From positions 17,352-81,351 of IMG/VR virus record IMGVR_UViG_3300037193_001894: a DNA stretch of 64,000 nucleotides, one strand, 5' to 3'. This document shows positions 1 through 64,000 of this stretch, in pieces. The notes beneath the pieces are model-generated. The model was not told the DNA's origin. It worked only from the letters and a program-made list of their open reading frames with translations, and made no database searches. The DNA comes from a virus. The position numbers and the translations under genes are program-made. How positions within the stretch are numbered: position 1 is the stretch's first letter; each line of letters begins with the position of its first letter.

Positions 1-1311
1 CACCCGGTGCTCGATGTGCGCGGTGCACCGGTCGGCGATCCTGGCGGTGCTGGCCACGGCCTCGTCCACGGCCTCGAAGCCGAGGTAGGCCAGCCCTGCA
101 CGGACCTCCGCCTCGCTCTTGACGTAGAGCCCGAGGTCGTGGGCGAACAGGTCGGTCTCGTCCTGCACGTCGGTGTTGGTGTTCGCGGCCACCCACGCCT
201 TGTGCTCGTGGCGGTGCTCGGCGGTCGGGTAGTGCGAGTCCACGGTGGCCACGAGGGGAACGCCGTGCTCGCGGCCGAAGGCAACCATCGCCTCGTTGAC
301 CTTCTTCTGCTCCGGCAGGTCGTTGGGCATGACCTCCAGGTAGAACCGGTCACCGAAGATGCCCCGGAGCCGAGCGAGCCGCTCACGGGCCAGGGCCTCG
401 TCGTCCTCGATCACGGGTACGGCCAGCGGGCCGCGCAGGCAGCCGGAGAGCACGATGATGCCCTCGCTGTGGCGCTCCAGGGTGTCCCAGTCGATCCGGG
501 GGAACTTGCCGTAGAGCCCGTCACGGAAGCCCTCGGTGGAGATGGCCCAGAGGTTGCGCAGGCCCTGGTCGTCGATCGCCAGCAGCGTCAGGTGCCAGTA
601 GCCGTACATCGCCTCGGAGAAGTCGGTCTTGCGGACCAGGTTCTTCTTGCGCTGCTCCAGCGTCATGTCGGCCAGGTCGGAGTCGGACACCCGACGGCCG
701 TCCTCGGTCTCCCACCACTCGGCCATGCGGCGGAAGCGGTCGTCCTGGAAGTAGGCCTCCATGCCGAAGATCGGCTTGATCCCCGCAGCCTCACACTCGC
801 GCTGGAGTGTGGGGTGCCCCGAGCAGACGCCGTGGTCGTTCAGCGAGACGGCGCTCTGGCCGTGCTTGACGACCTCGGAGATGACCTCGGTGAGTCGCGA
901 GCGGCCGTCCATCGGCGAGTACTCGGAGTGGGTGTGCAGGTGCACGAAGCCCGTGGCAGCGCCGGGCATCGCGTCGGCGGCGTCCAGCAGGTCGGTGTAG
1001 TCGGGGAAGGAGGGGAACTCGGACCAGCCCCTGATCAGGCTGTAGAAGCCTCGATCCTCGCTGCGCAGGTCCATGAACCGCTCGGTGGCGATCGCGGCCC
1101 AGCCGCCGCTGTGCAGCGGTGCAGCCAGGGCACCAGCGCCTGCGGCTGCGGCGCGTGCCCAGAACGGTGCGGAGATGTGCAGCAGCGAGTCCGTCACGTA
1201 CCAACGGATGCCGAGGTCGTCCTCCAACAGGCTGTTCGCCGGATAGGTCCGGTGATCCACCATGACGGTCTCGGTCGTGCTGCCGTACGTCTCGATGAGT
1301 GAGTACGACAT
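1..1311 (-). CDS. dnaE: DNA polymerase III alpha subunit (N-terminal part with PHP domain; runs off window edge)
   Basis: Not in ORF track; translated manually from ATG 1311 (GGAGAG RBS). Contains FVHLHTHSEYSPMDG, NDHG, GIKPIFGMEAY, HLTLLA, LSGCLRG, FYLEVM and TVDSHY PHP motifs. Confidence 0.95.
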   Translation of the reverse strand, partial: MSYSLIETYGSTTETVMVDHRTYPANSLLEDDLGIRWYVTDSLLHISAPFWARAAAAGAGALAAPLHSGGWAAIATERFMDLRSEDRGFYSLIRGWSEFPSFPDYTDLLDAADAMPGAATGFVHLHTHSEYSPMDGRSRLTEVISEVVKHGQSAVSLNDHGVCSGHPTLQRECEAAGIKPIFGMEAYFQDDRFRRMAEWWETEDGRRVSDSDLADMTLEQRKKNLVRKTDFSEAMYGYWHLTLLAIDDQGLRNLWAISTEGFRDGLYGKFPRIDWDTLERHSEGIIVLSGCLRGPLAVPVIEDDEALARERLARLRGIFGDRFYLEVMPNDLPEQKKVNEAMVAFGREHGVPLVATVDSHYPTAEHRHEHKAWVAANTNTDVQDETDLFAHDLGLYVKSEAEVRAGLAYLGFEAVDEAVASTARIADRCTAHIEHRV

Positions 1312-1334
1312 CGGCTCTCCCTAGAGCAAGAGCC

Positions 1335-1373
1335 CCCTCCCACCCCGATGGGGGTCGCGGTGGGGTGGGAGGG
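1335..1373 (-). terminator. GC-rich hairpin between ssb and dnaE (terminator or processing stem)
   Basis: Inverted repeat CCCTCCCACCCC/GGGGTGGGAGGG; weak U-tract. Confidence 0.4.
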
Positions 1374-1388
1374 AGCCCTCACGTTCTC

Positions 1389-2363
1389 TCAGTCGATGTC
1401 CGAGACCGACGACGACGCGCCGACCGGGGCGGGCTGGCCCTGGCTGCGGACGCGCTCACGCATCGCCGCCAGGCGGTCCTGGTCAACATCGGTGTCGTCG
1501 TTCTTGGGCACCTCGGGAGCCGAGGACTCGCCCTTCGACGAACCCTCGCCCTTGCTCGGGACCGTCTTGGTCTCGTCGAAGAACCGGGCGTAGAACTCGT
1601 CGCTGGCCCGGTCGGAGAGGATCTTCACGAGGTCGATGTTCTGAGCCTTCATCGACTCCTCGTACTTCTTCCACCGCTCCGTGCCCGGGGCGAGGTTCTC
1701 GGTGATCCCCAGGCCGATGTGGGTGTAGACGGCATCCTTGCCCTCGCCGGTCCGCTTGACCACGAAGTCCTGGTTGCAGATCGTCCCGCCGAACGCCGAG
1801 GCGATCGCCGACAGCCCGTTGAAGTAGTTGCTCGGGGCCATGTTGACCACGACGATCCGGCGCTCCTGGAGGACCTTGCCGGTCGGCTCGCCCTTCTCGT
1901 CCCGCTCGTCGATCTCGCGGATCGCGTCGCGGAAGCCGAGCCGCTTGCCGATCTGCGACTCCTCGATCTCACCGGCCGCAGCCATCTCCTTGGTGCCGAC
2001 GACCTCCTCGCGGATGCAAGCCAGCGCCCAGTTCCGGATGGTCGGCTTGCACGGGCGACCCCACTGGTTGGTGAGCCCCTGGTCGCAGATGTAGCAGTCC
2101 TTGAACTGCCCCTCGAACGCCTCGTCGTACCGGCACACGGCGGGCATCGACTTGGGCCAGTTGCCCTCGTAGTCCTTGGGCTTGTTCTTCGTGGGCACCG
2201 AAGCGTGCTGGTCCACGAAGATCCAGTCGTCCTTGTCGGTGAGGTAGCGCAGGACCTCCTGCTCGCCCTCGTCGATGCTCAGGTACTCGACCCGAGCGAA
2301 GCGACCTCCGCCCTGGTTCTCTGCGGCCTTGGTTGCCTGGTCTCCGCCCTTGCGAAACGCCAT
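1389..2363 (-). CDS. Phage single-stranded DNA-binding protein (gp32-like)
   Basis: 324 aa, CxxC zinc site (CYIC), acidic flexible tail ending SDID, located next to dnaE. Confidence 0.65.
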   Translation of the reverse strand: MAFRKGGDQATKAAENQGGGRFARVEYLSIDEGEQEVLRYLTDKDDWIFVDQHASVPTKNKPKDYEGNWPKSMPAVCRYDEAFEGQFKDCYICDQGLTNQWGRPCKPTIRNWALACIREEVVGTKEMAAAGEIEESQIGKRLGFRDAIREIDERDEKGEPTGKVLQERRIVVVNMAPSNYFNGLSAIASAFGGTICNQDFVVKRTGEGKDAVYTHIGLGITENLAPGTERWKKYEESMKAQNIDLVKILSDRASDEFYARFFDETKTVPSKGEGSSKGESSAPEVPKNDDTDVDQDRLAAMRERVRSQGQPAPVGASSSVSDID

Positions 2364-2367
2364 GGGA

Positions 2368-3351
2368 TTACCTGCTCTCTATTGCTGGACGCACGGTGTG
2401 TGCGCTGATCTGGGTGTGCAGTGCTATTGCGGCGCGAGAGGCCAGGTCGGGCGAGACCTGGACCCCCTTGTTGAGGAAGACCACCCACTCCTCGTCCACC
2501 GAGGCAACGGCGTAGGGGTGCGGCTGGTTTCCCATCAGGCCGACGGCGAGCGTCGGGCTGATCCCTCTCTCCGACAACTCGGTGATCAGAGCGGCCTGCC
2601 ACTCGGCGAGCCTCTCGGTATCCCACTTCGTGGTCTTCCAGAGGTAGAACGAATACTGCCAGTCTGCACCGACAGTTTCGTGGTGCGGATCCTCATCGAA
2701 CTCGTCTTCACCAACCGTGTCAAGCGACTCGCCGGAATCACTTGAATCGGTTACGAGGCCACCCGATGTCTCCGGCTCCAACTTGTACCCCCAGTCGTCG
2801 AGCACGGACTCGGCGGTGGTGTAGTCGCCGGTCTCGCTCCTCTTGGACGCCTCGGCGGCAGCCCTCAACTTGAGGGCCTCCTGCACGTACTCGTCGTCGA
2901 GGTACTGCTCGCCCAGAGGGAGCGCGTCGTACGCCCCACGCACCTCGGGGTTGAGCAACTGGGTCATGCAGTAGGTCAGCCGCCGAGAGTCCTGGCCACC
3001 CTTGTCGAAGTAGGCCAGGCGGAGATCCTTGCGGGTCGCACCGACATACGGCCAAGGGATGCCCAGGTCCCGGTAGTAGCGGTTGGGGTCCCACGCGAAC
3101 AGCGGACCGGCCAGCGCCATCGTGCGGCTCGTGGAGCACCTCCGGGGTCCCGACCCAACCAGCGCAGGCTCTGCGCCCGTCCCAGGCCGGTCTGGGGGCT
3201 CGTAGAGCCGCTTGGGGATCGGGTCGTATGCGTCCTCGACGTGCCTGGGGGCACCCTCGCGCACGTAGTTGATCCCAGCGGTGGACGAGCCGAGGTGCTC
3301 CTCGTACTTGCGCACGATGTGGCTGAGGTCCAGTGCCTCGCGGAACGGCAT
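2368..3351 (-). CDS. DnaJ/J-domain-like protein lacking HPD
   Basis: DPNRYYRDLG..ATRKDLRLAY..LLNPEVRGAYD matches the J-domain helix pattern; start chosen at ATG 3351. Confidence 0.6.
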   Translation of the reverse strand: MPFREALDLSHIVRKYEEHLGSSTAGINYVREGAPRHVEDAYDPIPKRLYEPPDRPGTGAEPALVGSGPRRCSTSRTMALAGPLFAWDPNRYYRDLGIPWPYVGATRKDLRLAYFDKGGQDSRRLTYCMTQLLNPEVRGAYDALPLGEQYLDDEYVQEALKLRAAAEASKRSETGDYTTAESVLDDWGYKLEPETSGGLVTDSSDSGESLDTVGEDEFDEDPHHETVGADWQYSFYLWKTTKWDTERLAEWQAALITELSERGISPTLAVGLMGNQPHPYAVASVDEEWVVFLNKGVQVSPDLASRAAIALHTQISAHTVRPAIESR

Positions 3352-3355
3352 CGCG

Positions 3356-3739
3356 CTACTCCTTCTCGGTCTCGTCCGCCAGGTCACCCTCGTCCTGGTC
3401 GGACCACTCGTTGCTGCTGGCGGTCTTGGACACCGCGTCGCCGTCCTCGTTGAGGATCTGGCCGGTGCCGTGCTTCCTGAGGCTCATCTCGTCACCCCCC
3501 TCCACGATGTCGTCGTGCTGGAAGACGTAGAGGTACCTGCGGCCGAAGGGGACCTTGGTGTAGGCGAGCGCGTACTGGTAGTGGAACTGGCCGCGCCTGA
3601 CCACGTTGCCCTCGGAGTCCTTCTCGACGAAGCAGTGGCCCGGCTCGGAGAGGAACGGGTCCAGGGGCAGGTCCAGACGACGCTCGTCGCCGTCGGCCGG
3701 GCCTCCCCAGAACCCTACGGTCGTGGTCATCGTCATCAT
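3356..3739 (-). CDS. Hypothetical protein (possibly two genes, second starting at ATG 3487)
   Basis: ATGA overlap with primase stop; strong GC3; internal RBS+ATG at 3487. Confidence 0.6.
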   Translation of the reverse strand: MMTMTTTVGFWGGPADGDERRLDLPLDPFLSEPGHCFVEKDSEGNVVRRGQFHYQYALAYTKVPFGRRYLYVFQHDDIVEGGDEMSLRKHGTGQILNEDGDAVSKTASSNEWSDQDEGDLADETEKE

Positions 3740-4923
3740 GCGCACCCCCCGTCGTGCGCCTTGGCCATGCAGCGGTAGCAGGTCAGCGCGTTCGGCCGCT
3801 GCCAGATCACCCAGGGCACGGCCTCGGAGTGCAGGTCCCTCAGGTCGTCGTTGTCCATCTCCCCAGGATCGGCCGAAAACGGGCTTTCCACGGCCCAAAC
3901 GTCGGTGTACTGGGCAACCGTCTCCAAGATGCCCTTCTTGGTCACCTTGCCGCGCCGGTCGGTGAGGTCGAGGTAGGCACCCCAGCCCGCTGGGTCGTTG
4001 TCGAGGTGGAACACCACCCGCTTGTACCGGCCGAGCAACTTGGCCTGCCGCTCGGTGATGTCCGCCCCGAAGGTGGCCACGGTGTGGAAGTCCTCGCGGT
4101 CCTGCACCAGCACGCTGAACGGGCTCTCGAAGACGTTGACCTCCTCGAACCGCTCGGGGGCGTAGTTGAACAGCGTGGAGTCCTTGGGGAAGTCGGTCGA
4201 GGACTTGTACTTCGGGGTCCCGTCGCTGGCCAGCCGTCGCGTCTGCCAGCCCACCAGGTCGCCGCGCCAGAAGTGCGGGATGACGATGCGCTCGCTCGGG
4301 GGCAGGGCCTGCCGGGTGCCGTCGGCCTTCACCCGGAAGCCCATCGGGAACCGCTCGGAGTAGCCGATCTGGAACCGGACGGCGTTCTCCTCGGGGACGC
4401 CCCGGCCACCGACGTTGCGGCCGTCGGCGTCGTACTCGATCGGGTCGGTCACCCAGGGGTGCAGCAGCCGCCACGGGTCCAGCACCTGGGGGTCGTAGAT
4501 CGGCATGGGGGCGCGCTCGCCCTTGGTGCCGTAGAGGGCCTGGAAGAACCGCAGCAGCGCGGAGAGGTCCATGACCTCGCCGTCGGTCCCGGTCTCCTTC
4601 GCCAGCCACTTGCGGGCCTCGGTCGAGGAGCCGCCCCGGTGCTCGGCGATGAACCACAGCAGCCCGCCCGACCGCTTGCACCCCAGGCACTTGAACGTCA
4701 ACTTCTTGTAGTTGAGGGCGGCGGTCGGGTCGTGGTCCTGGTTGCGGTGCTCACCGAGCACGCAGGGGATGATCAACTCCTTGCGGGTCGCGGAGTGGCT
4801 GTGCACCCGCAGTTGGAACTCGTCGAGGAGTTCTCGGCACAGCCGCTCCTTCTCCGGCTCCGGCAGCAGCGCCGCCTCGAAGGGCTGGGAGGAGGGGGCT
4901 TCGCCCCTACGGAACGCCGTCAT
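3736..4923 (-). CDS. DNA primase (zinc-binding domain + TOPRIM)
   Basis: C-x3-H...CLGC zinc finger, ERIVIP, KYKSS, VFESPFS, LDND TOPRIM motifs; real start ATG 4923 overlapping the upstream stop. Confidence 0.9.
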   Translation of the reverse strand: MTAFRRGEAPSSQPFEAALLPEPEKERLCRELLDEFQLRVHSHSATRKELIIPCVLGEHRNQDHDPTAALNYKKLTFKCLGCKRSGGLLWFIAEHRGGSSTEARKWLAKETGTDGEVMDLSALLRFFQALYGTKGERAPMPIYDPQVLDPWRLLHPWVTDPIEYDADGRNVGGRGVPEENAVRFQIGYSERFPMGFRVKADGTRQALPPSERIVIPHFWRGDLVGWQTRRLASDGTPKYKSSTDFPKDSTLFNYAPERFEEVNVFESPFSVLVQDREDFHTVATFGADITERQAKLLGRYKRVVFHLDNDPAGWGAYLDLTDRRGKVTKKGILETVAQYTDVWAVESPFSADPGEMDNDDLRDLHSEAVPWVIWQRPNALTCYRCMAKAHDGGCA

Positions 4924-5243
4924 GACCCCACCACCGCCCGGATCTGCTCCATCTGCTCGGGCGTGCGCTGCGCGCTGTGGTCCACGTACTTGCCGTGCTT
5001 GAGGGTGTGCAGGTTGCCCTTGGGCGCACCGCCCGTGGCGGGCCGGTACTCCTTGTGCCAGGCGAGCACCGCCTCGATGTCGAACATCGCGGCCCGCTTG
5101 CGTCCGCCCGCAGGGCTGGGGGAGATGACCTGCGCGACCATCTCGGGGAACCCGTTGCGGGCTCGCCGCTGGTGCCACATGTAGACCTGGTTGGCCGAGA
5201 CGCCGAGCAGCCTCCCGAGGTCGGTGTACCCCGCTACCTCCAT
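4920..5243 (-). CDS. Helix-turn-helix DNA-binding protein (AlpA/excisionase-like)
   Basis: GYTDLGRLLGVSANQVYMW...GFP...FDIEAVLAW pattern. Confidence 0.7.
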   Translation of the reverse strand: MEVAGYTDLGRLLGVSANQVYMWHQRRARNGFPEMVAQVISPSPAGGRKRAAMFDIEAVLAWHKEYRPATGGAPKGNLHTLKHGKYVDHSAQRTPEQMEQIRAVVGS

Positions 5244-5246
5244 CGC

Positions 5247-6557
5247 CTAGTCCCCCACCGTGATCTCGTGCCGGACACGGTACGAGCCGTGCTCGGGATC
5301 CCAGATGATCTGCCAGTTCTTGATGTCCTCGCGGCGGGCAGCGAGGATCTGGAACTTCGCCACCTTGTTGATCCGCTCGGCCTGGTTCTGGTGCAGGGCG
5401 AACACCCAGTTCGCGGCCCGCTCGACACCGGCCGACTCCGCGAGGTGCTGCATCTCGTGGTAGTCCTGCTTCTTCGCGGCCTCCATGCCAGCCCGGTTGA
5501 TCTGGTGGGCCAGCAGCAGCGCGATCGGGTCCCGGCCGTCCTTGATCAGGTCGGACAACTCGTGGACGTTCTCGTTGAACAACTCGTGCCGGGGCTTGCG
5601 TCCGGGGTTCGGGTGCTCGACGTGGGTCAACTGGTCGATGGCCACCCGCTGCACCCCGAGCATCTTCGCCTCGCGGATCATCATCTCCGGGGTCCTGGAG
5701 CCACGCGGCGGGGCGATGATGTGCAACTGCCCCGGCATGTCGGGGAGCACCTCGTGGATGAACTTGCGGACCTGCTGGACCTGCTCCTCGTCCACGGTGC
5801 CGCGCTGCCAGTGCCGAGGGTTGATCCCCAGGTGCAGGCACACGATCCGGTCCAGGGTCATCTCGACCGAGTTCTCCAGGGTGAACAGGCAGAAGTCGTT
5901 GCCCTGCTCGGCCCACTCGAACTTGGCCACCCGGTCCAGGAAGTAGGACTTGCCGACCTTGGGGCCTGCGGCGACCACCGCCATCTCCCCGGGGTGCACC
6001 CCGCCCGTGTGCTCGTCGATCTGCGGCAGCCCGAAGGTGATGCCCTTGGTGGCCGAGCCCTCCTCGACGCGGCGCTCGTACGCGGCCAGCGCGGTGGTGA
6101 ACCCCTCGGAGGCGAGAGCCCGGTTCGACCGGTCCTGGAGCCGGGCGCTGACGGTGAACAACTCGTTGGTGACCTCGGCCAGCATCTCCACCTTGGTGGT
6201 GACCGGGGCCTGGGCCATCCGGGTGCTGGCGTCCTTGATGAAGGTCTGCCACTCCCGGCCCGCGTAGAGGTCCTTGAGGCTGTCGATCGCGGACTCGATC
6301 GTGTCGATCTCGATGTCCTCGTCGGGGAGTTCGACCTCCTCCTCCTCCAGCGTCTCGCCCCAGGTGGCCAGGAGGAACTCCCGGCTGGGGGCCTGCCGAC
6401 GGCCGGAGTCGAAGTAGTAGTCCAGTGCCCAGGCGACCATCGGCCGCAGCGGCTCGGTGGGCACGCACTCCAGGTCGAGCCCGCGACGGGCCAGGGTCTC
6501 CAGGGCGTCGATGTCGCTCAGGCTGGCGTAGAGCACATCCTCGGAGTGGGTGGTCAT
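5247..6557 (-). CDS. dnaB: DnaB-like replicative helicase
   Basis: Walker A AGPKVGKS, FTLEN, IDQL, HQINR, LAESAGVERAAN; start ATG 6557. Confidence 0.9.
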   Translation of the reverse strand: MTTHSEDVLYASLSDIDALETLARRGLDLECVPTEPLRPMVAWALDYYFDSGRRQAPSREFLLATWGETLEEEEVELPDEDIEIDTIESAIDSLKDLYAGREWQTFIKDASTRMAQAPVTTKVEMLAEVTNELFTVSARLQDRSNRALASEGFTTALAAYERRVEEGSATKGITFGLPQIDEHTGGVHPGEMAVVAAGPKVGKSYFLDRVAKFEWAEQGNDFCLFTLENSVEMTLDRIVCLHLGINPRHWQRGTVDEEQVQQVRKFIHEVLPDMPGQLHIIAPPRGSRTPEMMIREAKMLGVQRVAIDQLTHVEHPNPGRKPRHELFNENVHELSDLIKDGRDPIALLLAHQINRAGMEAAKKQDYHEMQHLAESAGVERAANWVFALHQNQAERINKVAKFQILAARREDIKNWQIIWDPEHGSYRVRHEITVGD

Positions 6558-7369
6558 CCCAGGGCCACCGGTCGGGAGATGTTGTTGAGCGCGTCGCTCT
6601 TGGCGCGCTCGCGCACCCGGATGCGGAAGGACTCCCCGGTGACCTCGTGGTCCAGGCACGCCTCGGCCAGCAGGCTCATCACTGCCCCGCCGTAGCCGGA
6701 GTTCATCTCGTCCATGGAGTAGTTGGTCGTGATGATCGTCGGCCGGGAGTTGGCCACCCGGGACCTGATCACGGTGTCGAAGATCGAGCCAGCGAGTTCG
6801 ACCTTGCCCTTGTACTCCTTGCCCACGTCGTCCACCACGAGCACCCCGGCGTTGGTCACGCGGCGGACGAACCACTCGCGCTCCTCGGCGCTGTGCCAGC
6901 CTGCGGTGTAGGCGTCGAGCATCTCGTTGAACTGGGTGAAGTAGCCGTCGTGCCCGAACGCGATCAGCGACTTGAGCAGCAGGGTCGCCAGCATCGTCTT
7001 GCCGGTGCCCGACTGCTTCCCGAGGAGGATGAAGCCCAGCCCCGCGCTGGTGTAGGCCTTGGCGTTCTCGCCGTACTCCACGATCGCGTTGACGACCGCC
7101 TTGGGGACCTGGCTGTCCACGTCCTGCCAGGTGAGCCGCTGGTACTTCAACCCGACGCCGCAGTGGCGCAGGTGGCAGTACAGCAGCCACTGGCTGGGGC
7201 AGTCGCACTCCGTCTCACCCTCGGGGGAGATGAAGACCTTCTCGCCCTTGCAGGTGATGCACGAGGCGTAGGGGTCCCGCCACAGGTCGGGGTGGCGTCT
7301 GCGGAGCCGGTCGAAGTCGGCGTCAGGCAGCGGCTTGATATGCGACGGCAGGGGCGGCAAGGTCAGCAT
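6554..7369 (-). CDS. DnaC/IstB-like AAA+ helicase loader
   Basis: N-terminal CxxC..CxC, Walker A SGTGKT, Walker B LVVDDVGKE, TIITTN. Confidence 0.88.
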   Translation of the reverse strand: MLTLPPLPSHIKPLPDADFDRLRRRHPDLWRDPYASCITCKGEKVFISPEGETECDCPSQWLLYCHLRHCGVGLKYQRLTWQDVDSQVPKAVVNAIVEYGENAKAYTSAGLGFILLGKQSGTGKTMLATLLLKSLIAFGHDGYFTQFNEMLDAYTAGWHSAEEREWFVRRVTNAGVLVVDDVGKEYKGKVELAGSIFDTVIRSRVANSRPTIITTNYSMDEMNSGYGGAVMSLLAEACLDHEVTGESFRIRVRERAKSDALNNISRPVALG

Positions 7370-7414
7370 GGCTCTCCCGGAGTGCTGATGGTCGGTCGGA
7401 CGCTCTGGCGGGCG

Positions 7415-7822
7415 TCAGGACAGGTTGTCGGCGATGGGTTGTGCGAAGTAGGGGTCGGAGCCCTTGCAGAAGCGGTTCACGGAGATCGGGGCGTTGCGCC
7501 ACATCCCGCCATGGACCTGGAACGCGGCCCTGGAGATGGCGACGGCCTTCTCGATCCCCCAGCGCGAGATGAAGCCCTTGAAGATCCCGGCCTCCTTCTT
7601 CGGGTCCCGCACCTGGGGACCATGCGCCGCCTCGATCTCTCCGACCACGTAGTCCCGCAGGTCCGACCAGTTCCACATGGCCTCGGGCTTGGCCAAGAAG
7701 CCCCGCTGGTCGCTCGCCGGGATCACGGTGACCCGTTCCTCCACCTGGGGGACCGGAGTCGATCGGGTGATCACTCGCCGGGTGGACTGTGCGGTGTCGA
7801 GGTCATTGTCGAAGTCGAGCAT
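7415..7822 (-). CDS. Hypothetical protein upstream of helicase loader (possible initiator or accessory factor)
   Basis: AAGGAG RBS, GC3 bias; function inferred from position only. Confidence 0.7.
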   Translation of the reverse strand: MLDFDNDLDTAQSTRRVITRSTPVPQVEERVTVIPASDQRGFLAKPEAMWNWSDLRDYVVGEIEAAHGPQVRDPKKEAGIFKGFISRWGIEKAVAISRAAFQVHGGMWRNAPISVNRFCKGSDPYFAQPIADNLS

Positions 7823-7852
7823 GGTCGGGCAACTCCTTGGAGAGGTCGTAAC

Positions 7853-8191
7853 TCAGCGGGTGGTCTGATCGTTGCGCAGGAGGGTCTCCCAGAACGGAGT
7901 CCCGATCTTCTCGACGGCCGTGCGCACCAGGGAGTGCTCGGCGGCGAGAAGGGAGGTTGAGGAGATGAGGATCAGGTCGGCCCGGCCCTTGTGGACCATG
8001 GCGACGGTGATCGGCTCGTCGGTCTGGCTCGCGCCCCACTCGGTGACGGGCACGGGGGTGGCGACCAGCCAGTGGTAGTCGTCGAGCCCCACGATGTAAC
8101 CGGCCACCTCGTGGTACGGCTGACTGCCGAGGAACCGGAAGGTGACCTTGCGGCCCTTCAACGCAGCATGGGTGATCTGCTTGTTCGACAT
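7853..8191 (-). CDS. Hypothetical protein (small beta-barrel-like)
   Basis: GC3-biased coding from ATG 8191; alternative start at 8287. Confidence 0.65.
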   Translation of the reverse strand: MSNKQITHAALKGRKVTFRFLGSQPYHEVAGYIVGLDDYHWLVATPVPVTEWGASQTDEPITVAMVHKGRADLILISSTSLLAAEHSLVRTAVEKIGTPFWETLLRNDQTTR

Positions 8192-8372
8192 GGAGGAGCC
8201 GAGACGACCCCGGGGTGCGAGCGCGCCTCGCGGGCTTTCCGTCACCGTTCCCCCGCTCACACTGCCTCCACCGAAAGAGAGCCCCATCCCACTCTTGGAC
8301 CAGGAAGGGCGGGATGGGGCACGCAGTGGGCCTCACCTCGTCTGGCGAACCGAGGGGGTTGTAGGTCAAGTC

Positions 8373-8432
8373 GGTCGATTCAAGTGAATCGACCCAGATC
8401 ACACAGTAGGACCCGGTAACGACGGAGGTCAA
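8373..8432 (-). promoter_or_regulatory. Sigma70/HrdB-like promoter of the replication operon with a palindrome at the transcription start
   Basis: TTGACC-18 nt-TACTGT on the minus strand (8432-8403), followed by perfect IR GGTCGATTCA-AG-TGAATCGACC (8373-8394). Confidence 0.65.
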
Positions 8433-8563
8433 GCACTTCGTGGAGAACCGTGTTCGGCGTGTCGTGGTAACCGATTGAAACGGTACCGGCGAGGCTCTGC
8501 ACGGTTCGGAAGTCCGTGCCCGAGAGAAGGTCTGCTGCCCCGAATCCAGAACGGAAGATAGCA

Positions 8564-8606
8564 GAAAAGAAGGACCCACCGAGCGCGACACGCCCGGTGG
8601 GTCCTT
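8564..8606 (-). terminator. Rho-independent terminator
   Basis: AAGGACCCACCG...CGGTGGGTCCTT stem followed by CTTTT on the minus strand. Confidence 0.8.
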
Positions 8607-8613
8607 GGCTAGA

Positions 8614-8853
8614 TCAAGAAGTTGGCTGAACGGCGGCTTTCTTCTGACCAGACGGCTGCTTGCGCCTCCGCCGAAGGGTCTTGACCTCAGTCCCCTCGGG
8701 CGGCAAGAACGGCGCGATGCACTTGGCGCAGAGATCTTTGTGCACCTCCCCCGAGAGCACACTCCCCTCGAATCTCTGCACCAGCCGCTGCCGCTGCGAA
8801 GCGTTGATCACCGCTCCGCAGCCATCACACTGGTAACCCCGGAACGCACTCAT
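8614..8853 (-). CDS. Small zinc-finger protein with basic tail
   Basis: CDGC...DLCAKC; ATGA overlap at 8850-8853. Confidence 0.75.
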   Translation of the reverse strand: MSAFRGYQCDGCGAVINASQRQRLVQRFEGSVLSGEVHKDLCAKCIAPFLPPEGTEVKTLRRRRKQPSGQKKAAVQPTS

Positions 8854-9737
8854 ACCGGCGTCCCCTCCTTCCACAAACCCCCCACATAGAGCCTCTGCCG
8901 AACCGACTCCAGTCGGTAGCGAGTCAGGAACGACAACAGGCCCTCGTACATCGCGCTGGATGGGTCGGTCGGCTCGAACATGGGGAGTTCCGGTAGCGCG
9001 AGACCTTCCGGGGGAGTCCTTAGATCGACCAGCCGCAACGCGACTTGCACCTGCCCCCAGTGTTCTCTAACGGCAGGGTGCTCTACAGCATCCAGGCTCC
9101 ACCCGGACTTCGCAAGATTTTTCAATGCTGTCTTCATCCCGAACCGGGGGACGCCCGGCACACCGTCGGAGATGTCACCGGCCAGGGCCATCGCCAGGGC
9201 CAGATGCTCGGGCTCGCAGCCGTGCTCCTCGCGCACCCGCTGCACGGTCCACCGGTCGGTGTCGGCCCCGCCCGAGGACAGCCGGACCTGCTCCACCTCG
9301 TCGCACAGCAACTGGAGGAAGTCCTTGTCGCTGGAGAGGATCACCGCCCTCTCGCCAGCGGGGCGGTGGTGGACGTACCAGGAGATCAGGTCGTCGGCCT
9401 CGAAGCCCGGCCGGTCGATCTGGTGGATCCCCGACAGCGCCAGGAACTCCCGGGCCAGCGCGAAGGTGCCGCGCTTGCGCTCGTCGAACTCGGGGTCGGG
9501 GGCCTGGAGCCGGTTGGCCTTGTACTCGGGGTAGAGGGCCACCCGGAACGCCGAGCGGCCTCCGTCCCAGCAGACCACCAGCCGGTCCGGGTCCTCCTCG
9601 CGCACGTGCCGCGAGAGGGTGTTGATGAACACCATCAGCGGCCCGGTGTTCACGCCGTCGGCGGACAGAGAGGTGCGGGCCATAGCGTGTACGGCCCGCA
9701 TGGCGAGGTTGTTCCCATCCACGACGAGAGTAGTCAC
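8850..9737 (-). CDS. 5'-3' exonuclease / flap endonuclease (PolA N-terminal-like)
   Basis: LVVDGNN, WDG, YPEYKANR, EADD, SSDKDFLQL, LAGDISDGVPGV. Confidence 0.95.
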   Translation of the reverse strand: MTTLVVDGNNLAMRAVHAMARTSLSADGVNTGPLMVFINTLSRHVREEDPDRLVVCWDGGRSAFRVALYPEYKANRLQAPDPEFDERKRGTFALAREFLALSGIHQIDRPGFEADDLISWYVHHRPAGERAVILSSDKDFLQLLCDEVEQVRLSSGGADTDRWTVQRVREEHGCEPEHLALAMALAGDISDGVPGVPRFGMKTALKNLAKSGWSLDAVEHPAVREHWGQVQVALRLVDLRTPPEGLALPELPMFEPTDPSSAMYEGLLSFLTRYRLESVRQRLYVGGLWKEGTPV

Positions 9738-9741
9738 GTCA

Positions 9742-10275
9742 TCACTCGCCCATCCCGTCCAGGCGCTGGGCGGTGACCCAGCCCATGATCCGGTCCACTG
9801 CGACCTCGGCCATGTCGGTGTGGTCGGCGGTCTCGAACCAGTGCGGGTGCTCGTCCTCGGCCTTCTCCAGCGCCTTGCTGACCTCAGCGACCAAGGTGTC
9901 CCGGTCGGCGTCGTGCATCCGCAGGATCGAGCGGGCGTAGACCAGGCCGTCCAACTGCTCCTCGTACCAGTCCCGGACGGTGTTGCGCCCGTTGAAGGGC
10001 CGGTGGCCCTGGCGGTAGCGCTGGATGCCGACCTGGCGGCGCTCCTCGATGTCGCGGATCAGCAGGGTCTGGTCGTCCTCCAGGGACTCGTCTCCGTCCG
10101 GCAGCACCTGGTCGCCGGGACGGGTCCGCAACGCCTCACCCTCCTCCGAGTCAGTCCAGAGCCAGTCTCCACCGCTCTGCCGATAGACCCGGCCGCACTC
10201 GCGGCAGGTCAACTCGGGAGAGTCGGGGTTCAAGGGGAAGACCCCGGGGTGGGTGCAGGCTTCGGGGCGCTTCAT
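9742..10275 (-). CDS. Hypothetical protein, possible all-alpha NTP pyrophosphatase (MazG-like) domain
   Basis: N-terminal C/H..CxxC; GIQRY...DWYEEQLDGLVY has an EExxD helix. Confidence 0.5.
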   Translation of the reverse strand: MKRPEACTHPGVFPLNPDSPELTCRECGRVYRQSGGDWLWTDSEEGEALRTRPGDQVLPDGDESLEDDQTLLIRDIEERRQVGIQRYRQGHRPFNGRNTVRDWYEEQLDGLVYARSILRMHDADRDTLVAEVSKALEKAEDEHPHWFETADHTDMAEVAVDRIMGWVTAQRLDGMGE

Positions 10276-10464
10276 CGGAACGTCACCTCGCCCTTCTGGG
10301 CCTCGACCTCGGTGCGCAGCGAGCGCCAGCCCAGCAGGTTGCCGATCCTGGGGAGGTGGCCGAGCGAGATGCTGCCCTTGCTGACCGGCACCGGCTCATG
10401 CCTCGACCAACTCGGCCAGGTGGAGCCTGCGGAGGGTCTCGCGGCCGAGCGGCTGCTCGCTCAC
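10272..10464 (-). pseudogene. Small ORF apparently broken by a frameshift near 10400
   Basis: GTG 10464 gives SEQPLGRETLRRLHLAELVEA*; a GC3-rich frame with no obvious start continues HEPVPVSKGSISLGHLPRIGNLLGWRSLRTEVEAQKGEVTFR* and ends in an ATGA overlap at 10272. Confidence 0.45.
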
Positions 10465-10700
10465 AGGCCCTCCACCTTGATCCGCTGCACCATGCCGTCG
10501 GGCAGCCGTCGGCGAGCGGTTCCGTCGCTGCCCACGTCGGAGGCCGTGACCAACTCGAAGTTGTGGATCGCGTCGGCCCGGTCCGGGTGGCTCTCGGTGT
10601 CCTTCGCCAGCGGCTCGCCGTTGTCGCCGTAGAACGTCCAGTACCACTGCCGGGGCGAGTTCGGGTCGCCCTCGTTGCTGTCTCGGAATCTGACTCTCAT
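10461..10700 (-). CDS. DUF1508/YegP-like small protein
   Basis: WYWTFYGDNGEPLAKDTESHPDRADAIHN motif; ATG 10700 with GAGGAGG RBS. Confidence 0.6.
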   Translation of the reverse strand: MRVRFRDSNEGDPNSPRQWYWTFYGDNGEPLAKDTESHPDRADAIHNFELVTASDVGSDGTARRRLPDGMVQRIKVEGL

Positions 10701-11009
10701 GACCCCTCCTCGGGATCCGGGGCGTCGGCGGTGACCTCGATCAGTTCCGCGTCCCCGGCGTTGATGTGGATGACCGCCTCCGGCTGGAGCGGCAGCAGAG
10801 CGTTGGCGTCGATCCGCAGGGTGAGCCTGGTGACCAGGGCTCCGGCCTTGGTCTTGCCGGTGGGCTTCTTCTGGGTGAGGTTGGTGACCTTGCCCCCCCC
10901 TCAGGATGGGCCGGTCCTTGCTGTCGATGTCGTAGCGGTACGAGGACCAGACCGGCTCGATCGTGGCGTAGAACACCGCATCGACGTACTCGGGCTGCTT
11001 GCTGGTCAT
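10697..11009 (-). CDS. Hypothetical protein with frameshift at a G8 tract (10893-10900)
   Basis: With one fewer G it reads ...PILRGGKVTNLTQKKP...TRLTLRIDANALLPLQPEAVIHI...EEGS*, with normal GC3 and ATGA coupling. Confidence 0.65.
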
Positions 11010-11338
11010 CAGTCCTCCTCGCGAGGCTGGGCGTAGTGGTACCCGGTGAACAGGCCGTCGGCCCAGACCATGGCTGTCTTCATCACCAGGTCGAGGTTGG
11101 CCTGCAACTGCTGCGGGTCCTTGATCTGGAGGTAGGACATCGCCCGGCTGAGGCCGACGTAGGCCGAGGACTTCGGATCAACCACGGACCCGATCAGCGA
11201 CTGCCAGTCCCAGTCCTCCTCGGAGGCGGGCTCGTCGATCTTGGTCGAGACGATCGCCATCAGCCGCTCGAAGTCCTCGTGGTCGGGGATGTCGAACGGC
11301 GGGTCGGGATGGGGCTCGGGACGGATCTGCTCCGTCAT
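11009..11338 (-). CDS. Hypothetical protein
   Basis: TGATG coupling on both sides, GC3 bias. Confidence 0.75.
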   Translation of the reverse strand: MTEQIRPEPHPDPPFDIPDHEDFERLMAIVSTKIDEPASEEDWDWQSLIGSVVDPKSSAYVGLSRAMSYLQIKDPQQLQANLDLVMKTAMVWADGLFTGYHYAQPREED

Positions 11339-12009
11339 CAGATCACCCCGTAGAGCCGGGCGTTGACCTTGGCCATCAGGATGGTGTGGGCGAGCCGGGT
11401 GCCGTCGATGATGCCCTGCTGGGCCAGCGCGTGGGCCATCCGCTCGATGTCGGCCAGCGTGTAGTACCGGGCGGTGTGGGCGTCGGGGTCGATCACCTTC
11501 CCGACCCCATCGCAGGCCGAGCACTGCCGGGTCTTGAGTTGTCCCGTCCCCTTGCACTTCGAGCACTTGACCCCGGACGGCAGGCGCTTGAACTCCAGGG
11601 GCTTGCCGTCGAGGAGGAAGTACCCGTGCGGGTACTGCTGGGGGATGGTCGTGCGGCCCCGGCCCTTGCAGTTCGAGCAGGTGCCGGGCCGCTTCTTCTC
11701 CTCGATCTGGACCTTGCCGGTGCCCTTGCAGTGCGGGCAGCGAACGTCGCGCTCCTTGTCCGGCCGGGACCTCCAGCGGAGCCAGTCGGCCCCCTTGCCG
11801 AAGAAGCACTTGGCGACCTCCTGCACCGAGAAGTGCGGGATCTCCAGGCCGGTCTTGGGGTCCTTGTCGAACATCGAGTCGTCGAGCCAGAACCGTCGGC
11901 CGCTGGGGTGGATCAGGTCCATGCTCGACAAGATCAACGGCTCGGACCCGTACCCCACCACCTCGATCGTCGGCTTCTGCTGGGTCTCGGTCTCTGGGCT
12001 CATCATCAT
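11338..12009 (-). CDS. MerR-like HTH protein with four CxxCxGxG (DnaJ-type) zinc repeats
   Basis: FSVQEVAKCFFGKGADWLRW and RYYTLADIERM flank CPHCKGTG, CSNCKGRG, CSKCKGTG, CSACDGVG. Confidence 0.7.
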   Translation of the reverse strand: MMMSPETETQQKPTIEVVGYGSEPLILSSMDLIHPSGRRFWLDDSMFDKDPKTGLEIPHFSVQEVAKCFFGKGADWLRWRSRPDKERDVRCPHCKGTGKVQIEEKKRPGTCSNCKGRGRTTIPQQYPHGYFLLDGKPLEFKRLPSGVKCSKCKGTGQLKTRQCSACDGVGKVIDPDAHTARYYTLADIERMAHALAQQGIIDGTRLAHTILMAKVNARLYGVI

Positions 12010-12082
12010 CCTTCTCGGGTGCTGGGGAAGCCGGTCACCCCGGGGCGGTCTCGGGAGTGCACCCGCCCCGGGGGAGTACCGG

Positions 12083-12850
12083 CTACTTCTTGGAGTTGCG
12101 CGTGTAGAGGCCGACCGAGGGCTTGCCGACCCTGGTCATGCGCTTGATCGCCCGGAGGATGCCGTCGCGGACCTCGGGCTTGTTGGCAGCGTTGGACAGC
12201 GCCTTGGCCTCGTCGAACACCCGGACCTCACGGGTCATCGCGAGGTACTCCTCGCGGGTGATCGCGCCCTCGTCCAGCAGGTCGAGGAGGGCCTCGGGGG
12301 AGGCGTCCACGGAGATGGTGCCGTTGCGGTACTCGCGGCTCCACTCCTTGTTGGTGCCCGGGACCGGGCAGCGCTCGGGGTTGCCCTTCGAGCAGAGGAT
12401 GTAGTGCCCCTCCGAGGTCCGGTCGGTGGCCTCCACGACGACGTGGCCACCACGGACGACGGCCTTGGGGACCGCCACGCCACGCTCCTCGGCGTCCACG
12501 TCCATGTGGGTGCGGATGATGGTCTTGAGCGACTCGTCGCGCTGGCTGATCATGTCGGCGATCACCCCGAGCACCTGGCGCTCCTCGAAGACGGCGGTCT
12601 TCTCCTCGTCGGTCAGCGTGCGCCGGGTGTCGGGCTGGACGGAGGCGAACACGTCCTTGAGCCGGACCAGGGCGTCCTTGACCTCCTCGGTCAACTCGAC
12701 CGGCTTGGGCACCGAGGGGAACGGCACCTCGGTGGTGCGCGCCACGTCGGCGTGGTACGGCTCGACCAGCGCGGTGGTCAGGTCCTTGAGGCTGCCGTGC
12801 TCCTTGAGCACGATCCTGCCCCGCTCGATGTACGGCTCGATCTCGGTCAT
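12083..12850 (-). CDS. Hypothetical protein
   Basis: AAGGAG RBS, strong GC3, first gene after a promoter. Confidence 0.8.
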   Translation of the reverse strand: MTEIEPYIERGRIVLKEHGSLKDLTTALVEPYHADVARTTEVPFPSVPKPVELTEEVKDALVRLKDVFASVQPDTRRTLTDEEKTAVFEERQVLGVIADMISQRDESLKTIIRTHMDVDAEERGVAVPKAVVRGGHVVVEATDRTSEGHYILCSKGNPERCPVPGTNKEWSREYRNGTISVDASPEALLDLLDEGAITREEYLAMTREVRVFDEAKALSNAANKPEVRDGILRAIKRMTRVGKPSVGLYTRNSKK

Positions 12851-12886
12851 GGTGGCGCTCCTTGCCTGGTTCTCTCTGACTCCGCC

Positions 12887-12926
12887 AGACTACCAAGCAT
12901 TCCCGGGGTTACACAAGAATCCTTGG
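12887..12926 (-). promoter_or_regulatory. Sigma70-like promoter bracketed by an inverted pair of CCAAG[GC]ATTC boxes
   Basis: TTGTGT-18-TAGTCT; CCAAGCATTC (12893-12902) and GAATCCTTGG (12917-12926). Confidence 0.55.
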
Positions 12927-12929
12927 GGA

Positions 12930-12972
12930 CAAAGAGAGGAGCCCCGGCTGCCGTCCTAACCGGGGCTCCTCT
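12930..12972 (-). terminator. Rho-independent terminator after lysis cassette
   Basis: AGAGGAGCCCCGG/CCGGGGCTCCTCT stem then CTTTGT on the minus strand. Confidence 0.8.
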
Positions 12973-12992
12973 GGTTCTGGCGAACCGGACGC

Positions 12993-13535
12993 TCAGCGCC
13001 TGATCCTGCGCAGGCGGTAGGCGAGCCCCACAGACACGCCCCCTGCCACCGTCAACGGTCCCCAGACGCTCGGCCCGGAGAACACCAGGACCGTAGCGAG
13101 CGTGACCACCAGCATGACCTCACCGAGCCCCATGATGCCGCCCTCGCCGCGCACCGGGCCACCCCCGGCCCCTCCGGGTGCCGTCACCGGGTCGTAGCGA
13201 GGTGTGGTGCGGATCGAGCCGACCAGGGTGGTGAGCGTGCCGAGGAAGGTCACGACGACGGTCACCTGGTCGGGGGTCCAGTGCAGTACTCCGAGGCTGA
13301 CGCAGAAGACCACCCCGGACCGGCCCAGGTCGGTGAGGACCATCACCGGGAAGGGCTTTGTCAGGAAGCCCTTGGCCACCGCGAGGATCGCGATGAACAG
13401 GGCTACCAGGTTGGTCTGCTGGTCGCCGGAGAGGCTGAACAGCCCGAGAGCGATCGCCACGACGACGAAACTCTCGAACGCATCCAGGAGCAGCGCGGGC
13501 TCCCGGACCAGTGCCTTGAAACGGTCCACCGTCAC
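12993..13535 (-). CDS. Holin-like multi-pass membrane protein
   Basis: GTG 13535 with AGGAGG RBS overlapping the endolysin stop; REPALL start, several hydrophobic segments, basic C-terminus. Confidence 0.8.
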   Translation of the reverse strand: MTVDRFKALVREPALLLDAFESFVVVAIALGLFSLSGDQQTNLVALFIAILAVAKGFLTKPFPVMVLTDLGRSGVVFCVSLGVLHWTPDQVTVVVTFLGTLTTLVGSIRTTPRYDPVTAPGGAGGGPVRGEGGIMGLGEVMLVVTLATVLVFSGPSVWGPLTVAGGVSVGLAYRLRRIRR

Positions 13536-14488
13536 TGTCCTCCTGATTCGATCTGGTCGTCGTTCACCACGACGGTGAACGACACGTCCATGGCCTCCAG
13601 CAGGCCCTTGATCTCCTGCGGGGTGGCCCCCTGGTCGATCTTGTCGATGGCGTCGCGGAGTAGGCCCTTGATGGCCCGGTCGCGGCGGTAGGAGCCCTCC
13701 ATGAAGGCGTCCAGCCGCCGCAGCACCTGCGCGACCGAGACCGACTTGTCGGGGTGGGGGTAGATGTCGTCGCTGAGTTGCATCTCGTCCTCCTGCGGGG
13801 GCTGTTCGTCCTGGATGCCGAAGCGGCGGACCTCGGCCCGCCCGGATGATGTGGTGTAGCCGAGCCGGTCGATCTTGCGGGTGGGAGCCCAGGTCTTGTG
13901 CTCCATGTGGTAGCCCGAGAGGTCCGCGCTCCGGGCTGGCCGCTTGCCCTCGCCGTTGATGCGCCAGATCGCGTGGGTCAGCCCGGCGTTGGCCCGGCCC
14001 ATGAACTCGCGGAAGGTCATGCTCTTGCCGGTGCGCCGGTTGGTGTACGTGCGGTCCCAGACCGCCTCGGACAGCCCGCCCTCGTACTCGGTGCCCCAGG
14101 CGTAGGGCCGGGCGTTGTCCTTGGGGATCGTGTAGGAGCCCATCGGCCCCCGGACCGTCAGCGGGCCTCCGTAGCCGGGGTGGTTGGCCAGCCCCAGGCA
14201 CTTGATCCGGTAGACGAGATCGACGCCTGCGGTGCCGTTGCACAGGGGACCGCCCAGGGCCGAGGTGCCGACCGTGACCAGGTGCAGGCCGGGCGTCGGG
14301 TTGCTCGGCGTCGGGTTGGAGACGATGTGGTGCGAGGTGACCGCGAAGGGGCGCAGCGCGTTCCACCGGTCGCCGGAGACGGGACGGCCCTCGACCACCT
14401 CGATGGAGACCTCCGGCACGCCGAAGTCGAGCAGCACGTCCTTGACGATCCTGGCCCGCTCGATCGCCCGATCGCGTCCGGCGCTCAT
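13532..14488 (-). CDS. Endolysin, N-acetylmuramoyl-L-alanine amidase (Ami_2-like)
   Basis: SHHIVS, ANHPG, GTEYEG, HKTWAPTRKID zinc-amidase motifs; adjacent to holin. Confidence 0.85.
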   Translation of the reverse strand: MSAGRDRAIERARIVKDVLLDFGVPEVSIEVVEGRPVSGDRWNALRPFAVTSHHIVSNPTPSNPTPGLHLVTVGTSALGGPLCNGTAGVDLVYRIKCLGLANHPGYGGPLTVRGPMGSYTIPKDNARPYAWGTEYEGGLSEAVWDRTYTNRRTGKSMTFREFMGRANAGLTHAIWRINGEGKRPARSADLSGYHMEHKTWAPTRKIDRLGYTTSSGRAEVRRFGIQDEQPPQEDEMQLSDDIYPHPDKSVSVAQVLRRLDAFMEGSYRRDRAIKGLLRDAIDKIDQGATPQEIKGLLEAMDVSFTVVVNDDQIESGGQ

Positions 14489-14643
14489 CGGTCGATCCCG
14501 TTCGACTCGTCGTCGAGGTCGTCGATCGCCTCGTACAGGACCTGGCCGAGCACGGCCTGCTCGGGACCCACCTCGTTCGGGTGGTCCAGGCCCGCCTCGG
14601 GGTCGGTGTCGATCGCGGGCAGGTCTACTGGCTGCTCTGACAT
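14485..14643 (-). CDS. Small acidic protein (52 aa) coupled to endolysin
   Basis: Manual translation MSEQPVDLPAIDTDPEAGLDHPNEVGPEQAVLGQVLYEAIDDLDDESNGIDR*; RBS and ATGA overlap. Confidence 0.7.
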   Translation of the reverse strand: MSEQPVDLPAIDTDPEAGLDHPNEVGPEQAVLGQVLYEAIDDLDDESNGIDR

Positions 14644-14726
14644 ATCCCACCCCTCTGAATGACGAAGCGCCCCTGCACCCCTTCAAGGGGCTCAGGGACG
14701 CTTCGACAGCAGACCGGTTGAAATGG

Positions 14727-16655
14727 TCAGTTTGCGTAGAACTCCTTGACCGTGGAGAAGTCGGTGGCCCGGGGGCTGCCCGGCAGGCCCTTGACGATCT
14801 TGCCGCCCCAGCCGGTGTTGGTGAGCCTGGAGTCGAGGATGGCCACGACGCCCTTGTCCTCGGCGGTGCGGATCAGACGGCCGTAGCCCTGGACAAGGGT
14901 CAGCGTCATCATCGGGATGGTCAGGTCCCGGAAGGACGACCCGCCGAGCCGCTCGACCTGCTCGGAGCGGGCCGCGAAGACCGGCTCGGTCGGCACCGGG
15001 AAGGGCAACTTGTCGATGACGACCAGGCGGCAGGTGTCGCCCTGGAAGTCCACCCCGGTGAAGAACGACTTGAGCGCGAACAGCACCGAGTGGGTGTCCT
15101 CGACGAACCGAGCCGCCAGGTCCTTGTTCGAGCCCTGGCCCTGGACCAGCGGGGTGTAGCCCTGCATCTCCAGCCACGGCGAGAGGGTGTCGTACGCGGC
15201 CTGCATCGAGGCGCGGCTGGTGAACAGCATCAGAGCGCCACCGCCAGCGGCCGAGATCAACTCCTGCATCGCCACGCCGGACCAGGACAGCCAGGCAGCC
15301 CGCTCCTTGGGGGAGGGGATCGCCCGGTCCGGGGTGTAGAGCAGCGCCTGCTTGGTGTAGTCGAACGGGGTGCCGACGTTCATCGACTCGGTGGTCTCGG
15401 GGAGCCCGAGCCGGTCCTTGATGAAGGAGAAGTCCCCGTTGACCGAGAGCGTCGCGGAGATGAGCACGGACGGGGTGGTGTCCCACAGCCACGCGGCAAG
15501 GTAGGAGCCGACGTGCACCGGGGCCGTCTTGATCAGGGTCTGCTTGCCCGCCCGGTTCTCGGTGACCTCGGTCCAGCGGACCAGCAGGTCGTCGTCCATC
15601 GTCATGGCGTCCACGAGCCGGTCGGCGTAGTTGTTGGCCCGCTTGACCAGCCGGGTGCGCTTGGTCTCCTCCTTGACATCGCCACGGCTGATCGTGATCT
15701 CGTCGATCTCCTCGGCGAACGCACGCAGGGCCTCGACCAACTCCATGAACACCTCGGAGTTGTCCACGAAGAACCGCAGCGGGAGCCGCTCCCTGTCGCC
15801 CTTCTCGTCGATGAGCGCCCAGACCTCCTCGGTCTTCATCGCCACCTCGGTGTCGTTCTTGAGGGCGACGCCCTGGACGGCGGCGAAGGTGTTGACCTCG
15901 CCGACCATCGCGGTGATGCCGGTCTTGCGGACCTCGCTGCCCAGCGCGTTGGTGGCGTACTCCTCGGTCTCGTGGGCCTCGTCGATCAGCACCAGGTCGT
16001 ACTCGCCGAGCATCGTGGCGTAGCCGTCGGTCATCTCGCGGACCTTGAGGTCGGCCATCAGCATCGCGGTGTTGGTCACCACGACCTGGGCCTCGCGGCC
16101 CTTCGCCTTGGCCTTCTCGGCGAAGCAGACCTCGCCGAAGGGGCACTTGCGCTTGCCGGGGCACTCGTTGGAGGTCGAGGCGACGTAGGAGAACTCCTCC
16201 TTGGTCACGGGGGTCTCGAAGTGCTCGCGGTCCCCGGTGTGGTTGTCGTCGGCCTCCAACTCGTCCAGCATCGCCTTGAGGTGGGGAACGCGGGCCTGGG
16301 CCTTGGGGTCCACGGCCTTGGCCCGGCAGAAGTAGTTGGACCGGCCCTTGACCAGCGCCCAGGTGAACGGGACGCCGAGGTGCTCCTGGAGGAACGGCAC
16401 GTCCTTGTTGGCGTACTGCTCCATCAGCGCGATCGTGGCGGTGGCGACGATGGTCTTCTTGCCGCCGAGGATGGCGGGGATCATCGTGGCCAGCGACTTG
16501 CCGGTGCCGCAGCCAGCCTCGGCCAGCCCGTGCCCGCCCTCGGCGATGATCTTCTCCACGAAGGCGGCGAGGGCCTGCTGCTGGGGGCGCTCGGTGTAGC
16601 CGGGCAACTTCGCGGCGAGCACCTTCTCTGCGTCTGCGAAGGTCTTGATCGTCAT
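14727..16655 (-). CDS. DinG/YoaA family Fe-S DEAH helicase
   Basis: Q motif ERPQQ, EAGCGTGKS, KGRSNYFC, CPGKRKCPFGEVC, IDEAH, SATL, LFTS, GVDF, QGYGRLIR; ATG 16655 with AGGAG RBS. Confidence 0.95.
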   Translation of the reverse strand: MTIKTFADAEKVLAAKLPGYTERPQQQALAAFVEKIIAEGGHGLAEAGCGTGKSLATMIPAILGGKKTIVATATIALMEQYANKDVPFLQEHLGVPFTWALVKGRSNYFCRAKAVDPKAQARVPHLKAMLDELEADDNHTGDREHFETPVTKEEFSYVASTSNECPGKRKCPFGEVCFAEKAKAKGREAQVVVTNTAMLMADLKVREMTDGYATMLGEYDLVLIDEAHETEEYATNALGSEVRKTGITAMVGEVNTFAAVQGVALKNDTEVAMKTEEVWALIDEKGDRERLPLRFFVDNSEVFMELVEALRAFAEEIDEITISRGDVKEETKRTRLVKRANNYADRLVDAMTMDDDLLVRWTEVTENRAGKQTLIKTAPVHVGSYLAAWLWDTTPSVLISATLSVNGDFSFIKDRLGLPETTESMNVGTPFDYTKQALLYTPDRAIPSPKERAAWLSWSGVAMQELISAAGGGALMLFTSRASMQAAYDTLSPWLEMQGYTPLVQGQGSNKDLAARFVEDTHSVLFALKSFFTGVDFQGDTCRLVVIDKLPFPVPTEPVFAARSEQVERLGGSSFRDLTIPMMTLTLVQGYGRLIRTAEDKGVVAILDSRLTNTGWGGKIVKGLPGSPRATDFSTVKEFYAN

Positions 16656-16873
16656 GGCTGTCTCCTGGTGTCGGGCTCTCTGGCTGGTCTCAGCGTACAC
16701 CAAGGAATCTGGGTGCGCGACACCGGAGATAGAAAAAACTCTGGGGGCTCGGCAGGCCGGGTCGCCGTGCACCCAGGCCCCGTAGTGCACCGAGTCCGGA
16801 TCCGACTCCTTGGTCCACCCGCCGTTGGCGATCCCGACCGGGTGCGAGCAGGACTCCACCGCCACCTCAGCGC

Positions 16874-17095
16874 TCATGCGTTCTCCTCGTACCAGCAGCG
16901 GAGCCGGTCGGCCTCGATGTCGGCCGAGGCCTGCGTCGGATGGGCCTGCTTGATCTTCCCCAGCCCCGGGCGCTGCCCCGGGAAGGAGCCGGTCGCCCGA
17001 TCGTAGACACCGTAGACCACCTTGCGGGGGCCGACCGGGATCGGCTTGACGATGAACCGGACCGCGCCGGTCGGCAGCGTCCTCTCGGGGGTCAC
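16874..17095 (-). CDS. Hypothetical protein
   Basis: GTGA and ATGA overlaps, GC3 bias. Confidence 0.7.
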   Translation of the reverse strand: MTPERTLPTGAVRFIVKPIPVGPRKVVYGVYDRATGSFPGQRPGLGKIKQAHPTQASADIEADRLRCWYEENA

Positions 17096-17856
17096 GAGGC
17101 CTCCAGGGCTCGGGCGGTGGCCAGCGCGTGGGTGCGGGGCTTGGAGCCGGACGGCCCGAACCGTCCCGCCTTGACGTTGGCCCGGATCGCCTCCGCCGCC
17201 TGGTGCCGGGCGGTGTAGCCGACCAGCCTGCGCTGCGCGGCCTCGCGCTGGCTCTCGGCCTGGGCCTTCTCCTGGCGCTTGGCGGCAGCGGCCTGCCGGG
17301 ACCGCTCGGCCTGGGTGACCACCGGATGCCCGGGCTTCGGCACGTCGGCCATGGTGTACCGGACCCGCTTGGCCTTGAACGAGGCCCGCAGGGTGTCGGC
17401 GTGCGTCTTGCCCATCTGGTAGCGGACCAGGGTGAGCAGCACCCCGGCGAACTCCGGCCCGTGGTGGGCGTGGTGGTAGCCGGTCAGGCAGTGCGCGATC
17501 TCGTGGAGGATCACCACCTCGCTGCGGCGGTGGACCTGGCTGACGGTGATCTCGCCGTACGCCCCGTGCGAGCCCCGGCCCGCGACCACGGTGATCTTGC
17601 GTCGCCCCCAGCGGGACTGGAACCAGGCGGCGCTGGTCACGGCGTCCACGTAGGCCTGGGTGGCGGCGACGGTCGGGCACTTCATCTGGACGGACTTGCC
17701 GTCCTCGATGACTCCCCATCCGGCGACGTGCTGGGTGTCCACGAGGTGCTTGGTCGCCGTCCGGCTGACCCGGAGGTCCCTGATCGCGTCCTCGGCGTCG
17801 TAGAGCCGCTGGCGCTGGTTGTCCCGGGCCTGGCCGGGGCGCAGTGCGTTCGGCAT
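17092..17856 (-). CDS. HExxH zinc metallohydrolase (SprT/TIGR04338-like)
   Basis: RDNQRQRLYDAE, VILHEIAHCL, HGPEFAG. Confidence 0.8.
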   Translation of the reverse strand: MPNALRPGQARDNQRQRLYDAEDAIRDLRVSRTATKHLVDTQHVAGWGVIEDGKSVQMKCPTVAATQAYVDAVTSAAWFQSRWGRRKITVVAGRGSHGAYGEITVSQVHRRSEVVILHEIAHCLTGYHHAHHGPEFAGVLLTLVRYQMGKTHADTLRASFKAKRVRYTMADVPKPGHPVVTQAERSRQAAAAKRQEKAQAESQREAAQRRLVGYTARHQAAEAIRANVKAGRFGPSGSKPRTHALATARALEAS

Positions 17857-17857
17857 C

Positions 17858-18160
17858 TCAGAGCAGCCCCTTCGCGTTCGCGATCCGGGTGACCTCGGTC
17901 TTCTGGGTCGGGTAGGCCGTGAAGGGCTTCAAGTGCCGGTTCGCCTCCAGGGTCTTCTCCCAGCCCGCGAGGGCCTCCCACTCCACGAGGTGGATCCGGT
18001 AGGCGGCACCCCGGACGTTCTTGACCTTCTCGACCCGGGCGACGGTGACGGTTGCCATCTGTCCCCCGAACGGGTCGAAGGTGCGGCGCTGGAGCCGATC
18101 GCCGGGCTCCAGGTCCCGGGGGATCACCCGGGTCGTGTACTCGAATGTCTCGTCCGTCAT
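17858..18160 (-). CDS. Hypothetical protein
   Basis: ATG 18160 with GGGAG RBS; GC3 bias. Confidence 0.7.
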   Translation of the reverse strand: MTDETFEYTTRVIPRDLEPGDRLQRRTFDPFGGQMATVTVARVEKVKNVRGAAYRIHLVEWEALAGWEKTLEANRHLKPFTAYPTQKTEVTRIANAKGLL

Positions 18161-18224
18161 GACTCTCCCTGGTGTCGTGCTGGCCCCTCTGGCGGGGGCA
18201 GGACCACTGCCGGTCCCTGGGACC

Positions 18225-18243
18225 ATCTTACCACATTCCTTGG
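18225..18243 (-). promoter_or_regulatory. Extended -10 promoter with CCAAGGAAT box
   Basis: Minus strand CCAAGGAATGTGG-TAAGAT. Confidence 0.5.
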
Positions 18244-18437
18244 AGTGGCCTTTTCTCACAGGATTCCGGGGGTGGGGGCCATTAGGCCTAGTAAGGCTTG
18301 ACAGGCTTATTAGGCTCTACCAAGTCGGACAGGCTCTCCTGGCCAGAGCGGTTCTAAAGACAGATACCCCGGTCTATTAGAGCCCGAAGGGCTCTAACAA
18401 GGTGCCCTCCCTCGTGCCGCTCCGTGAGGTTGCAGCA

Positions 18438-18866
18438 TCAACCGTTCGGACGGAGCATCCCGGAGCCCTGGGCCATGGCCTGGGAGACCATCTCGCTACG
18501 CTGCTGCCGCATCTGCTCGGCCATCTGGAGGACCAGCGAGGTGATCTCGTCCTCCTCCACGTGCATCGGGGCCATGGCCATCAGCGGGACCTTCGAGGCG
18601 GCACCGAGGAAGCCCGAGTCCATGGCCAGGTAGATCGCCATCATCGGCTGGGGCTGGCCCTGCTGGTCTGGGACAACCACCATCGAGACCGCGAAGCAGA
18701 GGTCCTCGGCCACCTCGTCGCAGGCGTTGCGGACCATCACCGCCGTCGAGGACACCAGGTCCTTCTTGGGGATGTTGAACCGGAGCGGCGGCAGCGGCCG
18801 GTCGTTCAGGACCGCCTCCTGGGCGTCCAGGAACGCCTCCTGGATCTCGGGGTTCTCGTCGCTCAT
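18438..18866 (-). CDS. Hypothetical protein
   Basis: ATGA overlap with SNF2 helicase stop. Confidence 0.75.
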   Translation of the reverse strand: MSDENPEIQEAFLDAQEAVLNDRPLPPLRFNIPKKDLVSSTAVMVRNACDEVAEDLCFAVSMVVVPDQQGQPQPMMAIYLAMDSGFLGAASKVPLMAMAPMHVEEDEITSLVLQMAEQMRQQRSEMVSQAMAQGSGMLRPNG

Positions 18867-20479
18867 GCGCGGGCTCTCTTTCTGGGGTTCCGGGCGATCT
18901 GGAGCATCTGGCGACGCTCCGCTGCGGTGATGAAGTCCTCCCCGGAGTCGGTGTCGTCGAGGAGGGTGTCCTGCTGGGCGTTGCGCTCGATCATCGCGTT
19001 GGCGACGGTCTCCTCCACCGTCTGGTGGACGAAGAAGGTCATGCAGGTCGTGGACTCGGCCTCGGAGTCGATCCGGTGGGTGCGGTTGATCCGCTGGGTG
19101 CGGTTGGCGAAGGTCAGCGCCGACTCGTACTCGACAACGTAGGTGGCCTGGGGTAGGTTCACGCCTCTCGCCCCGGCGTCTGAGGAGAGCAGCACGGCCG
19201 GGTTCGGGCTCGACTTGAACTTGGCCCGCTCGATGGAGGTCTCCTCCAACGACATCCCGCCCCAGGTCAGGTAGACCTCGAACTTCTTCTTCCTCAGCGC
19301 CCTCGCCAGCAGGGGCAGCACGGACGGACCGAAGAAGGAGAACACGACGGCCTTGGCACCCTGCCCATGAACGACCGGCTCCAGGTAGTCGATCAGGCCC
19401 TGCTCCTTCACGGCGCTGACGGACCTGAAATAATCTTCCCCGAGTTCCTCGACGAGCATCCGGGCCAACCGGCTGCTGCCGTGCTTCGCGGAGTGGATGA
19501 TGCTCTCGGGATGGTTGGCCACCATCCGCTTGATCGTGTGCAGGCCGGGCACCGGCTCGGCCCCGGGCTCCTGGAGGTCGCAGACCATCTCGTAGAGGTC
19601 GCGCTGGTCGTCGGCCATGGTGAACCAGCGGCTCTCCTCGACCTGCTTGGGGAACTCCGCCATCACCTCGGGGTCGGACTTGCGCACCCGCAGGATCATC
19701 GGCTTGGCGATCTCGGCGAACCTCGGCATCCGGTCCTTGTAGTAGTGCGGACGGCCGTACGGGTCGCGGCTGCGGACGAACCACTCGAACTCCTTGACCA
19801 GCGGCATCGACTTGGGGTCGGCCAGCCGGAGTTGGCTGTAGGCGTCCTCGTAGTCGCGCTCGATGGGCGTGGCGGTCATCTCCAGCACCCGGGTGACCTC
19901 ACCCTTGCGCATCGCCCCCAGGGAGCGGAACCAGGACTTGTAGTTGTCGGACTCGCGGTTCTTGACCTTGGTGGACTCGTCGTAGACCACGAGCACCCGC
20001 TTGCCCTTGAACATCTCCATCAGCGGCCCGTCGGCCAGCGACTTGCCCCGCTTGCCGGGCACCCGGACGACCTTGGACAGGTCGGCCTTCCCGGTCTCGT
20101 AGGTGGTGATCAGCACCTGCGGCAGCCCGTTCTTCTCCAGGCGCTTCATCCGGCCGGTGCCGTGGTGCACCGCCGCGCTCAGCCGGGTGAACTTGGCGAA
20201 GTCCGAGGGCCACTCGTCGGCGGTGATCTTGCCCTTCTCGGCCACCAGCAGCACGTGGTCGATCTTGTCGTCCTCGAACATGAACGCGGACAGCGCCATG
20301 GCCAAGTGGGACTTGCCGGTGCCGGTGTCCCACACGGCCATGACGCCGCCGCCCTGCTCCAACTTGAGGTAGGCCCGGGCGATCCCGTCCTCCTGGAAGC
20401 CGTACAGCCCCCGGGGAGAGTGGTAGAGCGCGCCGTCGGGCCACCCCGGCTCCGGGGCCTCCACGGGCTCGGCGCTCAC
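18863..20479 (-). CDS. SNF2-family (SF2) helicase/ATPase
   Basis: LYGFQ, DTGTGKS, TTYET, YDES, MTATP, VVFS, GVNL, QRINRTHRI. Confidence 0.9.
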   Translation of the reverse strand: MSAEPVEAPEPGWPDGALYHSPRGLYGFQEDGIARAYLKLEQGGGVMAVWDTGTGKSHLAMALSAFMFEDDKIDHVLLVAEKGKITADEWPSDFAKFTRLSAAVHHGTGRMKRLEKNGLPQVLITTYETGKADLSKVVRVPGKRGKSLADGPLMEMFKGKRVLVVYDESTKVKNRESDNYKSWFRSLGAMRKGEVTRVLEMTATPIERDYEDAYSQLRLADPKSMPLVKEFEWFVRSRDPYGRPHYYKDRMPRFAEIAKPMILRVRKSDPEVMAEFPKQVEESRWFTMADDQRDLYEMVCDLQEPGAEPVPGLHTIKRMVANHPESIIHSAKHGSSRLARMLVEELGEDYFRSVSAVKEQGLIDYLEPVVHGQGAKAVVFSFFGPSVLPLLARALRKKKFEVYLTWGGMSLEETSIERAKFKSSPNPAVLLSSDAGARGVNLPQATYVVEYESALTFANRTQRINRTHRIDSEAESTTCMTFFVHQTVEETVANAMIERNAQQDTLLDDTDSGEDFITAAERRQMLQIARNPRKRARA

Positions 20480-20793
20480 TCGACCGGTACGGGTCGGCTC
20501 AGCAGGTCCCACCAGACCTGGGAGCCGTCCTCGTCGAGGCGCTCCTCCAGCGGGATGCAGTGCACCATCTCGTCGCCGTCGTAGAGCACGACGATGAGGT
20601 CAGGGTCCTGGAGCGGGCACATCGGAGGGAAGTGCCCGACGAAGGAGACCCGACCGTCGCGGATGAAGCGGGACGCGGGAACGCGGACCCCGTTGTACTC
20701 CATCGACCAGGGCTGGCGGGAGTGCAGGGCGCGCTCGACCAGTCGCCAGCGCATGAGCGCCTGAGCGATCTGGATCTCCAGCGAGCGGTCCAC
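20476..20793 (-). CDS. Hypothetical protein
   Basis: GTG 20793 with GGAGG RBS; putative promoter TGGACT-18-TAACCT upstream. Confidence 0.7.
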   Translation of the reverse strand: MDRSLEIQIAQALMRWRLVERALHSRQPWSMEYNGVRVPASRFIRDGRVSFVGHFPPMCPLQDPDLIVVLYDGDEMVHCIPLEERLDEDGSQVWWDLLSRPVPVE

Positions 20794-20874
20794 GGTGTCC
20801 TCCACAGGATTTCTTGCTAGTGGCAAGGTTACCCATGGACCCTTGCTTTAGTCCATGCTGTTGCGCTATGGGTC

Positions 20875-21408
20875 TCAGGCCCCTATCCCGACCTCCTGGA
20901 CGACCTCGGCGTACCCCTCGCCCTTGTAGACCAGCACCCGGGCTGGCTCCATCCGGACTCCCCAGCCTCGCTCGCCCACGATGATCTCGGTGAACTCCGG
21001 GGGCTCCAGCCCCACCTGCTGGGCGACCTCGGCATAGGAGGTCCGATCCTGGTAGGTCGAGTCGTAGCCGACCAACTCCTCCACCAGGGCGTACCCCTCG
21101 CGGGTGGAGACCGCCGTCTGGGAGACCTCCTGCGCCACCTCGGCGTACGACGTGCGGTCCTGGTAGAACGAGTCGTAGCCGATCAGTTCGGCGACCGAGG
21201 AGTACCCCTCCCGGGTGGAGGTGGCCACCAGCGCGACCTGCTGGGCCACCTCAGCGTACGAGGTCCGATCGTGGTAGATCGAGTCGTAGCCGATCAACTC
21301 AGCGACGGAGGCGTAGCCCTCCTGCTGAGGGGTGCCAGGGATCGGCTCGGAGGCCCCGGCGTCCTCGCCGTAGACCCCTTCGCCGTAGACGCCCTCGCCG
21401 TAGGCCAT
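20875..21408 (-). CDS. Minor tail protein with three 37-aa tandem repeats
   Basis: EGYxxVxELxGYDSxYxDRTSYAEVAQxV three times; N-terminal YGEGVYGEGVYG. Confidence 0.75.
   Translation of the reverse strand: MAYGEGVYGEGVYGEDAGASEPIPGTPQQEGYASVAELIGYDSIYHDRTSYAEVAQQVALVATSTREGYSSVAELIGYDSFYQDRTSYAEVAQEVSQTAVSTREGYALVEELVGYDSTYQDRTSYAEVAQQVGLEPPEFTEIIVGERGWGVRMEPARVLVYKGEGYAEVVQEVGIGA
21010..21330. repeat. Three ~111-bp imperfect tandem repeats inside the coding sequence
   Basis: GAGTCGTAGCCGA recurs at about 21059, 21170 and 21281. Confidence 0.8.
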
Positions 21409-23192
21409 CAGGACACGCGGAAGGCGTCTAGTGCGACACGGGCCTGTCCCGTCCCCAGGAACCTCCCGAACCCGACGTACGCCGGGGTGAAGGTGATGGC
21501 CAGAGACACCTCGGTCCGGAGGGTCGGCGCGAGCCGGTGCCCCTGCCACACGGATGCGTAGTAGGTGTTCCCGCCCTTGCGGATCGAGGCCCACGTCGGG
21601 ACCCCGAGATGCCAGTTGTTGTTGGCGCTGTTGATGATGGCCGTGGTGGTCCCGTTGACCCAGGCGGTGATCTGTCGGATACGTGCAGTGGCTTCGGCGG
21701 ACGGCCCCGAGTCGAGGCTGATGCCGATCCCGTTCCCCGCCGAGTCCACGATGTACGGACCCCAGAACTGCCGGTCGGCGGTCCCGCCGTGCTCCGCCAG
21801 GGTGGTCACCCGGAAGTCACCTGCCGGGACGGGCTGGTGGATACCCTGCTCCACCGCCTGGCCGGTCGGGATGTCGAACAGCACGCACCCCGGAGCGAGG
21901 GTCTTGTCCAGGACCACCCACGATGCGGTCCCGAGGTTCTTCTTCGTCCACTTCGCGTTCAGGCCGCTGATCGGACCCGACATACCAGAGGCGTCGTTGA
22001 ACTCGTCGTCCTTCGCGTTCGCCGTCACCAACTGGGCTCGGTGGTCTGGCGTCCCGTCGCCCTGCGAAGAGGCGGCTCCGCCGATGACCTTCCCCCCGCC
22101 ACCGCTCGGGGAGATGGAGAACTCGATCAGACCGAGATCGAACCAGGTGTCGCTGGTCATCCCCATCAGCGTGATGTTGCCGTCCGTGGTCACCTGGATG
22201 CGAGCCTCGCCGAGGTCGTTCCGCCCCATCAAGCCGAACTGGGCAACGAGTGGGCGATGCCCAACAGGAAGCGTGGCGAAGTTGCTGGCGGTGGTGAAGG
22301 CCGTCGTGCCAGAGTTCCGCACCGCACCCCGGACCTGGGCCACGTCCCCCACCAGTCGGTACTGGGGGGCCTCGCCCCACCGATTGGAGTTCGACGCCCA
22401 GCCGGTGTTCAGCGGCAGCGGCTGCCAGTTGGTGACGGTGAGCGTCGCACCAGAGCCCGCGTTGGCGACCCCTCCGACTCCATACACGCACACCGTCGTC
22501 CCGGCCAGGAAGTTCCCGCTGGCGGGCTTCAACGTCAGCGAGGTCAGCGCAGCAGTGCTCTCCCACATCAGCGAGGTCTTGCCGTTCCAACTGACCCCGG
22601 AGGTCACCGTGGACCAGTCACTCTGGAGCACCTTGTGGTGGGTCGTCGAGCGGTAGTTCGGGATGACGATGCGCCCCGCACCGAAGTACCCTGCGGCCTG
22701 AGTCGATCCCGGGAGGAACCCCAGACTCTGGTCGTCTCCAACCGACACGTCATGGGCCGAGGAACTGGCGTAGTGGTGCTTGCGGCGGTAGTTGGCTGCC
22801 GTCGCGTCGCCGTTCACGACCCCCTGCAACTCCACCGATGCCGCCGCTGCCGTCCCCCGGGCAACGAAGTCCACCACGAGGCTGTCGTACTCGGCAGCGA
22901 GGTCGGTCGAAGTCAGGTCAATCGTCGCCGCATCTGCGGAGAGGGTGACCTTCTTCAAGAGGGTCATCCCTGCTCCCCCCGACGCGGATGGGACGGTCAG
23001 CCAGTTCCCCCAGGCCGCACCGTCCCACCGCTCGATCGCACCGTGGTCCGAGCAGGGGTAGAGAGTGCCCGCCACCAGAGGGGCTGACGGGCGCGAGGCG
23101 TGGTTGCCTGGGGGCAGCAGCAGGGACTCGATGGCAGCGTTGACCTGAGCGCCCCACACGTCGCTGGGGCCGGGGGTAGGCAGGCTAGGCAT
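21408..23192 (-). CDS. Tail fibre / receptor-binding protein (mosaic)
   Basis: G/S/T/A-rich beta modules, LPVGHRP fibre motif, lectin-like C-terminus (DDEF..W), weaker GC3 than flanks. Confidence 0.7.
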   Translation of the reverse strand: MPSLPTPGPSDVWGAQVNAAIESLLLPPGNHASRPSAPLVAGTLYPCSDHGAIERWDGAAWGNWLTVPSASGGAGMTLLKKVTLSADAATIDLTSTDLAAEYDSLVVDFVARGTAAAASVELQGVVNGDATAANYRRKHHYASSSAHDVSVGDDQSLGFLPGSTQAAGYFGAGRIVIPNYRSTTHHKVLQSDWSTVTSGVSWNGKTSLMWESTAALTSLTLKPASGNFLAGTTVCVYGVGGVANAGSGATLTVTNWQPLPLNTGWASNSNRWGEAPQYRLVGDVAQVRGAVRNSGTTAFTTASNFATLPVGHRPLVAQFGLMGRNDLGEARIQVTTDGNITLMGMTSDTWFDLGLIEFSISPSGGGGKVIGGAASSQGDGTPDHRAQLVTANAKDDEFNDASGMSGPISGLNAKWTKKNLGTASWVVLDKTLAPGCVLFDIPTGQAVEQGIHQPVPAGDFRVTTLAEHGGTADRQFWGPYIVDSAGNGIGISLDSGPSAEATARIRQITAWVNGTTTAIINSANNNWHLGVPTWASIRKGGNTYYASVWQGHRLAPTLRTEVSLAITFTPAYVGFGRFLGTGQARVALDAFRVS

Positions 23193-23198
23193 CGCTCA

Positions 23199-24059
23199 TC
23201 ACGTCCAGGTCGCGGCGCTCGTGACCAACCGCTGTCGAGAGAGGGCCAACTGGGCGTTGACCGGCGTGGTGCGTCGCAGGGTCAGCACCGGGGAGATCGC
23301 CTGCGCCGCCAGGTTCGCCACCGACACTCCGGGGCTGGCGGCTGCAACGAAGGTGGTGCCGTCCGCCGACAGCGTGTGCTGTCCGACCTGGGAGGGGCTC
23401 ACCTCGGTCAGGGCCTGCATGAAGACCTTGATCCCGGACGCGGCCAGGCTGGGGCTGTCGTTCTTGACCCGGAAAGTCTTGTCCCCGGTCGAGTTCTGCT
23501 GGACGTTGCCCCAGTCGAAGTGCGTGGGGTGGTTGTCCAGCGGCTCGTCCAGGGTCGGGTGCCACAGCCGCATCCGGTGCAGGGCCTGGCCGGTGGTGGC
23601 CTTGCCGTAAAGGTGGATCGAGGTGGCCCGTGCGTCTCCGGTGTTCGCCTTGAGCCGGATCATCTGGTAGTTGGCCGCTCCGGCTCCGGCCAGGTCGTAG
23701 ATGTCGGAGCGGTACCGGGTAGCCACCTGGTTGATAGTGGTCGGGATCGCGGCGTCGATCAGGGTCCAGGTGCCGTCGATCAGGGTGGTGGAGTCGTTCG
23801 ACCCCTCCATCCGCCAGGTGACCCCAGCGCCCCACGCCGAGTCGATGTAGATGTGGCTGATGTCCATCCGGTAGGGGAAGACGAAGCCGATGTAAACGGA
23901 GTCGTAGCCGTCCACGTTCGCGGCGGACTCGTCGTTGAAGTACGTCTTGGAGGCGCTGATCTCCGTCACCACGTTCGAGCCGTTGATGAAGTAGACCCGG
24001 CTCCCGTCTCGGTCGTACTCGATCTTGGGTGCGGGCAGGTCCGCGTGTGATCCGGCCAT
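23199..24059 (-). CDS. Minor tail protein (paralog of 24301-25167)
   Basis: Shared YDRDG, HLYGK, WHPTL..PL...H.DWGN, RVKN.S motifs. Confidence 0.75.
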   Translation of the reverse strand: MAGSHADLPAPKIEYDRDGSRVYFINGSNVVTEISASKTYFNDESAANVDGYDSVYIGFVFPYRMDISHIYIDSAWGAGVTWRMEGSNDSTTLIDGTWTLIDAAIPTTINQVATRYRSDIYDLAGAGAANYQMIRLKANTGDARATSIHLYGKATTGQALHRMRLWHPTLDEPLDNHPTHFDWGNVQQNSTGDKTFRVKNDSPSLAASGIKVFMQALTEVSPSQVGQHTLSADGTTFVAAASPGVSVANLAAQAISPVLTLRRTTPVNAQLALSRQRLVTSAATWT

Positions 24060-24304
24060 CAGGTCACATCTCCTTCATAGGACTGGGCCGTTGCGTCGGC
24101 CTGATTCAGGATCACGATCCGGTTGATCGTCGGCACAATCGGTGTGCCCCACCCCTTCTGGGGCACGAGTACGTCCAGCGTGGGGGGTATCTCGAACCCG
24201 ACGTTGAGGACCGCCTCGAAGGTCGCATCGGGGCTGGAGGCAAGGAACGACGACGGGTCGAACCCGACGTTCTCGTATGCCTCCACGGTGGCGTCCTGAC
24301 TCAT
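24059..24304 (-). CDS. Small tail-associated protein
   Basis: Coupled on both sides; repeated EAxxNVGF and a GWG motif also seen in the 20875 gene. Confidence 0.7.
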   Translation of the reverse strand: MSQDATVEAYENVGFDPSSFLASSPDATFEAVLNVGFEIPPTLDVLVPQKGWGTPIVPTINRIVILNQADATAQSYEGDVT

Positions 24305-25167
24305 GAGACCCAGCCTCCCGCCGTGGCGTAGATGCGCTGGGTCCAGAGGCTCAAGACTGCCGTGGCCAGCAGGCTCTGCTGGATGGTGACCAGCCCGCTG
24401 ATCTCCCCAGGGGCGAGGGACGGGATGACGGCAGCGGCCCCCAGGGGGCCTCCCTCGTAGGCGAACTGGTGCTGGCTGACGAAGGTGGGGTTGGCGTCGG
24501 TCAGGGCCTCCATCCCGACCGTGATGTTGGTCGCCGTGACCAGGTTCGAGACGTTCTTGACTCGGACCTGGCGGGACTCCGAGGTGCCCCGAGGCCGGTT
24601 CCCCCAGTCCAGGTGCGCGGGCGAGTCGCTCAGCGGCTGGTTCAGCGTCGGGTGCCAGAACTCCAGCCGATCGGAGTCCTCAGACCTCTTGCCGTACAGA
24701 TGCAGCGTGGCGATCTGCGAGGAGGAGAGTTGCGCGGAGTGGCTCATCAGGACCCGCATGGTCTTGACGTTCACCAGGGGCTGCGGAACTGCGGCGACGA
24801 GCGTCCGGTATCCGGGGATGGCCGTCCCCCGGTGGGAGATCGAGCCTCGCCCAGTCCAGGTCCCGTCGTAGCCGTTGGTGGTGTCCTCGGAGGTCTCCAC
24901 GGTGCTGATGAACCGGTACTGCCCACCGAAGGCCCCGGCATCCGCGAAGTAGTGGGTGATGGTGACCCGCTTCGGGAAGAAGAACATCACCCAGTTATTG
25001 CCGCTCCGGTTCACCACGTCGCCGCTGTTCTCGTTGTTCATCACCTTCAACTCGGCAGCGGTCACCGGGACCACGGTCTGGGTGCCGCTGGGCATGGTGT
25101 AGGCCACCGTGCCGTCCCGGTCGTAGGCGATCCGGGGGCCGGGGACATCGGGGTAGTTACCGGCGAT
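24301..25167 (-). CDS. Minor tail protein with apparent ATC start codon
   Basis: Similarity to the paralog extends to (I)AGNYPDVPGPRIAYDRDG; AAGGAGG 9 nt upstream of ATC 25167; in-frame stop just before. Confidence 0.7.
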   Translation of the reverse strand: MAGNYPDVPGPRIAYDRDGTVAYTMPSGTQTVVPVTAAELKVMNNENSGDVVNRSGNNWVMFFFPKRVTITHYFADAGAFGGQYRFISTVETSEDTTNGYDGTWTGRGSISHRGTAIPGYRTLVAAVPQPLVNVKTMRVLMSHSAQLSSSQIATLHLYGKRSEDSDRLEFWHPTLNQPLSDSPAHLDWGNRPRGTSESRQVRVKNVSNLVTATNITVGMEALTDANPTFVSQHQFAYEGGPLGAAAVIPSLAPGEISGLVTIQQSLLATAVLSLWTQRIYATAGGWVS

Positions 25168-25618
25168 CTGAACCAGCCTCCTTCAGCAGGAACCAGGCCT
25201 CCAGGCCTGCCTCGTGGTCCGGGGCGTCCACCTTCCGGCCCCGATTGAGTGCAGGGCGACAGCCGGGTGGACGCAGGGCAACTGCGGAGCGACCCTTGAC
25301 CTGCTCCTCCGTGAAGAGGTAGGTCGAGCCTCCGGCGATCACTGCGAGGATGTCGAACCCGCCCTCGCACGGCGTGCGATCCTCCTGGTCACGAGTCGAT
25401 CGCCGGGTCACCCTCACGTCGGCGTCCCAGCGGTCTCGGCCCGTGTTGTAGCAGGCCAACTTCACCTGCACGCGCTTCAGCACGCCATCGGTATCGGTGA
25501 TGAGGTCGTAGCCCTGAGCGTGCCCCCAGGGCACAGAGATTCCGACGCCCTTCTCCGCAGCAGCGGCGGCGAAGCGCATCTCGGCTGCGGTCCCCGCACC
25601 GCACGGTGTCCATCCCAT
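25157..25618 (-). CDS. Free-standing PD-(D/E)XK endonuclease (PDDEXK_5 / I-Ssp6803I-like homing endonuclease)
   Basis: GTAAE...VPWG....YDLI......KRVQVK motif; atypical codon usage. Confidence 0.8.
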   Translation of the reverse strand: MGWTPCGAGTAAEMRFAAAAAEKGVGISVPWGHAQGYDLITDTDGVLKRVQVKLACYNTGRDRWDADVRVTRRSTRDQEDRTPCEGGFDILAVIAGGSTYLFTEEQVKGRSAVALRPPGCRPALNRGRKVDAPDHEAGLEAWFLLKEAGSDRR

Positions 25619-26247
25619 CAGACCCTCCTCACGCGGACCTGGACCACCAGGTCGGATCCTGCTGCGTCGGTGCCCACCTGGTCGATGTCGATGGTCAGGT
25701 AGTCCTCGACCTCCAGCACAGGGTCATTCGGGGTCGCCGTGCTGGTGTTGCCTCCGGCCGGGATGGTCGGCTGCGACGCCTGGCTGGTGAAGATCGTGTT
25801 GCCGTTCTTGTTCACGTCCACGATCAGCGGCTGCCCGGCCGGTGGCGTGCCCACCGAGACCCGGATCACCTCGATGACCGACGCCTCCTCGATGTAGAAG
25901 CGCAGGTTCCCGACCTGCGGGCTGGCCATCCCAGCCAGGGTGAACGAGAACGTCTCCTTGTCGAAGTCGGTGTTGCCGACCGAGACGTTCTCGAAGTAGA
26001 TCTCCTGGGTGGAGCCCGACGGGGTGACGCCGATCCGCACGATCTGGGGCTGGTCGAGGTAGAAGTCGATCACCCCGTCCTCGATCGTGAACGGGTTCGG
26101 CAGGGGCGTCCCGCCGACGGACTCGGAGTAGATCGCCTCCATGATCAGGTCGGTGGTGCCGGGGTCCAGCAGGCGCACGATGCTGTTGGTCATCAGGTTG
26201 CCTGCGTCGTCCTGGACCGGCCGGTGGAAGTGCTCTCGGGTGGGCAT
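25618..26247 (-). CDS. Minor tail protein
   Basis: Acidic beta-rich; DVNKNG..IF and LTIDIDQVG...GSDL virion-protein motif. Confidence 0.7.
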   Translation of the reverse strand: MPTREHFHRPVQDDAGNLMTNSIVRLLDPGTTDLIMEAIYSESVGGTPLPNPFTIEDGVIDFYLDQPQIVRIGVTPSGSTQEIYFENVSVGNTDFDKETFSFTLAGMASPQVGNLRFYIEEASVIEVIRVSVGTPPAGQPLIVDVNKNGNTIFTSQASQPTIPAGGNTSTATPNDPVLEVEDYLTIDIDQVGTDAAGSDLVVQVRVRRV

Positions 26248-26256
26248 GTCGATTCC

Positions 26257-28794
26257 TTACTCGGAGGCCGGGACGGCGGACGGGATGACGAGGGACTCGC
26301 CGAGGACGATGTTGGTGCCGTAGACCGAGGAGGAGGCCCGGGCTTCGCCCTCCCAGACACCTCGGGGCTGGTCGCCGTCGAGGTACCCCTGCTCGAACTC
26401 GGTGAGGTCGAGACCGTTGTCGGTGACGAACGCGCAGTCCACGTAGATCACGGTGCCCGAAGGGGGCGGGGGCGCGTACCCGGCGTCGCCGATCTGCGGA
26501 GCCGAGGCGAACTCGATGAACAGCAGCCAGTGCGTGGCCTGGTCGCTGGTCGCGGTGTTGAGGTAGCGGAACGGCTCCCACTCCACCCCCGGCCCGATGC
26601 GTACCGGGAAGGAGATCGAGTCCTCCTTGACGAAGACGCTCACGCCGTACGGGCGCTCGTAGTACCGGGCGTACAGCGTCACCCAGATCTCGTCGTCGGG
26701 GCTGGAGATCTGGACCTCGCCGGAGAGCGTCCGGAACTCGGGGATCCGGAACATGCCGTGGTGCTCGCCCTGGAGGTCGCCCTGCTCGGGGCCGTCGGGT
26801 CCCTTGACCAGCAGGCCCGCCCGCTGCCCCGTCGATCCGACGGTGTACTTGAACACCCGGTTGCCGTGGTGGGAGTTGTTCACCTCCACCATCTCGATGG
26901 CGACCATGTTGAACTCGACCGCGAGGATCTCCACCGAGGGGTTGGCCTCGATGTTGACCTGCAACCCCTCGCTGACCATCCAGGACTTGAGCAGCGCGAA
27001 GGTCTGCGGGGTGCCGAAGTAGTAGGCCAGCGGCGTCGCCCAGTCCCCCGTGGTGGCATCCGCCGTCCGAGGGATGAGGTAGCCGTTCACGTCGAGGGCG
27101 CGGAAGAACTCGTCGGAGAAGGTGATCGAGTACTCCTGGACCGTCCCGTCCCCGGTCACCGGGATCTGCTCGTTGCCGAGCATGTAGGTCTGGCTGACCG
27201 AGCCGAGGTACCAGGACCAGACCGCATCGGCGGTGCTGCGGACCCGGACCTTCATCTCCATCGCGAGCACGTCGGTCATCGTGGTGCGGCCCTCGGGCAA
27301 GGAGACCACCGCCGAGGGGCTGCTCGACCAGGCCTCAGCGAGCCGGACTCCGGTGGCGTCGTCGCCGTCGGTCCACGGGTGCGTGCCGCTCGATCCGACC
27401 GCCACGAAGTCCCCGGCGATCGCACTCATCGCGGCGGGCTGGGCCGAGGCCTGGGTGATGTCGGGATCGGCGGTGTCGAGCCCGCCGTAGAGCGAGAAGT
27501 GCAGGATCGTGCAGTGGTCCTGGTAGGTGGGGTTCTCGCTGAACTGGTCGAGCCAGGACCAGCCGAAGTAGCCGTTCCCGTTCGGGGTGATGACCGGGAG
27601 GATCCAGTCCTCGTAGCCGGAGAGGGTGTAGTGGTTCTCCACCGCGTCCTGGCTGCTGACCTCCGAGTCGAGGTGCAGGGTCGGCGCGGTGTACTCGTGG
27701 GTGGCCGTGAGGGTGTCGTCGAGGATGAGCAGTTGCAGGGTGCGTCCGATCTCGGTGTTCTCGAACGGGTCGCTCTGGTCGAGGTCGATGACGGTGACGA
27801 AGTTGCCGGGCTTCCACTCCTGGAGCCACCAGATGTAGGAGCCGCGAGAGCCCCGGGTCTGGGCCAGGATCACGTCGGGGTCCGCCACGAGGTCCGTGCC
27901 GTTCCACCGGAACCGGCGCAGGATCAGCCGGTCGGAGAGGTCGCTGGCCGAGTTGTTGTAGGTGGTCTCCTGGATCGCGGCGATGACCGAGCCGTCGCTG
28001 GCCCCGCAGGTGTTGACGAAGCCGGTGACGCCGTTGGAGGACGTGTAGGTGTAGGTGTAGAAGTCGGCGGTCTGGTCGAGCAGAGTCCCGGAGTAGTCGT
28101 AGACCCGGAAGTACTGGTGGTCGCCGCTTTGGAGGTAGTCGGTCTGCACCTTGACCGCGAACACGCCGGTTCCGAGTGTGTGAGCCCTGCCGGGCGACCA
28201 GGAGTCCTTCGCCCCCAGCGGGACCACGAAGGACAGGTCCGGGAGGATGGTCTCCCCGTCCCCGGCGATGTCGAACCGGATCAGGAAGACGCCCCGGTGC
28301 TCGGTGGCCCCGTTGTTGGTCCAGCCATTCACGAAGATGACGCCGTGCACCGTGTTGCCGGTGCGCCACCAGGAGTCCGCCCAGTCCGAGTACGACGGCC
28401 TGGCGTCGAGCACCGTGGCCCACTCGGCGGGCAGGTTCTCCGAGGAGAAGATGACGGTCGGGGCCACGTCGTCGGCGGAGGGGTTCTGCGCGACAGCATC
28501 GGTCGCGGGCTTGTCCTTGACGATGCCCGCAGCCAACTGCCCCGGGCTGCCGTCGCCGATCGAGTTGGTGACCAGCACCACCCCTCCCCCGATCGGGTGG
28601 TACTGCGGCACGTGCGGCTGCTGGTCGGCGAGGTACTTGCGGTCGGAGACGCCCTGGGAGCCCAGCCGGGCGTTGACCAGCGCCCCGGAGGCGACCAGCA
28701 CCCGGTCGTCGGCCAGGGGGTAGCCCTCCGGCGTGTAGCCCCACTGCCCGAAGGTGTTCGGGGCCAACTTGGTGACGGCGAGGGTCTCAGCCAC
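26257..28794 (-). CDS. Large minor tail / baseplate-associated protein
   Basis: GTG 28794 with GGAGG RBS; C-terminal YLDGD...WEG...ASSS motif typical of virion carbohydrate-binding modules. Confidence 0.7.
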   Translation of the reverse strand: MAETLAVTKLAPNTFGQWGYTPEGYPLADDRVLVASGALVNARLGSQGVSDRKYLADQQPHVPQYHPIGGGVVLVTNSIGDGSPGQLAAGIVKDKPATDAVAQNPSADDVAPTVIFSSENLPAEWATVLDARPSYSDWADSWWRTGNTVHGVIFVNGWTNNGATEHRGVFLIRFDIAGDGETILPDLSFVVPLGAKDSWSPGRAHTLGTGVFAVKVQTDYLQSGDHQYFRVYDYSGTLLDQTADFYTYTYTSSNGVTGFVNTCGASDGSVIAAIQETTYNNSASDLSDRLILRRFRWNGTDLVADPDVILAQTRGSRGSYIWWLQEWKPGNFVTVIDLDQSDPFENTEIGRTLQLLILDDTLTATHEYTAPTLHLDSEVSSQDAVENHYTLSGYEDWILPVITPNGNGYFGWSWLDQFSENPTYQDHCTILHFSLYGGLDTADPDITQASAQPAAMSAIAGDFVAVGSSGTHPWTDGDDATGVRLAEAWSSSPSAVVSLPEGRTTMTDVLAMEMKVRVRSTADAVWSWYLGSVSQTYMLGNEQIPVTGDGTVQEYSITFSDEFFRALDVNGYLIPRTADATTGDWATPLAYYFGTPQTFALLKSWMVSEGLQVNIEANPSVEILAVEFNMVAIEMVEVNNSHHGNRVFKYTVGSTGQRAGLLVKGPDGPEQGDLQGEHHGMFRIPEFRTLSGEVQISSPDDEIWVTLYARYYERPYGVSVFVKEDSISFPVRIGPGVEWEPFRYLNTATSDQATHWLLFIEFASAPQIGDAGYAPPPPSGTVIYVDCAFVTDNGLDLTEFEQGYLDGDQPRGVWEGEARASSSVYGTNIVLGESLVIPSAVPASE

Positions 28795-31700
28795 GAGGCA
28801 CCTCCCTGATCCACTGGGTCGCCACGACCGTGCCTCCCTCGGCCTCCCAGCCGTCGGTGTTGCCGCTCTCGCCACCGGGGTTGATCGAGAGGTTCCGCCA
28901 GAACGCCGTGGGGGTCTCCACGACCGGGGGCTCCTGGAGCAGGAACTGCCGGTAGAGGAACCACCAGTTCTCCGGGATGGGCTTGCTCCAGGTCTTGAAC
29001 ATCGGGCTGTCGGTGACCGCAGGGAACTGGTCGTACGGCGTCTGGTTCGGCCCGCCGTGCTCGATGGTCTCGCGGGGCATCGCGCCCAACTCCATCGTGG
29101 AGTACCAGGGCCGGATCAGCAGCGCGCTCACGTGGGCGTTCTGGCGGTAGGAGCGGACCCGGAAGCGCAGGCTGGAGCCGTCCCCGACATCCTGGGTCTC
29201 CGAGGGCACCGAGGGGAACAGGAAGGCCGCGTGCGGGTTGTTGCGGATGTCGAAGACCCGGTACCAGGTGTTGCCGTCGTCGTTGGAGAACTCCCACACG
29301 ATGGGGTCCTCGAACAGCGAGATGTTGTCCACGTAGAAGGTGTCGCGGGTCGCGCCCTCCTGGTAGAGCCGGACCGAGACCCGGCCGTCGTAGCCCTCGA
29401 AGCCCTCGGCCTGGTTGACCAGCGCCACGTCGTCCCAGGTCGGCGCGTACGGCGCGGGGTCGGACGCCTCGATGGCGTCCCAGGTGCCCAGCGCCTCCAC
29501 GTCGGCCCAGGTGCGGCCGGGGTCGGGGACGGACCCGCCCTCGCCGACGGTGTGTCCGACGTACCACTCGGTGATCCGGCCGGGCTGGGCGTAGGCGACC
29601 TCATCGGCGAGCACCTCGCCGGTCTCCGCGACGATCTGGAGGTGCAGCGGCCCACCGAGGTTGGTCGGCGCGTACACCCGGGCCGCAGCGTAGATCCGGC
29701 CACCCACGGCGGGGTAGAGGAACTGGCTGCTCTCGATGCCCCCGGTCGAGGCCGGGGTGCCCTCCAGGGTGTCGGCAGCCAGGTCGTCCCAGACCGGCAG
29801 GTTCGGGTCCGGCTCGGACCCCTCGATGTCGTTCCAGGTGCCCATCTGCTCGATGAAGTTCCAGAACCCGTTCGAGGCCAGGGAGTCCCCGGCGACCGCC
29901 ACCCGGTCCACCCGCACGGTGGTGCCGATGTCGGTGTTGAGGTCGCTGCTCTGGGTGATCTGAGCCCCGCCGTAGCGCCTCCAGCGCAGCAGCCGGGGGT
30001 CGTTGAAGTCCGGGTCCGAGAGCATCTGGTGGGGAGGCGTCTGAGAGGTGGCGAACTGGATCCCCCGGACGTTGCGGCGCGAGGAGAGCACCTTGCTGGT
30101 GGCCTCGACGTAGCCGCCGATCAGGGAAGCGGCAGTGAGCCCGGAGGGGCTGTCGAGACGCCAAGGCCGAGCGCTGGTCTCCAGCACGTCCATGTCGTGG
30201 AAGTGGAGCAGGTACTCCTCGGTGTCGTCGGCGGCGGTGTAGTCCACCTTGAACATCCGGATCGAGTTCAGCCCGACGAAGTAGGCCACCTTCGCGGTGT
30301 GCCGGACCTCGATGGTCTCGTAGTAGTGCCGACCGACCTGGGTGAAGCGCGGGGCCTGCCGGACGCCCTGGTGCCAGGGGATCAGGTTGAACGAAGGGCT
30401 CAGCGCCTTGAGCCGGTCCTGCGCGTTCGGGTCCTCGGCGTAGAGCGCCTCGGTCGGGGTGTACTCGGGGTAGACGTTCTCCGAGTGGACGAGGTTCATC
30501 AGGCGCTGCTGGTCGGCGAACCGGACCACCGCCCCGAGGTCCTGGTTGACCTTCGCGCCGGAGCCGCCCGGGGATGCCTCGGAGGCCCCGCTCACGTTGC
30601 GGAGCGCGACCGAGTTCTCGTAGGTCTCGCGGGTGAACACCTTGACCTTGCGGGTCATCGGGAAGATCGAGGAGTAGGGCTGGGCGACGAGGTTGGTGAA
30701 CTCGAACTTGAAGAAGCGGGCGAGCACCGGGTCGAACTTCAAGAGCCCCTTGTGCAACTTGAAGTCGCGGTTGATCGGGGTCCACTCCAGGGACTCGTAG
30801 ATGTCGCCGGGGCCACCGACGAACCCCCACGGGTTGATCGAGTCGTCGCCGACGGTGCGGGTGTCGGGGTTCTGCCGGAGCAGCGCGTTGCGGGTGTGGT
30901 CCGGCCGCTCCTCGCCGATCTCCGGGCGGGCCAGGAACTCCCCGAGGGTGTCGGCGGACAGGAACTCCTCGCCGTCGAACGCGCCCTGCTTGAGGATCGC
31001 CCCGGCCAGGATGTACCCGCCCCGGCCCACGTCGGCGTTGGAGTCCTTGCGCAGCGCCCCGAACCTCAGGGTCCCGGCCAGGTCCTGGTCGGCGAACGGG
31101 AGCCCGGTCGCGAGGTCGATCCCGCTGGCCTGGGGGACGTACGGCGCAGCGGACGCCCCGGCGTTGAAGTCCGGCATCAGCATCTGCACCTGGTCGCCCT
31201 CGGAGACCACCACGACGCGCAGCGAGTCGTTGACGACGAAGGTCGCCGGGGCCGCGAGCGTCGCGCCCCGGACGGTGGCCACGATCTGGCTGTCCTTCCA
31301 CTCGACCCGGAGGCCGGGCCAGTCGATGAACACCCGGGGGTCGGTGGAGGTGGAGGCGAACTGCGGCTGGATGGCCAGCCCGACCCACCAGTCCTTGGCC
31401 GGGTCCCACTGGATCATCGTGTTGTCGATGTCGAGGTAGCCGAAGTCCTCGGCGGGGAACAGGACGCCGCTGGCCTTGGAGGACACCGCGCCACGGGGCT
31501 GGAGGCCCGGGAAGCGCAGCGGGGAGTCGGAGGCCTCGAAGCCCCCGGACAGGTCGAGCGCCTGGGCGGAGTAGTAGAGGTTGACGCTGACCCCGGAGGT
31601 GGTCGGGTCCACCTCGAAGCGGTCCACCGTCTGGGGTCCGCCGTTGCCGTCCCGGGCGTCGGCGTAGAGGTTGACCACGGCGTACGGCACCGGCTGGGGC

Positions 31701-32512
31701 TCGCACTTCCAGATGTCGTCCTCGCCGACGCGCTGCGACTTGGGGGTCCGGGCGATCGCGGCCCTGGTCGGCCAGAGGATGTCCGAGGCGCTGTACTGGC
31801 GCAGCACGAAGTCCACCGGGGAGCCGAGCAGGTCGGTGGAGGAGGAGAAGGTCTCGGCCAGGTCCACCTGCTGGGTGGGGGTGAGGTCGCCCGGCAGGTC
31901 GGTGCGGTCGGCGACGGTGTGGCCGACCTGGAAGTCCTGCACGGCCAGCGAGTAGTTGACCGGATCCCCACGGCGGTCCCGGGGGACGCCCTTGGTGGGG
32001 ATGCGGGTGAGCACCAGCCGGAACCGGCTGGCCTTGATGTTGCGCGAGTGCACGTTCACGTCGTGCCAGTGGCCCGCGCCCCGGTGCTGGTGGTGGCGGT
32101 GGGTGTTGTCGAAGACGCCCTCGTGGACCACCTTCGGGGTGGAGTCCTTGAGGGTGACCACCACCGGCTTGCCGTTGCGCTTGCGGCGGACCGGACGCCA
32201 CTCCTCGTACCGCTCGTTGTAGTACTGGAGCCAGGCCCGGCAGGGGAAGTTCGACAGCCTGAACTGGAACTTGTTGACCAACTTGGTCGTGTTCAGGCTC
32301 ACCTCCATCACCTCGCGGATCGGCGAGGTGGCCCGGCGCTGCGGGGTGGCCCAGAACCGGTTCGGGGAGTCCCACTTGGTGCCGCCCAGGGCAGCAGTGT
32401 TGGCCTCGTAGAGGCTCTTGAGGTCCTCCAGCGGCACGCCGTCGATGTAGAGCCGGGAGAGCACCTCTCCGTTCAGGCCCGGGGCCACGGAGATCGCGGG
32501 GATCTTAGCCAT
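28787..32512 (-). CDS. Large baseplate/tail structural protein
   Basis: ATG 32512 with GGAGG RBS; position downstream of baseplate J; beta-sandwich-like composition. Confidence 0.75.
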   Translation of the reverse strand: MAKIPAISVAPGLNGEVLSRLYIDGVPLEDLKSLYEANTAALGGTKWDSPNRFWATPQRRATSPIREVMEVSLNTTKLVNKFQFRLSNFPCRAWLQYYNERYEEWRPVRRKRNGKPVVVTLKDSTPKVVHEGVFDNTHRHHQHRGAGHWHDVNVHSRNIKASRFRLVLTRIPTKGVPRDRRGDPVNYSLAVQDFQVGHTVADRTDLPGDLTPTQQVDLAETFSSSTDLLGSPVDFVLRQYSASDILWPTRAAIARTPKSQRVGEDDIWKCEPQPVPYAVVNLYADARDGNGGPQTVDRFEVDPTTSGVSVNLYYSAQALDLSGGFEASDSPLRFPGLQPRGAVSSKASGVLFPAEDFGYLDIDNTMIQWDPAKDWWVGLAIQPQFASTSTDPRVFIDWPGLRVEWKDSQIVATVRGATLAAPATFVVNDSLRVVVVSEGDQVQMLMPDFNAGASAAPYVPQASGIDLATGLPFADQDLAGTLRFGALRKDSNADVGRGGYILAGAILKQGAFDGEEFLSADTLGEFLARPEIGEERPDHTRNALLRQNPDTRTVGDDSINPWGFVGGPGDIYESLEWTPINRDFKLHKGLLKFDPVLARFFKFEFTNLVAQPYSSIFPMTRKVKVFTRETYENSVALRNVSGASEASPGGSGAKVNQDLGAVVRFADQQRLMNLVHSENVYPEYTPTEALYAEDPNAQDRLKALSPSFNLIPWHQGVRQAPRFTQVGRHYYETIEVRHTAKVAYFVGLNSIRMFKVDYTAADDTEEYLLHFHDMDVLETSARPWRLDSPSGLTAASLIGGYVEATSKVLSSRRNVRGIQFATSQTPPHQMLSDPDFNDPRLLRWRRYGGAQITQSSDLNTDIGTTVRVDRVAVAGDSLASNGFWNFIEQMGTWNDIEGSEPDPNLPVWDDLAADTLEGTPASTGGIESSQFLYPAVGGRIYAAARVYAPTNLGGPLHLQIVAETGEVLADEVAYAQPGRITEWYVGHTVGEGGSVPDPGRTWADVEALGTWDAIEASDPAPYAPTWDDVALVNQAEGFEGYDGRVSVRLYQEGATRDTFYVDNISLFEDPIVWEFSNDDGNTWYRVFDIRNNPHAAFLFPSVPSETQDVGDGSSLRFRVRSYRQNAHVSALLIRPWYSTMELGAMPRETIEHGGPNQTPYDQFPAVTDSPMFKTWSKPIPENWWFLYRQFLLQEPPVVETPTAFWRNLSINPGGESGNTDGWEAEGGTVVATQWIREVPRG

Positions 32513-33878
32513 GCGGCACGGCCTCCATCCGGGGCTCCGAGAAGGGGTGCGAGACGAGCACGCCCTCCGAGGCGTACCGAGCCGCCAGCGCACGGCGGGG
32601 GTCCATGATCGACCGGTCGGCGGTGAACCGCTCGCGGGTGCCGTCGCGGTAGGTCACCAGTTGGTCGGTGCGGGTGTCGGTGATCGGCCCTCGGCCTGGC
32701 TCGTCCTTGGCGTCGTCGTTGGGGTCGAAGGAGTACGACTTCACCGCGACCACCTCGGGGTTGTACGACCACTCCGCAGCCTGCTGGACAGACCACGGGG
32801 GCTTCGGGATCGAGCGGCGGTCGGAGGCGAGCAGGCCCTCCAACTCCTGGCGCAGCGAGAGCGGGTACGGCTCGATCCCCTCGGGGGTGATCAGGTCGCC
32901 GCGAGGGGCCACCCGGGTGGAGACCTCCCAGTAGTTGGAGTCGGCCACCAGGTTGGTGATCGGCGCGTCGCGGTGCAGGGCCACGCCGTCGGGGTTGACC
33001 GTCAGCAGGACGCTGGCGGGCTTGAGCACGTTGAGCACCCGGATGATGGCGCTCATGTCCTCGGCCCGCTGCCGGTCCGCCTCGTCCTGGCCGTCCTCGT
33101 CGGCGATCCGGATGTAGTCCTTCTTCGGGTGCACGACGACCTCGGCCCGGGTGTTGATCCCGGTGCGGCCGATGGTCACGATGTCCTCGACCTGGCTCCA
33201 CGACGGCAGGTTCGGGCTGGGGTTGGACTGCTCGATCTGGTCCCAGGTGCCCAGGGCCTCGACCTCGTTCCAGGTGAGCCCGGTGCTGCCGGTGCCGAAC
33301 GTGTCGAGCAGGCTCCAGACCTCGTAGATCTCGCACTCGACCTGGGTGATCGCCTCGGCCGCAGCCTTGATGCCCGGCAGCGTCGCCCCGAGGTTGATCG
33401 CGGAGGCCAGCCTGTAGATCCGGTCCCGGAACGCCGCGTCGCGGTTCTCGATCTGGTCCCACTCGTTCGGCGTGGCCGTGTCGGTGTGGGGGTTGATCCA
33501 GAGCAGTTCGTTGGCGAAGCGCGAGATCCCGAAGATCGCCCCGTAGAACCGGTCGAGGTCGTAGAAGTGCGTGCTCTGCAAGGCGTTCTGGAACTGCACG
33601 ACCGTGTTGCGCTTGCGCAGTTGCCCGGCCCCGGACTCGCCGAGCAGGGCCTTCATCAGCCGGACCAGGTGGCTGTCCTCGCGCAGGTCGTAGAGGTTGT
33701 CCGGGAAGTGCGCCAGCCGGTCGCTGACGGACTTGTCCGGGATGGCCATGCCGGTGGCCGAGGAGAGGCCGGTGACCTGCGGGGTGCTCGGGTCGATCTG
33801 GGTGGACATGATGTCCTGGAACGGCCGGTCGGTGCCGTCGAAGAACGGCTCGTTCTGGGTGAAGATCGCCTCGGTCAT
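32505..33878 (-). CDS. Baseplate wedge protein (gpI-like position)
   Basis: Follows baseplate J; DLDRFYGAIFGISR, DAAFRDRI, GATLPGI, LKPA motifs. Confidence 0.7.
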   Translation of the reverse strand: MTEAIFTQNEPFFDGTDRPFQDIMSTQIDPSTPQVTGLSSATGMAIPDKSVSDRLAHFPDNLYDLREDSHLVRLMKALLGESGAGQLRKRNTVVQFQNALQSTHFYDLDRFYGAIFGISRFANELLWINPHTDTATPNEWDQIENRDAAFRDRIYRLASAINLGATLPGIKAAAEAITQVECEIYEVWSLLDTFGTGSTGLTWNEVEALGTWDQIEQSNPSPNLPSWSQVEDIVTIGRTGINTRAEVVVHPKKDYIRIADEDGQDEADRQRAEDMSAIIRVLNVLKPASVLLTVNPDGVALHRDAPITNLVADSNYWEVSTRVAPRGDLITPEGIEPYPLSLRQELEGLLASDRRSIPKPPWSVQQAAEWSYNPEVVAVKSYSFDPNDDAKDEPGRGPITDTRTDQLVTYRDGTRERFTADRSIMDPRRALAARYASEGVLVSHPFSEPRMEAVPHG

Positions 33879-35749
33879 CACAGGCCCCCGAACGAGTTCT
33901 CCGCCCGCAGCACCTTGACTGCGGAGTGGAACACCGGCAACTCCCCGTCGCCGAACCGCAGGTCGGAGGGTCGCCCGGTGGCATCGACGAACGACTGCGT
34001 GACGACGCCCTCGACCATCCGCTGCACGCCGACGGTGTAGCCGTTCGGGGCGGCGGAGTTGTACCCGGCGTGGTCGCCGCCGTGCAGGAAGCGCACGTTG
34101 TCCACGCCCGGGACGTTGTGGACGATCTGGAGCAGGTCGGAGATCTGCACCCGGCCCTGGAAGCCAGCCCGGACGAAGTGCTCGCCCAGCGCCCGGTCGA
34201 TCTCGGAGTTCACCACCGGCTGGTTGGCCCGGGGCTCGTACATGATCGCCAGGGAGAGCCGCAGTTCGACCAACTTCGCCTGGTGGGTCCTGGCGTCCAC
34301 CCCGAGCAGCCGCCAGCGCTCCACGGCCGTCTGGATGCTCGCCACCATGGCGTTGTAGAGGTAGGGCGCGGTGCTCTGCCCGCCGACCGTGAAGACCGCG
34401 CCGTCGGGCGGCAGGTAGCCGACGGCGTTGTGCCACTCCAGGCCGAACGCGGAGGTCGGGGTGTAGCCGAAGGCGTCGTCCTGGTGCACCACCCGGTAGG
34501 CGTAGCGGACGGTCTCCCCGCCGATCGTGGCCTCGGTCCCCATCGGGTTCGCTGCGGTCGCCAGGCCGAACACCTGGCCGCTGACGCTCAGCGTCGAGGG
34601 CACGGCCATGATCGGGCCGAAGGCGAGCGGGACGAAGACGTTGCCGATGGCCGGAGGGGTCTCGTCGAAGCGGCGGAACTTGTGCCGCGACAGGGGGTCC
34701 ACCGTGGGCAGCGCGATGTCGTTGAAGACGTTGGTGGAGTTGAACACGACGGTCTGCACCGCAGACTGAGCCCGACGGCCTCCGACCCAGAGGTCCACCC
34801 GGTTGGTGATGCCCGACTCCGGCCGGTTGCGGCTGGCCAGAGGCTGGTACTCGAAGTCCACCTCGATCATGGTCTCGTCGGGGATCTTGGTGGCGTCGAG
34901 CACGTTGACCTTCGGCGGGTTGACCGTGGTGTCCCAGGAGTAGTCGCGGCCCTTGAGCGCGATGTCTCCGGCGTCGATGTTCTCCCCGACGAACACCGGC
35001 TCGCTGTAGATGTAGAAGGCGTCGTCCACGGTGGTCTGGCCGACCCCGGCGACGATCTGCACCTGCTCGCGGCGCTTCTTGCTAGCGCCGATCACGTTGG
35101 CGGCGTAGCAGTTCGGGTCGTCCAGGGCGACGCCGAGGTACATCTGCTCGGTGCCCGCGAGGTTGCGGAAGACCGTCTTCTTCCAGCGGGTCCGCAGTTC
35201 CTCGTCGGTCTCCTGCGAGGTGCCCCCGGTCAGCGGGCTGACGTTGGCCACCGAGCCGACCCCGGCGATCGGGGTGGAGATGGCCGTCAGAGCGTTGGCC
35301 GCGAGGTTGCCAGACGGGCCGCTCTCGACCGCCTGGACGGCCACGGTGACGCTCATCGCCCCGGGCTCGATGTAGGCCCCCGAGACGGTCTGCACGACCA
35401 CCGGGGGCGTCGTGGTGGAGGTGATCTCGGTGTTGACCGGGATGAAGACCGTGCTGGTCAGCGAGGAGGACGCGGCGCGGGTGAACACCACGGTGCCCGA
35501 GGCCCGCTTGCCCGCCAGCCGCGCCAAGCCGAACAACTGCACGAAGTCGTCGAGGTCGGCCTCGATCTTCGAGTCGATGTCGTACTGGTAGGACAGCAGG
35601 TAGGAGTCGATGTAGGCCTCGGCCACGGACTCCGACACCGCGTCGATGATCTTGCGGGTGGTGGTGCCTACCGAGGTGTCGAGTTCGGGATCGGTCAGCC
35701 GCAGGGTGGAGATGATCTGGCTGGCCACATCGTTGATTCGCGCCGTCAC
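33878..35749 (-). CDS. Baseplate J / gp47-family protein
   Basis: LDDFVQLFGLAR...ASGTVVF, GPSGNL, GGTSQETDEELRTR. Confidence 0.92.
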   Translation of the reverse strand: MTARINDVASQIISTLRLTDPELDTSVGTTTRKIIDAVSESVAEAYIDSYLLSYQYDIDSKIEADLDDFVQLFGLARLAGKRASGTVVFTRAASSSLTSTVFIPVNTEITSTTTPPVVVQTVSGAYIEPGAMSVTVAVQAVESGPSGNLAANALTAISTPIAGVGSVANVSPLTGGTSQETDEELRTRWKKTVFRNLAGTEQMYLGVALDDPNCYAANVIGASKKRREQVQIVAGVGQTTVDDAFYIYSEPVFVGENIDAGDIALKGRDYSWDTTVNPPKVNVLDATKIPDETMIEVDFEYQPLASRNRPESGITNRVDLWVGGRRAQSAVQTVVFNSTNVFNDIALPTVDPLSRHKFRRFDETPPAIGNVFVPLAFGPIMAVPSTLSVSGQVFGLATAANPMGTEATIGGETVRYAYRVVHQDDAFGYTPTSAFGLEWHNAVGYLPPDGAVFTVGGQSTAPYLYNAMVASIQTAVERWRLLGVDARTHQAKLVELRLSLAIMYEPRANQPVVNSEIDRALGEHFVRAGFQGRVQISDLLQIVHNVPGVDNVRFLHGGDHAGYNSAAPNGYTVGVQRMVEGVVTQSFVDATGRPSDLRFGDGELPVFHSAVKVLRAENSFGGL

Positions 35750-36177
35750 AGGGTCACCGTCCGGTTGAGTTCCACGTCCAGCCCGGCCTGAGTGGTCAGG
35801 CTGATCCGGATCGAGATCGAGTCGTCACGCACCTGGGCCTCGATGTCGTTGACCTTCCGCACCACGTCGGCCGTGGCGAAGCGGCTGCGGCGTCCGTTGA
35901 GCATGTCCTGGTAGACCTCCTGGTCCTGGATCGCGATGTACTGCGCGATCACCCGGGACACCTCGGAGCGCACCTGGAACTCCATGTCCTCGGTCAGGGG
36001 CTGGCCGATGTAGTCGATGAGCACCGAGCCCCATCGGTCCCCGTGGAACCGGTCGGTGCCCCAGCGCTCCCCAAGGGCCAGCGAGAGGTCCTGCCGGACC
36101 TTCGTCGCTCCGGAGACCACGGCGTGGCCGGACTGACCGACCACCAGGTCCCCGTTGCTGAGCGCGAGAGTCTTCAT
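35746..36177 (-). CDS. Baseplate wedge / sheath initiator (gp25-like)
   Basis: MKTLALSNGDL, GTDRFH..WGS; immediately upstream of J. Confidence 0.8.
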   Translation of the reverse strand: MKTLALSNGDLVVGQSGHAVVSGATKVRQDLSLALGERWGTDRFHGDRWGSVLIDYIGQPLTEDMEFQVRSEVSRVIAQYIAIQDQEVYQDMLNGRRSRFATADVVRKVNDIEAQVRDDSISIRISLTTQAGLDVELNRTVTL

Positions 36178-36231
36178 CCGTGCACCTCCATCCCTTCATG
36201 GGCCTCACCGGGGGACCGACAGCGAATGCGC

Positions 36232-36588
36232 TCAGTCCAGCGACCTGGTGAACGAGGCCCCCTCCTCGACGACCAGCCCGAGTTCGAGCAGCGCGTCGAG
36301 GATCTCGATGGTCAGCGGGTCAGCACCGTCCCGGGGCGCGGTGATCACGGGCGGGGTCGGCTTGCTCGCCTTGGTCAGGAAGACCCATCCGCCGAACTGC
36401 TTGGTGATCGTCCAGACATCGCCCGGCTTCGGCCACGCGCCGCCGCCCATGCGGCTGAGCACGGACACCTGGACCTCCATGCCCTGGCTGTCGCGGCACA
36501 GCGCGAAGCCGTGGTCGGAGATTATTTCATGTACCTGGACGCGCTTCACGTCGAACCCGACGCCTCGGGTCATCGGCTGCCTGGCCAT
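36232..36588 (-). CDS. Small baseplate protein (spike position)
   Basis: OB-like N-terminus WPKPGDVW; between hub and gp25-like gene. Confidence 0.6.
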   Translation of the reverse strand: MARQPMTRGVGFDVKRVQVHEIISDHGFALCRDSQGMEVQVSVLSRMGGGAWPKPGDVWTITKQFGGWVFLTKASKPTPPVITAPRDGADPLTIEILDALLELGLVVEEGASFTRSLD

Positions 36589-39500
36589 CAGACCAGCACC
36601 TCCTGGTCACCGGGCCGGAACGGGCCTCCCGGCAGGTCGGGGATCACGGGGTTGACCGGGGCGTTCCCGGCCCCGCGCCCAGGCTGGTAGCCCGACGCCA
36701 GCGGCAGCCCGAACAGGGCGTGGTTCTTGTCGGCCTCGCCGCGTGGCATGTACGCCGGGGCGGCGATGTTGACCATCGTGTCGAACCGGCCACCCTCGCC
36801 GAACGAGAACGAGTGGGTCACCGTGGTGATGTAGGCCTGGAAGTCGAAGGCCGGGGCCTGGAGCAGCAGGCCGGGCCAGGCCTCCGGCATCCAGGTCATC
36901 GGGATGTCGGAGTTGTACTGGTAGGCCCACTGCCGCATGAACATGTAGACGGCCGAGAAGAACTCCGCCTTCGGACCCACCAGCCCGTCCATCATCTGGA
37001 AGTCCGGCCGGGCTCCGAACCGCTTGTAGACCCACTGGGCGAACCCCGGGGCGTCCTTGGGCTTGATCCCGAACAGCCCGGCCATCATGTCGGGGCTGTC
37101 GATGTTGGCCACGCCCAGCGTGGTGGTCGGGAGCAGGGCCTCCTGGACGAAGTTGGTGTAGACCCCGCCGTTGGACAGGTCCAGGCCCGCCGTCTCACCG
37201 GTCTGGGTGAACTGGTGGGTGACGAAGTGGTCGTCGGACCAGATGACGTTGAAGTCCTGGATCTCGATCGGCTCGACCCGCAGTTTCCCGGCCGTGCCCC
37301 ACAGCCCGTAGTAGTCGGGGAACCAGCCGATCAGGTCGCCGTTCGGGGCCGAGCAGAACGAGCGCATCGTCGAGGAGAACAGGTTCTTGATGTAGGGCAG
37401 CAAGGGCTGGTCGTTGAGCATCGTGCGGACCCCGGTGAGCGCGTTGGCGAGCACGCTCTGCGAGGAGGTCGCGTCGAAGATCGGGTACCACGGGGCGTCC
37501 CCGAACAGGGCGTCGATCGGGTCGTTCGGGTTGTACCCCGGCAGTTCGCTGGCGGGAGGCGGGTCCGTCCAGCCGTCGGTGATGCCCCCGGTCGTCCCGG
37601 CCCCTCCGGTCGTCCCGTCGCTGGCCGTGGAGGACCACATCCCGTCGGTGATGAACTTCGCCGGATCCACGTCGTTGCCGTAGCGGTAGGGGGCCGAGCG
37701 GACCTCCAGGTGCAGGTGGTCGCCGAACGACCGGCCGGTGTCGCCGACCTCGCCCAACTTGGTGCCGGTGGTGACCTTCTGCCCCTCGGAGACGCTGACC
37801 TGGCTCAGGTGCCCGTAGATCACCTGGAAGTCGCCGACCTGCTGGGTCACCGAGAGGCCATAGTCCCCGTTGCTCCCGGCCTGGACGATCCGGCCGTTGT
37901 CGATCGCCTCCACCCGGTCCCCGGTCACCGCGAACCCGAAGTCGATGCCGGTGTGGTAGCCCGCCGCCCAGGAGCCCTTCGCCCGGTACGGGGTGGTGAT
38001 CGAGTTGGCCTCCACCGGCCAGTGCCGGGTCCCGCCCACCTGCACCGAGGACGAGTCCCCAGTGGTGATCGGGCCTCCGCCTGAACCGGCGTACGCCAGC
38101 GCCGGGATCAGCCCGCCGAAGTCCCAGTAGGACTGGGAGTTGCTCGTCACCCCTGCCGGGACACCGGAGCGGTGCGCCCCGACGGTCTTCTTGCCGTCGC
38201 CGAGACTCATCTCGACGTGGTAGGTGCCCGAGGGCTGGCCGTTGCGCGAGACGAACAGCAGCGCCCCGGGAGTGCGCAGCGCCTCGGACACGGAGATCCG
38301 CCTGCACCAGCCCGCCTGTGCCGCCGAGGTGCGCGGCGTCCCCGCGAGGTGCCCCAGGGTGTCCAGCACCACCCTCTGCACGAACGAGGAGCAGTCCAGT
38401 CCGGGCGGAGGGTTCTGGGTCAGGATGTCCAGCCGGGTCCCGCCGTACTGCTGGGTGTAGCGGATGTTGGGGTAGCGCTCGACGAGGCTGAGCGCCACCC
38501 CGAGGGCGTTGAGCCCGGTGCGCACCGAGGAGTTGCCCGAGCGGGGCGGACGGCCGGTCGGCCCACCTCGGTCGTCGGCCTCCTGCCTCTTGGTCTTCAA
38601 CATCTTCCGGACCAGGGCGTAGGCCATGTCCTCGTACTGGGCGTACCGGTCGGGGTAGGCCGAGACCTGCACGTCCTGGGCCAGAGCGCCGAGGCTCATC
38701 TTCTGCCAGCCGGAGTGATCGAACAGCCCGGGAGTGCCGCCAGCGGTGCCGCCGTGCAGGAACTTCTTCGTCGAGGAGGCAGGGTTCATCCGCTCGGCGA
38801 TCGTCCCCCAGGAGGCCCGCTGCTGGAACAGGCCCACCGAGTCGTGGTCGCCAGCGGCCGACCCGTCGTTGGGGAAGTTCTTCGACTCGGGGTACTTGTC
38901 CGAGGCGAGGTTGCGCAGCCCGGTCTCCACCATCGACACCGCGAGCGCGGTGGCCAGCACCTTGGCCTCGTAGCCCCTCGCGGCCTTGTTCGCCGCGATC
39001 AGGTCGTAGGCGGTGCTGACGATCAACTCGGCGTTCTTGCGCTGCACCCGGTCCAGGGTGTGACCGGCGAAGGTGGTCTGCGACCCCAGGGTGCCCAGGA
39101 AGCCTCCGGGCACGTCGGGGTAGTTGGCGAGGTCGGCCTCGCTGCCACCGACGCCCGCCGAGTCAGCGACGCCGCCGAAGGTCGCCCCAGTCCCGAGGGA
39201 GGCCTTGTACTCGGCGGCGAGCCGGTCCGACTCCTCGGTCCACACGTCGGCCTGCTGAGCCATCTTGACGACGATCTCGTACCAGTCCTGAGGGATCTTC
39301 CCGATGTGCACCTTCGAGCGCGGCCAGCCGACGACCTTCTCCAGGACGGTCTGGATGACGTTGAGGATCGAGCCGTCCACGTCCTTGCGGGCCTGGGTCA
39401 GCGCGGTCATCACCATGGTCTGGCTCTGTGCCGTGAAGGAGTCCCAGTACCAGTACTGGAGCCGCTTGAGCGAGCACGAGGCGGAGATCGGCACCTCGCG

Positions 39501-39773
39501 AGGCCAGGCGGTCTTGAGCGGCACCGAGTTGAGCAGGCCGGTGAAGGTGCGCACCCAGGCGACCCGGCGCATGAACACCACGATCCGGTCGTTGGGCATG
39601 AACACCCCGTCGTACTTGCGCCGGGCGTTCATCAGCGTGAAGTCGAAGGTGCTCACCCCGTCCGAGCGGCGCACCATCGTGCCCCCGGTCAGGTCGCCGG
39701 ACACGTCGATGACGCCGTGCTTCTCGCTCTCGATGTAGCACCGGATCCCGGGGCTGTAGATCAACGTGGGCAT
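36588..39773 (-). CDS. Baseplate hub / tail-associated lysin with lysozyme-like, NlpC/P60 and M23 domains
   Basis: VETGLRNL..DHDSVGLFQQR..WG; GLDCSSFV..PRTS..HVEM; HTGIDF..YGHLS..HLHLEVR. Confidence 0.88.
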   Translation of the reverse strand: MPTLIYSPGIRCYIESEKHGVIDVSGDLTGGTMVRRSDGVSTFDFTLMNARRKYDGVFMPNDRIVVFMRRVAWVRTFTGLLNSVPLKTAWPREVPISASCSLKRLQYWYWDSFTAQSQTMVMTALTQARKDVDGSILNVIQTVLEKVVGWPRSKVHIGKIPQDWYEIVVKMAQQADVWTEESDRLAAEYKASLGTGATFGGVADSAGVGGSEADLANYPDVPGGFLGTLGSQTTFAGHTLDRVQRKNAELIVSTAYDLIAANKAARGYEAKVLATALAVSMVETGLRNLASDKYPESKNFPNDGSAAGDHDSVGLFQQRASWGTIAERMNPASSTKKFLHGGTAGGTPGLFDHSGWQKMSLGALAQDVQVSAYPDRYAQYEDMAYALVRKMLKTKRQEADDRGGPTGRPPRSGNSSVRTGLNALGVALSLVERYPNIRYTQQYGGTRLDILTQNPPPGLDCSSFVQRVVLDTLGHLAGTPRTSAAQAGWCRRISVSEALRTPGALLFVSRNGQPSGTYHVEMSLGDGKKTVGAHRSGVPAGVTSNSQSYWDFGGLIPALAYAGSGGGPITTGDSSSVQVGGTRHWPVEANSITTPYRAKGSWAAGYHTGIDFGFAVTGDRVEAIDNGRIVQAGSNGDYGLSVTQQVGDFQVIYGHLSQVSVSEGQKVTTGTKLGEVGDTGRSFGDHLHLEVRSAPYRYGNDVDPAKFITDGMWSSTASDGTTGGAGTTGGITDGWTDPPPASELPGYNPNDPIDALFGDAPWYPIFDATSSQSVLANALTGVRTMLNDQPLLPYIKNLFSSTMRSFCSAPNGDLIGWFPDYYGLWGTAGKLRVEPIEIQDFNVIWSDDHFVTHQFTQTGETAGLDLSNGGVYTNFVQEALLPTTTLGVANIDSPDMMAGLFGIKPKDAPGFAQWVYKRFGARPDFQMMDGLVGPKAEFFSAVYMFMRQWAYQYNSDIPMTWMPEAWPGLLLQAPAFDFQAYITTVTHSFSFGEGGRFDTMVNIAAPAYMPRGEADKNHALFGLPLASGYQPGRGAGNAPVNPVIPDLPGGPFRPGDQEVLV

Positions 39774-40399
39774 CAGACTCCGGGCTCCCCGATCTCGTTG
39801 CCGACCCGGACGCCCTGCGAGGCGACGGCTGCCGGGGCCGACCCGTTCAGCGCGGCCTGGATCGCCGGGGCCTGGTTGCCGTTCAACTGCACGCCGGTCG
39901 GATAGAAGTACTGGGTCTCCTCCGAGCGCACAGCGGCGAGGTCACCCTGGACGATCGAGATGTCGAAGTCCTCGTTCCAGTCGATGTGCTCCCGGGAGCA
40001 CTCGAAGGTGATGGCGGGCGAGTAGACCATCTCCCCGAGCACCTTGCCGAACTCGGCCCCGCTCGTCGGCACCCCGGCCCTGCGGAAGTTGCGGGAGGGC
40101 ACCTCCACCAGCATCTGCGGCGTGGTCTTCTGCTTGAGGTCGAGGTCGAGGGCGTGCTCGGAGAAGCCCATCAGGTAGCGGCTGAGCGAGCGCCGCTCGG
40201 CCTGGCCGATCAGGTCCACCACCACGGCGAACTGGGTCGGGGCGGTGCGGTGCGGGTAGAACGCCCGGGAGGCCCGGGCCTGGGACTCCTCGGCCACCAT
40301 CTCGAACCCGAAGGTCACCTGCTTGGCCCGCACCCGGTACACCCGGCGCTGGCCGTCCTTGGTGTAGGACAGCGTGCAGTTGAGCCCGCTCCTGGCCAC
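39773..40399 (-). CDS. Tail/baseplate structural protein
   Basis: Position between tape measure and hub; GC3. Confidence 0.7.
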   Translation of the reverse strand: MARSGLNCTLSYTKDGQRRVYRVRAKQVTFGFEMVAEESQARASRAFYPHRTAPTQFAVVVDLIGQAERRSLSRYLMGFSEHALDLDLKQKTTPQMLVEVPSRNFRRAGVPTSGAEFGKVLGEMVYSPAITFECSREHIDWNEDFDISIVQGDLAAVRSEETQYFYPTGVQLNGNQAPAIQAALNGSAPAAVASQGVRVGNEIGEPGV

Positions 40400-40645
40400 C
40401 TAGAACACCTCCTCCTGGGCGAAGGGCCGGTCGAGGTCTGCATCCTCGAACACGCTCTCCTCGACACCCTGCTCGGGGGCGAAGTCGGGCACGCTGAGCC
40501 GGGCGTAGGTCGCCTCGTCGATGTCGTGGGCCATCCCGCCCTCGGTGAAGGCGAAGCCGGACATCACCACGCCGACGCGGTTCGTCGGCGGCAGCGGCAT
40601 GGAGACCCGCACGTCGGATCCCCACTGAGCATCGTCGCGCTCCAT
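40400..40645 (-). CDS. Small hypothetical protein
   Basis: TGATG coupling at 40645; GGAGG RBS. Confidence 0.65.
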   Translation of the reverse strand: MERDDAQWGSDVRVSMPLPPTNRVGVVMSGFAFTEGGMAHDIDEATYARLSVPDFAPEQGVEESVFEDADLDRPFAQEEVF

Positions 40646-41328
40646 CAGACCCCCGCCTCCGCTCCGCGCAGTGCCGCCGCGCCCTTGGGCGACGACCCGT
40701 CCACGGAGTCCTTGACGCTGCCGTAGTAGTCGCCGAAGTTGCCGTTGTACTCCGAGGGCTTCCAGCCCACGCCCTGGGAGATGCGGCTGATGTAGCCGTT
40801 GATCGCCTTGGCCCTGGCCTTGTCGAGCATCCCGTTGGAGGACCCGGCCCGGACCAGGGCGTCGGAGGCCTCCTGCACCACCTGGAGGGTCAGCACGTAG
40901 CCGTGGGAGAACTTGCCGGTGCTCAGCGAGATCACGCCGCCGTCGGGGTCGGCGATGTCCTTGATGTAGACCCGGAACCGCCAGTTCTCCGGAGGGTAGG
41001 CGAACACCGCTGGCCGGTGCATCTTGGCGTGCTGCTGGGCGTCGCGGGCCTGCCACTCCATCATCTGCCGGATCCGCAGCGTGAACCTCTTGGCCAGCCG
41101 CCAGGAGCGCCCCTCGTGCTCAGCGGTGCCGTCGGCCCTGCTGCGGTCCTCGCCGAACAGGCCCTGGATGGTGATGTCGGAGAGCGTGGCCCCGTTGACC
41201 TGCACCACGCGCCCGCCGACGGTGTTGGTCACCGAGGTGTTGACCTTGAAGTTCCAGTCAATGGACTGCGGGTCGATCCGGAACCGGATCCCCATCCCGT
41301 CGGGGAAGCCCAGCGTCGCGAAGCCCAT
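40645..41328 (-). CDS. Tail tube initiator-like structural protein
   Basis: FRIDPQSI...TVGGRVVQ motif directly after tape measure. Confidence 0.65.
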   Translation of the reverse strand: MGFATLGFPDGMGIRFRIDPQSIDWNFKVNTSVTNTVGGRVVQVNGATLSDITIQGLFGEDRSRADGTAEHEGRSWRLAKRFTLRIRQMMEWQARDAQQHAKMHRPAVFAYPPENWRFRVYIKDIADPDGGVISLSTGKFSHGYVLTLQVVQEASDALVRAGSSNGMLDKARAKAINGYISRISQGVGWKPSEYNGNFGDYYGSVKDSVDGSSPKGAAALRGAEAGV

Positions 41329-43547
41329 CAGCCACCACCCATCGCCCCGGAGCCCCGGTGGGTGGGCTTGCGCGGCTCGCCGTCGGCGTCCTCGGCGTAG
41401 CCGGAGACGCGGAGCAGCCTGCTGGCCTCGGGGGACAGGTCGATCTGGACCCGGGTCCCCTTCCAGCCCTTGCTGTTGCCGCCCGGCTTGTCGCCGGGGT
41501 GCTCCTTGAAGTACTCCTCCGCGCTCTGCCCGACGGACGCACCCTTGCCCTTCTGCTTGGCCTCCTTCGCGGCCTTCTTCCGGGCGGTGCCGTCCACCTC
41601 CCCTCCGGTGAACGCGCCGATGTCCTCGCCGCCGTACTCCCCGCCGACGAACTTGGCCTGGCCGCTCTGCAACTGCCCGGAGTAGTACTTGATGGCCTCC
41701 TCCAGCGAGACCACCTTCGAGCCCTTGGGGCCACGGACCTGGACCTTCTGGTCCTTCTGGGAGTCCTCGCTGAGGCCCTGGAGCATCGCCTCCATCGCGC
41801 CCGAGCGGCTCTTGGTCTTCTCGGCCTGGCCGATGTACGCCTCGGTGGCACCGGCCGCAGACGACCCGAACAGGCCGTTGCCGTGCTCGCGGAGTTCACC
41901 CTGCCAGTCCTTGGCGTTGATCAGGCCCTGCTTGCCCTTCTTGGCCGCGACGCCCTTCGAGCCCCGGGCGGTGGACTTGCCGCTGAGGTCGGTCTTGCCG
42001 ACGTTGGCCTGCTTCTGGGCGGAGACGGCACCAGCGGTCTGGCCGTTCAACTCCCGGATCAGGTGCATGGTCGCGTCCTGGTGGGACCGGAACTGCATCC
42101 CGTAGAACTGCGAGGCCATCTGCTGGAAGGCCACCGGGTCGAGGTCTCCGGCCCGGTTCCAGAACTCGGTGGCGATCGCCTCGGACTCGGCCGACGGGTC
42201 GGCCTGGAGCGCCTCGGAGCGGCTCTTGATCTCGTTGTTGAGCCAGCGCCACAGGCCGGGGTCGTAGCCCTCGATGTAGGACTGCAAGGTCTGCGCGCCC
42301 ATCTGGGATGCCGCGTTGTTCACCCGGGTGGGGTTGGTGCGCTCCATCGTGTTGAGTTGGTTCAGCGAGACGCCCATGCTGCCCGCGAGCATGTAGCGGT
42401 AGGAGTTGTTGCTCATCTGGCCCGACGGGTCGAGGTGCTGGAAGCCCCGACCACCCATGGTCATCGCCTGGGCGCGGTTCTCGGCCACGGTGGTCGAGGA
42501 CGCCCCGAAGCCCGACTGGATCGCGGTGTTCACCAGTTCGGTCAACTGCGCCCGAGCCTGCTGGGCGTTCACCCCGGCGTCGCCAGCGGACAGGGAGAGG
42601 TCGTCGAGCGCGTCCTTGAGTTGCATCAGGTCGGTGTTGGCGCTGCGCGAGGCGACCGAGAGCACCTGGAGCGACTCGGGCACCGAGGCCCCGAACGCCT
42701 CCTTGGACTGGTACATGAAGTCCATGGCGTCCTCGCGGTTCTGCGCCATGTCGTCGGAGCCGTTGTTGTAGCCCAGCGCGGTCGCGCCCTTGAACGCCTG
42801 CCGGGCCTCCTGCTCGTTGAACAGCCGCCCGTACTCGACGCGCTGCCACTCCTCGCCCATCCGCTCGCCGATGGCCTCGATGTGGCCACCCGAGCCGCCG
42901 ACGCTGCGGTAGAAGTTGTTCTTGTTGATCTGCGACTGGTACTCGCTGATCAGGTTGGCCCCGAGTTGCAAGGCCGGGACCGCGCTGACCGCGCCGCCCC
43001 AGATCTTGTTGCTCAGCCCCGGCCCGTAGCCGCCCTGGGGCACGTACGGGGTCCTGGGGGTGCCACCGGGCTGCGGAGCACCTGCCGGAGCGCCAGCGCC
43101 CCCGCCAGAGCCTCCAGAGCCGCCTCCGGCCGATCCTCCGGTGGGTCCCGACGGGGCTCCCGAGCCCCCGCCCTGGCCCGGGATGATCTGCTGCGCGGGA
43201 GAGGAGCCGGTCTGCACCGGCTGTCCGGCTCGGGCCTGGGGGTCGAGGCCACTGCTCGCGTCCCAGCCCCGGAGGCCGAGCACCTGCCGACCGGCGCTCC
43301 TGACGCTGGAGGTCATCCCCGCGAGGTTGTCCCAGGACTGCTGGGGGCCGACCGAGGCCTTGAGGCTGCCCAGCGCGGCCGAGCGCGACCGGACGGACTG
43401 CGGGGCGGTGTCGCCGAGCAGCGACTGCATCGCCGCAGTCTGCTGGCGCTGCGACTCCACGATCTGATCCACGGAGTTCTGGAACGCCTGCACCACAGGG
43501 CCGAGGGCGTCCACCCCGCTCTCGGGCCGATCGAGTCCGACAGCCAT
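41328..43547 (-). CDS. Tape measure protein
   Basis: A/G/Q/S-rich helical protein immediately after the frameshifting chaperone pair. Confidence 0.8.
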   Translation of the reverse strand: MAVGLDRPESGVDALGPVVQAFQNSVDQIVESQRQQTAAMQSLLGDTAPQSVRSRSAALGSLKASVGPQQSWDNLAGMTSSVRSAGRQVLGLRGWDASSGLDPQARAGQPVQTGSSPAQQIIPGQGGGSGAPSGPTGGSAGGGSGGSGGGAGAPAGAPQPGGTPRTPYVPQGGYGPGLSNKIWGGAVSAVPALQLGANLISEYQSQINKNNFYRSVGGSGGHIEAIGERMGEEWQRVEYGRLFNEQEARQAFKGATALGYNNGSDDMAQNREDAMDFMYQSKEAFGASVPESLQVLSVASRSANTDLMQLKDALDDLSLSAGDAGVNAQQARAQLTELVNTAIQSGFGASSTTVAENRAQAMTMGGRGFQHLDPSGQMSNNSYRYMLAGSMGVSLNQLNTMERTNPTRVNNAASQMGAQTLQSYIEGYDPGLWRWLNNEIKSRSEALQADPSAESEAIATEFWNRAGDLDPVAFQQMASQFYGMQFRSHQDATMHLIRELNGQTAGAVSAQKQANVGKTDLSGKSTARGSKGVAAKKGKQGLINAKDWQGELREHGNGLFGSSAAGATEAYIGQAEKTKSRSGAMEAMLQGLSEDSQKDQKVQVRGPKGSKVVSLEEAIKYYSGQLQSGQAKFVGGEYGGEDIGAFTGGEVDGTARKKAAKEAKQKGKGASVGQSAEEYFKEHPGDKPGGNSKGWKGTRVQIDLSPEASRLLRVSGYAEDADGEPRKPTHRGSGAMGGG

Positions 43548-43978
43548 CAGACCCACTCCCCTGGCACGGGGCGCTCGCCGTCAGCGCCGGAGACGCTGAT
43601 CTCGTCCTGGCCCATCATCTGCGCGAGCAGGGCCAACTCGTCATCGGCGATGTCGGAGGGGGACTGCCAGCGCACGCCGGAGTAGTCGTACTCCACACCG
43701 TCCTGGGCCAGGGAGTCCTCGGCTTCGAGGTCGGCAGCCTCGCCGGGGAAGTACTCGGGGAAGACCTCGGCCGGGCTGGCACCTGCTGCGATCTGGGCCA
43801 GCCGGAAGTCGCTGACGAAGCGCTCGCCCTTGTCGAGGGTGTCCTGACGCTGGAGGAGTTCCAGCCCGATCTCCTGCACCACCGACAGCCTCCTTCCTCG
43901 CATCAGCCCCCTCCGCTCGACGAGACGGAGTTGGTGCTCTAGCCAGTCGTCGATTCGGCTGGGGCTGACGCTTTTCCC
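43547..43978 (-). CDS. Tail assembly chaperone, frameshifted (GT) extension
   Basis: -1 frame open from slippery GGGAAAA (43978-43972): KSVSPSRIDDWLEHQLRLVERRGLMRG... Confidence 0.8.
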   Translation of the reverse strand, partial: GKSVSPSRIDDWLEHQLRLVERRGLMRGRRLSVVQEIGLELLQRQDTLDKGERFVSDFRLAQIAAGASPAEVFPEYFPGEAADLEAEDSLAQDGVEYDYSGVRWQSPSDIADDELALLAQMMGQDEISVSGADGERPVPGEWV

Positions 43979-44598
43979 ATGGCCTCCACGACACTGGTGG
44001 TCTTCATCTCCAGTTCGAGGTACTTGAGGTAGACGGCCTCGATGGTGAACTGGAACCAGCGGGCCTTGACGTAGTTGAAGCGCTGGTACGCCCAGGCGAA
44101 GTCGTTGGAGTCCGCAGCCACCGGGACCGGCAGGTCCGAGCCGTCCACCTTCTGCGTGGCCAGGGCGACCATCGCGGTGCGGTAGGCGAGCCCGGCTCCC
44201 ATCGTCTGGTCGTACTCCTTGGTCAGCAGGGTGACCGCGAGCAGTTCATCGACGGTGAGGGTCCGGATCACGAACTTGTGGCCGAGCCACTCGAACTCCC
44301 GAGACAGCGACCCGATGAAGGCCAGGCCGTGGAAGTCGTCGCGGTAGCGCGGGTCGAACTCCGGAAGCCGGTTGCCCTCCTCGTCCAGCAGCGGCCCAAC
44401 CTCCTCCTCCGGCACGGGGTCGAAGATGCTGGGTCGGGCCTGTGCGAGGTCGAAGGGGGCGAAGCCCTCCTCGTCGGTCTGCGGCTCAGGCGACTCCTTG
44501 GCCTGCGGGTCGGAGGGGAAGTCCAGGCCGAGGTCGAGGGTCTCCTCGTGGAACTCGTCCTGCAACTCCTGCGACCCGTCGCCCGGGGGCAACGGCAT
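43939..44598 (-). CDS. Tail assembly chaperone (G)
   Basis: ATG 44598 with AGGAG RBS; ends EAMGK at slippery site; lies between tube and tape measure. Confidence 0.85.
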   Translation of the reverse strand: MPLPPGDGSQELQDEFHEETLDLGLDFPSDPQAKESPEPQTDEEGFAPFDLAQARPSIFDPVPEEEVGPLLDEEGNRLPEFDPRYRDDFHGLAFIGSLSREFEWLGHKFVIRTLTVDELLAVTLLTKEYDQTMGAGLAYRTAMVALATQKVDGSDLPVPVAADSNDFAWAYQRFNYVKARWFQFTIEAVYLKYLELEMKTTSVVEAMGKASAPAESTTG

Positions 44599-44618
44599 GT
44601 TGGCTCTCCTTCTCGGGA

Positions 44619-45131
44619 TCAGCGGCGGCGGTTGAGCGGGGAGGTGTGGGTGTAGGCCACGGTGATCCCCTTGGTGACCGCGAGCGCCCCGACGGTAACG
44701 GTGTCCCCGTCGTTGATGTCCACGATCACGCAGTTGTGGTAGACCTTGCCCCGCCAGCGGCCTGGCTGCCGCTCGGTGCCCGGGGGCTTGATGATCTGCT
44801 GGCAGGTGACGTACTGCGGGTCGGCCGCGAGACGCCGGAAGATCTCGACGATGTTGTAGGTGCCCGCCAGCCCGGCCAACTGCTCCCAGACGGCGGTGTT
44901 CCACAACTCGCGGACGGTCAGCATCAGCGTGCCGCCCTGGAGCACGCGGCTGGTCGCGATCTCGACCGGGTGCTCGTAGCCGATGGGGTGGATGAACTGG
45001 TACGGCTGACCCAGGTCGGAGAACGCCCGCTGCCCGGAGTCCTCGATGCCCTCGCAGAACGCGATGGGCTTCCCTCGGTACTGGAACGTGGTGTAGCCGG
45101 AACCGACTACACGGACCTTGGTGTTGGGCAT
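44619..45131 (-). CDS. Tail tube protein
   Basis: 170 aa after sheath; HPIG..HPVEIAT, GTLMLT. Confidence 0.8.
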   Translation of the reverse strand: MPNTKVRVVGSGYTTFQYRGKPIAFCEGIEDSGQRAFSDLGQPYQFIHPIGYEHPVEIATSRVLQGGTLMLTVRELWNTAVWEQLAGLAGTYNIVEIFRRLAADPQYVTCQQIIKPPGTERQPGRWRGKVYHNCVIVDINDGDTVTVGALAVTKGITVAYTHTSPLNRRR

Positions 45132-45152
45132 CTCTCGGCCGATCCTTCCGGG

Positions 45153-46646
45153 TTAGGCTGCTGCGTCCTGCTCCTCGATGAGGATCTCGCTCGTGCTGAG
45201 GTCCATCGAGAAGGAGACGGTGATGTAGTTGAGGGGCAGGAACGGGCGGTAGGTGAACTGGGCCTCGATCGCCGTCGGGTCCCCGCTGGGCAGGGACTGC
45301 TGGCGGACCTGGAGGTCGAGCCACTCGCGCAGCACCAGGTCGGTCTCGGCCGCGTCGAGGATCCCGGTCAGGATGCCCTTGACCCGGATGGTCATCTCGT
45401 CGTCGATCGGGTCACCGATCAGGTCGGCCGCGATGATGCCCTCGGAGACCAACTGGTAGAGCGTGTCCTGCGAGCGGGTGACGCTGATCTCGCGGGTGAG
45501 CAGGCTCGTCGGGTCGGTGGAGATCCCGTGCCGGACGACCAGCCGGTTGGACCGGCCTACCTCGGTGACCGCCACCCCGGCCGCAGACAGGGTGTTCTTG
45601 AAGGTCCGCGTCATCTCGCTCTTGACCGTGGTCGGGATGCCGCTGAACCCGTAGATCTGCTGCTGGGTCAGGCCCCGGTTGAGGTCCGAGGCCGCGAGCC
45701 GCCCGGCGTACGCCGCCGCCAGGTACTGGCCACCGACCTCGGTGGTCTGGCCGAGGTTGTTGTTGTAGAGGTGCATCCGGTTCGGGAACGCCAGCATCAC
45801 CCGCTTGGAGCCCACCGCAGCGGCCACCTCGTCGAAGGACGTGCCCGAGTCGTCGTAGAGCGTGTCCGCCCCCACGAAGGCGATCCGGCCGAAGCCGGAG
45901 GCTGCCTGGGTCTCGCAGTGGGTGCGGGCGTCGGAGACCAGCCCGGCGAAGCCCGAGGTGTAGGCCGTCCCGTCGGTGTCGGGGGCCGCGAAGACCGGCA
46001 CCAGCAGCGTCGTGGAGTAGGACTCCTGCAACTTGGTGTAGGCCTGCTGGAACCGGGTGCGCAGGTTGATCTCGGTCGTGGTCGGCTCCACGGCCAGGCA
46101 GACCACGGTGCCCGCGCCGTTCTCGAACGCGATCCTGGCAGCCAGGGACACCGGGCTGGCGACCTGGGATCCGTCCGGGTCGCTGGGCAGCGAGGAGAGC
46201 ATCGCCGGGCCGTAGATCTGCTCGACCGAGTAGTACTCGTCGAAGCGCTGCGGGGAGTAGTAGGTCTCGTCGGCGTAGGAGTAGGAGACGGTGACGACCT
46301 CCCCCTCGGTGACGGCCGTCGATGCCCCGACTCGGGCGATCGTGGTGGACTCGCTGGCGGTGGCTCCGCGCACCAGCGCGTAGTCGGTGTTCTCCACCAG
46401 GACCGTGCCGTCGGCCTTGGTCACCACGAGGTCCGGGCTGGTGTCGCTGTCGGGCAGCACGCCCTTGTTCAGCAGCGGCTTGGCCGTCGTCGTCAGCGTG
46501 ACCGACTCGGTGGAGACCTGGTACCCCCGAGCCTGGCCAACAACGGTGACGGTCGTGGTCGGCACGCCGACGGGGGTGACGATGCCCTCGGCGTTCCCCC
46601 GGACATAGACCCCGGGCGGGTTGTACTGAGTGAAGTCAACAGTCAC
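45153..46646 (-). CDS. Tail sheath protein
   Basis: YNPPGVYV N-terminus, YLAAAYAG, VVRHGIST, REISV, PLNYITV C-terminus. Confidence 0.92.
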   Translation of the reverse strand: MTVDFTQYNPPGVYVRGNAEGIVTPVGVPTTTVTVVGQARGYQVSTESVTLTTTAKPLLNKGVLPDSDTSPDLVVTKADGTVLVENTDYALVRGATASESTTIARVGASTAVTEGEVVTVSYSYADETYYSPQRFDEYYSVEQIYGPAMLSSLPSDPDGSQVASPVSLAARIAFENGAGTVVCLAVEPTTTEINLRTRFQQAYTKLQESYSTTLLVPVFAAPDTDGTAYTSGFAGLVSDARTHCETQAASGFGRIAFVGADTLYDDSGTSFDEVAAAVGSKRVMLAFPNRMHLYNNNLGQTTEVGGQYLAAAYAGRLAASDLNRGLTQQQIYGFSGIPTTVKSEMTRTFKNTLSAAGVAVTEVGRSNRLVVRHGISTDPTSLLTREISVTRSQDTLYQLVSEGIIAADLIGDPIDDEMTIRVKGILTGILDAAETDLVLREWLDLQVRQQSLPSGDPTAIEAQFTYRPFLPLNYITVSFSMDLSTSEILIEEQDAAA

Positions 46647-46723
46647 TGGAGTCCTCCGAACGTGCTGGTCCTACGACCTGTCACTCCTTCGGAGGCGTCG
46701 TCAGAGGTTCGACAGCAGCACGC

Positions 46724-47374
46724 TCAGTGCCAGTCGCCCGGCCCGAACCCGGGCACGGTCACCTCGGCCGGGTCCTCGTCGGGACCCAGGGCCACCACGC
46801 TGCTCAGGACGACCTTCGAGAGCGGGGCCAGGTTGCCGCTGGTGTTGTCGGAGACGAACTCCCCGATGACCTCCATGTTGATGGTCCGCTCGTAGATTAT
46901 TTCATCTGTTCCCCAGGGTGTGCCCGGGGCTGCGGCGTTGCCTCGCGGCTCGATCTCGTCGAAGTCGAAGTTGGCCGCGATGAAGTCGTTGCTCTCGACG
47001 TGCTGGCGGAACCGAGCCCGGAGCGGGTCCTGTCGGCCGAAAGCGAAGACCTTGACCAACTCGTCGTAGAGCCGGTCGCGCTCGCGGGAGGTCAGCGCGG
47101 TGATCGTGAACGAGGCGTACCCCGAGAACCGCCAGCGGGTGAACGGGATGAAGGTGCCGTCCTGGTTCTCGCCGAACTCCTTGTGGTCCACGCCCGCGAT
47201 CGAGAGTTTCCCGGTGTCCTCGTAGTCCACCCAGATGCCGGGGTAGTTCATCTTGTCCGCAGGCCACTCGATCGAGCAGTGCACGTCCCGGAAGTCCTGC
47301 ACCGGGTACTGGGCGTCGAAGGTCTCCTTGATCCCCTCGACCAGCATGGTCTTGAGCCGGGCCAGGTAACTCAT
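46724..47374 (-). CDS. Tail terminator / neck protein
   Basis: YPGIWVDY, ALTSRERDRLYD; directly upstream of sheath. Confidence 0.7.
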   Translation of the reverse strand: MSYLARLKTMLVEGIKETFDAQYPVQDFRDVHCSIEWPADKMNYPGIWVDYEDTGKLSIAGVDHKEFGENQDGTFIPFTRWRFSGYASFTITALTSRERDRLYDELVKVFAFGRQDPLRARFRQHVESNDFIAANFDFDEIEPRGNAAAPGTPWGTDEIIYERTINMEVIGEFVSDNTSGNLAPLSKVVLSSVVALGPDEDPAEVTVPGFGPGDWH

Positions 47375-47787
47375 CGGATGTGCCTCACCTTCACGGTCGG
47401 AGCGCCCAACTCCATCAGGGCAACGGCTCGGTGGTGGCCCTCGACCAGCGTCGGGCCATTCTCGTGGTCGTCATCGTCGGGGTCGGGGTGCCGCACGTCC
47501 ACCGGCTCCCGCTGGCCGTTGCGTGCCAGGTCCTTCTTGAGGTGCTCGATGTAGGTGCGCGCTCCGCCGTGCTTGACCTCCTCGGAGTGGGCACCCAGGT
47601 CCTCCATTGACACCTCGCCGTCGTAGGAGTCGTAGTCCTCGGAGGCCTGGTCCCAGGCGAACTCCATGTGCGGGCGCAACTCGTGCACCTTGCAGTCGAA
47701 GTCGCCGGAGTGGTAGCGCTTGAACTCCTCCATCGGCACCTCGGTAGTGGAGCCGTGCTCGATGGCTGTCCTCCATAGCAGGCTCAT
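47371..47787 (-). CDS. His/Asp-rich ParB/Srx-like domain protein
   Basis: LKKDLARNGQREPVDV...LVEGHHRAVAL ParB-N motif; N-terminus MSLLWRTA. Confidence 0.75.
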   Translation of the reverse strand: MSLLWRTAIEHGSTTEVPMEEFKRYHSGDFDCKVHELRPHMEFAWDQASEDYDSYDGEVSMEDLGAHSEEVKHGGARTYIEHLKKDLARNGQREPVDVRHPDPDDDDHENGPTLVEGHHRAVALMELGAPTVKVRHIR

Positions 47788-48506
47788 CGCTGGTACTCCG
47801 CCCCGTGCACGAACTGCCGCCAGCGGTCGTCGGCGATGTAGATCCGGATCGGGATGATGCCGTTCCACTGGCAGGCCAGGGTGAGCGCGTTGTTGAGGAA
47901 CAGCCGGGGCTCCAGGCCGGGGTGCCTCCAGCGGACCCCGACGTTGCCCCGGGCGATCGCCCCGGCCACCTTGCCCACGGTGGTCATCGGGGCTGCTGCC
48001 TCCCGCACCGCGATCCGGCCGGGGGCACCGGGGTAGGAGGCGGGCCGGTCCTCGACCACCATCGGCTGGCCGGTGACGGGGTTGCGCTTGTACTTGGTGA
48101 TCCGCTGGCCCTTGCGCGCCGCCTTGCGGAAGATCAGCACCTGGGTCTTGCCCGAGACGGTGGTGCGGACCTTGGCCTTGGGGTTCTTCGCCCGCTCCTT
48201 GCCGGTGGGGTCGTCGATCCACATCGGGATGACCTTCCCGGCCAGGTTGTTCATCGTGAACGGCCGGATGCCCTTCTCCTGGAACCAGACGTAGTTGTCG
48301 CTCCAGCGCAGCCCGAAGTAGTCCTTGCCGTACAGCGGCTGGAGCCTCGACGCCGACTGGCCCGAGTTCTTCGGCATCTTGCGGCGGGCCTCGGCCACCG
48401 CCATGTTGGCGATGTTCCGGGCGCGGTTCGGCCGCAGGCCCTGCACGTACATGACCAGCCGGTCAGGGGTGCCGGAGACCTGGATCTCGGGGGTGTTGGC
48501 CAGCAT
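47784..48506 (-). CDS. Neck / tail completion protein (basic)
   Basis: MPKNSGQSASRL, YVWFQEKG, WRHPG..PRLFL resemble HK97 gp10-like proteins. Confidence 0.6.
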   Translation of the reverse strand: MLANTPEIQVSGTPDRLVMYVQGLRPNRARNIANMAVAEARRKMPKNSGQSASRLQPLYGKDYFGLRWSDNYVWFQEKGIRPFTMNNLAGKVIPMWIDDPTGKERAKNPKAKVRTTVSGKTQVLIFRKAARKGQRITKYKRNPVTGQPMVVEDRPASYPGAPGRIAVREAAAPMTTVGKVAGAIARGNVGVRWRHPGLEPRLFLNNALTLACQWNGIIPIRIYIADDRWRQFVHGAEYQR

Positions 48507-48979
48507 CAGCCGTCCTCCATCCGGGGGTCAACGTAGCCGCCCAGGGAGCCGTCCTCGTTCCAGTGGCGCACCCGGTCAGGGTGGTCCAGGGCGTACTGGC
48601 CGAGCGGCCCGGAGTCGATCCGGTCTCGGAACTCCTGGATGTGCTGCTGCCGGTGCTGCTCGTGCTCCTCGGGGTAGAACAGCCGCTCGTGCTCGTGGTC
48701 CCAGTTCTGCTGGGCGTACCCCTTGATCCGGTCCATGGTGGGGCCGTGGGTGCACTCTCGGGCGCTCGGGCAGGACTTGTAGGCCACCTCCTGGGTGTGG
48801 CCCCGCTCCGGGCGCTGCGGATCGCGGAGGTGGAAGTGGTCGTGCAGACCCGGTTCGTCGGGGTAGTCCTCGTCGTAGTGCGCCCGCAGGTAGTCGTGCG
48901 CGGTCTGCTGGACGTACTCCTCCGACGGCTCGCCGTAGTCGCGCCCATGCAGGGCCGCGCTCCTCCACAGCAGGCTCAT
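48506..48979 (-). CDS. His/acidic-rich hypothetical protein
   Basis: 15 His in 157 aa; N-terminus MSLLWRSAA; coupled on both sides. Confidence 0.75.
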   Translation of the reverse strand: MSLLWRSAALHGRDYGEPSEEYVQQTAHDYLRAHYDEDYPDEPGLHDHFHLRDPQRPERGHTQEVAYKSCPSARECTHGPTMDRIKGYAQQNWDHEHERLFYPEEHEQHRQQHIQEFRDRIDSGPLGQYALDHPDRVRHWNEDGSLGGYVDPRMEDG

Positions 48980-49230
48980 CCGTCGCCGTCCCCGTTCCCG
49001 TTGGCCTCGTCCTGCTTGACCTCAGCCCGCGAGGCTTGGTACGCCGACCAGTGTCCGACGAAGTTGGCCCACACGCTCATCAGGGCCACCCACAGGACCG
49101 ACTCGCCCCACCACAGGACGGTGGGGACCACCAGCAGTCCCCAGATGACGGTGGTCACCAGGTGGAAGGTGCTCAACTGCTTCGGGGTGGGGGTCGGGGT
49201 CTTCTCGTTGATCTTGCTCAGCAGGCCCAT
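48976..49230 (-). CDS. Small two-TM membrane protein
   Basis: VIWGLLVVPTVLWW..SVLWVALMSVWANF; AGGAG RBS. Confidence 0.75.
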   Translation of the reverse strand: MGLLSKINEKTPTPTPKQLSTFHLVTTVIWGLLVVPTVLWWGESVLWVALMSVWANFVGHWSAYQASRAEVKQDEANGNGDGDG

Positions 49231-49943
49231 CAGTCGTCTCCTACTGGGATCAGCGGTGCGCGGATGATCTCGAACGTGGAGAAGTCCACGGGGACCTTGC
49301 TCGCCGTCGCCAGCACGGCGTCCACGGTGGCCCTGTTCGGAGGGATCAGGTAGGCCACCGAGGTCGGGTCCTCCAGCGAGGCCCTGGCGTGGTTGTAGCC
49401 GATCGCGTCGGCGCTCTGGAGCGGCATCCCGAAGCCGGTGCGCAGGGTGACCCGCTGCGGCACCCGGAGTTGGAACCGGTTGCCGTTGCCCCGGAACACG
49501 TAGTCGCCGCTGCGCACCCGGAAGTCGGGGGTGCTCTCCACCGAGAGGTCCTCGGGCTTGGCGATGCCCCGGGCCTGCTTGGTCTCGCCCTCGTCGGAGT
49601 CGGAGAAGATCGCGGGCCGGACGATCCGGGCCTTGAACCCGCCCTCGAAGGTCGTGCCGAAGCACTCCGGGCAGCGGTGCTCGATCGGCTGGTTGTAGGT
49701 CTCGGCGATCTTCTGCTCGATCGGGTCCGAGGATCCGTAGCAGCGCGAGCATCGGGCCACCAGACCGGCCTCGTGGTCGGCGATGTGCCAGAGCAGCACG
49801 AAGACGGCGTACTCCCCGACCTGGTAGATCGCCTGGGAGTGCCGCATCCGCTCCTGCTCGACGGCCCAGTCCTGCTGGTCGCGGACGTAGTAGGGCTGGG
49901 CCGTGGGCACGTCGGTGGACACCGGGGGCTCGCGGTACGTCAT
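49230..49943 (-). CDS. Head-to-tail connector (stopper) with zinc ribbon
   Basis: CSRCY...CPECFGTTFEGGF; position in neck cluster. Confidence 0.65.
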   Translation of the reverse strand: MTYREPPVSTDVPTAQPYYVRDQQDWAVEQERMRHSQAIYQVGEYAVFVLLWHIADHEAGLVARCSRCYGSSDPIEQKIAETYNQPIEHRCPECFGTTFEGGFKARIVRPAIFSDSDEGETKQARGIAKPEDLSVESTPDFRVRSGDYVFRGNGNRFQLRVPQRVTLRTGFGMPLQSADAIGYNHARASLEDPTSVAYLIPPNRATVDAVLATASKVPVDFSTFEIIRAPLIPVGDD

Positions 49944-50007
49944 GCCCACCCCTTCCGATCGGTCACCTCACCCCTTCGCAGGGCTCAGGCCGGGCCGGAC
50001 AGGAGAG

Positions 50008-51051
50008 TCAGACCAGCACGGACGCCCGCAGCGAGTGCAGGGGCAGCCCGACCACCAGCGCGTCCTCGATCGCGTGGGAGATGGCCTCGTGCCCCATCTC
50101 GTTCGGGTGGGTGCCGTCGGGCAGCAGCATCGTCTGCTTGTCCCAGTAGGGCTCCACATCGACCGGGATCACGTTGGGGAACTCCCGGGCCACCTCGTCG
50201 ATGAGCGCGTTGAACGCCGCACATGCCGCGTCCGAGCCCTTGGTGGCCGCGCCCGTGGACCAGTCGGCCAGCATCGGCTCCTTGACCAGCACGATCGGGA
50301 TCGGGTTGGCCTCCTGGCGCAGCACCACGTCCAGGCTCATGTTGCCGCTGCCTCCGGTCCTGGTCAGCCGGATGGTGTGCCCGGCGCACCGGGCCGGGAC
50401 CTTCCAGCCGTAGGCGATCCCGTTCTGGGAGATGGCCGGGTGGAGGCGGTTGGAGAGGTTGAGGGTGGCCAGGGTCTCGTTGGCGGTCTCGTCGGTGACC
50501 CGCACGGTGGCGGCGTTGCTCTCCGGACGACCCCGGAGCATGACGTACTCCCGGCCCACGGCTGGGAACTGGACGTACGCGCCCACGTCGTCCGAGCCCT
50601 TCCAGCCGCCGCCGTCAGAGCCCTCGGCGTAGCCCCCGGAGGTCTTCCAGCCGGTGCCCCCGTAGGTGAACGTGGCCGCGTCCTGCTCCAGCCGCCTGGA
50701 TGCGCTCAGGGTGGCGCAGATGCCCCGCAGGGCGTTCCGGGCCGTCTCCAGGTACAGCGGGTTGGCTCCGTCGATCCTCAGGGTGTTCAGCAGCGCCTGG
50801 ACCAGCACGACGCCCCGGGTGCCGACCTGCCACGTCTTGCCGCCCTGGGAGCCGTAGACGTTGGACAGCACCTGCTCGGCCTCGGCCCCGTTCGCCCCGC
50901 GCTGCCAGTAGTCCTTGTCGCCGAAGTCGCAGCCCATCTCGCGGGCGACCAGCATCGGGTAGCGCTTGGAGTTGTCGGGCAGGCCGTAGCCGTTGGTCCA
51001 CGAGTGGCCGTAGACGAACAGGTCCACGTCGCGCAGCAGGGTGGTGGTCAT
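50008..51051 (-). CDS. SGNH/GDSL-family esterase
   Basis: Block I variant YGHSWT, GANG, LLN, DGTHPNEMGH. Confidence 0.85.
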   Translation of the reverse strand: MTTTLLRDVDLFVYGHSWTNGYGLPDNSKRYPMLVAREMGCDFGDKDYWQRGANGAEAEQVLSNVYGSQGGKTWQVGTRGVVLVQALLNTLRIDGANPLYLETARNALRGICATLSASRRLEQDAATFTYGGTGWKTSGGYAEGSDGGGWKGSDDVGAYVQFPAVGREYVMLRGRPESNAATVRVTDETANETLATLNLSNRLHPAISQNGIAYGWKVPARCAGHTIRLTRTGGSGNMSLDVVLRQEANPIPIVLVKEPMLADWSTGAATKGSDAACAAFNALIDEVAREFPNVIPVDVEPYWDKQTMLLPDGTHPNEMGHEAISHAIEDALVVGLPLHSLRASVLV

Positions 51052-51059
51052 GGGTCTCC

Positions 51060-51683
51060 TCAGAAGGCCGTGATGCGACGGATCATGATCTCGCAGCCAC
51101 CGAAGTCGGGCACGAGGTTCAGGGCTGCTCCGGAGGTCTGGGAGGCCCAGACCCGGAGGGTGTCCCCAGCGGCGAGCACCTGCTCGCTCTGCGCCGAGAG
51201 CGTGGTGGAACCAGCCGCTGCTCCTGACCGGTTGTCACCTGCGACCGAGGCCGAGGTGCCGGTGGGGACGGCGGTGGTGTTCTTGGTGACGATGACCGCT
51301 CGACGACCGCTAGAGCCGTTGTCGAAGGTGATGTTGGTCGAGACCGAGTAGAGCCCCGCCGTGGCCACCGTGAAGTCCCGGTCGGTGGACACCGAGATGT
51401 CGCCGTAGGAGTAGTCGCTGGTGCCGAACGCGACCTGCTCGAAGGCACCCGAGGCGATCGACGCGGTGCCGACCTTGTAGCGCCGGATCGCCACCAGGGC
51501 CGACCCGATCACGACCCAGGCTGCCTGCACCGGGTCGTAGATGCGGTAGGCCCTGGTGTCGGTCTCGTAGATGACCTGACCGCCCACCGCAGGGGGTCGG
51601 GTCGTCGAGGTGCACACGTACGCGCTCGACCCCGGGTTCAGCGGGATGGAGACCCCGCCGATCTTGACCATCGCGACGCCCAT
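51060..51683 (-). CDS. Fibre protein with C1q/TNF-like C-terminal domain
   Basis: VCTSTTRP..GQVIYETDT; FTVATAGLYSV, LAAGDTLRVWASQ. Confidence 0.65.
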   Translation of the reverse strand: MGVAMVKIGGVSIPLNPGSSAYVCTSTTRPPAVGGQVIYETDTRAYRIYDPVQAAWVVIGSALVAIRRYKVGTASIASGAFEQVAFGTSDYSYGDISVSTDRDFTVATAGLYSVSTNITFDNGSSGRRAVIVTKNTTAVPTGTSASVAGDNRSGAAAGSTTLSAQSEQVLAAGDTLRVWASQTSGAALNLVPDFGGCEIMIRRITAF

Positions 51684-51685
51684 CG

Positions 51686-51859
51686 TCAGTCCTTCGTCGT
51701 CTCGGAAGCCTGGTTGGACACGTCGGTGCCGGAGACCACCGTGCGTCCGCCGATCGTCTTGGTCGAGCCGGGGCGTCGTACGCCGCGCCCATTGACGCCG
51801 ATGGGGCTCTCGATGGCAGTGGGCCAGAGGCCGTCGAGTTCGGGGACCTGGATCGTCAT
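51686..51859 (-). CDS. Small hypothetical protein (57 aa)
   Basis: ATGA overlap, AGGAG RBS. Confidence 0.6.
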   Translation of the reverse strand: MTIQVPELDGLWPTAIESPIGVNGRGVRRPGSTKTIGGRTVVSGTDVSNQASETTKD

Positions 51860-54552
51860 GCAATCTCCTGGAGGATGAGGGTGGTGTCGGGCTGGATGGT
51901 CACGGTCGAGGCCGCCACCTCGGAGCGGAAGTCGAGCCGGAAGGTGCCTGCGGCGTTGACCCTGATCTCGCCCTCGATCACGAAGCCGTAGTCGGTGTTG
52001 GCGGCGGCGACGCCGGTCGTGGAGGCGGCCACGACGTTCAGGGCGGACTGGGCCTGGTGGGTGTAGGTCGTCGCGGTCAGGCCGTAGATCAGCGTCTCCC
52101 AGCGGATGCCGGTGGCCGTCGCCGTCCCGCCCATCGTGAGCCCGATGCCGGTGCCGGTCGCGGCGGTGCGGTACTGGCCCCTGACCTTGAAGTGGTACAC
52201 CTTGCCCGCCTCGACGTTCACCGACAGGCCGCTGGCCGCGTAGGTGACGGAGGTCGAGGTGGGGGCGGTGGTCAGCCTGCTGGTCAGCGGAGCAACGCGC
52301 CGCCCGCCCTCCAGGTACTGCCCCGTGGCGTTGATCGCCGAGAGCACCGCGCCGGTGCTGTCCTGGTTCTGCTGGAGGTCTCCGGTCTGGCTGGCCAGGC
52401 CCTTCTGGATGACCGGCACCCCTGCGGTGGTGGCCGGGCGGAACGTCTGGGTCGCCGTCCAGGACTGAGCCGAAGCCAGGGACGCACCGCTGATCTGGGT
52501 GGGGGTCGCGTCGTCGTCCCACCAGATCGTGCCGTCCGGGGCTCCTGCGGGCTCCGAGGTGGCGATCGGGATGACCGGACGGGGATGGGTCCAGGCCCCG
52601 TCGAAGATGCGGATGGCCTTCATCTCGGTGTCGTAGACGCTGTGGCCCTGCCCGGCTGGCCACGGGTATCCCAGGGACCAGACCGGCTGGAGCAGGTTGC
52701 CTGCGATGTGGAACTCCAGGGCCGTCGTGCCCCAGGTGCCCGTGCTCGGGTAGTCGGTGCGGAAGACCTGGCCCCCGAACGAGGTGCCCTGCTCGACGAA
52801 GACCTCGGCCCCTGCCGCCTCGGCTGCGGAGTCGAAGTCGGTGGGCCGGGTCCAGGCCCCCGTCTGCACCACCCAGATGCCGTTGTTGTAGCCGTCGCCG
52901 CCACCCAACGCGCCCTTGAGGTACACCAGCACCCGGTCGCCAGTGACGCAGGAGACCCCATCGAGGGTCTGATGCCCGGAGAGGGTCGGGTTGCCGCTGC
53001 TCGCCTTGACCCGGTAGCGGTTCTTGGTGGCGTCGGTGCTGCCTCCTCCACCGCCCGTGCCGTAGCCGACCCAGCCGATGTTCCCTCCGGAGCCGGACTC
53101 CTTGACGTACAGCGTGGTGCTGGAGCCCCCGTCCTTGCGGATGAAGGTCGAGCCGACATCGGCGGTGATGACGGCCTCGGGAGAGCCGGAGCCGACCAGG
53201 TGGGCGACGTTGCCGCTGCCCGTCGAGTCGTCGTAGTACTGGCCGGAGTTGCCCTCCAGGAGGTTGCCGTTCACCAGGCAGTCGGCGGAGTTGCCGGTGA
53301 TGTGGACCCCGAACTGGGACAACTTCGGTGCCCGGGAGTCCGTCACCTGGTTGCCGGTGATGACCGTGCCGCTGCCGTTGTAGACGGTGATGCCGTTCCA
53401 GAACTGGCCCACGTTCCTGACCACGTTGGCCGTGACCGCCGTGCCCGGCACTCCCACCACCTGGATGCCGTGGTGGCCCGGCTCGATGACCGAGTTGCCG
53501 ACCACCGTGCAGCCGCCCCCGGTCGAGGTGGACACGTCGATGCCCTTCTGGGCGGGGGAGTAGACCTGGTTGCCGACGATGGTCTGGTGGGAGCCGCCGT
53601 CCATGCAGATGCCGGTGATCGCGCAGTCCTTGATGACGTTGCCGCTCACCGCGACCCGGACCGCGTTGCCGGTGTCGATGGCGTTGCCGCCCACGTTGAG
53701 CACCGAGCAGTCGGAGACCACGACATCGGTGTTGGCAGCCCCGCCGAGCGCGATGCCGATGTAGCCGGAGGCATCCACCTCGCAGCCGTCGATCCGCACG
53801 TCCGAGGAGGCCCCGACCAGCGCGATGCCGATGCCCGAGGCCGACTTGACCTGGCAGTTCTCCAGCGAGTAGTTGCTGCCCCAGACCGCGATCCCCGTGT
53901 AGGTCCCTGTGTCGAGGTCGTCGCCCACCCCGGAGTCCACCACCCGCACGTTGCGGAGGGTGACCCCCACGCACTGGTAGGAGTTGATCCCCCGGGTGCG
54001 GACGTTCTTGATCTCGACGTTCTCGATGAGCGCGTTGACGGCGGTGACCAGAGACAGCCCGTTCGAGGTCCCGGTGGCGCTGGCCTTGTTCCCGTCCAGG
54101 GTCAGGTCGCGGACCGCGAAGTTGGTCTGCCCGCCAGCGGGGTAGTCCAGGATGTGCTGGTTCGCCACCGCCATCATCTTGATGGTGGCCGCGCCCCGGC
54201 CCCCGCCCATCAGGGTGACGTTGGTCCGCATCAGCACCGGGGCGTTGACCATGTAGGTGCCGGGCGGGAACCAGACGATCCCGCCCCCTGCGGTCGAGGC
54301 AGCGGACGAGGCGTTGTTGATCGCCGTGAGGTCGTTGGTCGAGCCGTCCCCGGTAGCCCCGTAGTCCTTGACGTTGAAGAAGACCGTCGGGTGGGTGTGA
54401 CCCGCGAGGGACACCTCGACCTCTGCGGCCGTGCCGGTCCGGGTGTACCACTTCCCGGCCCGGGGATAGATGATCCCCCACCCGGCCCCGGGCGCAGCCG
54501 GAGCCGAGGCCACCTCCTTGACTTGAGGTGCGGACGCGAAAGGCTTACCCAC
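51856..54552 (-). CDS. Fibre/spike with right-handed beta-helix (pectate-lyase-like depolymerase)
   Basis: FNVKDYGATGDGSTND..AIN..GGGIVWFPPGTY and many xGNxV repeats. Confidence 0.88.
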   Translation of the reverse strand: MGKPFASAPQVKEVASAPAAPGAGWGIIYPRAGKWYTRTGTAAEVEVSLAGHTHPTVFFNVKDYGATGDGSTNDLTAINNASSAASTAGGGIVWFPPGTYMVNAPVLMRTNVTLMGGGRGAATIKMMAVANQHILDYPAGGQTNFAVRDLTLDGNKASATGTSNGLSLVTAVNALIENVEIKNVRTRGINSYQCVGVTLRNVRVVDSGVGDDLDTGTYTGIAVWGSNYSLENCQVKSASGIGIALVGASSDVRIDGCEVDASGYIGIALGGAANTDVVVSDCSVLNVGGNAIDTGNAVRVAVSGNVIKDCAITGICMDGGSHQTIVGNQVYSPAQKGIDVSTSTGGGCTVVGNSVIEPGHHGIQVVGVPGTAVTANVVRNVGQFWNGITVYNGSGTVITGNQVTDSRAPKLSQFGVHITGNSADCLVNGNLLEGNSGQYYDDSTGSGNVAHLVGSGSPEAVITADVGSTFIRKDGGSSTTLYVKESGSGGNIGWVGYGTGGGGGSTDATKNRYRVKASSGNPTLSGHQTLDGVSCVTGDRVLVYLKGALGGGDGYNNGIWVVQTGAWTRPTDFDSAAEAAGAEVFVEQGTSFGGQVFRTDYPSTGTWGTTALEFHIAGNLLQPVWSLGYPWPAGQGHSVYDTEMKAIRIFDGAWTHPRPVIPIATSEPAGAPDGTIWWDDDATPTQISGASLASAQSWTATQTFRPATTAGVPVIQKGLASQTGDLQQNQDSTGAVLSAINATGQYLEGGRRVAPLTSRLTTAPTSTSVTYAASGLSVNVEAGKVYHFKVRGQYRTAATGTGIGLTMGGTATATGIRWETLIYGLTATTYTHQAQSALNVVAASTTGVAAANTDYGFVIEGEIRVNAAGTFRLDFRSEVAASTVTIQPDTTLILQEIA

Positions 54553-54591
54553 GTTGGCTCTCCATCAGGTGATCGGTCAGGGTGGCGAGGG

Positions 54592-56298
54592 TCAGCCCAT
54601 CACCACCGTGCGCAGCGCGCTGGCGGCGTACGCCACGTCGGCGGTCACGCCGATGGAGTTGGCCCCGATGACCCGCCACGACATCAGCACGTCGGCACCG
54701 TCGGCAACGGTGCGGAACATCGCCTGCACGTCGGTGGTGTTGAGGTTGTGGGTGATCGTCGCCTCGACTCCGGCCGTGAGCGCCCCCAGGTCGGCCGCGT
54801 ACTTGCCGACCGCGCCCAGGTTGGTCCGGGCGGCTGCCGCCGTGGTCGCCCCGGTACCACCCTTGGTGACCGGGACGTTGCCGACCGTGATGTTGTCGGC
54901 GTTGACCGTGATCGAGCCGTCGGCAGCCACCACGTCGAAGGTGCTGCCGGTCAGCGTCAGACCGGCCCCGGCCACGTAGGTGACGCCACCGGTCGAGAAC
55001 GCGGTCCAGTTCTGGGTCCAGGCCCCGGGCGCTCCGGCCGGGGTCGCCTGCTGGATGTAGATGTACCCGGCCCGGGTGCCCTCCGCGACCGCGACCGTGG
55101 TGCCGTCGAGGATCTCGCCGGTCGCGTCGGCGTCGGTGGCCCGGGTCGCGGCGACGGCCGCGCCGTTCCAGACGTAGATGCCGTTCTGGCTGGTCGTCGT
55201 CTGCGCCGTGGCCAGGAACCGGTCGTTCGCCGCCATCGCCACACCGTCGAGCGAGGCCCCGGGGGAGGCCAGGTTGACGTTGGTCGTGGTGGCGACGCGC
55301 ACCGGGTCCTTGCTCCCGGCCATGCCCTGCCGGGCGGCGTCGAGTTCGGACCGGATCACGAAGTCGTTGGCTGCGCTGGAGGCGGCACCGTTGGTGATCC
55401 GCTGGCCACCCATGCCCACCGCAGAGGTCGGAGCCGCGATCTGGTCGAGCCGGTAGTTGCCCGGCATCGCCTGGGCTGCACCGTTGCCCAGGGTGCGCAT
55501 CGACGGGGTGGCGGCAGCGCCGTCCTTGTTGGCCGCTGCCACCTTGGCGTCGGTGACCGCCAGAGCCGCGATGGTCGGGTTGGGGTAGGTGCCGGTCAGG
55601 TCGCCGCCCGCACCGCCGCTGGGGGCGCGGGAGTCGCTCAGCCGGGAGTCGTCGGCCCGGACCACCTGCGTGGTGTTGCTGGTGCCCGAGGTGGCCACCG
55701 GGAGCCGGGCGATGTCGAGCGTCCCGGCGTTCACGTCCGAGGCGTTGTGCGTGTGGGAGGTGTTCGCCTTGCCCGCCAGCGCCGTGTCCAGGCCGGTCAC
55801 GTCGGAGGTGGCCAGCGCCGCGTTGACCCAGCCGGTGCCGTTGTACCGGACCACGTTGCCGGTGGCGGCAGCCGAGATCGTGACATCGGACAGCGTGCCC
55901 AGGGCGTGGGTGTGGTTGCCCAGGGCCACCGTGGTGCCGGTGGTGCCGGTCGGGATCCGGGCGATCGCGAACGTGCCGGAGGTGACATCGCCAGCGGCGT
56001 GCGCGTGGCCCAGGGCCGAGTAGGAGCCGTCGTGGTTGTGGTTGCCCACCGCCACCGTGGTCGCGGTCGTGCCGGTCGGCAGTTCGGCGAAGGCGACCTT
56101 GCCGCTCGCGTCCAGGGTGCAGACCGAGAGCCAGGCCCCGTTGTGGTAGATCTTGAGCCGGTTGGGGTTGACCGAGGTGTCCACCCACAACTGGTTGTTC
56201 CCGGGAGAGGTCGGGGCTGTCCCGGACGCCTCGGGCACAAACCCGATGACCGGGATCTTCATCAGGTCGATCTGCGACCCGAACTTCTTGGCAGCCAT
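54592..56298 (-). CDS. Fibre protein with HxH metal-binding repeats
   Basis: HNHD, HAHA, HTHA, HTHN repeats; KDPVRVATT...QNGIYV module; GGDLTGTYPNPT. Confidence 0.75.
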   Translation of the reverse strand: MAAKKFGSQIDLMKIPVIGFVPEASGTAPTSPGNNQLWVDTSVNPNRLKIYHNGAWLSVCTLDASGKVAFAELPTGTTATTVAVGNHNHDGSYSALGHAHAAGDVTSGTFAIARIPTGTTGTTVALGNHTHALGTLSDVTISAAATGNVVRYNGTGWVNAALATSDVTGLDTALAGKANTSHTHNASDVNAGTLDIARLPVATSGTSNTTQVVRADDSRLSDSRAPSGGAGGDLTGTYPNPTIAALAVTDAKVAAANKDGAAATPSMRTLGNGAAQAMPGNYRLDQIAAPTSAVGMGGQRITNGAASSAANDFVIRSELDAARQGMAGSKDPVRVATTTNVNLASPGASLDGVAMAANDRFLATAQTTTSQNGIYVWNGAAVAATRATDADATGEILDGTTVAVAEGTRAGYIYIQQATPAGAPGAWTQNWTAFSTGGVTYVAGAGLTLTGSTFDVVAADGSITVNADNITVGNVPVTKGGTGATTAAAARTNLGAVGKYAADLGALTAGVEATITHNLNTTDVQAMFRTVADGADVLMSWRVIGANSIGVTADVAYAASALRTVVMG

Positions 56299-56308
56299 CC
56301 GCCGTCTC

Positions 56309-56773
56309 CTATCTGAATACGCGAGCGACGCCCGCTGTGGGGTAGTACCAATCGACCTCGATCGTGTTGGGGTCCAGAGGTCGGACGTATCCCTCGATCG
56401 GCTCGTTGCTGGTGTCGAACAACTCCACGCTGAGCGCGTAGGTCCCGAGACCGTGGCTGATCAGCCACGTCGTGGAGGGTGTTGCGAAGGAGTACTCCAG
56501 GAGGAGCGCTCCTGGACCTGCCAGGCCGGGCTCGCCCTGGAGACCCTGGGGACCCATCGGCCCGGTCGGACCTGCTGGGCCGTCGCTGGAGATGACCAGC
56601 ACGTCCTGCACGGCGTCGGCCTCACGCTGCTGCACCACCGGGGCCATCGGATCGGGGGCGTCGAACAGCAGGAAGTCGGAGGCCGCGTCGTCGGAGTCTT
56701 CGATGTAGGTCTTGATCGGCTCGTCCCAGACCAGCACGTCCGGGAGGGTCGGCTCCTCGACCACCTGGGTCAT
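56309..56773 (-). CDS. Collagen-like fibre-associated protein
   Basis: Gly-X-Y repeat GPAGPTGPMGPQGLQGEPGLAGP; WLISHGLG. Confidence 0.75.
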   Translation of the reverse strand: MTQVVEEPTLPDVLVWDEPIKTYIEDSDDAASDFLLFDAPDPMAPVVQQREADAVQDVLVISSDGPAGPTGPMGPQGLQGEPGLAGPGALLLEYSFATPSTTWLISHGLGTYALSVELFDTSNEPIEGYVRPLDPNTIEVDWYYPTAGVARVFR

Positions 56774-57216
56774 GGGGCCACCACCAGGGTCGTGGCCGGG
56801 TCCACCTGGACCTTGCCGTCGAGCAGCCGGTGGGGCACCCCGTCGGGGTCGAACACCACCAGGTCGTAGAGGTACCTGCCGATGCCGAACGCGGCGGTCT
56901 GGGTGCCGGTCATGATGATGTCGATGCGGCCGTTGGACGGGTCCAGCGGATCCGTCGGGCTCGCCGGGTTGCGGCCGAAGATGATCCCGCCGTTGACGGT
57001 GGTGAGGTCCACCAGCGCCTGCGGGTCATCGGTGGCCGTGCGCGCCTGCAACCGGCCCGACCAGCCGGTCAGGTCGTAGGGGTCCCCGGGCAGGGGCCTG
57101 CCCAGCGCGTCCCGCGCCGGGTTGCCGTTGGTGTCGCGGGCACCCCGGTGCCAGGTGAAGCCCGTGCGGAACGGGATGCCCTGCTCGATGGAGAGATCGC
57201 GTGGCGCTGCGGTCAT
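56770..57216 (-). CDS. Fibre-attachment Ig-like (BppU/LtfC-like) protein
   Basis: DLSIEQG..F, PYDLTGWSGRLQAR, YLYDL, RLLDGKV; GAGGAGG RBS. Confidence 0.7.
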   Translation of the reverse strand: MTAAPRDLSIEQGIPFRTGFTWHRGARDTNGNPARDALGRPLPGDPYDLTGWSGRLQARTATDDPQALVDLTTVNGGIIFGRNPASPTDPLDPSNGRIDIIMTGTQTAAFGIGRYLYDLVVFDPDGVPHRLLDGKVQVDPATTLVVAP

Positions 57217-57226
57217 CGCGTCCTCC

Positions 57227-58096
57227 TCAGTAGAAGCGGGTCCAGTACCGGGGACGGGCGGCGATGGAGCCAGCAACCCGGGTCGGTCCGTACCGGCCGA
57301 AGACGCCACCGGAGACCAGCACCCGAGGACGGCCGAGCCCCATGTTCGCGATCTTGAACGTCTGCAACTGCTGGCCGAGCATCGACTCCTCGGAGGCCAG
57401 GACGCTCTGCCAGCGCTCCATGTAGTCGCGACGGTCCAGCCGGGAGACCGCCCCCGAGCCCATGAACATCGGCTGCTCGACGTAGGAGCGGATCAGGTGC
57501 TTGACCGCCTCGACGTAGGTCGCGGTCTCCAGCAGCGAGCCCCACCGGTCCACCGGGAACGACGCCCCGCCGTCGCCGTCGATGGTGTAGGTCTGGAACG
57601 GCTGGCTGACCGTGTTGAGCCGCCCGACGCCGATCCGGAGCAACTGGGCGATCCGGCCCCGGCCGAAGTGGGACTGGAAGTAGGTCTGGAGGTTCGGGCC
57701 ACCCAGCGGGGAGTCGAACAGGTCGGCGAACCGGATCCACACCGAGTCCACCACGTCCTTCATCTGCGGGCTCAGTTGGTCGTACGCGGGGTTGGCCTGG
57801 CCGACCTCGACGTAGGTCCGGTACTCCTGGGCCGTGCCGTCGATGACGTACTCCCAGACCAGCGTGTAGAGCCCGGGCTCACCACTCTCCGACGAGGACA
57901 TGGAGACCTCATACAGCCCCACCCCCACGTTGGTGGCAGCCCGGGAGAACACCTCTGCGGGGGTCTCCCCCTCGCTGAGCATCGTCAGCGTGACCGCGCC
58001 GTCGGCATTGGCCGGGACGCCGACCCGATGGATGGCAAGCCCGAGCACATCAGTCGCGTACTGACTGATGTACTGGCGCTCGCGCAGGTCGGGCAT
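57227..58096 (-). CDS. Head-to-tail adaptor
   Basis: N-terminal Ig-like part plus helical adaptor-like part; position. Confidence 0.6.
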   Translation of the reverse strand: MPDLRERQYISQYATDVLGLAIHRVGVPANADGAVTLTMLSEGETPAEVFSRAATNVGVGLYEVSMSSSESGEPGLYTLVWEYVIDGTAQEYRTYVEVGQANPAYDQLSPQMKDVVDSVWIRFADLFDSPLGGPNLQTYFQSHFGRGRIAQLLRIGVGRLNTVSQPFQTYTIDGDGGASFPVDRWGSLLETATYVEAVKHLIRSYVEQPMFMGSGAVSRLDRRDYMERWQSVLASEESMLGQQLQTFKIANMGLGRPRVLVSGGVFGRYGPTRVAGSIAARPRYWTRFY

Positions 58097-58100
58097 CAGG

Positions 58101-58742
58101 TCACTCCAGGAACAGGACGACGGCCTTGAGGCCGATGACGTGGATGCCGTTGTTCGAGAGCGTCGCGACCTCGGCCCTGGCCTGGATCGAGTGACTGCCC
58201 GCCGCGACCCCCGTGCGGAAGCCGAGCAGCGGGAACATCACCTCGGTGTTGCCGCTGGTCTCCGAGGCCCCGTAGTCGGCGAACCGGTAGACGTTGGAGT
58301 AGCCGAAGTTGCACGAGGTCCCGTCGATCCACGGGGTGATCGTGATGGCCTGCTTGATGTTGGCCTCTTGGCGCACCCGGGCGACCATCAGCACGCCCAG
58401 CGACGCGGGCCGGGTCAGGGTGACCGAGCCGAGGGTGAAGGTCGCAGCCACGCCCTTGCCGAGCATCTGGCTGGGGAAGGTGTCCACCGTCGCGGCGCGG
58501 CCGTAGTCCTGGGTCGGCACGAAGGTGGTGCCGTCGAAGACCAGCGTCCGCAGCGTGTCGGTCTCGACGATCTTCATCCCGGTCTTGGCAGCGTCCCACG
58601 AGGGCCGGGTCGTCGAGGTGCAGACGAAGTGGCCCGGGAAGGCCTCCAGGATGTCGAAGTTGTCCACGAAGTCCTGGCGCAGGAACGGGTCGTCCCCCAG
58701 CGGCCTCTTGAGTTCCAGCCGGGGAGTCAGCGGCATAGGCAT
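58101..58742 (-). CDS. Virion structural protein
   Basis: TPRLELKRP..D..NFDILE; shares the VCTSTTRP..ETDT module with the 51060 gene. Confidence 0.65.
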   Translation of the reverse strand: MPMPLTPRLELKRPLGDDPFLRQDFVDNFDILEAFPGHFVCTSTTRPSWDAAKTGMKIVETDTLRTLVFDGTTFVPTQDYGRAATVDTFPSQMLGKGVAATFTLGSVTLTRPASLGVLMVARVRQEANIKQAITITPWIDGTSCNFGYSNVYRFADYGASETSGNTEVMFPLLGFRTGVAAGSHSIQARAEVATLSNNGIHVIGLKAVVLFLE

Positions 58743-58815
58743 GGACGAGTTCCTCTCTGTGGCCCTGCTTCACCCCTTCGCAGCCCTCGGGTGGGGCTCG
58801 ACAGCAGGGGCCGGA

Positions 58816-59121
58816 TCAGGCGACGGGAGCCCCTCCACGCCGCTTGAGCATCTGCCGCCGCTGGCGCTCGGTCAGCCCCGCACGGAAGCCGTGCTGGATC
58901 GGCTCCTCCAGCGCCCGTTCGAGGCAGATCTCGCGGACGGCGCACTCCTCGCACATCGCGGCGAGGAAGGACATCACGCTCTTGGCCGACTTGACCCGGA
59001 CCCGGCGCTCGTCGCGACTCTCTCCCGGGTACCTCGACGGGTGGACCTGGGTGAAGTGCACCTCCGGGTCCACCGTCCCGCAGGACGCCTGGTCCATCCA
59101 CTCAGTGCTCTTGACTGCCAC
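58816..59121 (-). CDS. WhiB-family transcription regulator
   Basis: WMDQASC...DPEVHF...CEECAVREICLERAL...GFRAGLTERQR; GTG 59121. Confidence 0.88.
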   Translation of the reverse strand: MAVKSTEWMDQASCGTVDPEVHFTQVHPSRYPGESRDERRVRVKSAKSVMSFLAAMCEECAVREICLERALEEPIQHGFRAGLTERQRRQMLKRRGGAPVA

Positions 59122-59178
59122 GGAAACCCCCTCCGCTGGTCGCTCCTCACCCCTTCGCAGCCGAGAACGTGGCCTAGA

Positions 59179-59219
59179 CAGCAAACAGCCCCTCCGGGCA
59201 GGGGAGGGGCTGTTTGCTG
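59179..59219. terminator. Probable bidirectional terminator
   Basis: Perfect 17-bp IR CAGCAAACAGCCCCTCC/GGAGGGGCTGTTTGCTG. Confidence 0.8.
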
Positions 59220-59226
59220 ATGGGGC

Positions 59227-60306
59227 TCAGAGAGGCGTGGCCGCAGCCGAGGTCTTGGAGATGCCGCTGCCCGCCTCGTTGGTCGGGGTGACCGTGACGG
59301 TGACCGCGACGCCCGAGTCCAGCCCGGTGAGCAGCGCCGTGAGCACGTCGCCGACCACAGCCTCCTCACCGGAGGAGGCCCTGACCACGAAGCCGTCCGC
59401 GTCGCCCCAGGTCGGGGCCGTCCAGTCCACGTCGAGTTGCCCCGCGACTCCGGTGGCCGCAGCCGTGACGGAGCCGACCGGGCCGGTGGTGCCGCCCGTG
59501 CCCGCCTTGACCTCGCCCCGGGCGTTGTAGATCGGGTTGACCCGGTTCTCCGGGGTGACGGTGGTCGGGTGGCCCGGACCGGCCTGGTCGGGGTTGAGCG
59601 GGGTGACGGCATCGGACCAGTCGGAGTAGTCGCCCACCCCGTTGTCGTTGACCGCCGCGACCCGGAACTTGTAGGCCTGGCTCGGGGTCAGGTTGTTGAC
59701 GAACTTGCTGGTGGCGTTGCGCCCGGCGAAGGCCACGCCGGTCGTGGAGCCCTCGACCCGGTAGCCCCGGATCGGAGCCCCGGCCGGGTCCGCCACGGCC
59801 ACCCAGGTCACCGTGGCACCCCGTGCACCGGCCGCGACGGTCGGCTTGGCGGGAGTGCCCGGCATGTTCGCCGTGGTCGTCTGGAGGGCGACCTTGGGGT
59901 TCTGGGTGTCGAGGTTCTCCGACTGCCACTGGTTGGACTGGTCGATCTCCACGCCATCGCTGACGGGGCGGTCGGTCCAGGTGGTGTCCACGTTGCTCGC
60001 GGACGGGTCCAGCGACGGCGGGCGGTAGGCCGGGTCGGCGTGGTTGGCCGGAGCGCCGGAGGACTGGGTGTCCGTCGTCCCCGTGAGGTACTGGGTGGGG
60101 TCGTCGGTGTGGTGCTCGTTCTCGCCCCCCTGCGCGCCGGTCGTGTCGGGCTGCGTGGCAGCCGAGTTGCTCGGGTCGTCCACACCTCCACCACCCGTGA
60201 CGGTGGTGTCGCGGTTCGAGGCCCGGTCAGCGGTAGACGTGCCGGTGCCCCCGCCGCTGACTGCGGTGGTGTCGCGAGTGCCGGACTCAGTTGGTGTCTC
60301 GGACAT
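59227..60306 (-). CDS. Fibronectin type III domain protein (capsid decoration candidate)
   Basis: ATVTW...PIRGYRV...LTPSQAYKFRVAAVND.G.G; second Fn3 repeat; disordered N-terminus. Confidence 0.8.
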   Translation of the reverse strand: MSETPTESGTRDTTAVSGGGTGTSTADRASNRDTTVTGGGGVDDPSNSAATQPDTTGAQGGENEHHTDDPTQYLTGTTDTQSSGAPANHADPAYRPPSLDPSASNVDTTWTDRPVSDGVEIDQSNQWQSENLDTQNPKVALQTTTANMPGTPAKPTVAAGARGATVTWVAVADPAGAPIRGYRVEGSTTGVAFAGRNATSKFVNNLTPSQAYKFRVAAVNDNGVGDYSDWSDAVTPLNPDQAGPGHPTTVTPENRVNPIYNARGEVKAGTGGTTGPVGSVTAAATGVAGQLDVDWTAPTWGDADGFVVRASSGEEAVVGDVLTALLTGLDSGVAVTVTVTPTNEAGSGISKTSAAATPL

Positions 60307-60349
60307 TCCTCATTCGCTTCCTGTGTGGGACGACCCGAGCGGGCCGTGC

Positions 60350-61009
60350 TTACTTCTTGTACTCGACGATGCCCTTGCGAGCCTGGCCCTTCTTCTCGGC
60401 CGCGACGATGCGCTTGAACTCCTTGTCGTCGGCCTTGTCCAACTCCTTCTGGACCTCGGGCACGGTGTGCTCGTCGGGGTTGTAGGACCCCTTCGAGGAC
60501 GAGCCCTTCGAGCCACCGTCGCCGTCGCCGGAGCCGCCGTCGCCGCTCTCGTTGACGGCGTGCGGGACCTCGCCGCTCTGCGCCTTCGGGTCGTTGTCCT
60601 TGGCGGTCGTGGCCGCGTCGAGCGCGTCCTCGCCCTCCTCGGTGCCGCTGCGCTCACGGAGCGTCTCGGCTGCCTGCTGGCGCTCGGCGTCGTCGGAGAC
60701 CTCCGGGTACGCCCCGTCGTTCTCCTCCAGGTCCGTGGCCGCACGGGCGTCGGCGGCGTTGAAGGTGTCGGTGACGTTGCGCAGGTCCTCGTGCGGGCCG
60801 GGACCCACGTCGGAGGTGTCCAGCGTGCCGGTCATCGCCGTGGGGTCGGGGGTGGCCCCGGACTCCTCGTTGTAGACGCCGGTCGCCTCGGACGAGGGGA
60901 TGACGTTCTCCCCCGCCTTGGGGCTGTCCGAGGCCTGCCCGGACTCCTGCTCGTTCCCGGCCGTGTTCTGGTCCTGGTACGAGCCCTTGTTGTTGGCGGT
61001 GATGCCCAT
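60350..61009 (-). CDS. Acidic low-complexity protein with small C-terminal helical domain
   Basis: D/E/S/G-rich; YNPDEHTVPEV...AEKKGQARKGIV. Confidence 0.75.
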   Translation of the reverse strand: MGITANNKGSYQDQNTAGNEQESGQASDSPKAGENVIPSSEATGVYNEESGATPDPTAMTGTLDTSDVGPGPHEDLRNVTDTFNAADARAATDLEENDGAYPEVSDDAERQQAAETLRERSGTEEGEDALDAATTAKDNDPKAQSGEVPHAVNESGDGGSGDGDGGSKGSSSKGSYNPDEHTVPEVQKELDKADDKEFKRIVAAEKKGQARKGIVEYKK

Positions 61010-61040
61010 GAGTCGTGCTCCTTACTGTGGGGGTGGGAGG

Positions 61041-61586
61041 TTACTGCTGCTGCCGCTCGGGGGTCCCCATGGTGACGCGGACCCACTTGCGCACACTGCT
61101 TGTACCCTCTTGCTCCTCGGAGGGAACGTACTGCGATGCCAGCGCCTGGTGCTGCTGGCACAGCGGCGGGTGGTCGTTCTTGGTCTGCTCCCGCACCGGA
61201 ACGTCTGCCCCGCAGCGGCCCTGACCTCGGCTGTCCGGCCCCACACAGGGCATCGAGATCACGTCGTTCTGGGCCACGTCGTCGATGCTGGCGAGGGCCT
61301 GCTGAGCCGCTCCCGAGGAACGCTTCTCGAAGGCCTCTCGCTGACGCAGGACAGCCTGGTCGAACACCTCCTCCAGCGAGGCGTCCATCTTCTCGATGAT
61401 CCCTCTCTGGAGCAGCCGGATGAACGGCACGGAGTTCGCGATGGACTCGGGCACGATCTGGATGTCGCCGCCTGCGGGGTCGCCCGACGGCTGCCACTCC
61501 ACGTACTCTGAGCCCTTGGCATCTGAGGACAGCACGACCACCTGCTTCTTGGTGTTCCGTGCCGCCACCTGCGTCGTCAACTGCAT
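61041..61586 (-). CDS. Hypothetical head-region protein with C-terminal C..C..C..H zinc site
   Basis: ATG 61586 with GGAGG RBS. Confidence 0.75.
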   Translation of the reverse strand: MQLTTQVAARNTKKQVVVLSSDAKGSEYVEWQPSGDPAGGDIQIVPESIANSVPFIRLLQRGIIEKMDASLEEVFDQAVLRQREAFEKRSSGAAQQALASIDDVAQNDVISMPCVGPDSRGQGRCGADVPVREQTKNDHPPLCQQHQALASQYVPSEEQEGTSSVRKWVRVTMGTPERQQQ

Positions 61587-61650
61587 GAGAGCCTCCAAGG
61601 CTGATCGGGGGAACTTGGGTGTTCCACCCCTTCACCGGGCTCAGGAACGC

Positions 61651-61854
61651 TCAGACAGCAGGCCGGACCAGCGCGAGCACGTCGTCGAGGTCCACGCTGG
61701 TGGTGGGCTCCCAGTACCCACGGGCTGCGATCGAGGCCACCGACTGAGGCGGGTACAGCCTGCGCTCGCTCGTGTCGGCGATCTGACCGGTCCCGTCGGG
61801 GTGCTCGATCAGGAACCGGTTCGGCCCCTGCTGGGCGATGACCTTCCCCTGCAT
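61651..61854 (-). CDS. Nested in-frame 67-aa ORF (candidate inhibitor/immunity protein)
   Basis: TAGGAGGAGCC-ATG at 61854 preceded by a -10-like TACGCT in a locally AT-richer segment. Confidence 0.55.
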   Translation of the reverse strand: MQGKVIAQQGPNRFLIEHPDGTGQIADTSERRLYPPQSVASIAARGYWEPTTSVDLDDVLALVRPAV

Positions 61855-63003
61855 GGCTCCTCCTAGGATGCGCTCTAAGTTTCCTTGGTAGCGTACCGCA
61901 TTCCGCAGGAAGTGGTCCTTGACATCGAGGGGCACCCCCGAGTGGGGGTGGTCCGTGTGCACCCAGGGGACCCCCTTGTCGTTGAGGTGCTCCTTGAGCC
62001 GCTCCACCGCAGCCTCGTGGCGACCGCCGCGCAGCACCGCGTAGTGCAGGTCGTGCAGGCTGACGCCGCCGTGGAACTGGGCCTCGGTGTAGTCGCCGAA
62101 CCCGCGATCCCGGTCCAGGTGGTGGTCCTTGTGGATCTGGATCCTGTGCGCGGCGTCCCGCTCCGGGGTGTTGCGCTCATACTCGTCGAGGTCGGTGTTC
62201 CACTTCGACCGCAGCGGGATGGCGTGCTCGTTGAACGCCTGCACCGGCTGGGGGCGGACGTGCATGTGGTTGTTCAGCGAGTCCCCCACGCAGGCGGTCG
62301 TCCGGTGCCACACCACCGGCTTCTTGAGCACCAGCAGGTGCCTGCCGTAGTGGTGGGCCAGGGTGTTGCGCAGCGGGTGGTGGGCCAGGATCCCGTACAC
62401 GGGCCTGGCGTGGCTGGGATGGTCCGGAGGGTGCCCGTCCTCGGGCTCGGCGCTGTCGGAGTCGTAGCCCATCATCGTGGCGGTCTCGTGCCACTCCCTG
62501 CCCGCCTCGCTGGGGTAGCCGAAGTGCATGTGCTCGACCCCGGCCCGGGTCTCCTCGTGCAGCATCCCGTTGGAGGTGCCGGACTCGAACTGCGACTTGT
62601 AGCGGCCGTCGTGGAGCACGCTGCCGAGCACGTGGGTGTCCACCGCGATGCAGGGGGTCCCCCGGGAGACGTGGTGCTTGATCCGATCGACCATCTTCGT
62701 GAACCGGTGGTAGTTGTCCCCGTCGTCCAGCCCGTCGTGGTGATCCCACGACCAGTCCATGTCGTAGCCGCTGCCGAAGCCTCCGTCCAGGAACGGGTTG
62801 TGGTGCGTCCCGGCCAGGCTCCCCCAGACGTTGGGGTTGCTCCGCTCGTGGTAGAGCGGGTGGCCCGGGCGGGTCCCCTCTGGCGGCAGCAGGCTGTGCC
62901 CCGGCATCCCGGGCAGCGACGGCTGGCCAGGGTCCTGCGTCCCGAACCCGTAGTGGTCCAGGATCTTCGGCGGCTTCCACCCGCGCAGTTCGTCCTTCGG
63001 CAT
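61651..63003 (-). CDS. DUF3626-like putative ADP-ribosyltransferase-fold protein, His-rich, with a separable C-terminal domain
   Basis: GRYKSQFESGTS.G, R...E...FG, RPVYG, HYG..L.LK, RTT...GDS, YTEAQFHGGV motifs; ATG 63003 with GGAGG RBS. Confidence 0.7.
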   Translation of the reverse strand: MPKDELRGWKPPKILDHYGFGTQDPGQPSLPGMPGHSLLPPEGTRPGHPLYHERSNPNVWGSLAGTHHNPFLDGGFGSGYDMDWSWDHHDGLDDGDNYHRFTKMVDRIKHHVSRGTPCIAVDTHVLGSVLHDGRYKSQFESGTSNGMLHEETRAGVEHMHFGYPSEAGREWHETATMMGYDSDSAEPEDGHPPDHPSHARPVYGILAHHPLRNTLAHHYGRHLLVLKKPVVWHRTTACVGDSLNNHMHVRPQPVQAFNEHAIPLRSKWNTDLDEYERNTPERDAAHRIQIHKDHHLDRDRGFGDYTEAQFHGGVSLHDLHYAVLRGGRHEAAVERLKEHLNDKGVPWVHTDHPHSGVPLDVKDHFLRNAVRYQGNLERILGGAMQGKVIAQQGPNRFLIEHPDGTGQIADTSERRLYPPQSVASIAARGYWEPTTSVDLDDVLALVRPAV

Positions 63004-63048
63004 CCGCCACCTCCATCCCTTCGCAGTTCCGGGGCTCGCCGGGACAGC

Positions 63049-63085
63049 AGAACCCCCGGCCTGCACGAGGCGGGCCGGGGGTTCT
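63049..63085 (-). terminator. Hairpin/terminator after major capsid gene
   Basis: AGAACCCCCGGCC/GGCCGGGGGTTCT inverted repeat. Confidence 0.7.
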
Positions 63086-63103
63086 TGTGGGTGCGCTGGA
63101 GGA

Positions 63104-64000
63104 TCAGACCTTGGTGATGGTCGCGATGCCCCGGGGGTTGAGGATGGCCATGGAGACCATCTCGTCGAAGACCCAGCCCTTCCAGAACGCCTCCACCATG
63201 TGGTTCTCCTCCACGTCGAGCGAGTAGAGAACCGGGAAGACGCCGAGGAAGTTGGGCTCCGGCGTGAGGAACACCTTGCCCTGCGGCACGATGATCGAGC
63301 GCTGGATCTGGAACTCGCCGAACGACGTGATGGTCTCACCAGCGACCACACGGTCCTTGAACGCCCAGCCGGTCTGGTTGATGTCCCACCGGTAGAGGTC
63401 GCGGAAGTCGAACGGGTTGATCAGGATCCGGGCCGACTGCAACTCGTGCAGGTCGGTCATCGCCACGGCGCTGTAGAGGGAGCCCGGCGTGAGGTAGCCC
63501 GAGGCCTCCAGGATGTCGTGGTTGGGGGTGACCGTGTGGTCGGGACGGGTGGCGTAGTCCTCGACGGCTGCCTGGAGCAGCACCAGGAGGCGCGAGTCCT
63601 CCTGCTTGAGGATGGCCTGCTTGGTCTCGTCCTGGGCCTGCTCGACCGCGTTGATGCGGAGGTAGAACAGGTCCTCCTTGCGGATCGCCGGACGCGAGGC
63701 GATGCGGAAGAACCGCACCGGGACGCGCTTGCCCTCGAACGGGGTCACGCGGACCTCGCCCTCGGTGCCCGACATGATGTAGGCCTGACCGAGGTCGTCC
63801 CACACGTCGTACTCGACCGGGGTGCCCGGCGTCACCGGGTCCTCGATCAGGACGTTGCGCGTGATGCCCTGGTAGCGCAACTTGAGTTGGATGGGACCGA
63901 CCATGCCGACGCCGAGGCGCTTGATGCCGTTCACCTCGTCCTGGAGGACGAGCGCCATCTTGCGGACCTTGGCCTCGTGGGTGAGTCCGGCACCCCCCTC
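63104..64000 (-). CDS. Major capsid protein (HK97 fold; 5' end outside window)
   Basis: Frame open to window edge; PIQLKLRYQGITRNVL, AILKQED, VPQGKVFL, ILNPRGIATITKV; very strong codon bias; followed by terminator. Confidence 0.85.
   Translation of the reverse strand, partial: EGGAGLTHEAKVRKMALVLQDEVNGIKRLGVGMVGPIQLKLRYQGITRNVLIEDPVTPGTPVEYDVWDDLGQAYIMSGTEGEVRVTPFEGKRVPVRFFRIASRPAIRKEDLFYLRINAVEQAQDETKQAILKQEDSRLLVLLQAAVEDYATRPDHTVTPNHDILEASGYLTPGSLYSAVAMTDLHELQSARILINPFDFRDLYRWDINQTGWAFKDRVVAGETITSFGEFQIQRSIIVPQGKVFLTPEPNFLGVFPVLYSLDVEENHMVEAFWKGWVFDEMVSMAILNPRGIATITKV

Follow-up and report, generated by a model that had tools for sequence, protein, structure and literature searches.

A phage ADP-ribosyltransferase of the SopF family is fused in frame to the ARGYW domain, its probable inhibitor, and carries a candidate nested start

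The gene directly behind the major capsid gene in the 64,000-nucleotide stretch of viral DNA analyzed here (the window) encodes a histidine-rich protein that ends in a short tail of different composition. Residues 1-383 contain 42 histidines and residues 384-450 a single one, in line with the count given in the initial annotation of this DNA. The locus raises the question of what the body of the protein does, why a segment of 67 residues is attached to it and whether this segment is also made on its own. Our preferred answer, to which we assign a probability of roughly 55%, is that the gene specifies a SopF-type ADP-ribosyltransferase (ART) fused to its cognate inhibitor, the ARGYW domain, with a nested internal start and a place in the late head-gene block. 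The features on which the argument relies are compiled in Table 1.

Table 1. Coordinates of the ART-ARGYW gene, its parts and its neighborhood in the window.
Feature	Position	Strand	Evidence
Whole gene, fusion of SopF-family ADP-ribosyltransferase and ARGYW	61651..63003	-	ORF/translation; 17 full-length homologs aligned; contigs without indel
Shine-Dalgarno GGAGG of the true start ATG 63003, 6-nt spacer	63010..63014	-	Sequence; homolog N-termini
N-terminal extension, residues 1-99, partly disordered, conserved NPxVWGxLA...HNPF	62707..63003	-	Alignment; pLDDT
ART catalytic core (DUF3626), residues about 100-350, invariant Y203, Y219, E307	61954..62706	-	Pfam, profile, Foldseek, VIA
Inter-domain linker, residues 351-383	61855..61953	-	pLDDT; homolog alignment
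Rare-codon, A/T-richer stretch, codons 368-383	61855..61902	-	Codon counts
Internal Shine-Dalgarno GGAGGA, codons 381-382, 3 nt ahead of the ATG	61858..61863	-	SD:anti-SD energy; conservation
Internal in-frame ATG, Met384, candidate start of free 67-aa ARGYW	61852..61854	-	Homologs; mRNA folding
ARGYW domain, residues 384-450, beta meander plus short helices, invariant G429-Y430-W431	61654..61854	-	AF2; family
13-bp G+C-rich hairpin, capsid stop to ART gene, no U tract	63049..63085	-	RNA fold
Major capsid protein gene, directly upstream	63104..63958	-	phrog_2522 major head protein, E 1e-95

The N-terminal part of the protein is an ART-fold enzyme of the SopF/DUF3626 family and, as predicted from sequence and structure modeling, an NAD-dependent ADP-ribosyltransferase. 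The initial annotation had already proposed an ART, and Pfam, the profile match to 7DN8 and the fold agree on this assignment. PF12294 (DUF3626) covers residues 124-342 and scores 40.3 bits (cut-off 27, E 2.5e-10), a match that was also recovered by a search of the whole record. It is the sole domain found by Pfam, which detected neither ADPrib_exo_Tox nor any other of its ART families. A profile of 17 homologs matches SopF (7dn8, E 7.5e-4), and the ART part of the structure model, which has a pLDDT of 78 for the protein, matches 7dn8_A in Foldseek with an E of 2.1e-4 and a probability of 1.00. The comparison with SopF in VIA aligned 233 residues (Z 12.1, rmsd 4.6), and the runners-up, namely, DarT (Z 8.8), Tpt1 (7.6) and CopC/OspC3 (7.4), are all ART-fold enzymes. 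In the profile alignment the motifs RPiY, YGe and YtEAq of the phage protein lie opposite RPIY, AYGK and YIEAH of SopF. The mutationally defined NAD contacts of SopF are Y224, Y240 and E325, whose positions were fixed via mutagenesis primers (PMC11937434). They align with Y203, Y219 and E307 of the phage protein, which are unchanged in all 17 homologs. SopF (PDB 7DN8, 7DN9) and the phage protein thus have the Pfam family, the fold and the NAD-contact residues in common at an identity of just about 15%. The phage protein differs from SopF, a secreted effector of the Salmonella T3SS-1 with a eukaryotic target, in its histidine-rich body, in a different N-terminal extension and in the ARGYW domain, which is absent from SopF.

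Enzyme and tail are encoded by a single open frame of 450 aa that runs from the ATG at 63003 to the stop codon at 61651-61653, and the earlier description of an ART-like domain continuing in frame into a 67-aa tail is correct. The partner follows the toxin domain without an intervening stop and is not the separate downstream ORF that characterizes MuF systems. All 17 full-length homologs align end to end with the protein, and its real start, ATG 63003, is consistent with their N-termini. A supposed structural-gene motif in front of the gene, GAAGGGATG, does not hold up: its ATG (63016-63014) belongs to another frame of 279 aa, and its two occurrences against 0.42 expected were reached in 6 of 100 shuffles. 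When the 450-aa protein was compared by tblastn with 50,697 GenBank phage records, nothing matched at E 1e-3. Within the N-terminal extension the pLDDT drops below 50 at residues 17-35, and a motif resembling its conserved sequence was recognized by eye between the MuF and ART domains of the loci L007 and L038. The linker is likewise predicted to be disordered at residues 367-383 (pLDDT <50), and its length and sequence differ from homolog to homolog. Independent Logan contigs (three runs of one study) that span or cover the linker show zero differences and zero indels, also at 61860-61900, the segment that the initial annotation had marked for inspection, and the fusion is therefore no assembly slip. 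At GGAAAC, a frameshift programmed into translation or an indel from sequencing could lead to a TAG; both were considered and rejected on account of the 17 in-frame fused homologs and these indel-free contigs.

The tail itself is a separate module that is usually a downstream gene of its own in other phages. AF2 predicts a three-stranded beta meander plus short helices with a pLDDT of 93.8. The domain has no match among the profiles of Pfam, PHROGs and NCBIfam, its best Foldseek hit among solved structures has an E of 1.4 and is not convincing, and a VIA-wide search reached a best Z of 4.2. The fold search recommended earlier for both parts thus identified SopF for the ART half and no convincing counterpart for the tail. 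The Tas1 immunity protein (6ox6_B) was considered as a structural match, but its Z of 4.0 lies within noise and is not counted as evidence. The ARGYW family comprises 744 cluster representatives, most of which are stand-alone proteins of 63-110 aa. Its HMM matches 57 of the 80 IMG/VR loci that were collected via DUF3626, nearly always on the same strand and just downstream. The reverse search gave the same picture, with an ART directly upstream in 19 of 25 ARGYW loci found by DNA pattern; in four of the remaining six the upstream DNA ends at the edge of the locus or contig. The separate ARGYW genes carry Shine-Dalgarno (SD) sites of their own, and the DUF3626 domain upstream of them is often fused to MuF head proteins. 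In the syntenic relative L087 ARGYW is split off as a separate gene behind an A/T-rich spacer. Relatives do therefore encode the 67-aa domain as a separate downstream gene, a relationship that the initial annotation had asked about.

The junction of the two modules bears the hallmarks of a gene start. GC3 amounts to about 0.95 throughout the gene except for codons 368-382, which contain the A/T-ending codons AAT, GTA, CAA, GGA, TTA, CTA, GGA and GGA and thereby confirm the A/T-richer, rare-codon linker reported previously. A window with 8 of 17 codons ending in A or T is unusual deep within a gene, and most other such clusters are located near the start of a frame. TTA is found only three times among the 22,739 codons of the window's high-GC3 frames, once in the linker; the window contains no tRNA genes, hence no phage-borne tRNA for this codon. 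The predicted TAGGAGGAGCC-ATG is present and in frame, with its ATG at 61854-61852. The internal SD pairs with the anti-SD at -10.2 kcal/mol, which places it in the top 2.7% of positions within the gene. Conservation was assessed for seven fused genes from IMG/VR and JGI loci (the Logan-only P0002 and P0004-P0008 were left out), the others being 35-42% identical to the gene studied here. All seven possess an SD-like purine run 3-7 nt ahead of an in-frame ATG or GTG, and at the junction the SD energy ranks among the top 0.5-7.7% of positions even though the encoded residues differ; the genes are related, so a combined p-value overstates their independence. A methionine is present at or beside position 384 in most of the 17 homologs, and in the alignment Met384 coincides with the point at which separate ARGYW genes start. 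The start region from -35 to +15 is the least-structured segment of 50 nt in the 1.46-kb region (-5.5 kcal/mol, the mean being -15.1). The internal start of translation that the initial annotation placed at 61854 is probable, backed as it is by the strength of the SD, its conservation in 7/7 genes and the unfolded mRNA segment.

The same SD, ATG and rare codons could alternatively be a relic of the fusion of two genes, or mark a pause between the domains, in which case no separate 67-aa protein would be made. Support comes from L087, which represents the ancestral-type split state and whose intergenic spacer corresponds in position to the rare-codon stretch of the fused gene. Moreover, the cluster of A/T-ending codons is strong in just three of the seven fused genes, and the diverged paralogs of L004 have lost a clear internal start. 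A neutral remnant should, however, have drifted towards the genome GC3 of about 0.9. The retention of purine run and start in 7/7 genes despite changing amino acids, the recurrent methionine and the placement of the site in the least-folded 50 nt of the mRNA also argue against mere ancestry. We regard the relic as a serious explanation of lower probability than a functional internal start.

The genomic neighborhood bears on the question where the enzyme acts. The capsid gene matches, at the DNA level, major head or capsid genes of phages of Mycobacterium, Gordonia and Rhodococcus whose genomes measure 136-165 kb, and judged by this resemblance the source looks like a large actinobacterial phage. 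The position of the ART gene behind the capsid gene is conserved in relatives; their capsid identity is 91-95%, compared with 36-37% for the ART. Fusions of the same ART module to head proteins were found in L007, L076 (Phage_Mu_F), L020 (Phage_min_cap2) and L072 (VG15). From the position behind the capsid gene and the MuF or minor-capsid fusions of distant relatives we infer that the protein may be packaged into the virion. Pfam detects no MuF (PF04233), portal or other head-anchoring domain in the 450-aa protein, and packaging is not implied by its architecture because MuF is missing. This absence would suit an enzyme that is neither packaged nor injected but acts late in the producing cell, with the C-terminal domain as a regulatory lid, and a place in a late operon indicates timing rather than packaging. 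T4 ModA and ModB, for example, act inside the infected cell. Conversely, many other phages carry this ART module, N-terminal NPF motif included, on head-internal proteins, and the locus diverges far faster than the adjoining head genes. We give action in the producing cell appreciable weight, short of an even chance.

The relationship between the two modules was addressed by the complex modeling that the initial annotation had suggested. ART plus ARGYW reached an ipSAE of 0.77, with the best control at 0.01, a score that expresses model confidence for two modeled chains that are naturally one polypeptide. Among solved complexes, 58 of 80 attain this ipSAE mark, compared with 2 of 110 among mismatched pairs; both figures apply only roughly here because we used an alignment of our own. 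The runs share at least 83% of their contacts, and the pLDDT of the partner is at least 87. In the predicted interface Y203, G204, H218 and Y219 face I425-W431, and R428, G429 and Y430 contact Y203, G204 and Y219. ARGYW is thus predicted to be seated on the NAD-pocket tyrosines of the ART. Because of this placement on the NAD+ cleft the domain most likely keeps the enzyme off, and according to the model it is probably the built-in inhibitor.

Inhibition has to be weighed against a docking or activating role, in which ARGYW would be a subunit clamped onto the ART and the fusion a two-subunit enzyme in one chain; such a subunit might tether cargo toxins to a head-anchored ART or complete the substrate site. 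ARGYW is also found at the N-terminus of longer proteins whose genes directly follow DUF3626 genes (L048, L055, L046 and L056). These contain ADPrib_exo_Tox in L048, DUF5872 in L056 and, judged by eye, two ART-like repeats in L055 and a RelA/SpoT-like tail in L046. An ARGYW-NUDIX fusion (P0125) and fusions of ARGYW and DUF3626 in reverse order add to this diversity, and the occurrence of the domain at the head of other toxin-type proteins is as compatible with docking as with inhibition. A permanently fused inhibitor would moreover be paradoxical, and SopF needs a protein cofactor, as illustrated by its crystal complex with the host protein ARF1 (7dn8/7dn9). SopF functions, on the other hand, without any ARGYW domain, and a partner sitting over the NAD-pocket tyrosines, as in the predicted interface, is more likely to obstruct NAD than to assist. 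In MuF toxins, a toxin domain with a small gene behind it is also the classic immunity layout (PMC5576092). Docking or activation consequently appears unlikely to us, and we retain inhibition as the preferred reading.

The initial annotation had the inhibitor expressed separately and early from a promoter within the linker. Its sequence elements exist: CCAAGGAAAC occupies 61879-61888, GGAATGCGGTACGCT occupies 61890-61904, and TACGCT, a hexamer of the TANNNT type, is located about 36 nt upstream of the internal ATG. The site shares 12 of 15 bases with a promoter-like intergenic site at 18225-18239, where TGG precedes TAAGAT. The pattern was derived from these two sites themselves and finds only the one at 18225 in addition, with 0.36 matches expected, hence the resemblance is at chance level. 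The internal site has no TGN extension, CCAAGGAAAC shows no repeat above chance, and a scan of 60900-63300 for sigma-70 promoters and terminators found nothing. With the homologs conserving SD and start instead of the upstream hexamer and GAAGGGATG likewise at chance, a linker promoter is very improbable, and neither separate promotion nor early expression retains any backing.

The preferred reading, a toxin-immunity pair in one chain, could operate as follows. The ART gene would be expressed together with the late head genes of a large actinobacterial phage, and the Arg-Gly-Tyr-Trp segment of ARGYW would rest against the two nicotinamide-stacking tyrosines, so that the enzyme is most likely off. 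The old start region of the partner gene would persist in the fused gene as SD, ATG and unfolded, rare-codon mRNA, and extra free partner of 7 kDa would probably arise by internal initiation on the same late mRNA with no promoter of its own. The enzyme might be released by cleavage in the disordered linker or through displacement by a host factor. It counts against this reading that a permanently fused inhibitor would need such a release step, of which no sign was found. A more far-reaching version, which we put forward tentatively and consider doubtful as a whole, regards ARGYW as an undescribed immunity family that plugs SopF-type NAD+ pockets in hundreds of phage lineages and that was welded here into a switchable, virion-delivered effector with surplus free inhibitor. 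The cis copy would silence the enzyme during assembly, the internal start would provide the surplus inhibitor in the producing cell, and in the next host the enzyme would be freed by linker cleavage or by a host trigger.

Several known systems resemble parts of this arrangement. MuF polymorphic toxins of temperate phages have their immunity genes downstream (PMC5576092), and in the Bacteroides stercoris prophage that encodes Bxa together with Bsi and BAH, Bsi binds Bxa and blocks ADP-ribosylation (PMC11699363). The likeness is one of gene layout: a head-module gene carries an ART toxin domain, and a small cognate protein is encoded behind it. Among distant relatives of the phage ART there are true fusions to MuF or minor-capsid proteins, followed directly by an ARGYW gene, whereas the protein studied here has no MuF domain and its partner is fused in cis rather than separate. 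The working model for delivery is T4 Alt, which is carried inside the head, enters the cell by injection along with the DNA and modifies, among other proteins, the RNA polymerase of the host (PMC5512222). Both are late-made phage ARTs, but Alt belongs to the R-S-E Alt/VIP2 clade and the phage protein to the SopF clade, with SopF and DarT as its best folds. T4 Alt is not known to have a fused inhibitor.

The usefulness of an inhibitor in cis has a precedent in CapRelSJ46, whose C-terminal domain reportedly holds the N-terminal toxic enzyme inactive until a trigger displaces it. CapRel serves bacterial defense, its toxin is of the RelA/SpoT type, and it is not known to have a nested internal start. 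Tre1-Tri1 is said to consist of an ART toxin of the T6SS and an immunity protein that occludes its active site, which resembles the placement predicted here for the small cognate protein, in or over the active site of the ART. The ARGYW-NUDIX fusions recall bifunctional immunity, in which blocking and reversal are combined. The two systems differ in ART clade and immunity fold, and Tre1-Tri1 is bacterial and encoded by separate genes. A nested in-frame gene in a head module is known from lambda C/Nu3, where the nested product is the scaffold. The candidate nested product of the phage gene would likewise originate from an internal in-frame start of a late head-region gene but would be the partner domain of the enzyme.

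SopF is familiar as an effector of virulence directed at eukaryotic cells. The present data suggest that phages are a large reservoir of its family and that the enzyme travels there with a dedicated small partner outside the described families. The in-frame fusion is a natural "Rosetta stone" that argues for direct contact between enzyme and partner, and it offers a compact single-gene system for studying how a phage ART is silenced and then activated. Its conserved nested start makes a testable case of one gene with two products of opposed roles. The locus diverges very fast although the adjoining capsid gene is almost unchanged, which makes it a candidate site of conflict between host and phage. 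Should ARGYW prove inhibitory, proteins of this family might be used as specific inhibitors to probe SopF-type enzymes. A minor observation concerns the hairpin that follows the capsid stop codon ahead of the ART gene; its RNA folds at -41.6 kcal/mol (z -3.0), and it possibly acts as an attenuator.

The tail of the 450-residue protein (residues 384-450; ARGYW hereafter) folds alone with high confidence (pLDDT 93.8), but no family match was found in Pfam, PHROGs or NCBIfam and no convincing relative among solved structures. It is fused in all 17 close homologues, with G-Y-W invariant inside the A-R-G-Y-W segment. The core of the protein belongs to the SopF type of ADP-ribosyltransferases (ARTs). 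Residues 124-342 match, over the curated Pfam cut-off, DUF3626, the domain found in the Salmonella effector SopF (PMC6682159). SopF is an ART whose activity is abolished by mutating the nicotinamide contacts Y224 or Y240 or the ribose contact E325 (PMC11937434). The profile of 17 full-length homologues matches the SopF crystal sequence 7dn8 (E 7.5e-4), and the three residues align with Y203, Y219 and E307, all of them invariant among the 17. SopF is also the best structural match of the AlphaFold model (pLDDT 78; Foldseek E 2e-4; VIA Z 12.1, 233 residues, rmsd 4.6), and the next VIA matches, DarT, Tpt1 and CopC/OspC3, are all ART-fold enzymes. These Pfam, profile and fold matches show that the ART assignment of the initial annotation was correct. 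Its approximate count of 42 His proved exact: 42 lie in residues 1-383 and one in the last 67. The His content amounts to 7.5-10% in all 17 fused homologues (alignment A1) versus 1.0-1.4% in neighbouring phage proteins, and of the 43 His in the window protein P0001 just 12 stand at positions where half or more of the homologues also have His. The richness is conserved as composition, not as sites; a role in metal binding or pH response is possible.

ARGYW is mostly encoded apart from the enzyme. Among 80 IMG/VR loci fetched via the ART domain, the ART module often forms the C-terminal part of head-internal proteins, with Phage_Mu_F (L007, L076), Phage_min_cap2 (L020) or VG15 (L072) identified by Pfam. 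In the loci with such fusions ARGYW has an ORF of its own, 63-90 aa long and in another frame, which begins at most a few bases away from the toxin stop and is preceded by its own Shine-Dalgarno (SD) site. An ARGYW HMM matches in 57 of the 80 loci, almost always directly downstream on the same strand; the 67-aa domain, for which a search of homologues had been proposed, is hence a separate downstream gene in many related loci. In the reverse direction, a DNA pattern for LARGYWE retrieved 25 true ARGYW loci; 19 have an ART directly upstream, and in four of the other six the end of the locus or contig truncates the upstream DNA. An exhaustive profile search yielded 744 cluster representatives, the best 150 of which are mostly stand-alone proteins of 63-110 aa, with a minority at the C-terminus of proteins of 400-470 aa and a few fused N-terminally. 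These N-terminal fusions include ARGYW-DUF3626 (reverse order; P0078, P0161) and ARGYW-NUDIX (P0125). ARGYW also heads an ADPrib_exo_Tox protein (L048 2256-3053; Pfam E 4e-25) and longer proteins with two ART-like R-S-E repeats (L055 6642-9038; by eye), a RelA/SpoT-like tail (L046 5037-5948; by eye, no Pfam match) and DUF5872 (L056 6690-7352; below cut-off).

When the tail (residues 384-450) and the ART core (96-366) were modelled as two chains, complex prediction gave an ipSAE of 0.77 versus 0.01 for the best control. Among solved complexes 58 of 80 attain the ipSAE mark, as do 2 of 110 mismatched pairs, counts that are only rough because our own alignment was used. Three runs have at least 83% of the contacts in common, with a partner pLDDT of at least 87. 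The confident predicted contacts connect I425-W431 (including R428, G429 and Y430) with Y203, G204, H218, Y219 and the conserved 120-156 segment, so that the contact surface in the model is the NAD pocket as mapped by the SopF mutants. The score expresses the confidence of a model rather than a measured value. The predicted interface fits an active-site-occluding partner, in which ARGYW would resemble Bsi, the partner of the prophage ART Bxa (PMC11699363). We favor, at a probability of about 0.55, a late-made SopF-type ART joined to a cognate partner that most likely blocks the NAD site, with extra free partner supplied from a retained internal start. The main competing view of the tail takes ARGYW for a docking or activating subunit. 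A full-text literature search (DUF3626, PF12294, SopF with MuF) found no paper that describes either the phage module or the family of its partner; new from this locus are the in-frame fusion, the conserved nested start, a split orthologue and the predicted interface.

The fusion is a single frame that opens with ATG 63003 and closes with the stop at 61651. GGAGG at 63014-63010 precedes this ATG, which matches the homologue N-termini, and the GAAGGGATG previously placed before the full gene has an ATG (63016) that belongs to another frame. GC3 is about 0.95 along the ART gene except for codons 368-382, where 8 of 15 end in A or T, including TTA, CTA, AAT, GTA and CAA; among the 22,739 codons of the high-GC3 frames in the window, three are TTA. 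Other codon windows of comparable A/T-richness in the 64 kb are mostly found close to where their frame begins. The initial annotation had allowed for a linker indel, but independently assembled contigs (three runs, one study) are identical across the linker, and the fusion is therefore real DNA. In the related locus L087 (1801-4306) the ART unit is doubled in one 742-codon frame closed by a stop, which is followed by an A/T-rich spacer with an SD, a separate ARGYW-type gene (AHGHSAYW in place of ARGYW) and the orf185 homologue. The counterpart of the window's rare-codon linker is thus, elsewhere, a spacer between genes.

The A/T-richer stretch finishes with CTA GGA GGA GCC ATG (ATG at 61854). 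In the seven fused genes with readable DNA, an in-frame ATG (GTG in locus L003) lines up with the start codons of stand-alone ARGYW genes. A purine run (GGAGGA, GGAGGG, AAGGAG, GGAGAGG, AAGGGGG twice, AGAGGAG) lies 3-7 nt ahead of it, while the residues encoded there vary (LGGA, EGRG, GRSV, ERHA, KGAY, KGAH, RGAF). The SD:anti-SD pairing energy ranks in the top 0.5-7.7% of positions within each gene (combined p = 3e-7, which overstates independence because the seven genes are related). No other 50-nt window of the 1.46-kb region is as weakly structured as that spanning -35 to +15 around ATG 61854 (-5.5 vs -15.1 +/- 3.8 kcal/mol), and in three of the seven genes the cluster of A/T-ending codons ranks among the top 1% of windows. 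Features of this kind characterize a working translation initiation region, which does not imply use of the site; a decaying relic or a pause site is the main alternative to the retained start. Nothing supports the separate internal promoter proposed initially, and the remaining motif claims show no excess over chance.

The window is the final 64 kb of an 81,351-base IMG/VR virus contig (estimated completeness about 55%), and the ART gene sits among head and tail genes in a minus-strand block.

Features surrounding the ART gene (window coordinates)
Feature	Position	Strand	Location	Evidence or remark
Major head protein gene	63104-63958	-	upstream of ART gene	phrog_2522, E 1e-95
13-bp G+C-rich hairpin	63049-63085	-	between capsid stop codon and ART gene	-41.6 kcal/mol, z -3.0
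185-aa ORF (orf185)	61041-61598	-	downstream of ART gene	phrog_2784, function unknown
219-aa acidic, low-complexity protein	60350-61009	-	same gene block	
359-aa protein with fibronectin type III (FN3) domains	59227-60306	-	same gene block	Pfam E 1e-14

The capsid gene resembles at the DNA level major head/capsid genes of Mycobacterium, Gordonia and Rhodococcus phages with 136-165 kb genomes. The hairpin lacks a U tract and may attenuate read-through out of the highly expressed capsid gene. For orf185, a conserved neighbour in the related loci L005, L003, L087 and L089, the start is likely ATG 61586, 5 bases behind GGAGG, rather than the TTG given by the ORF finder. The FN3 and acidic proteins could be of decoration or scaffold type. 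Virion delivery of the ART is plausible from the MuF-type fusions of its relatives and the gene position; the main rival has the enzyme acting solely inside the producing cell.

The gene order capsid, ART, orf185, orf219, FN3 protein, orf213, orf289 is kept in L005 and L003/L086, and partly in L083. The capsid protein is 91-95% identical in L005 and L003, where the ART reaches only 36-37%, and 100% identical over the last 37 residues in L083. Across these loci the identity to the window is 36-42% for the ART, 32-47% for orf185 and 55-61% for orf289. The near-identical capsid shows that the ART locus diverges far faster than its neighbours, and it is a hypervariable island within a conserved head-tail module.

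Elsewhere in the window, an A/T-richer intergenic stretch contains GGAATGTGGTAAGAT (18225-18239, minus strand) about 65 nt upstream of ATG 18159, with TGG immediately 5' of TAAGAT; unlike its look-alike inside the ART gene, this site is plausibly the extended -10 promoter of the ATG-18159 gene. Further arrangements were seen in related loci. L004 (5479-10928; 140-kb contig) carries two tandem ART-ARGYW paralogues and a third frame ending in ARGYW. In L044 (1-6816) a frame of more than 2,271 codons that runs off the locus contains at least four SopF-type ART repeats with the recurring motif pair KSQFE/KTVFD ... YxE[AT]QIHGG and an exonuclease-like stretch (by eye), followed by a separate ARGYW gene. 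Gly-rich motifs recurring between modules (by eye), GNYGHxGRPGLVGGSGKG in L055 (5674-9038) and KHLPGKHDQKxH in L016 (3859-6660), could serve as linkers or processing sites in head proteins made of several modules.
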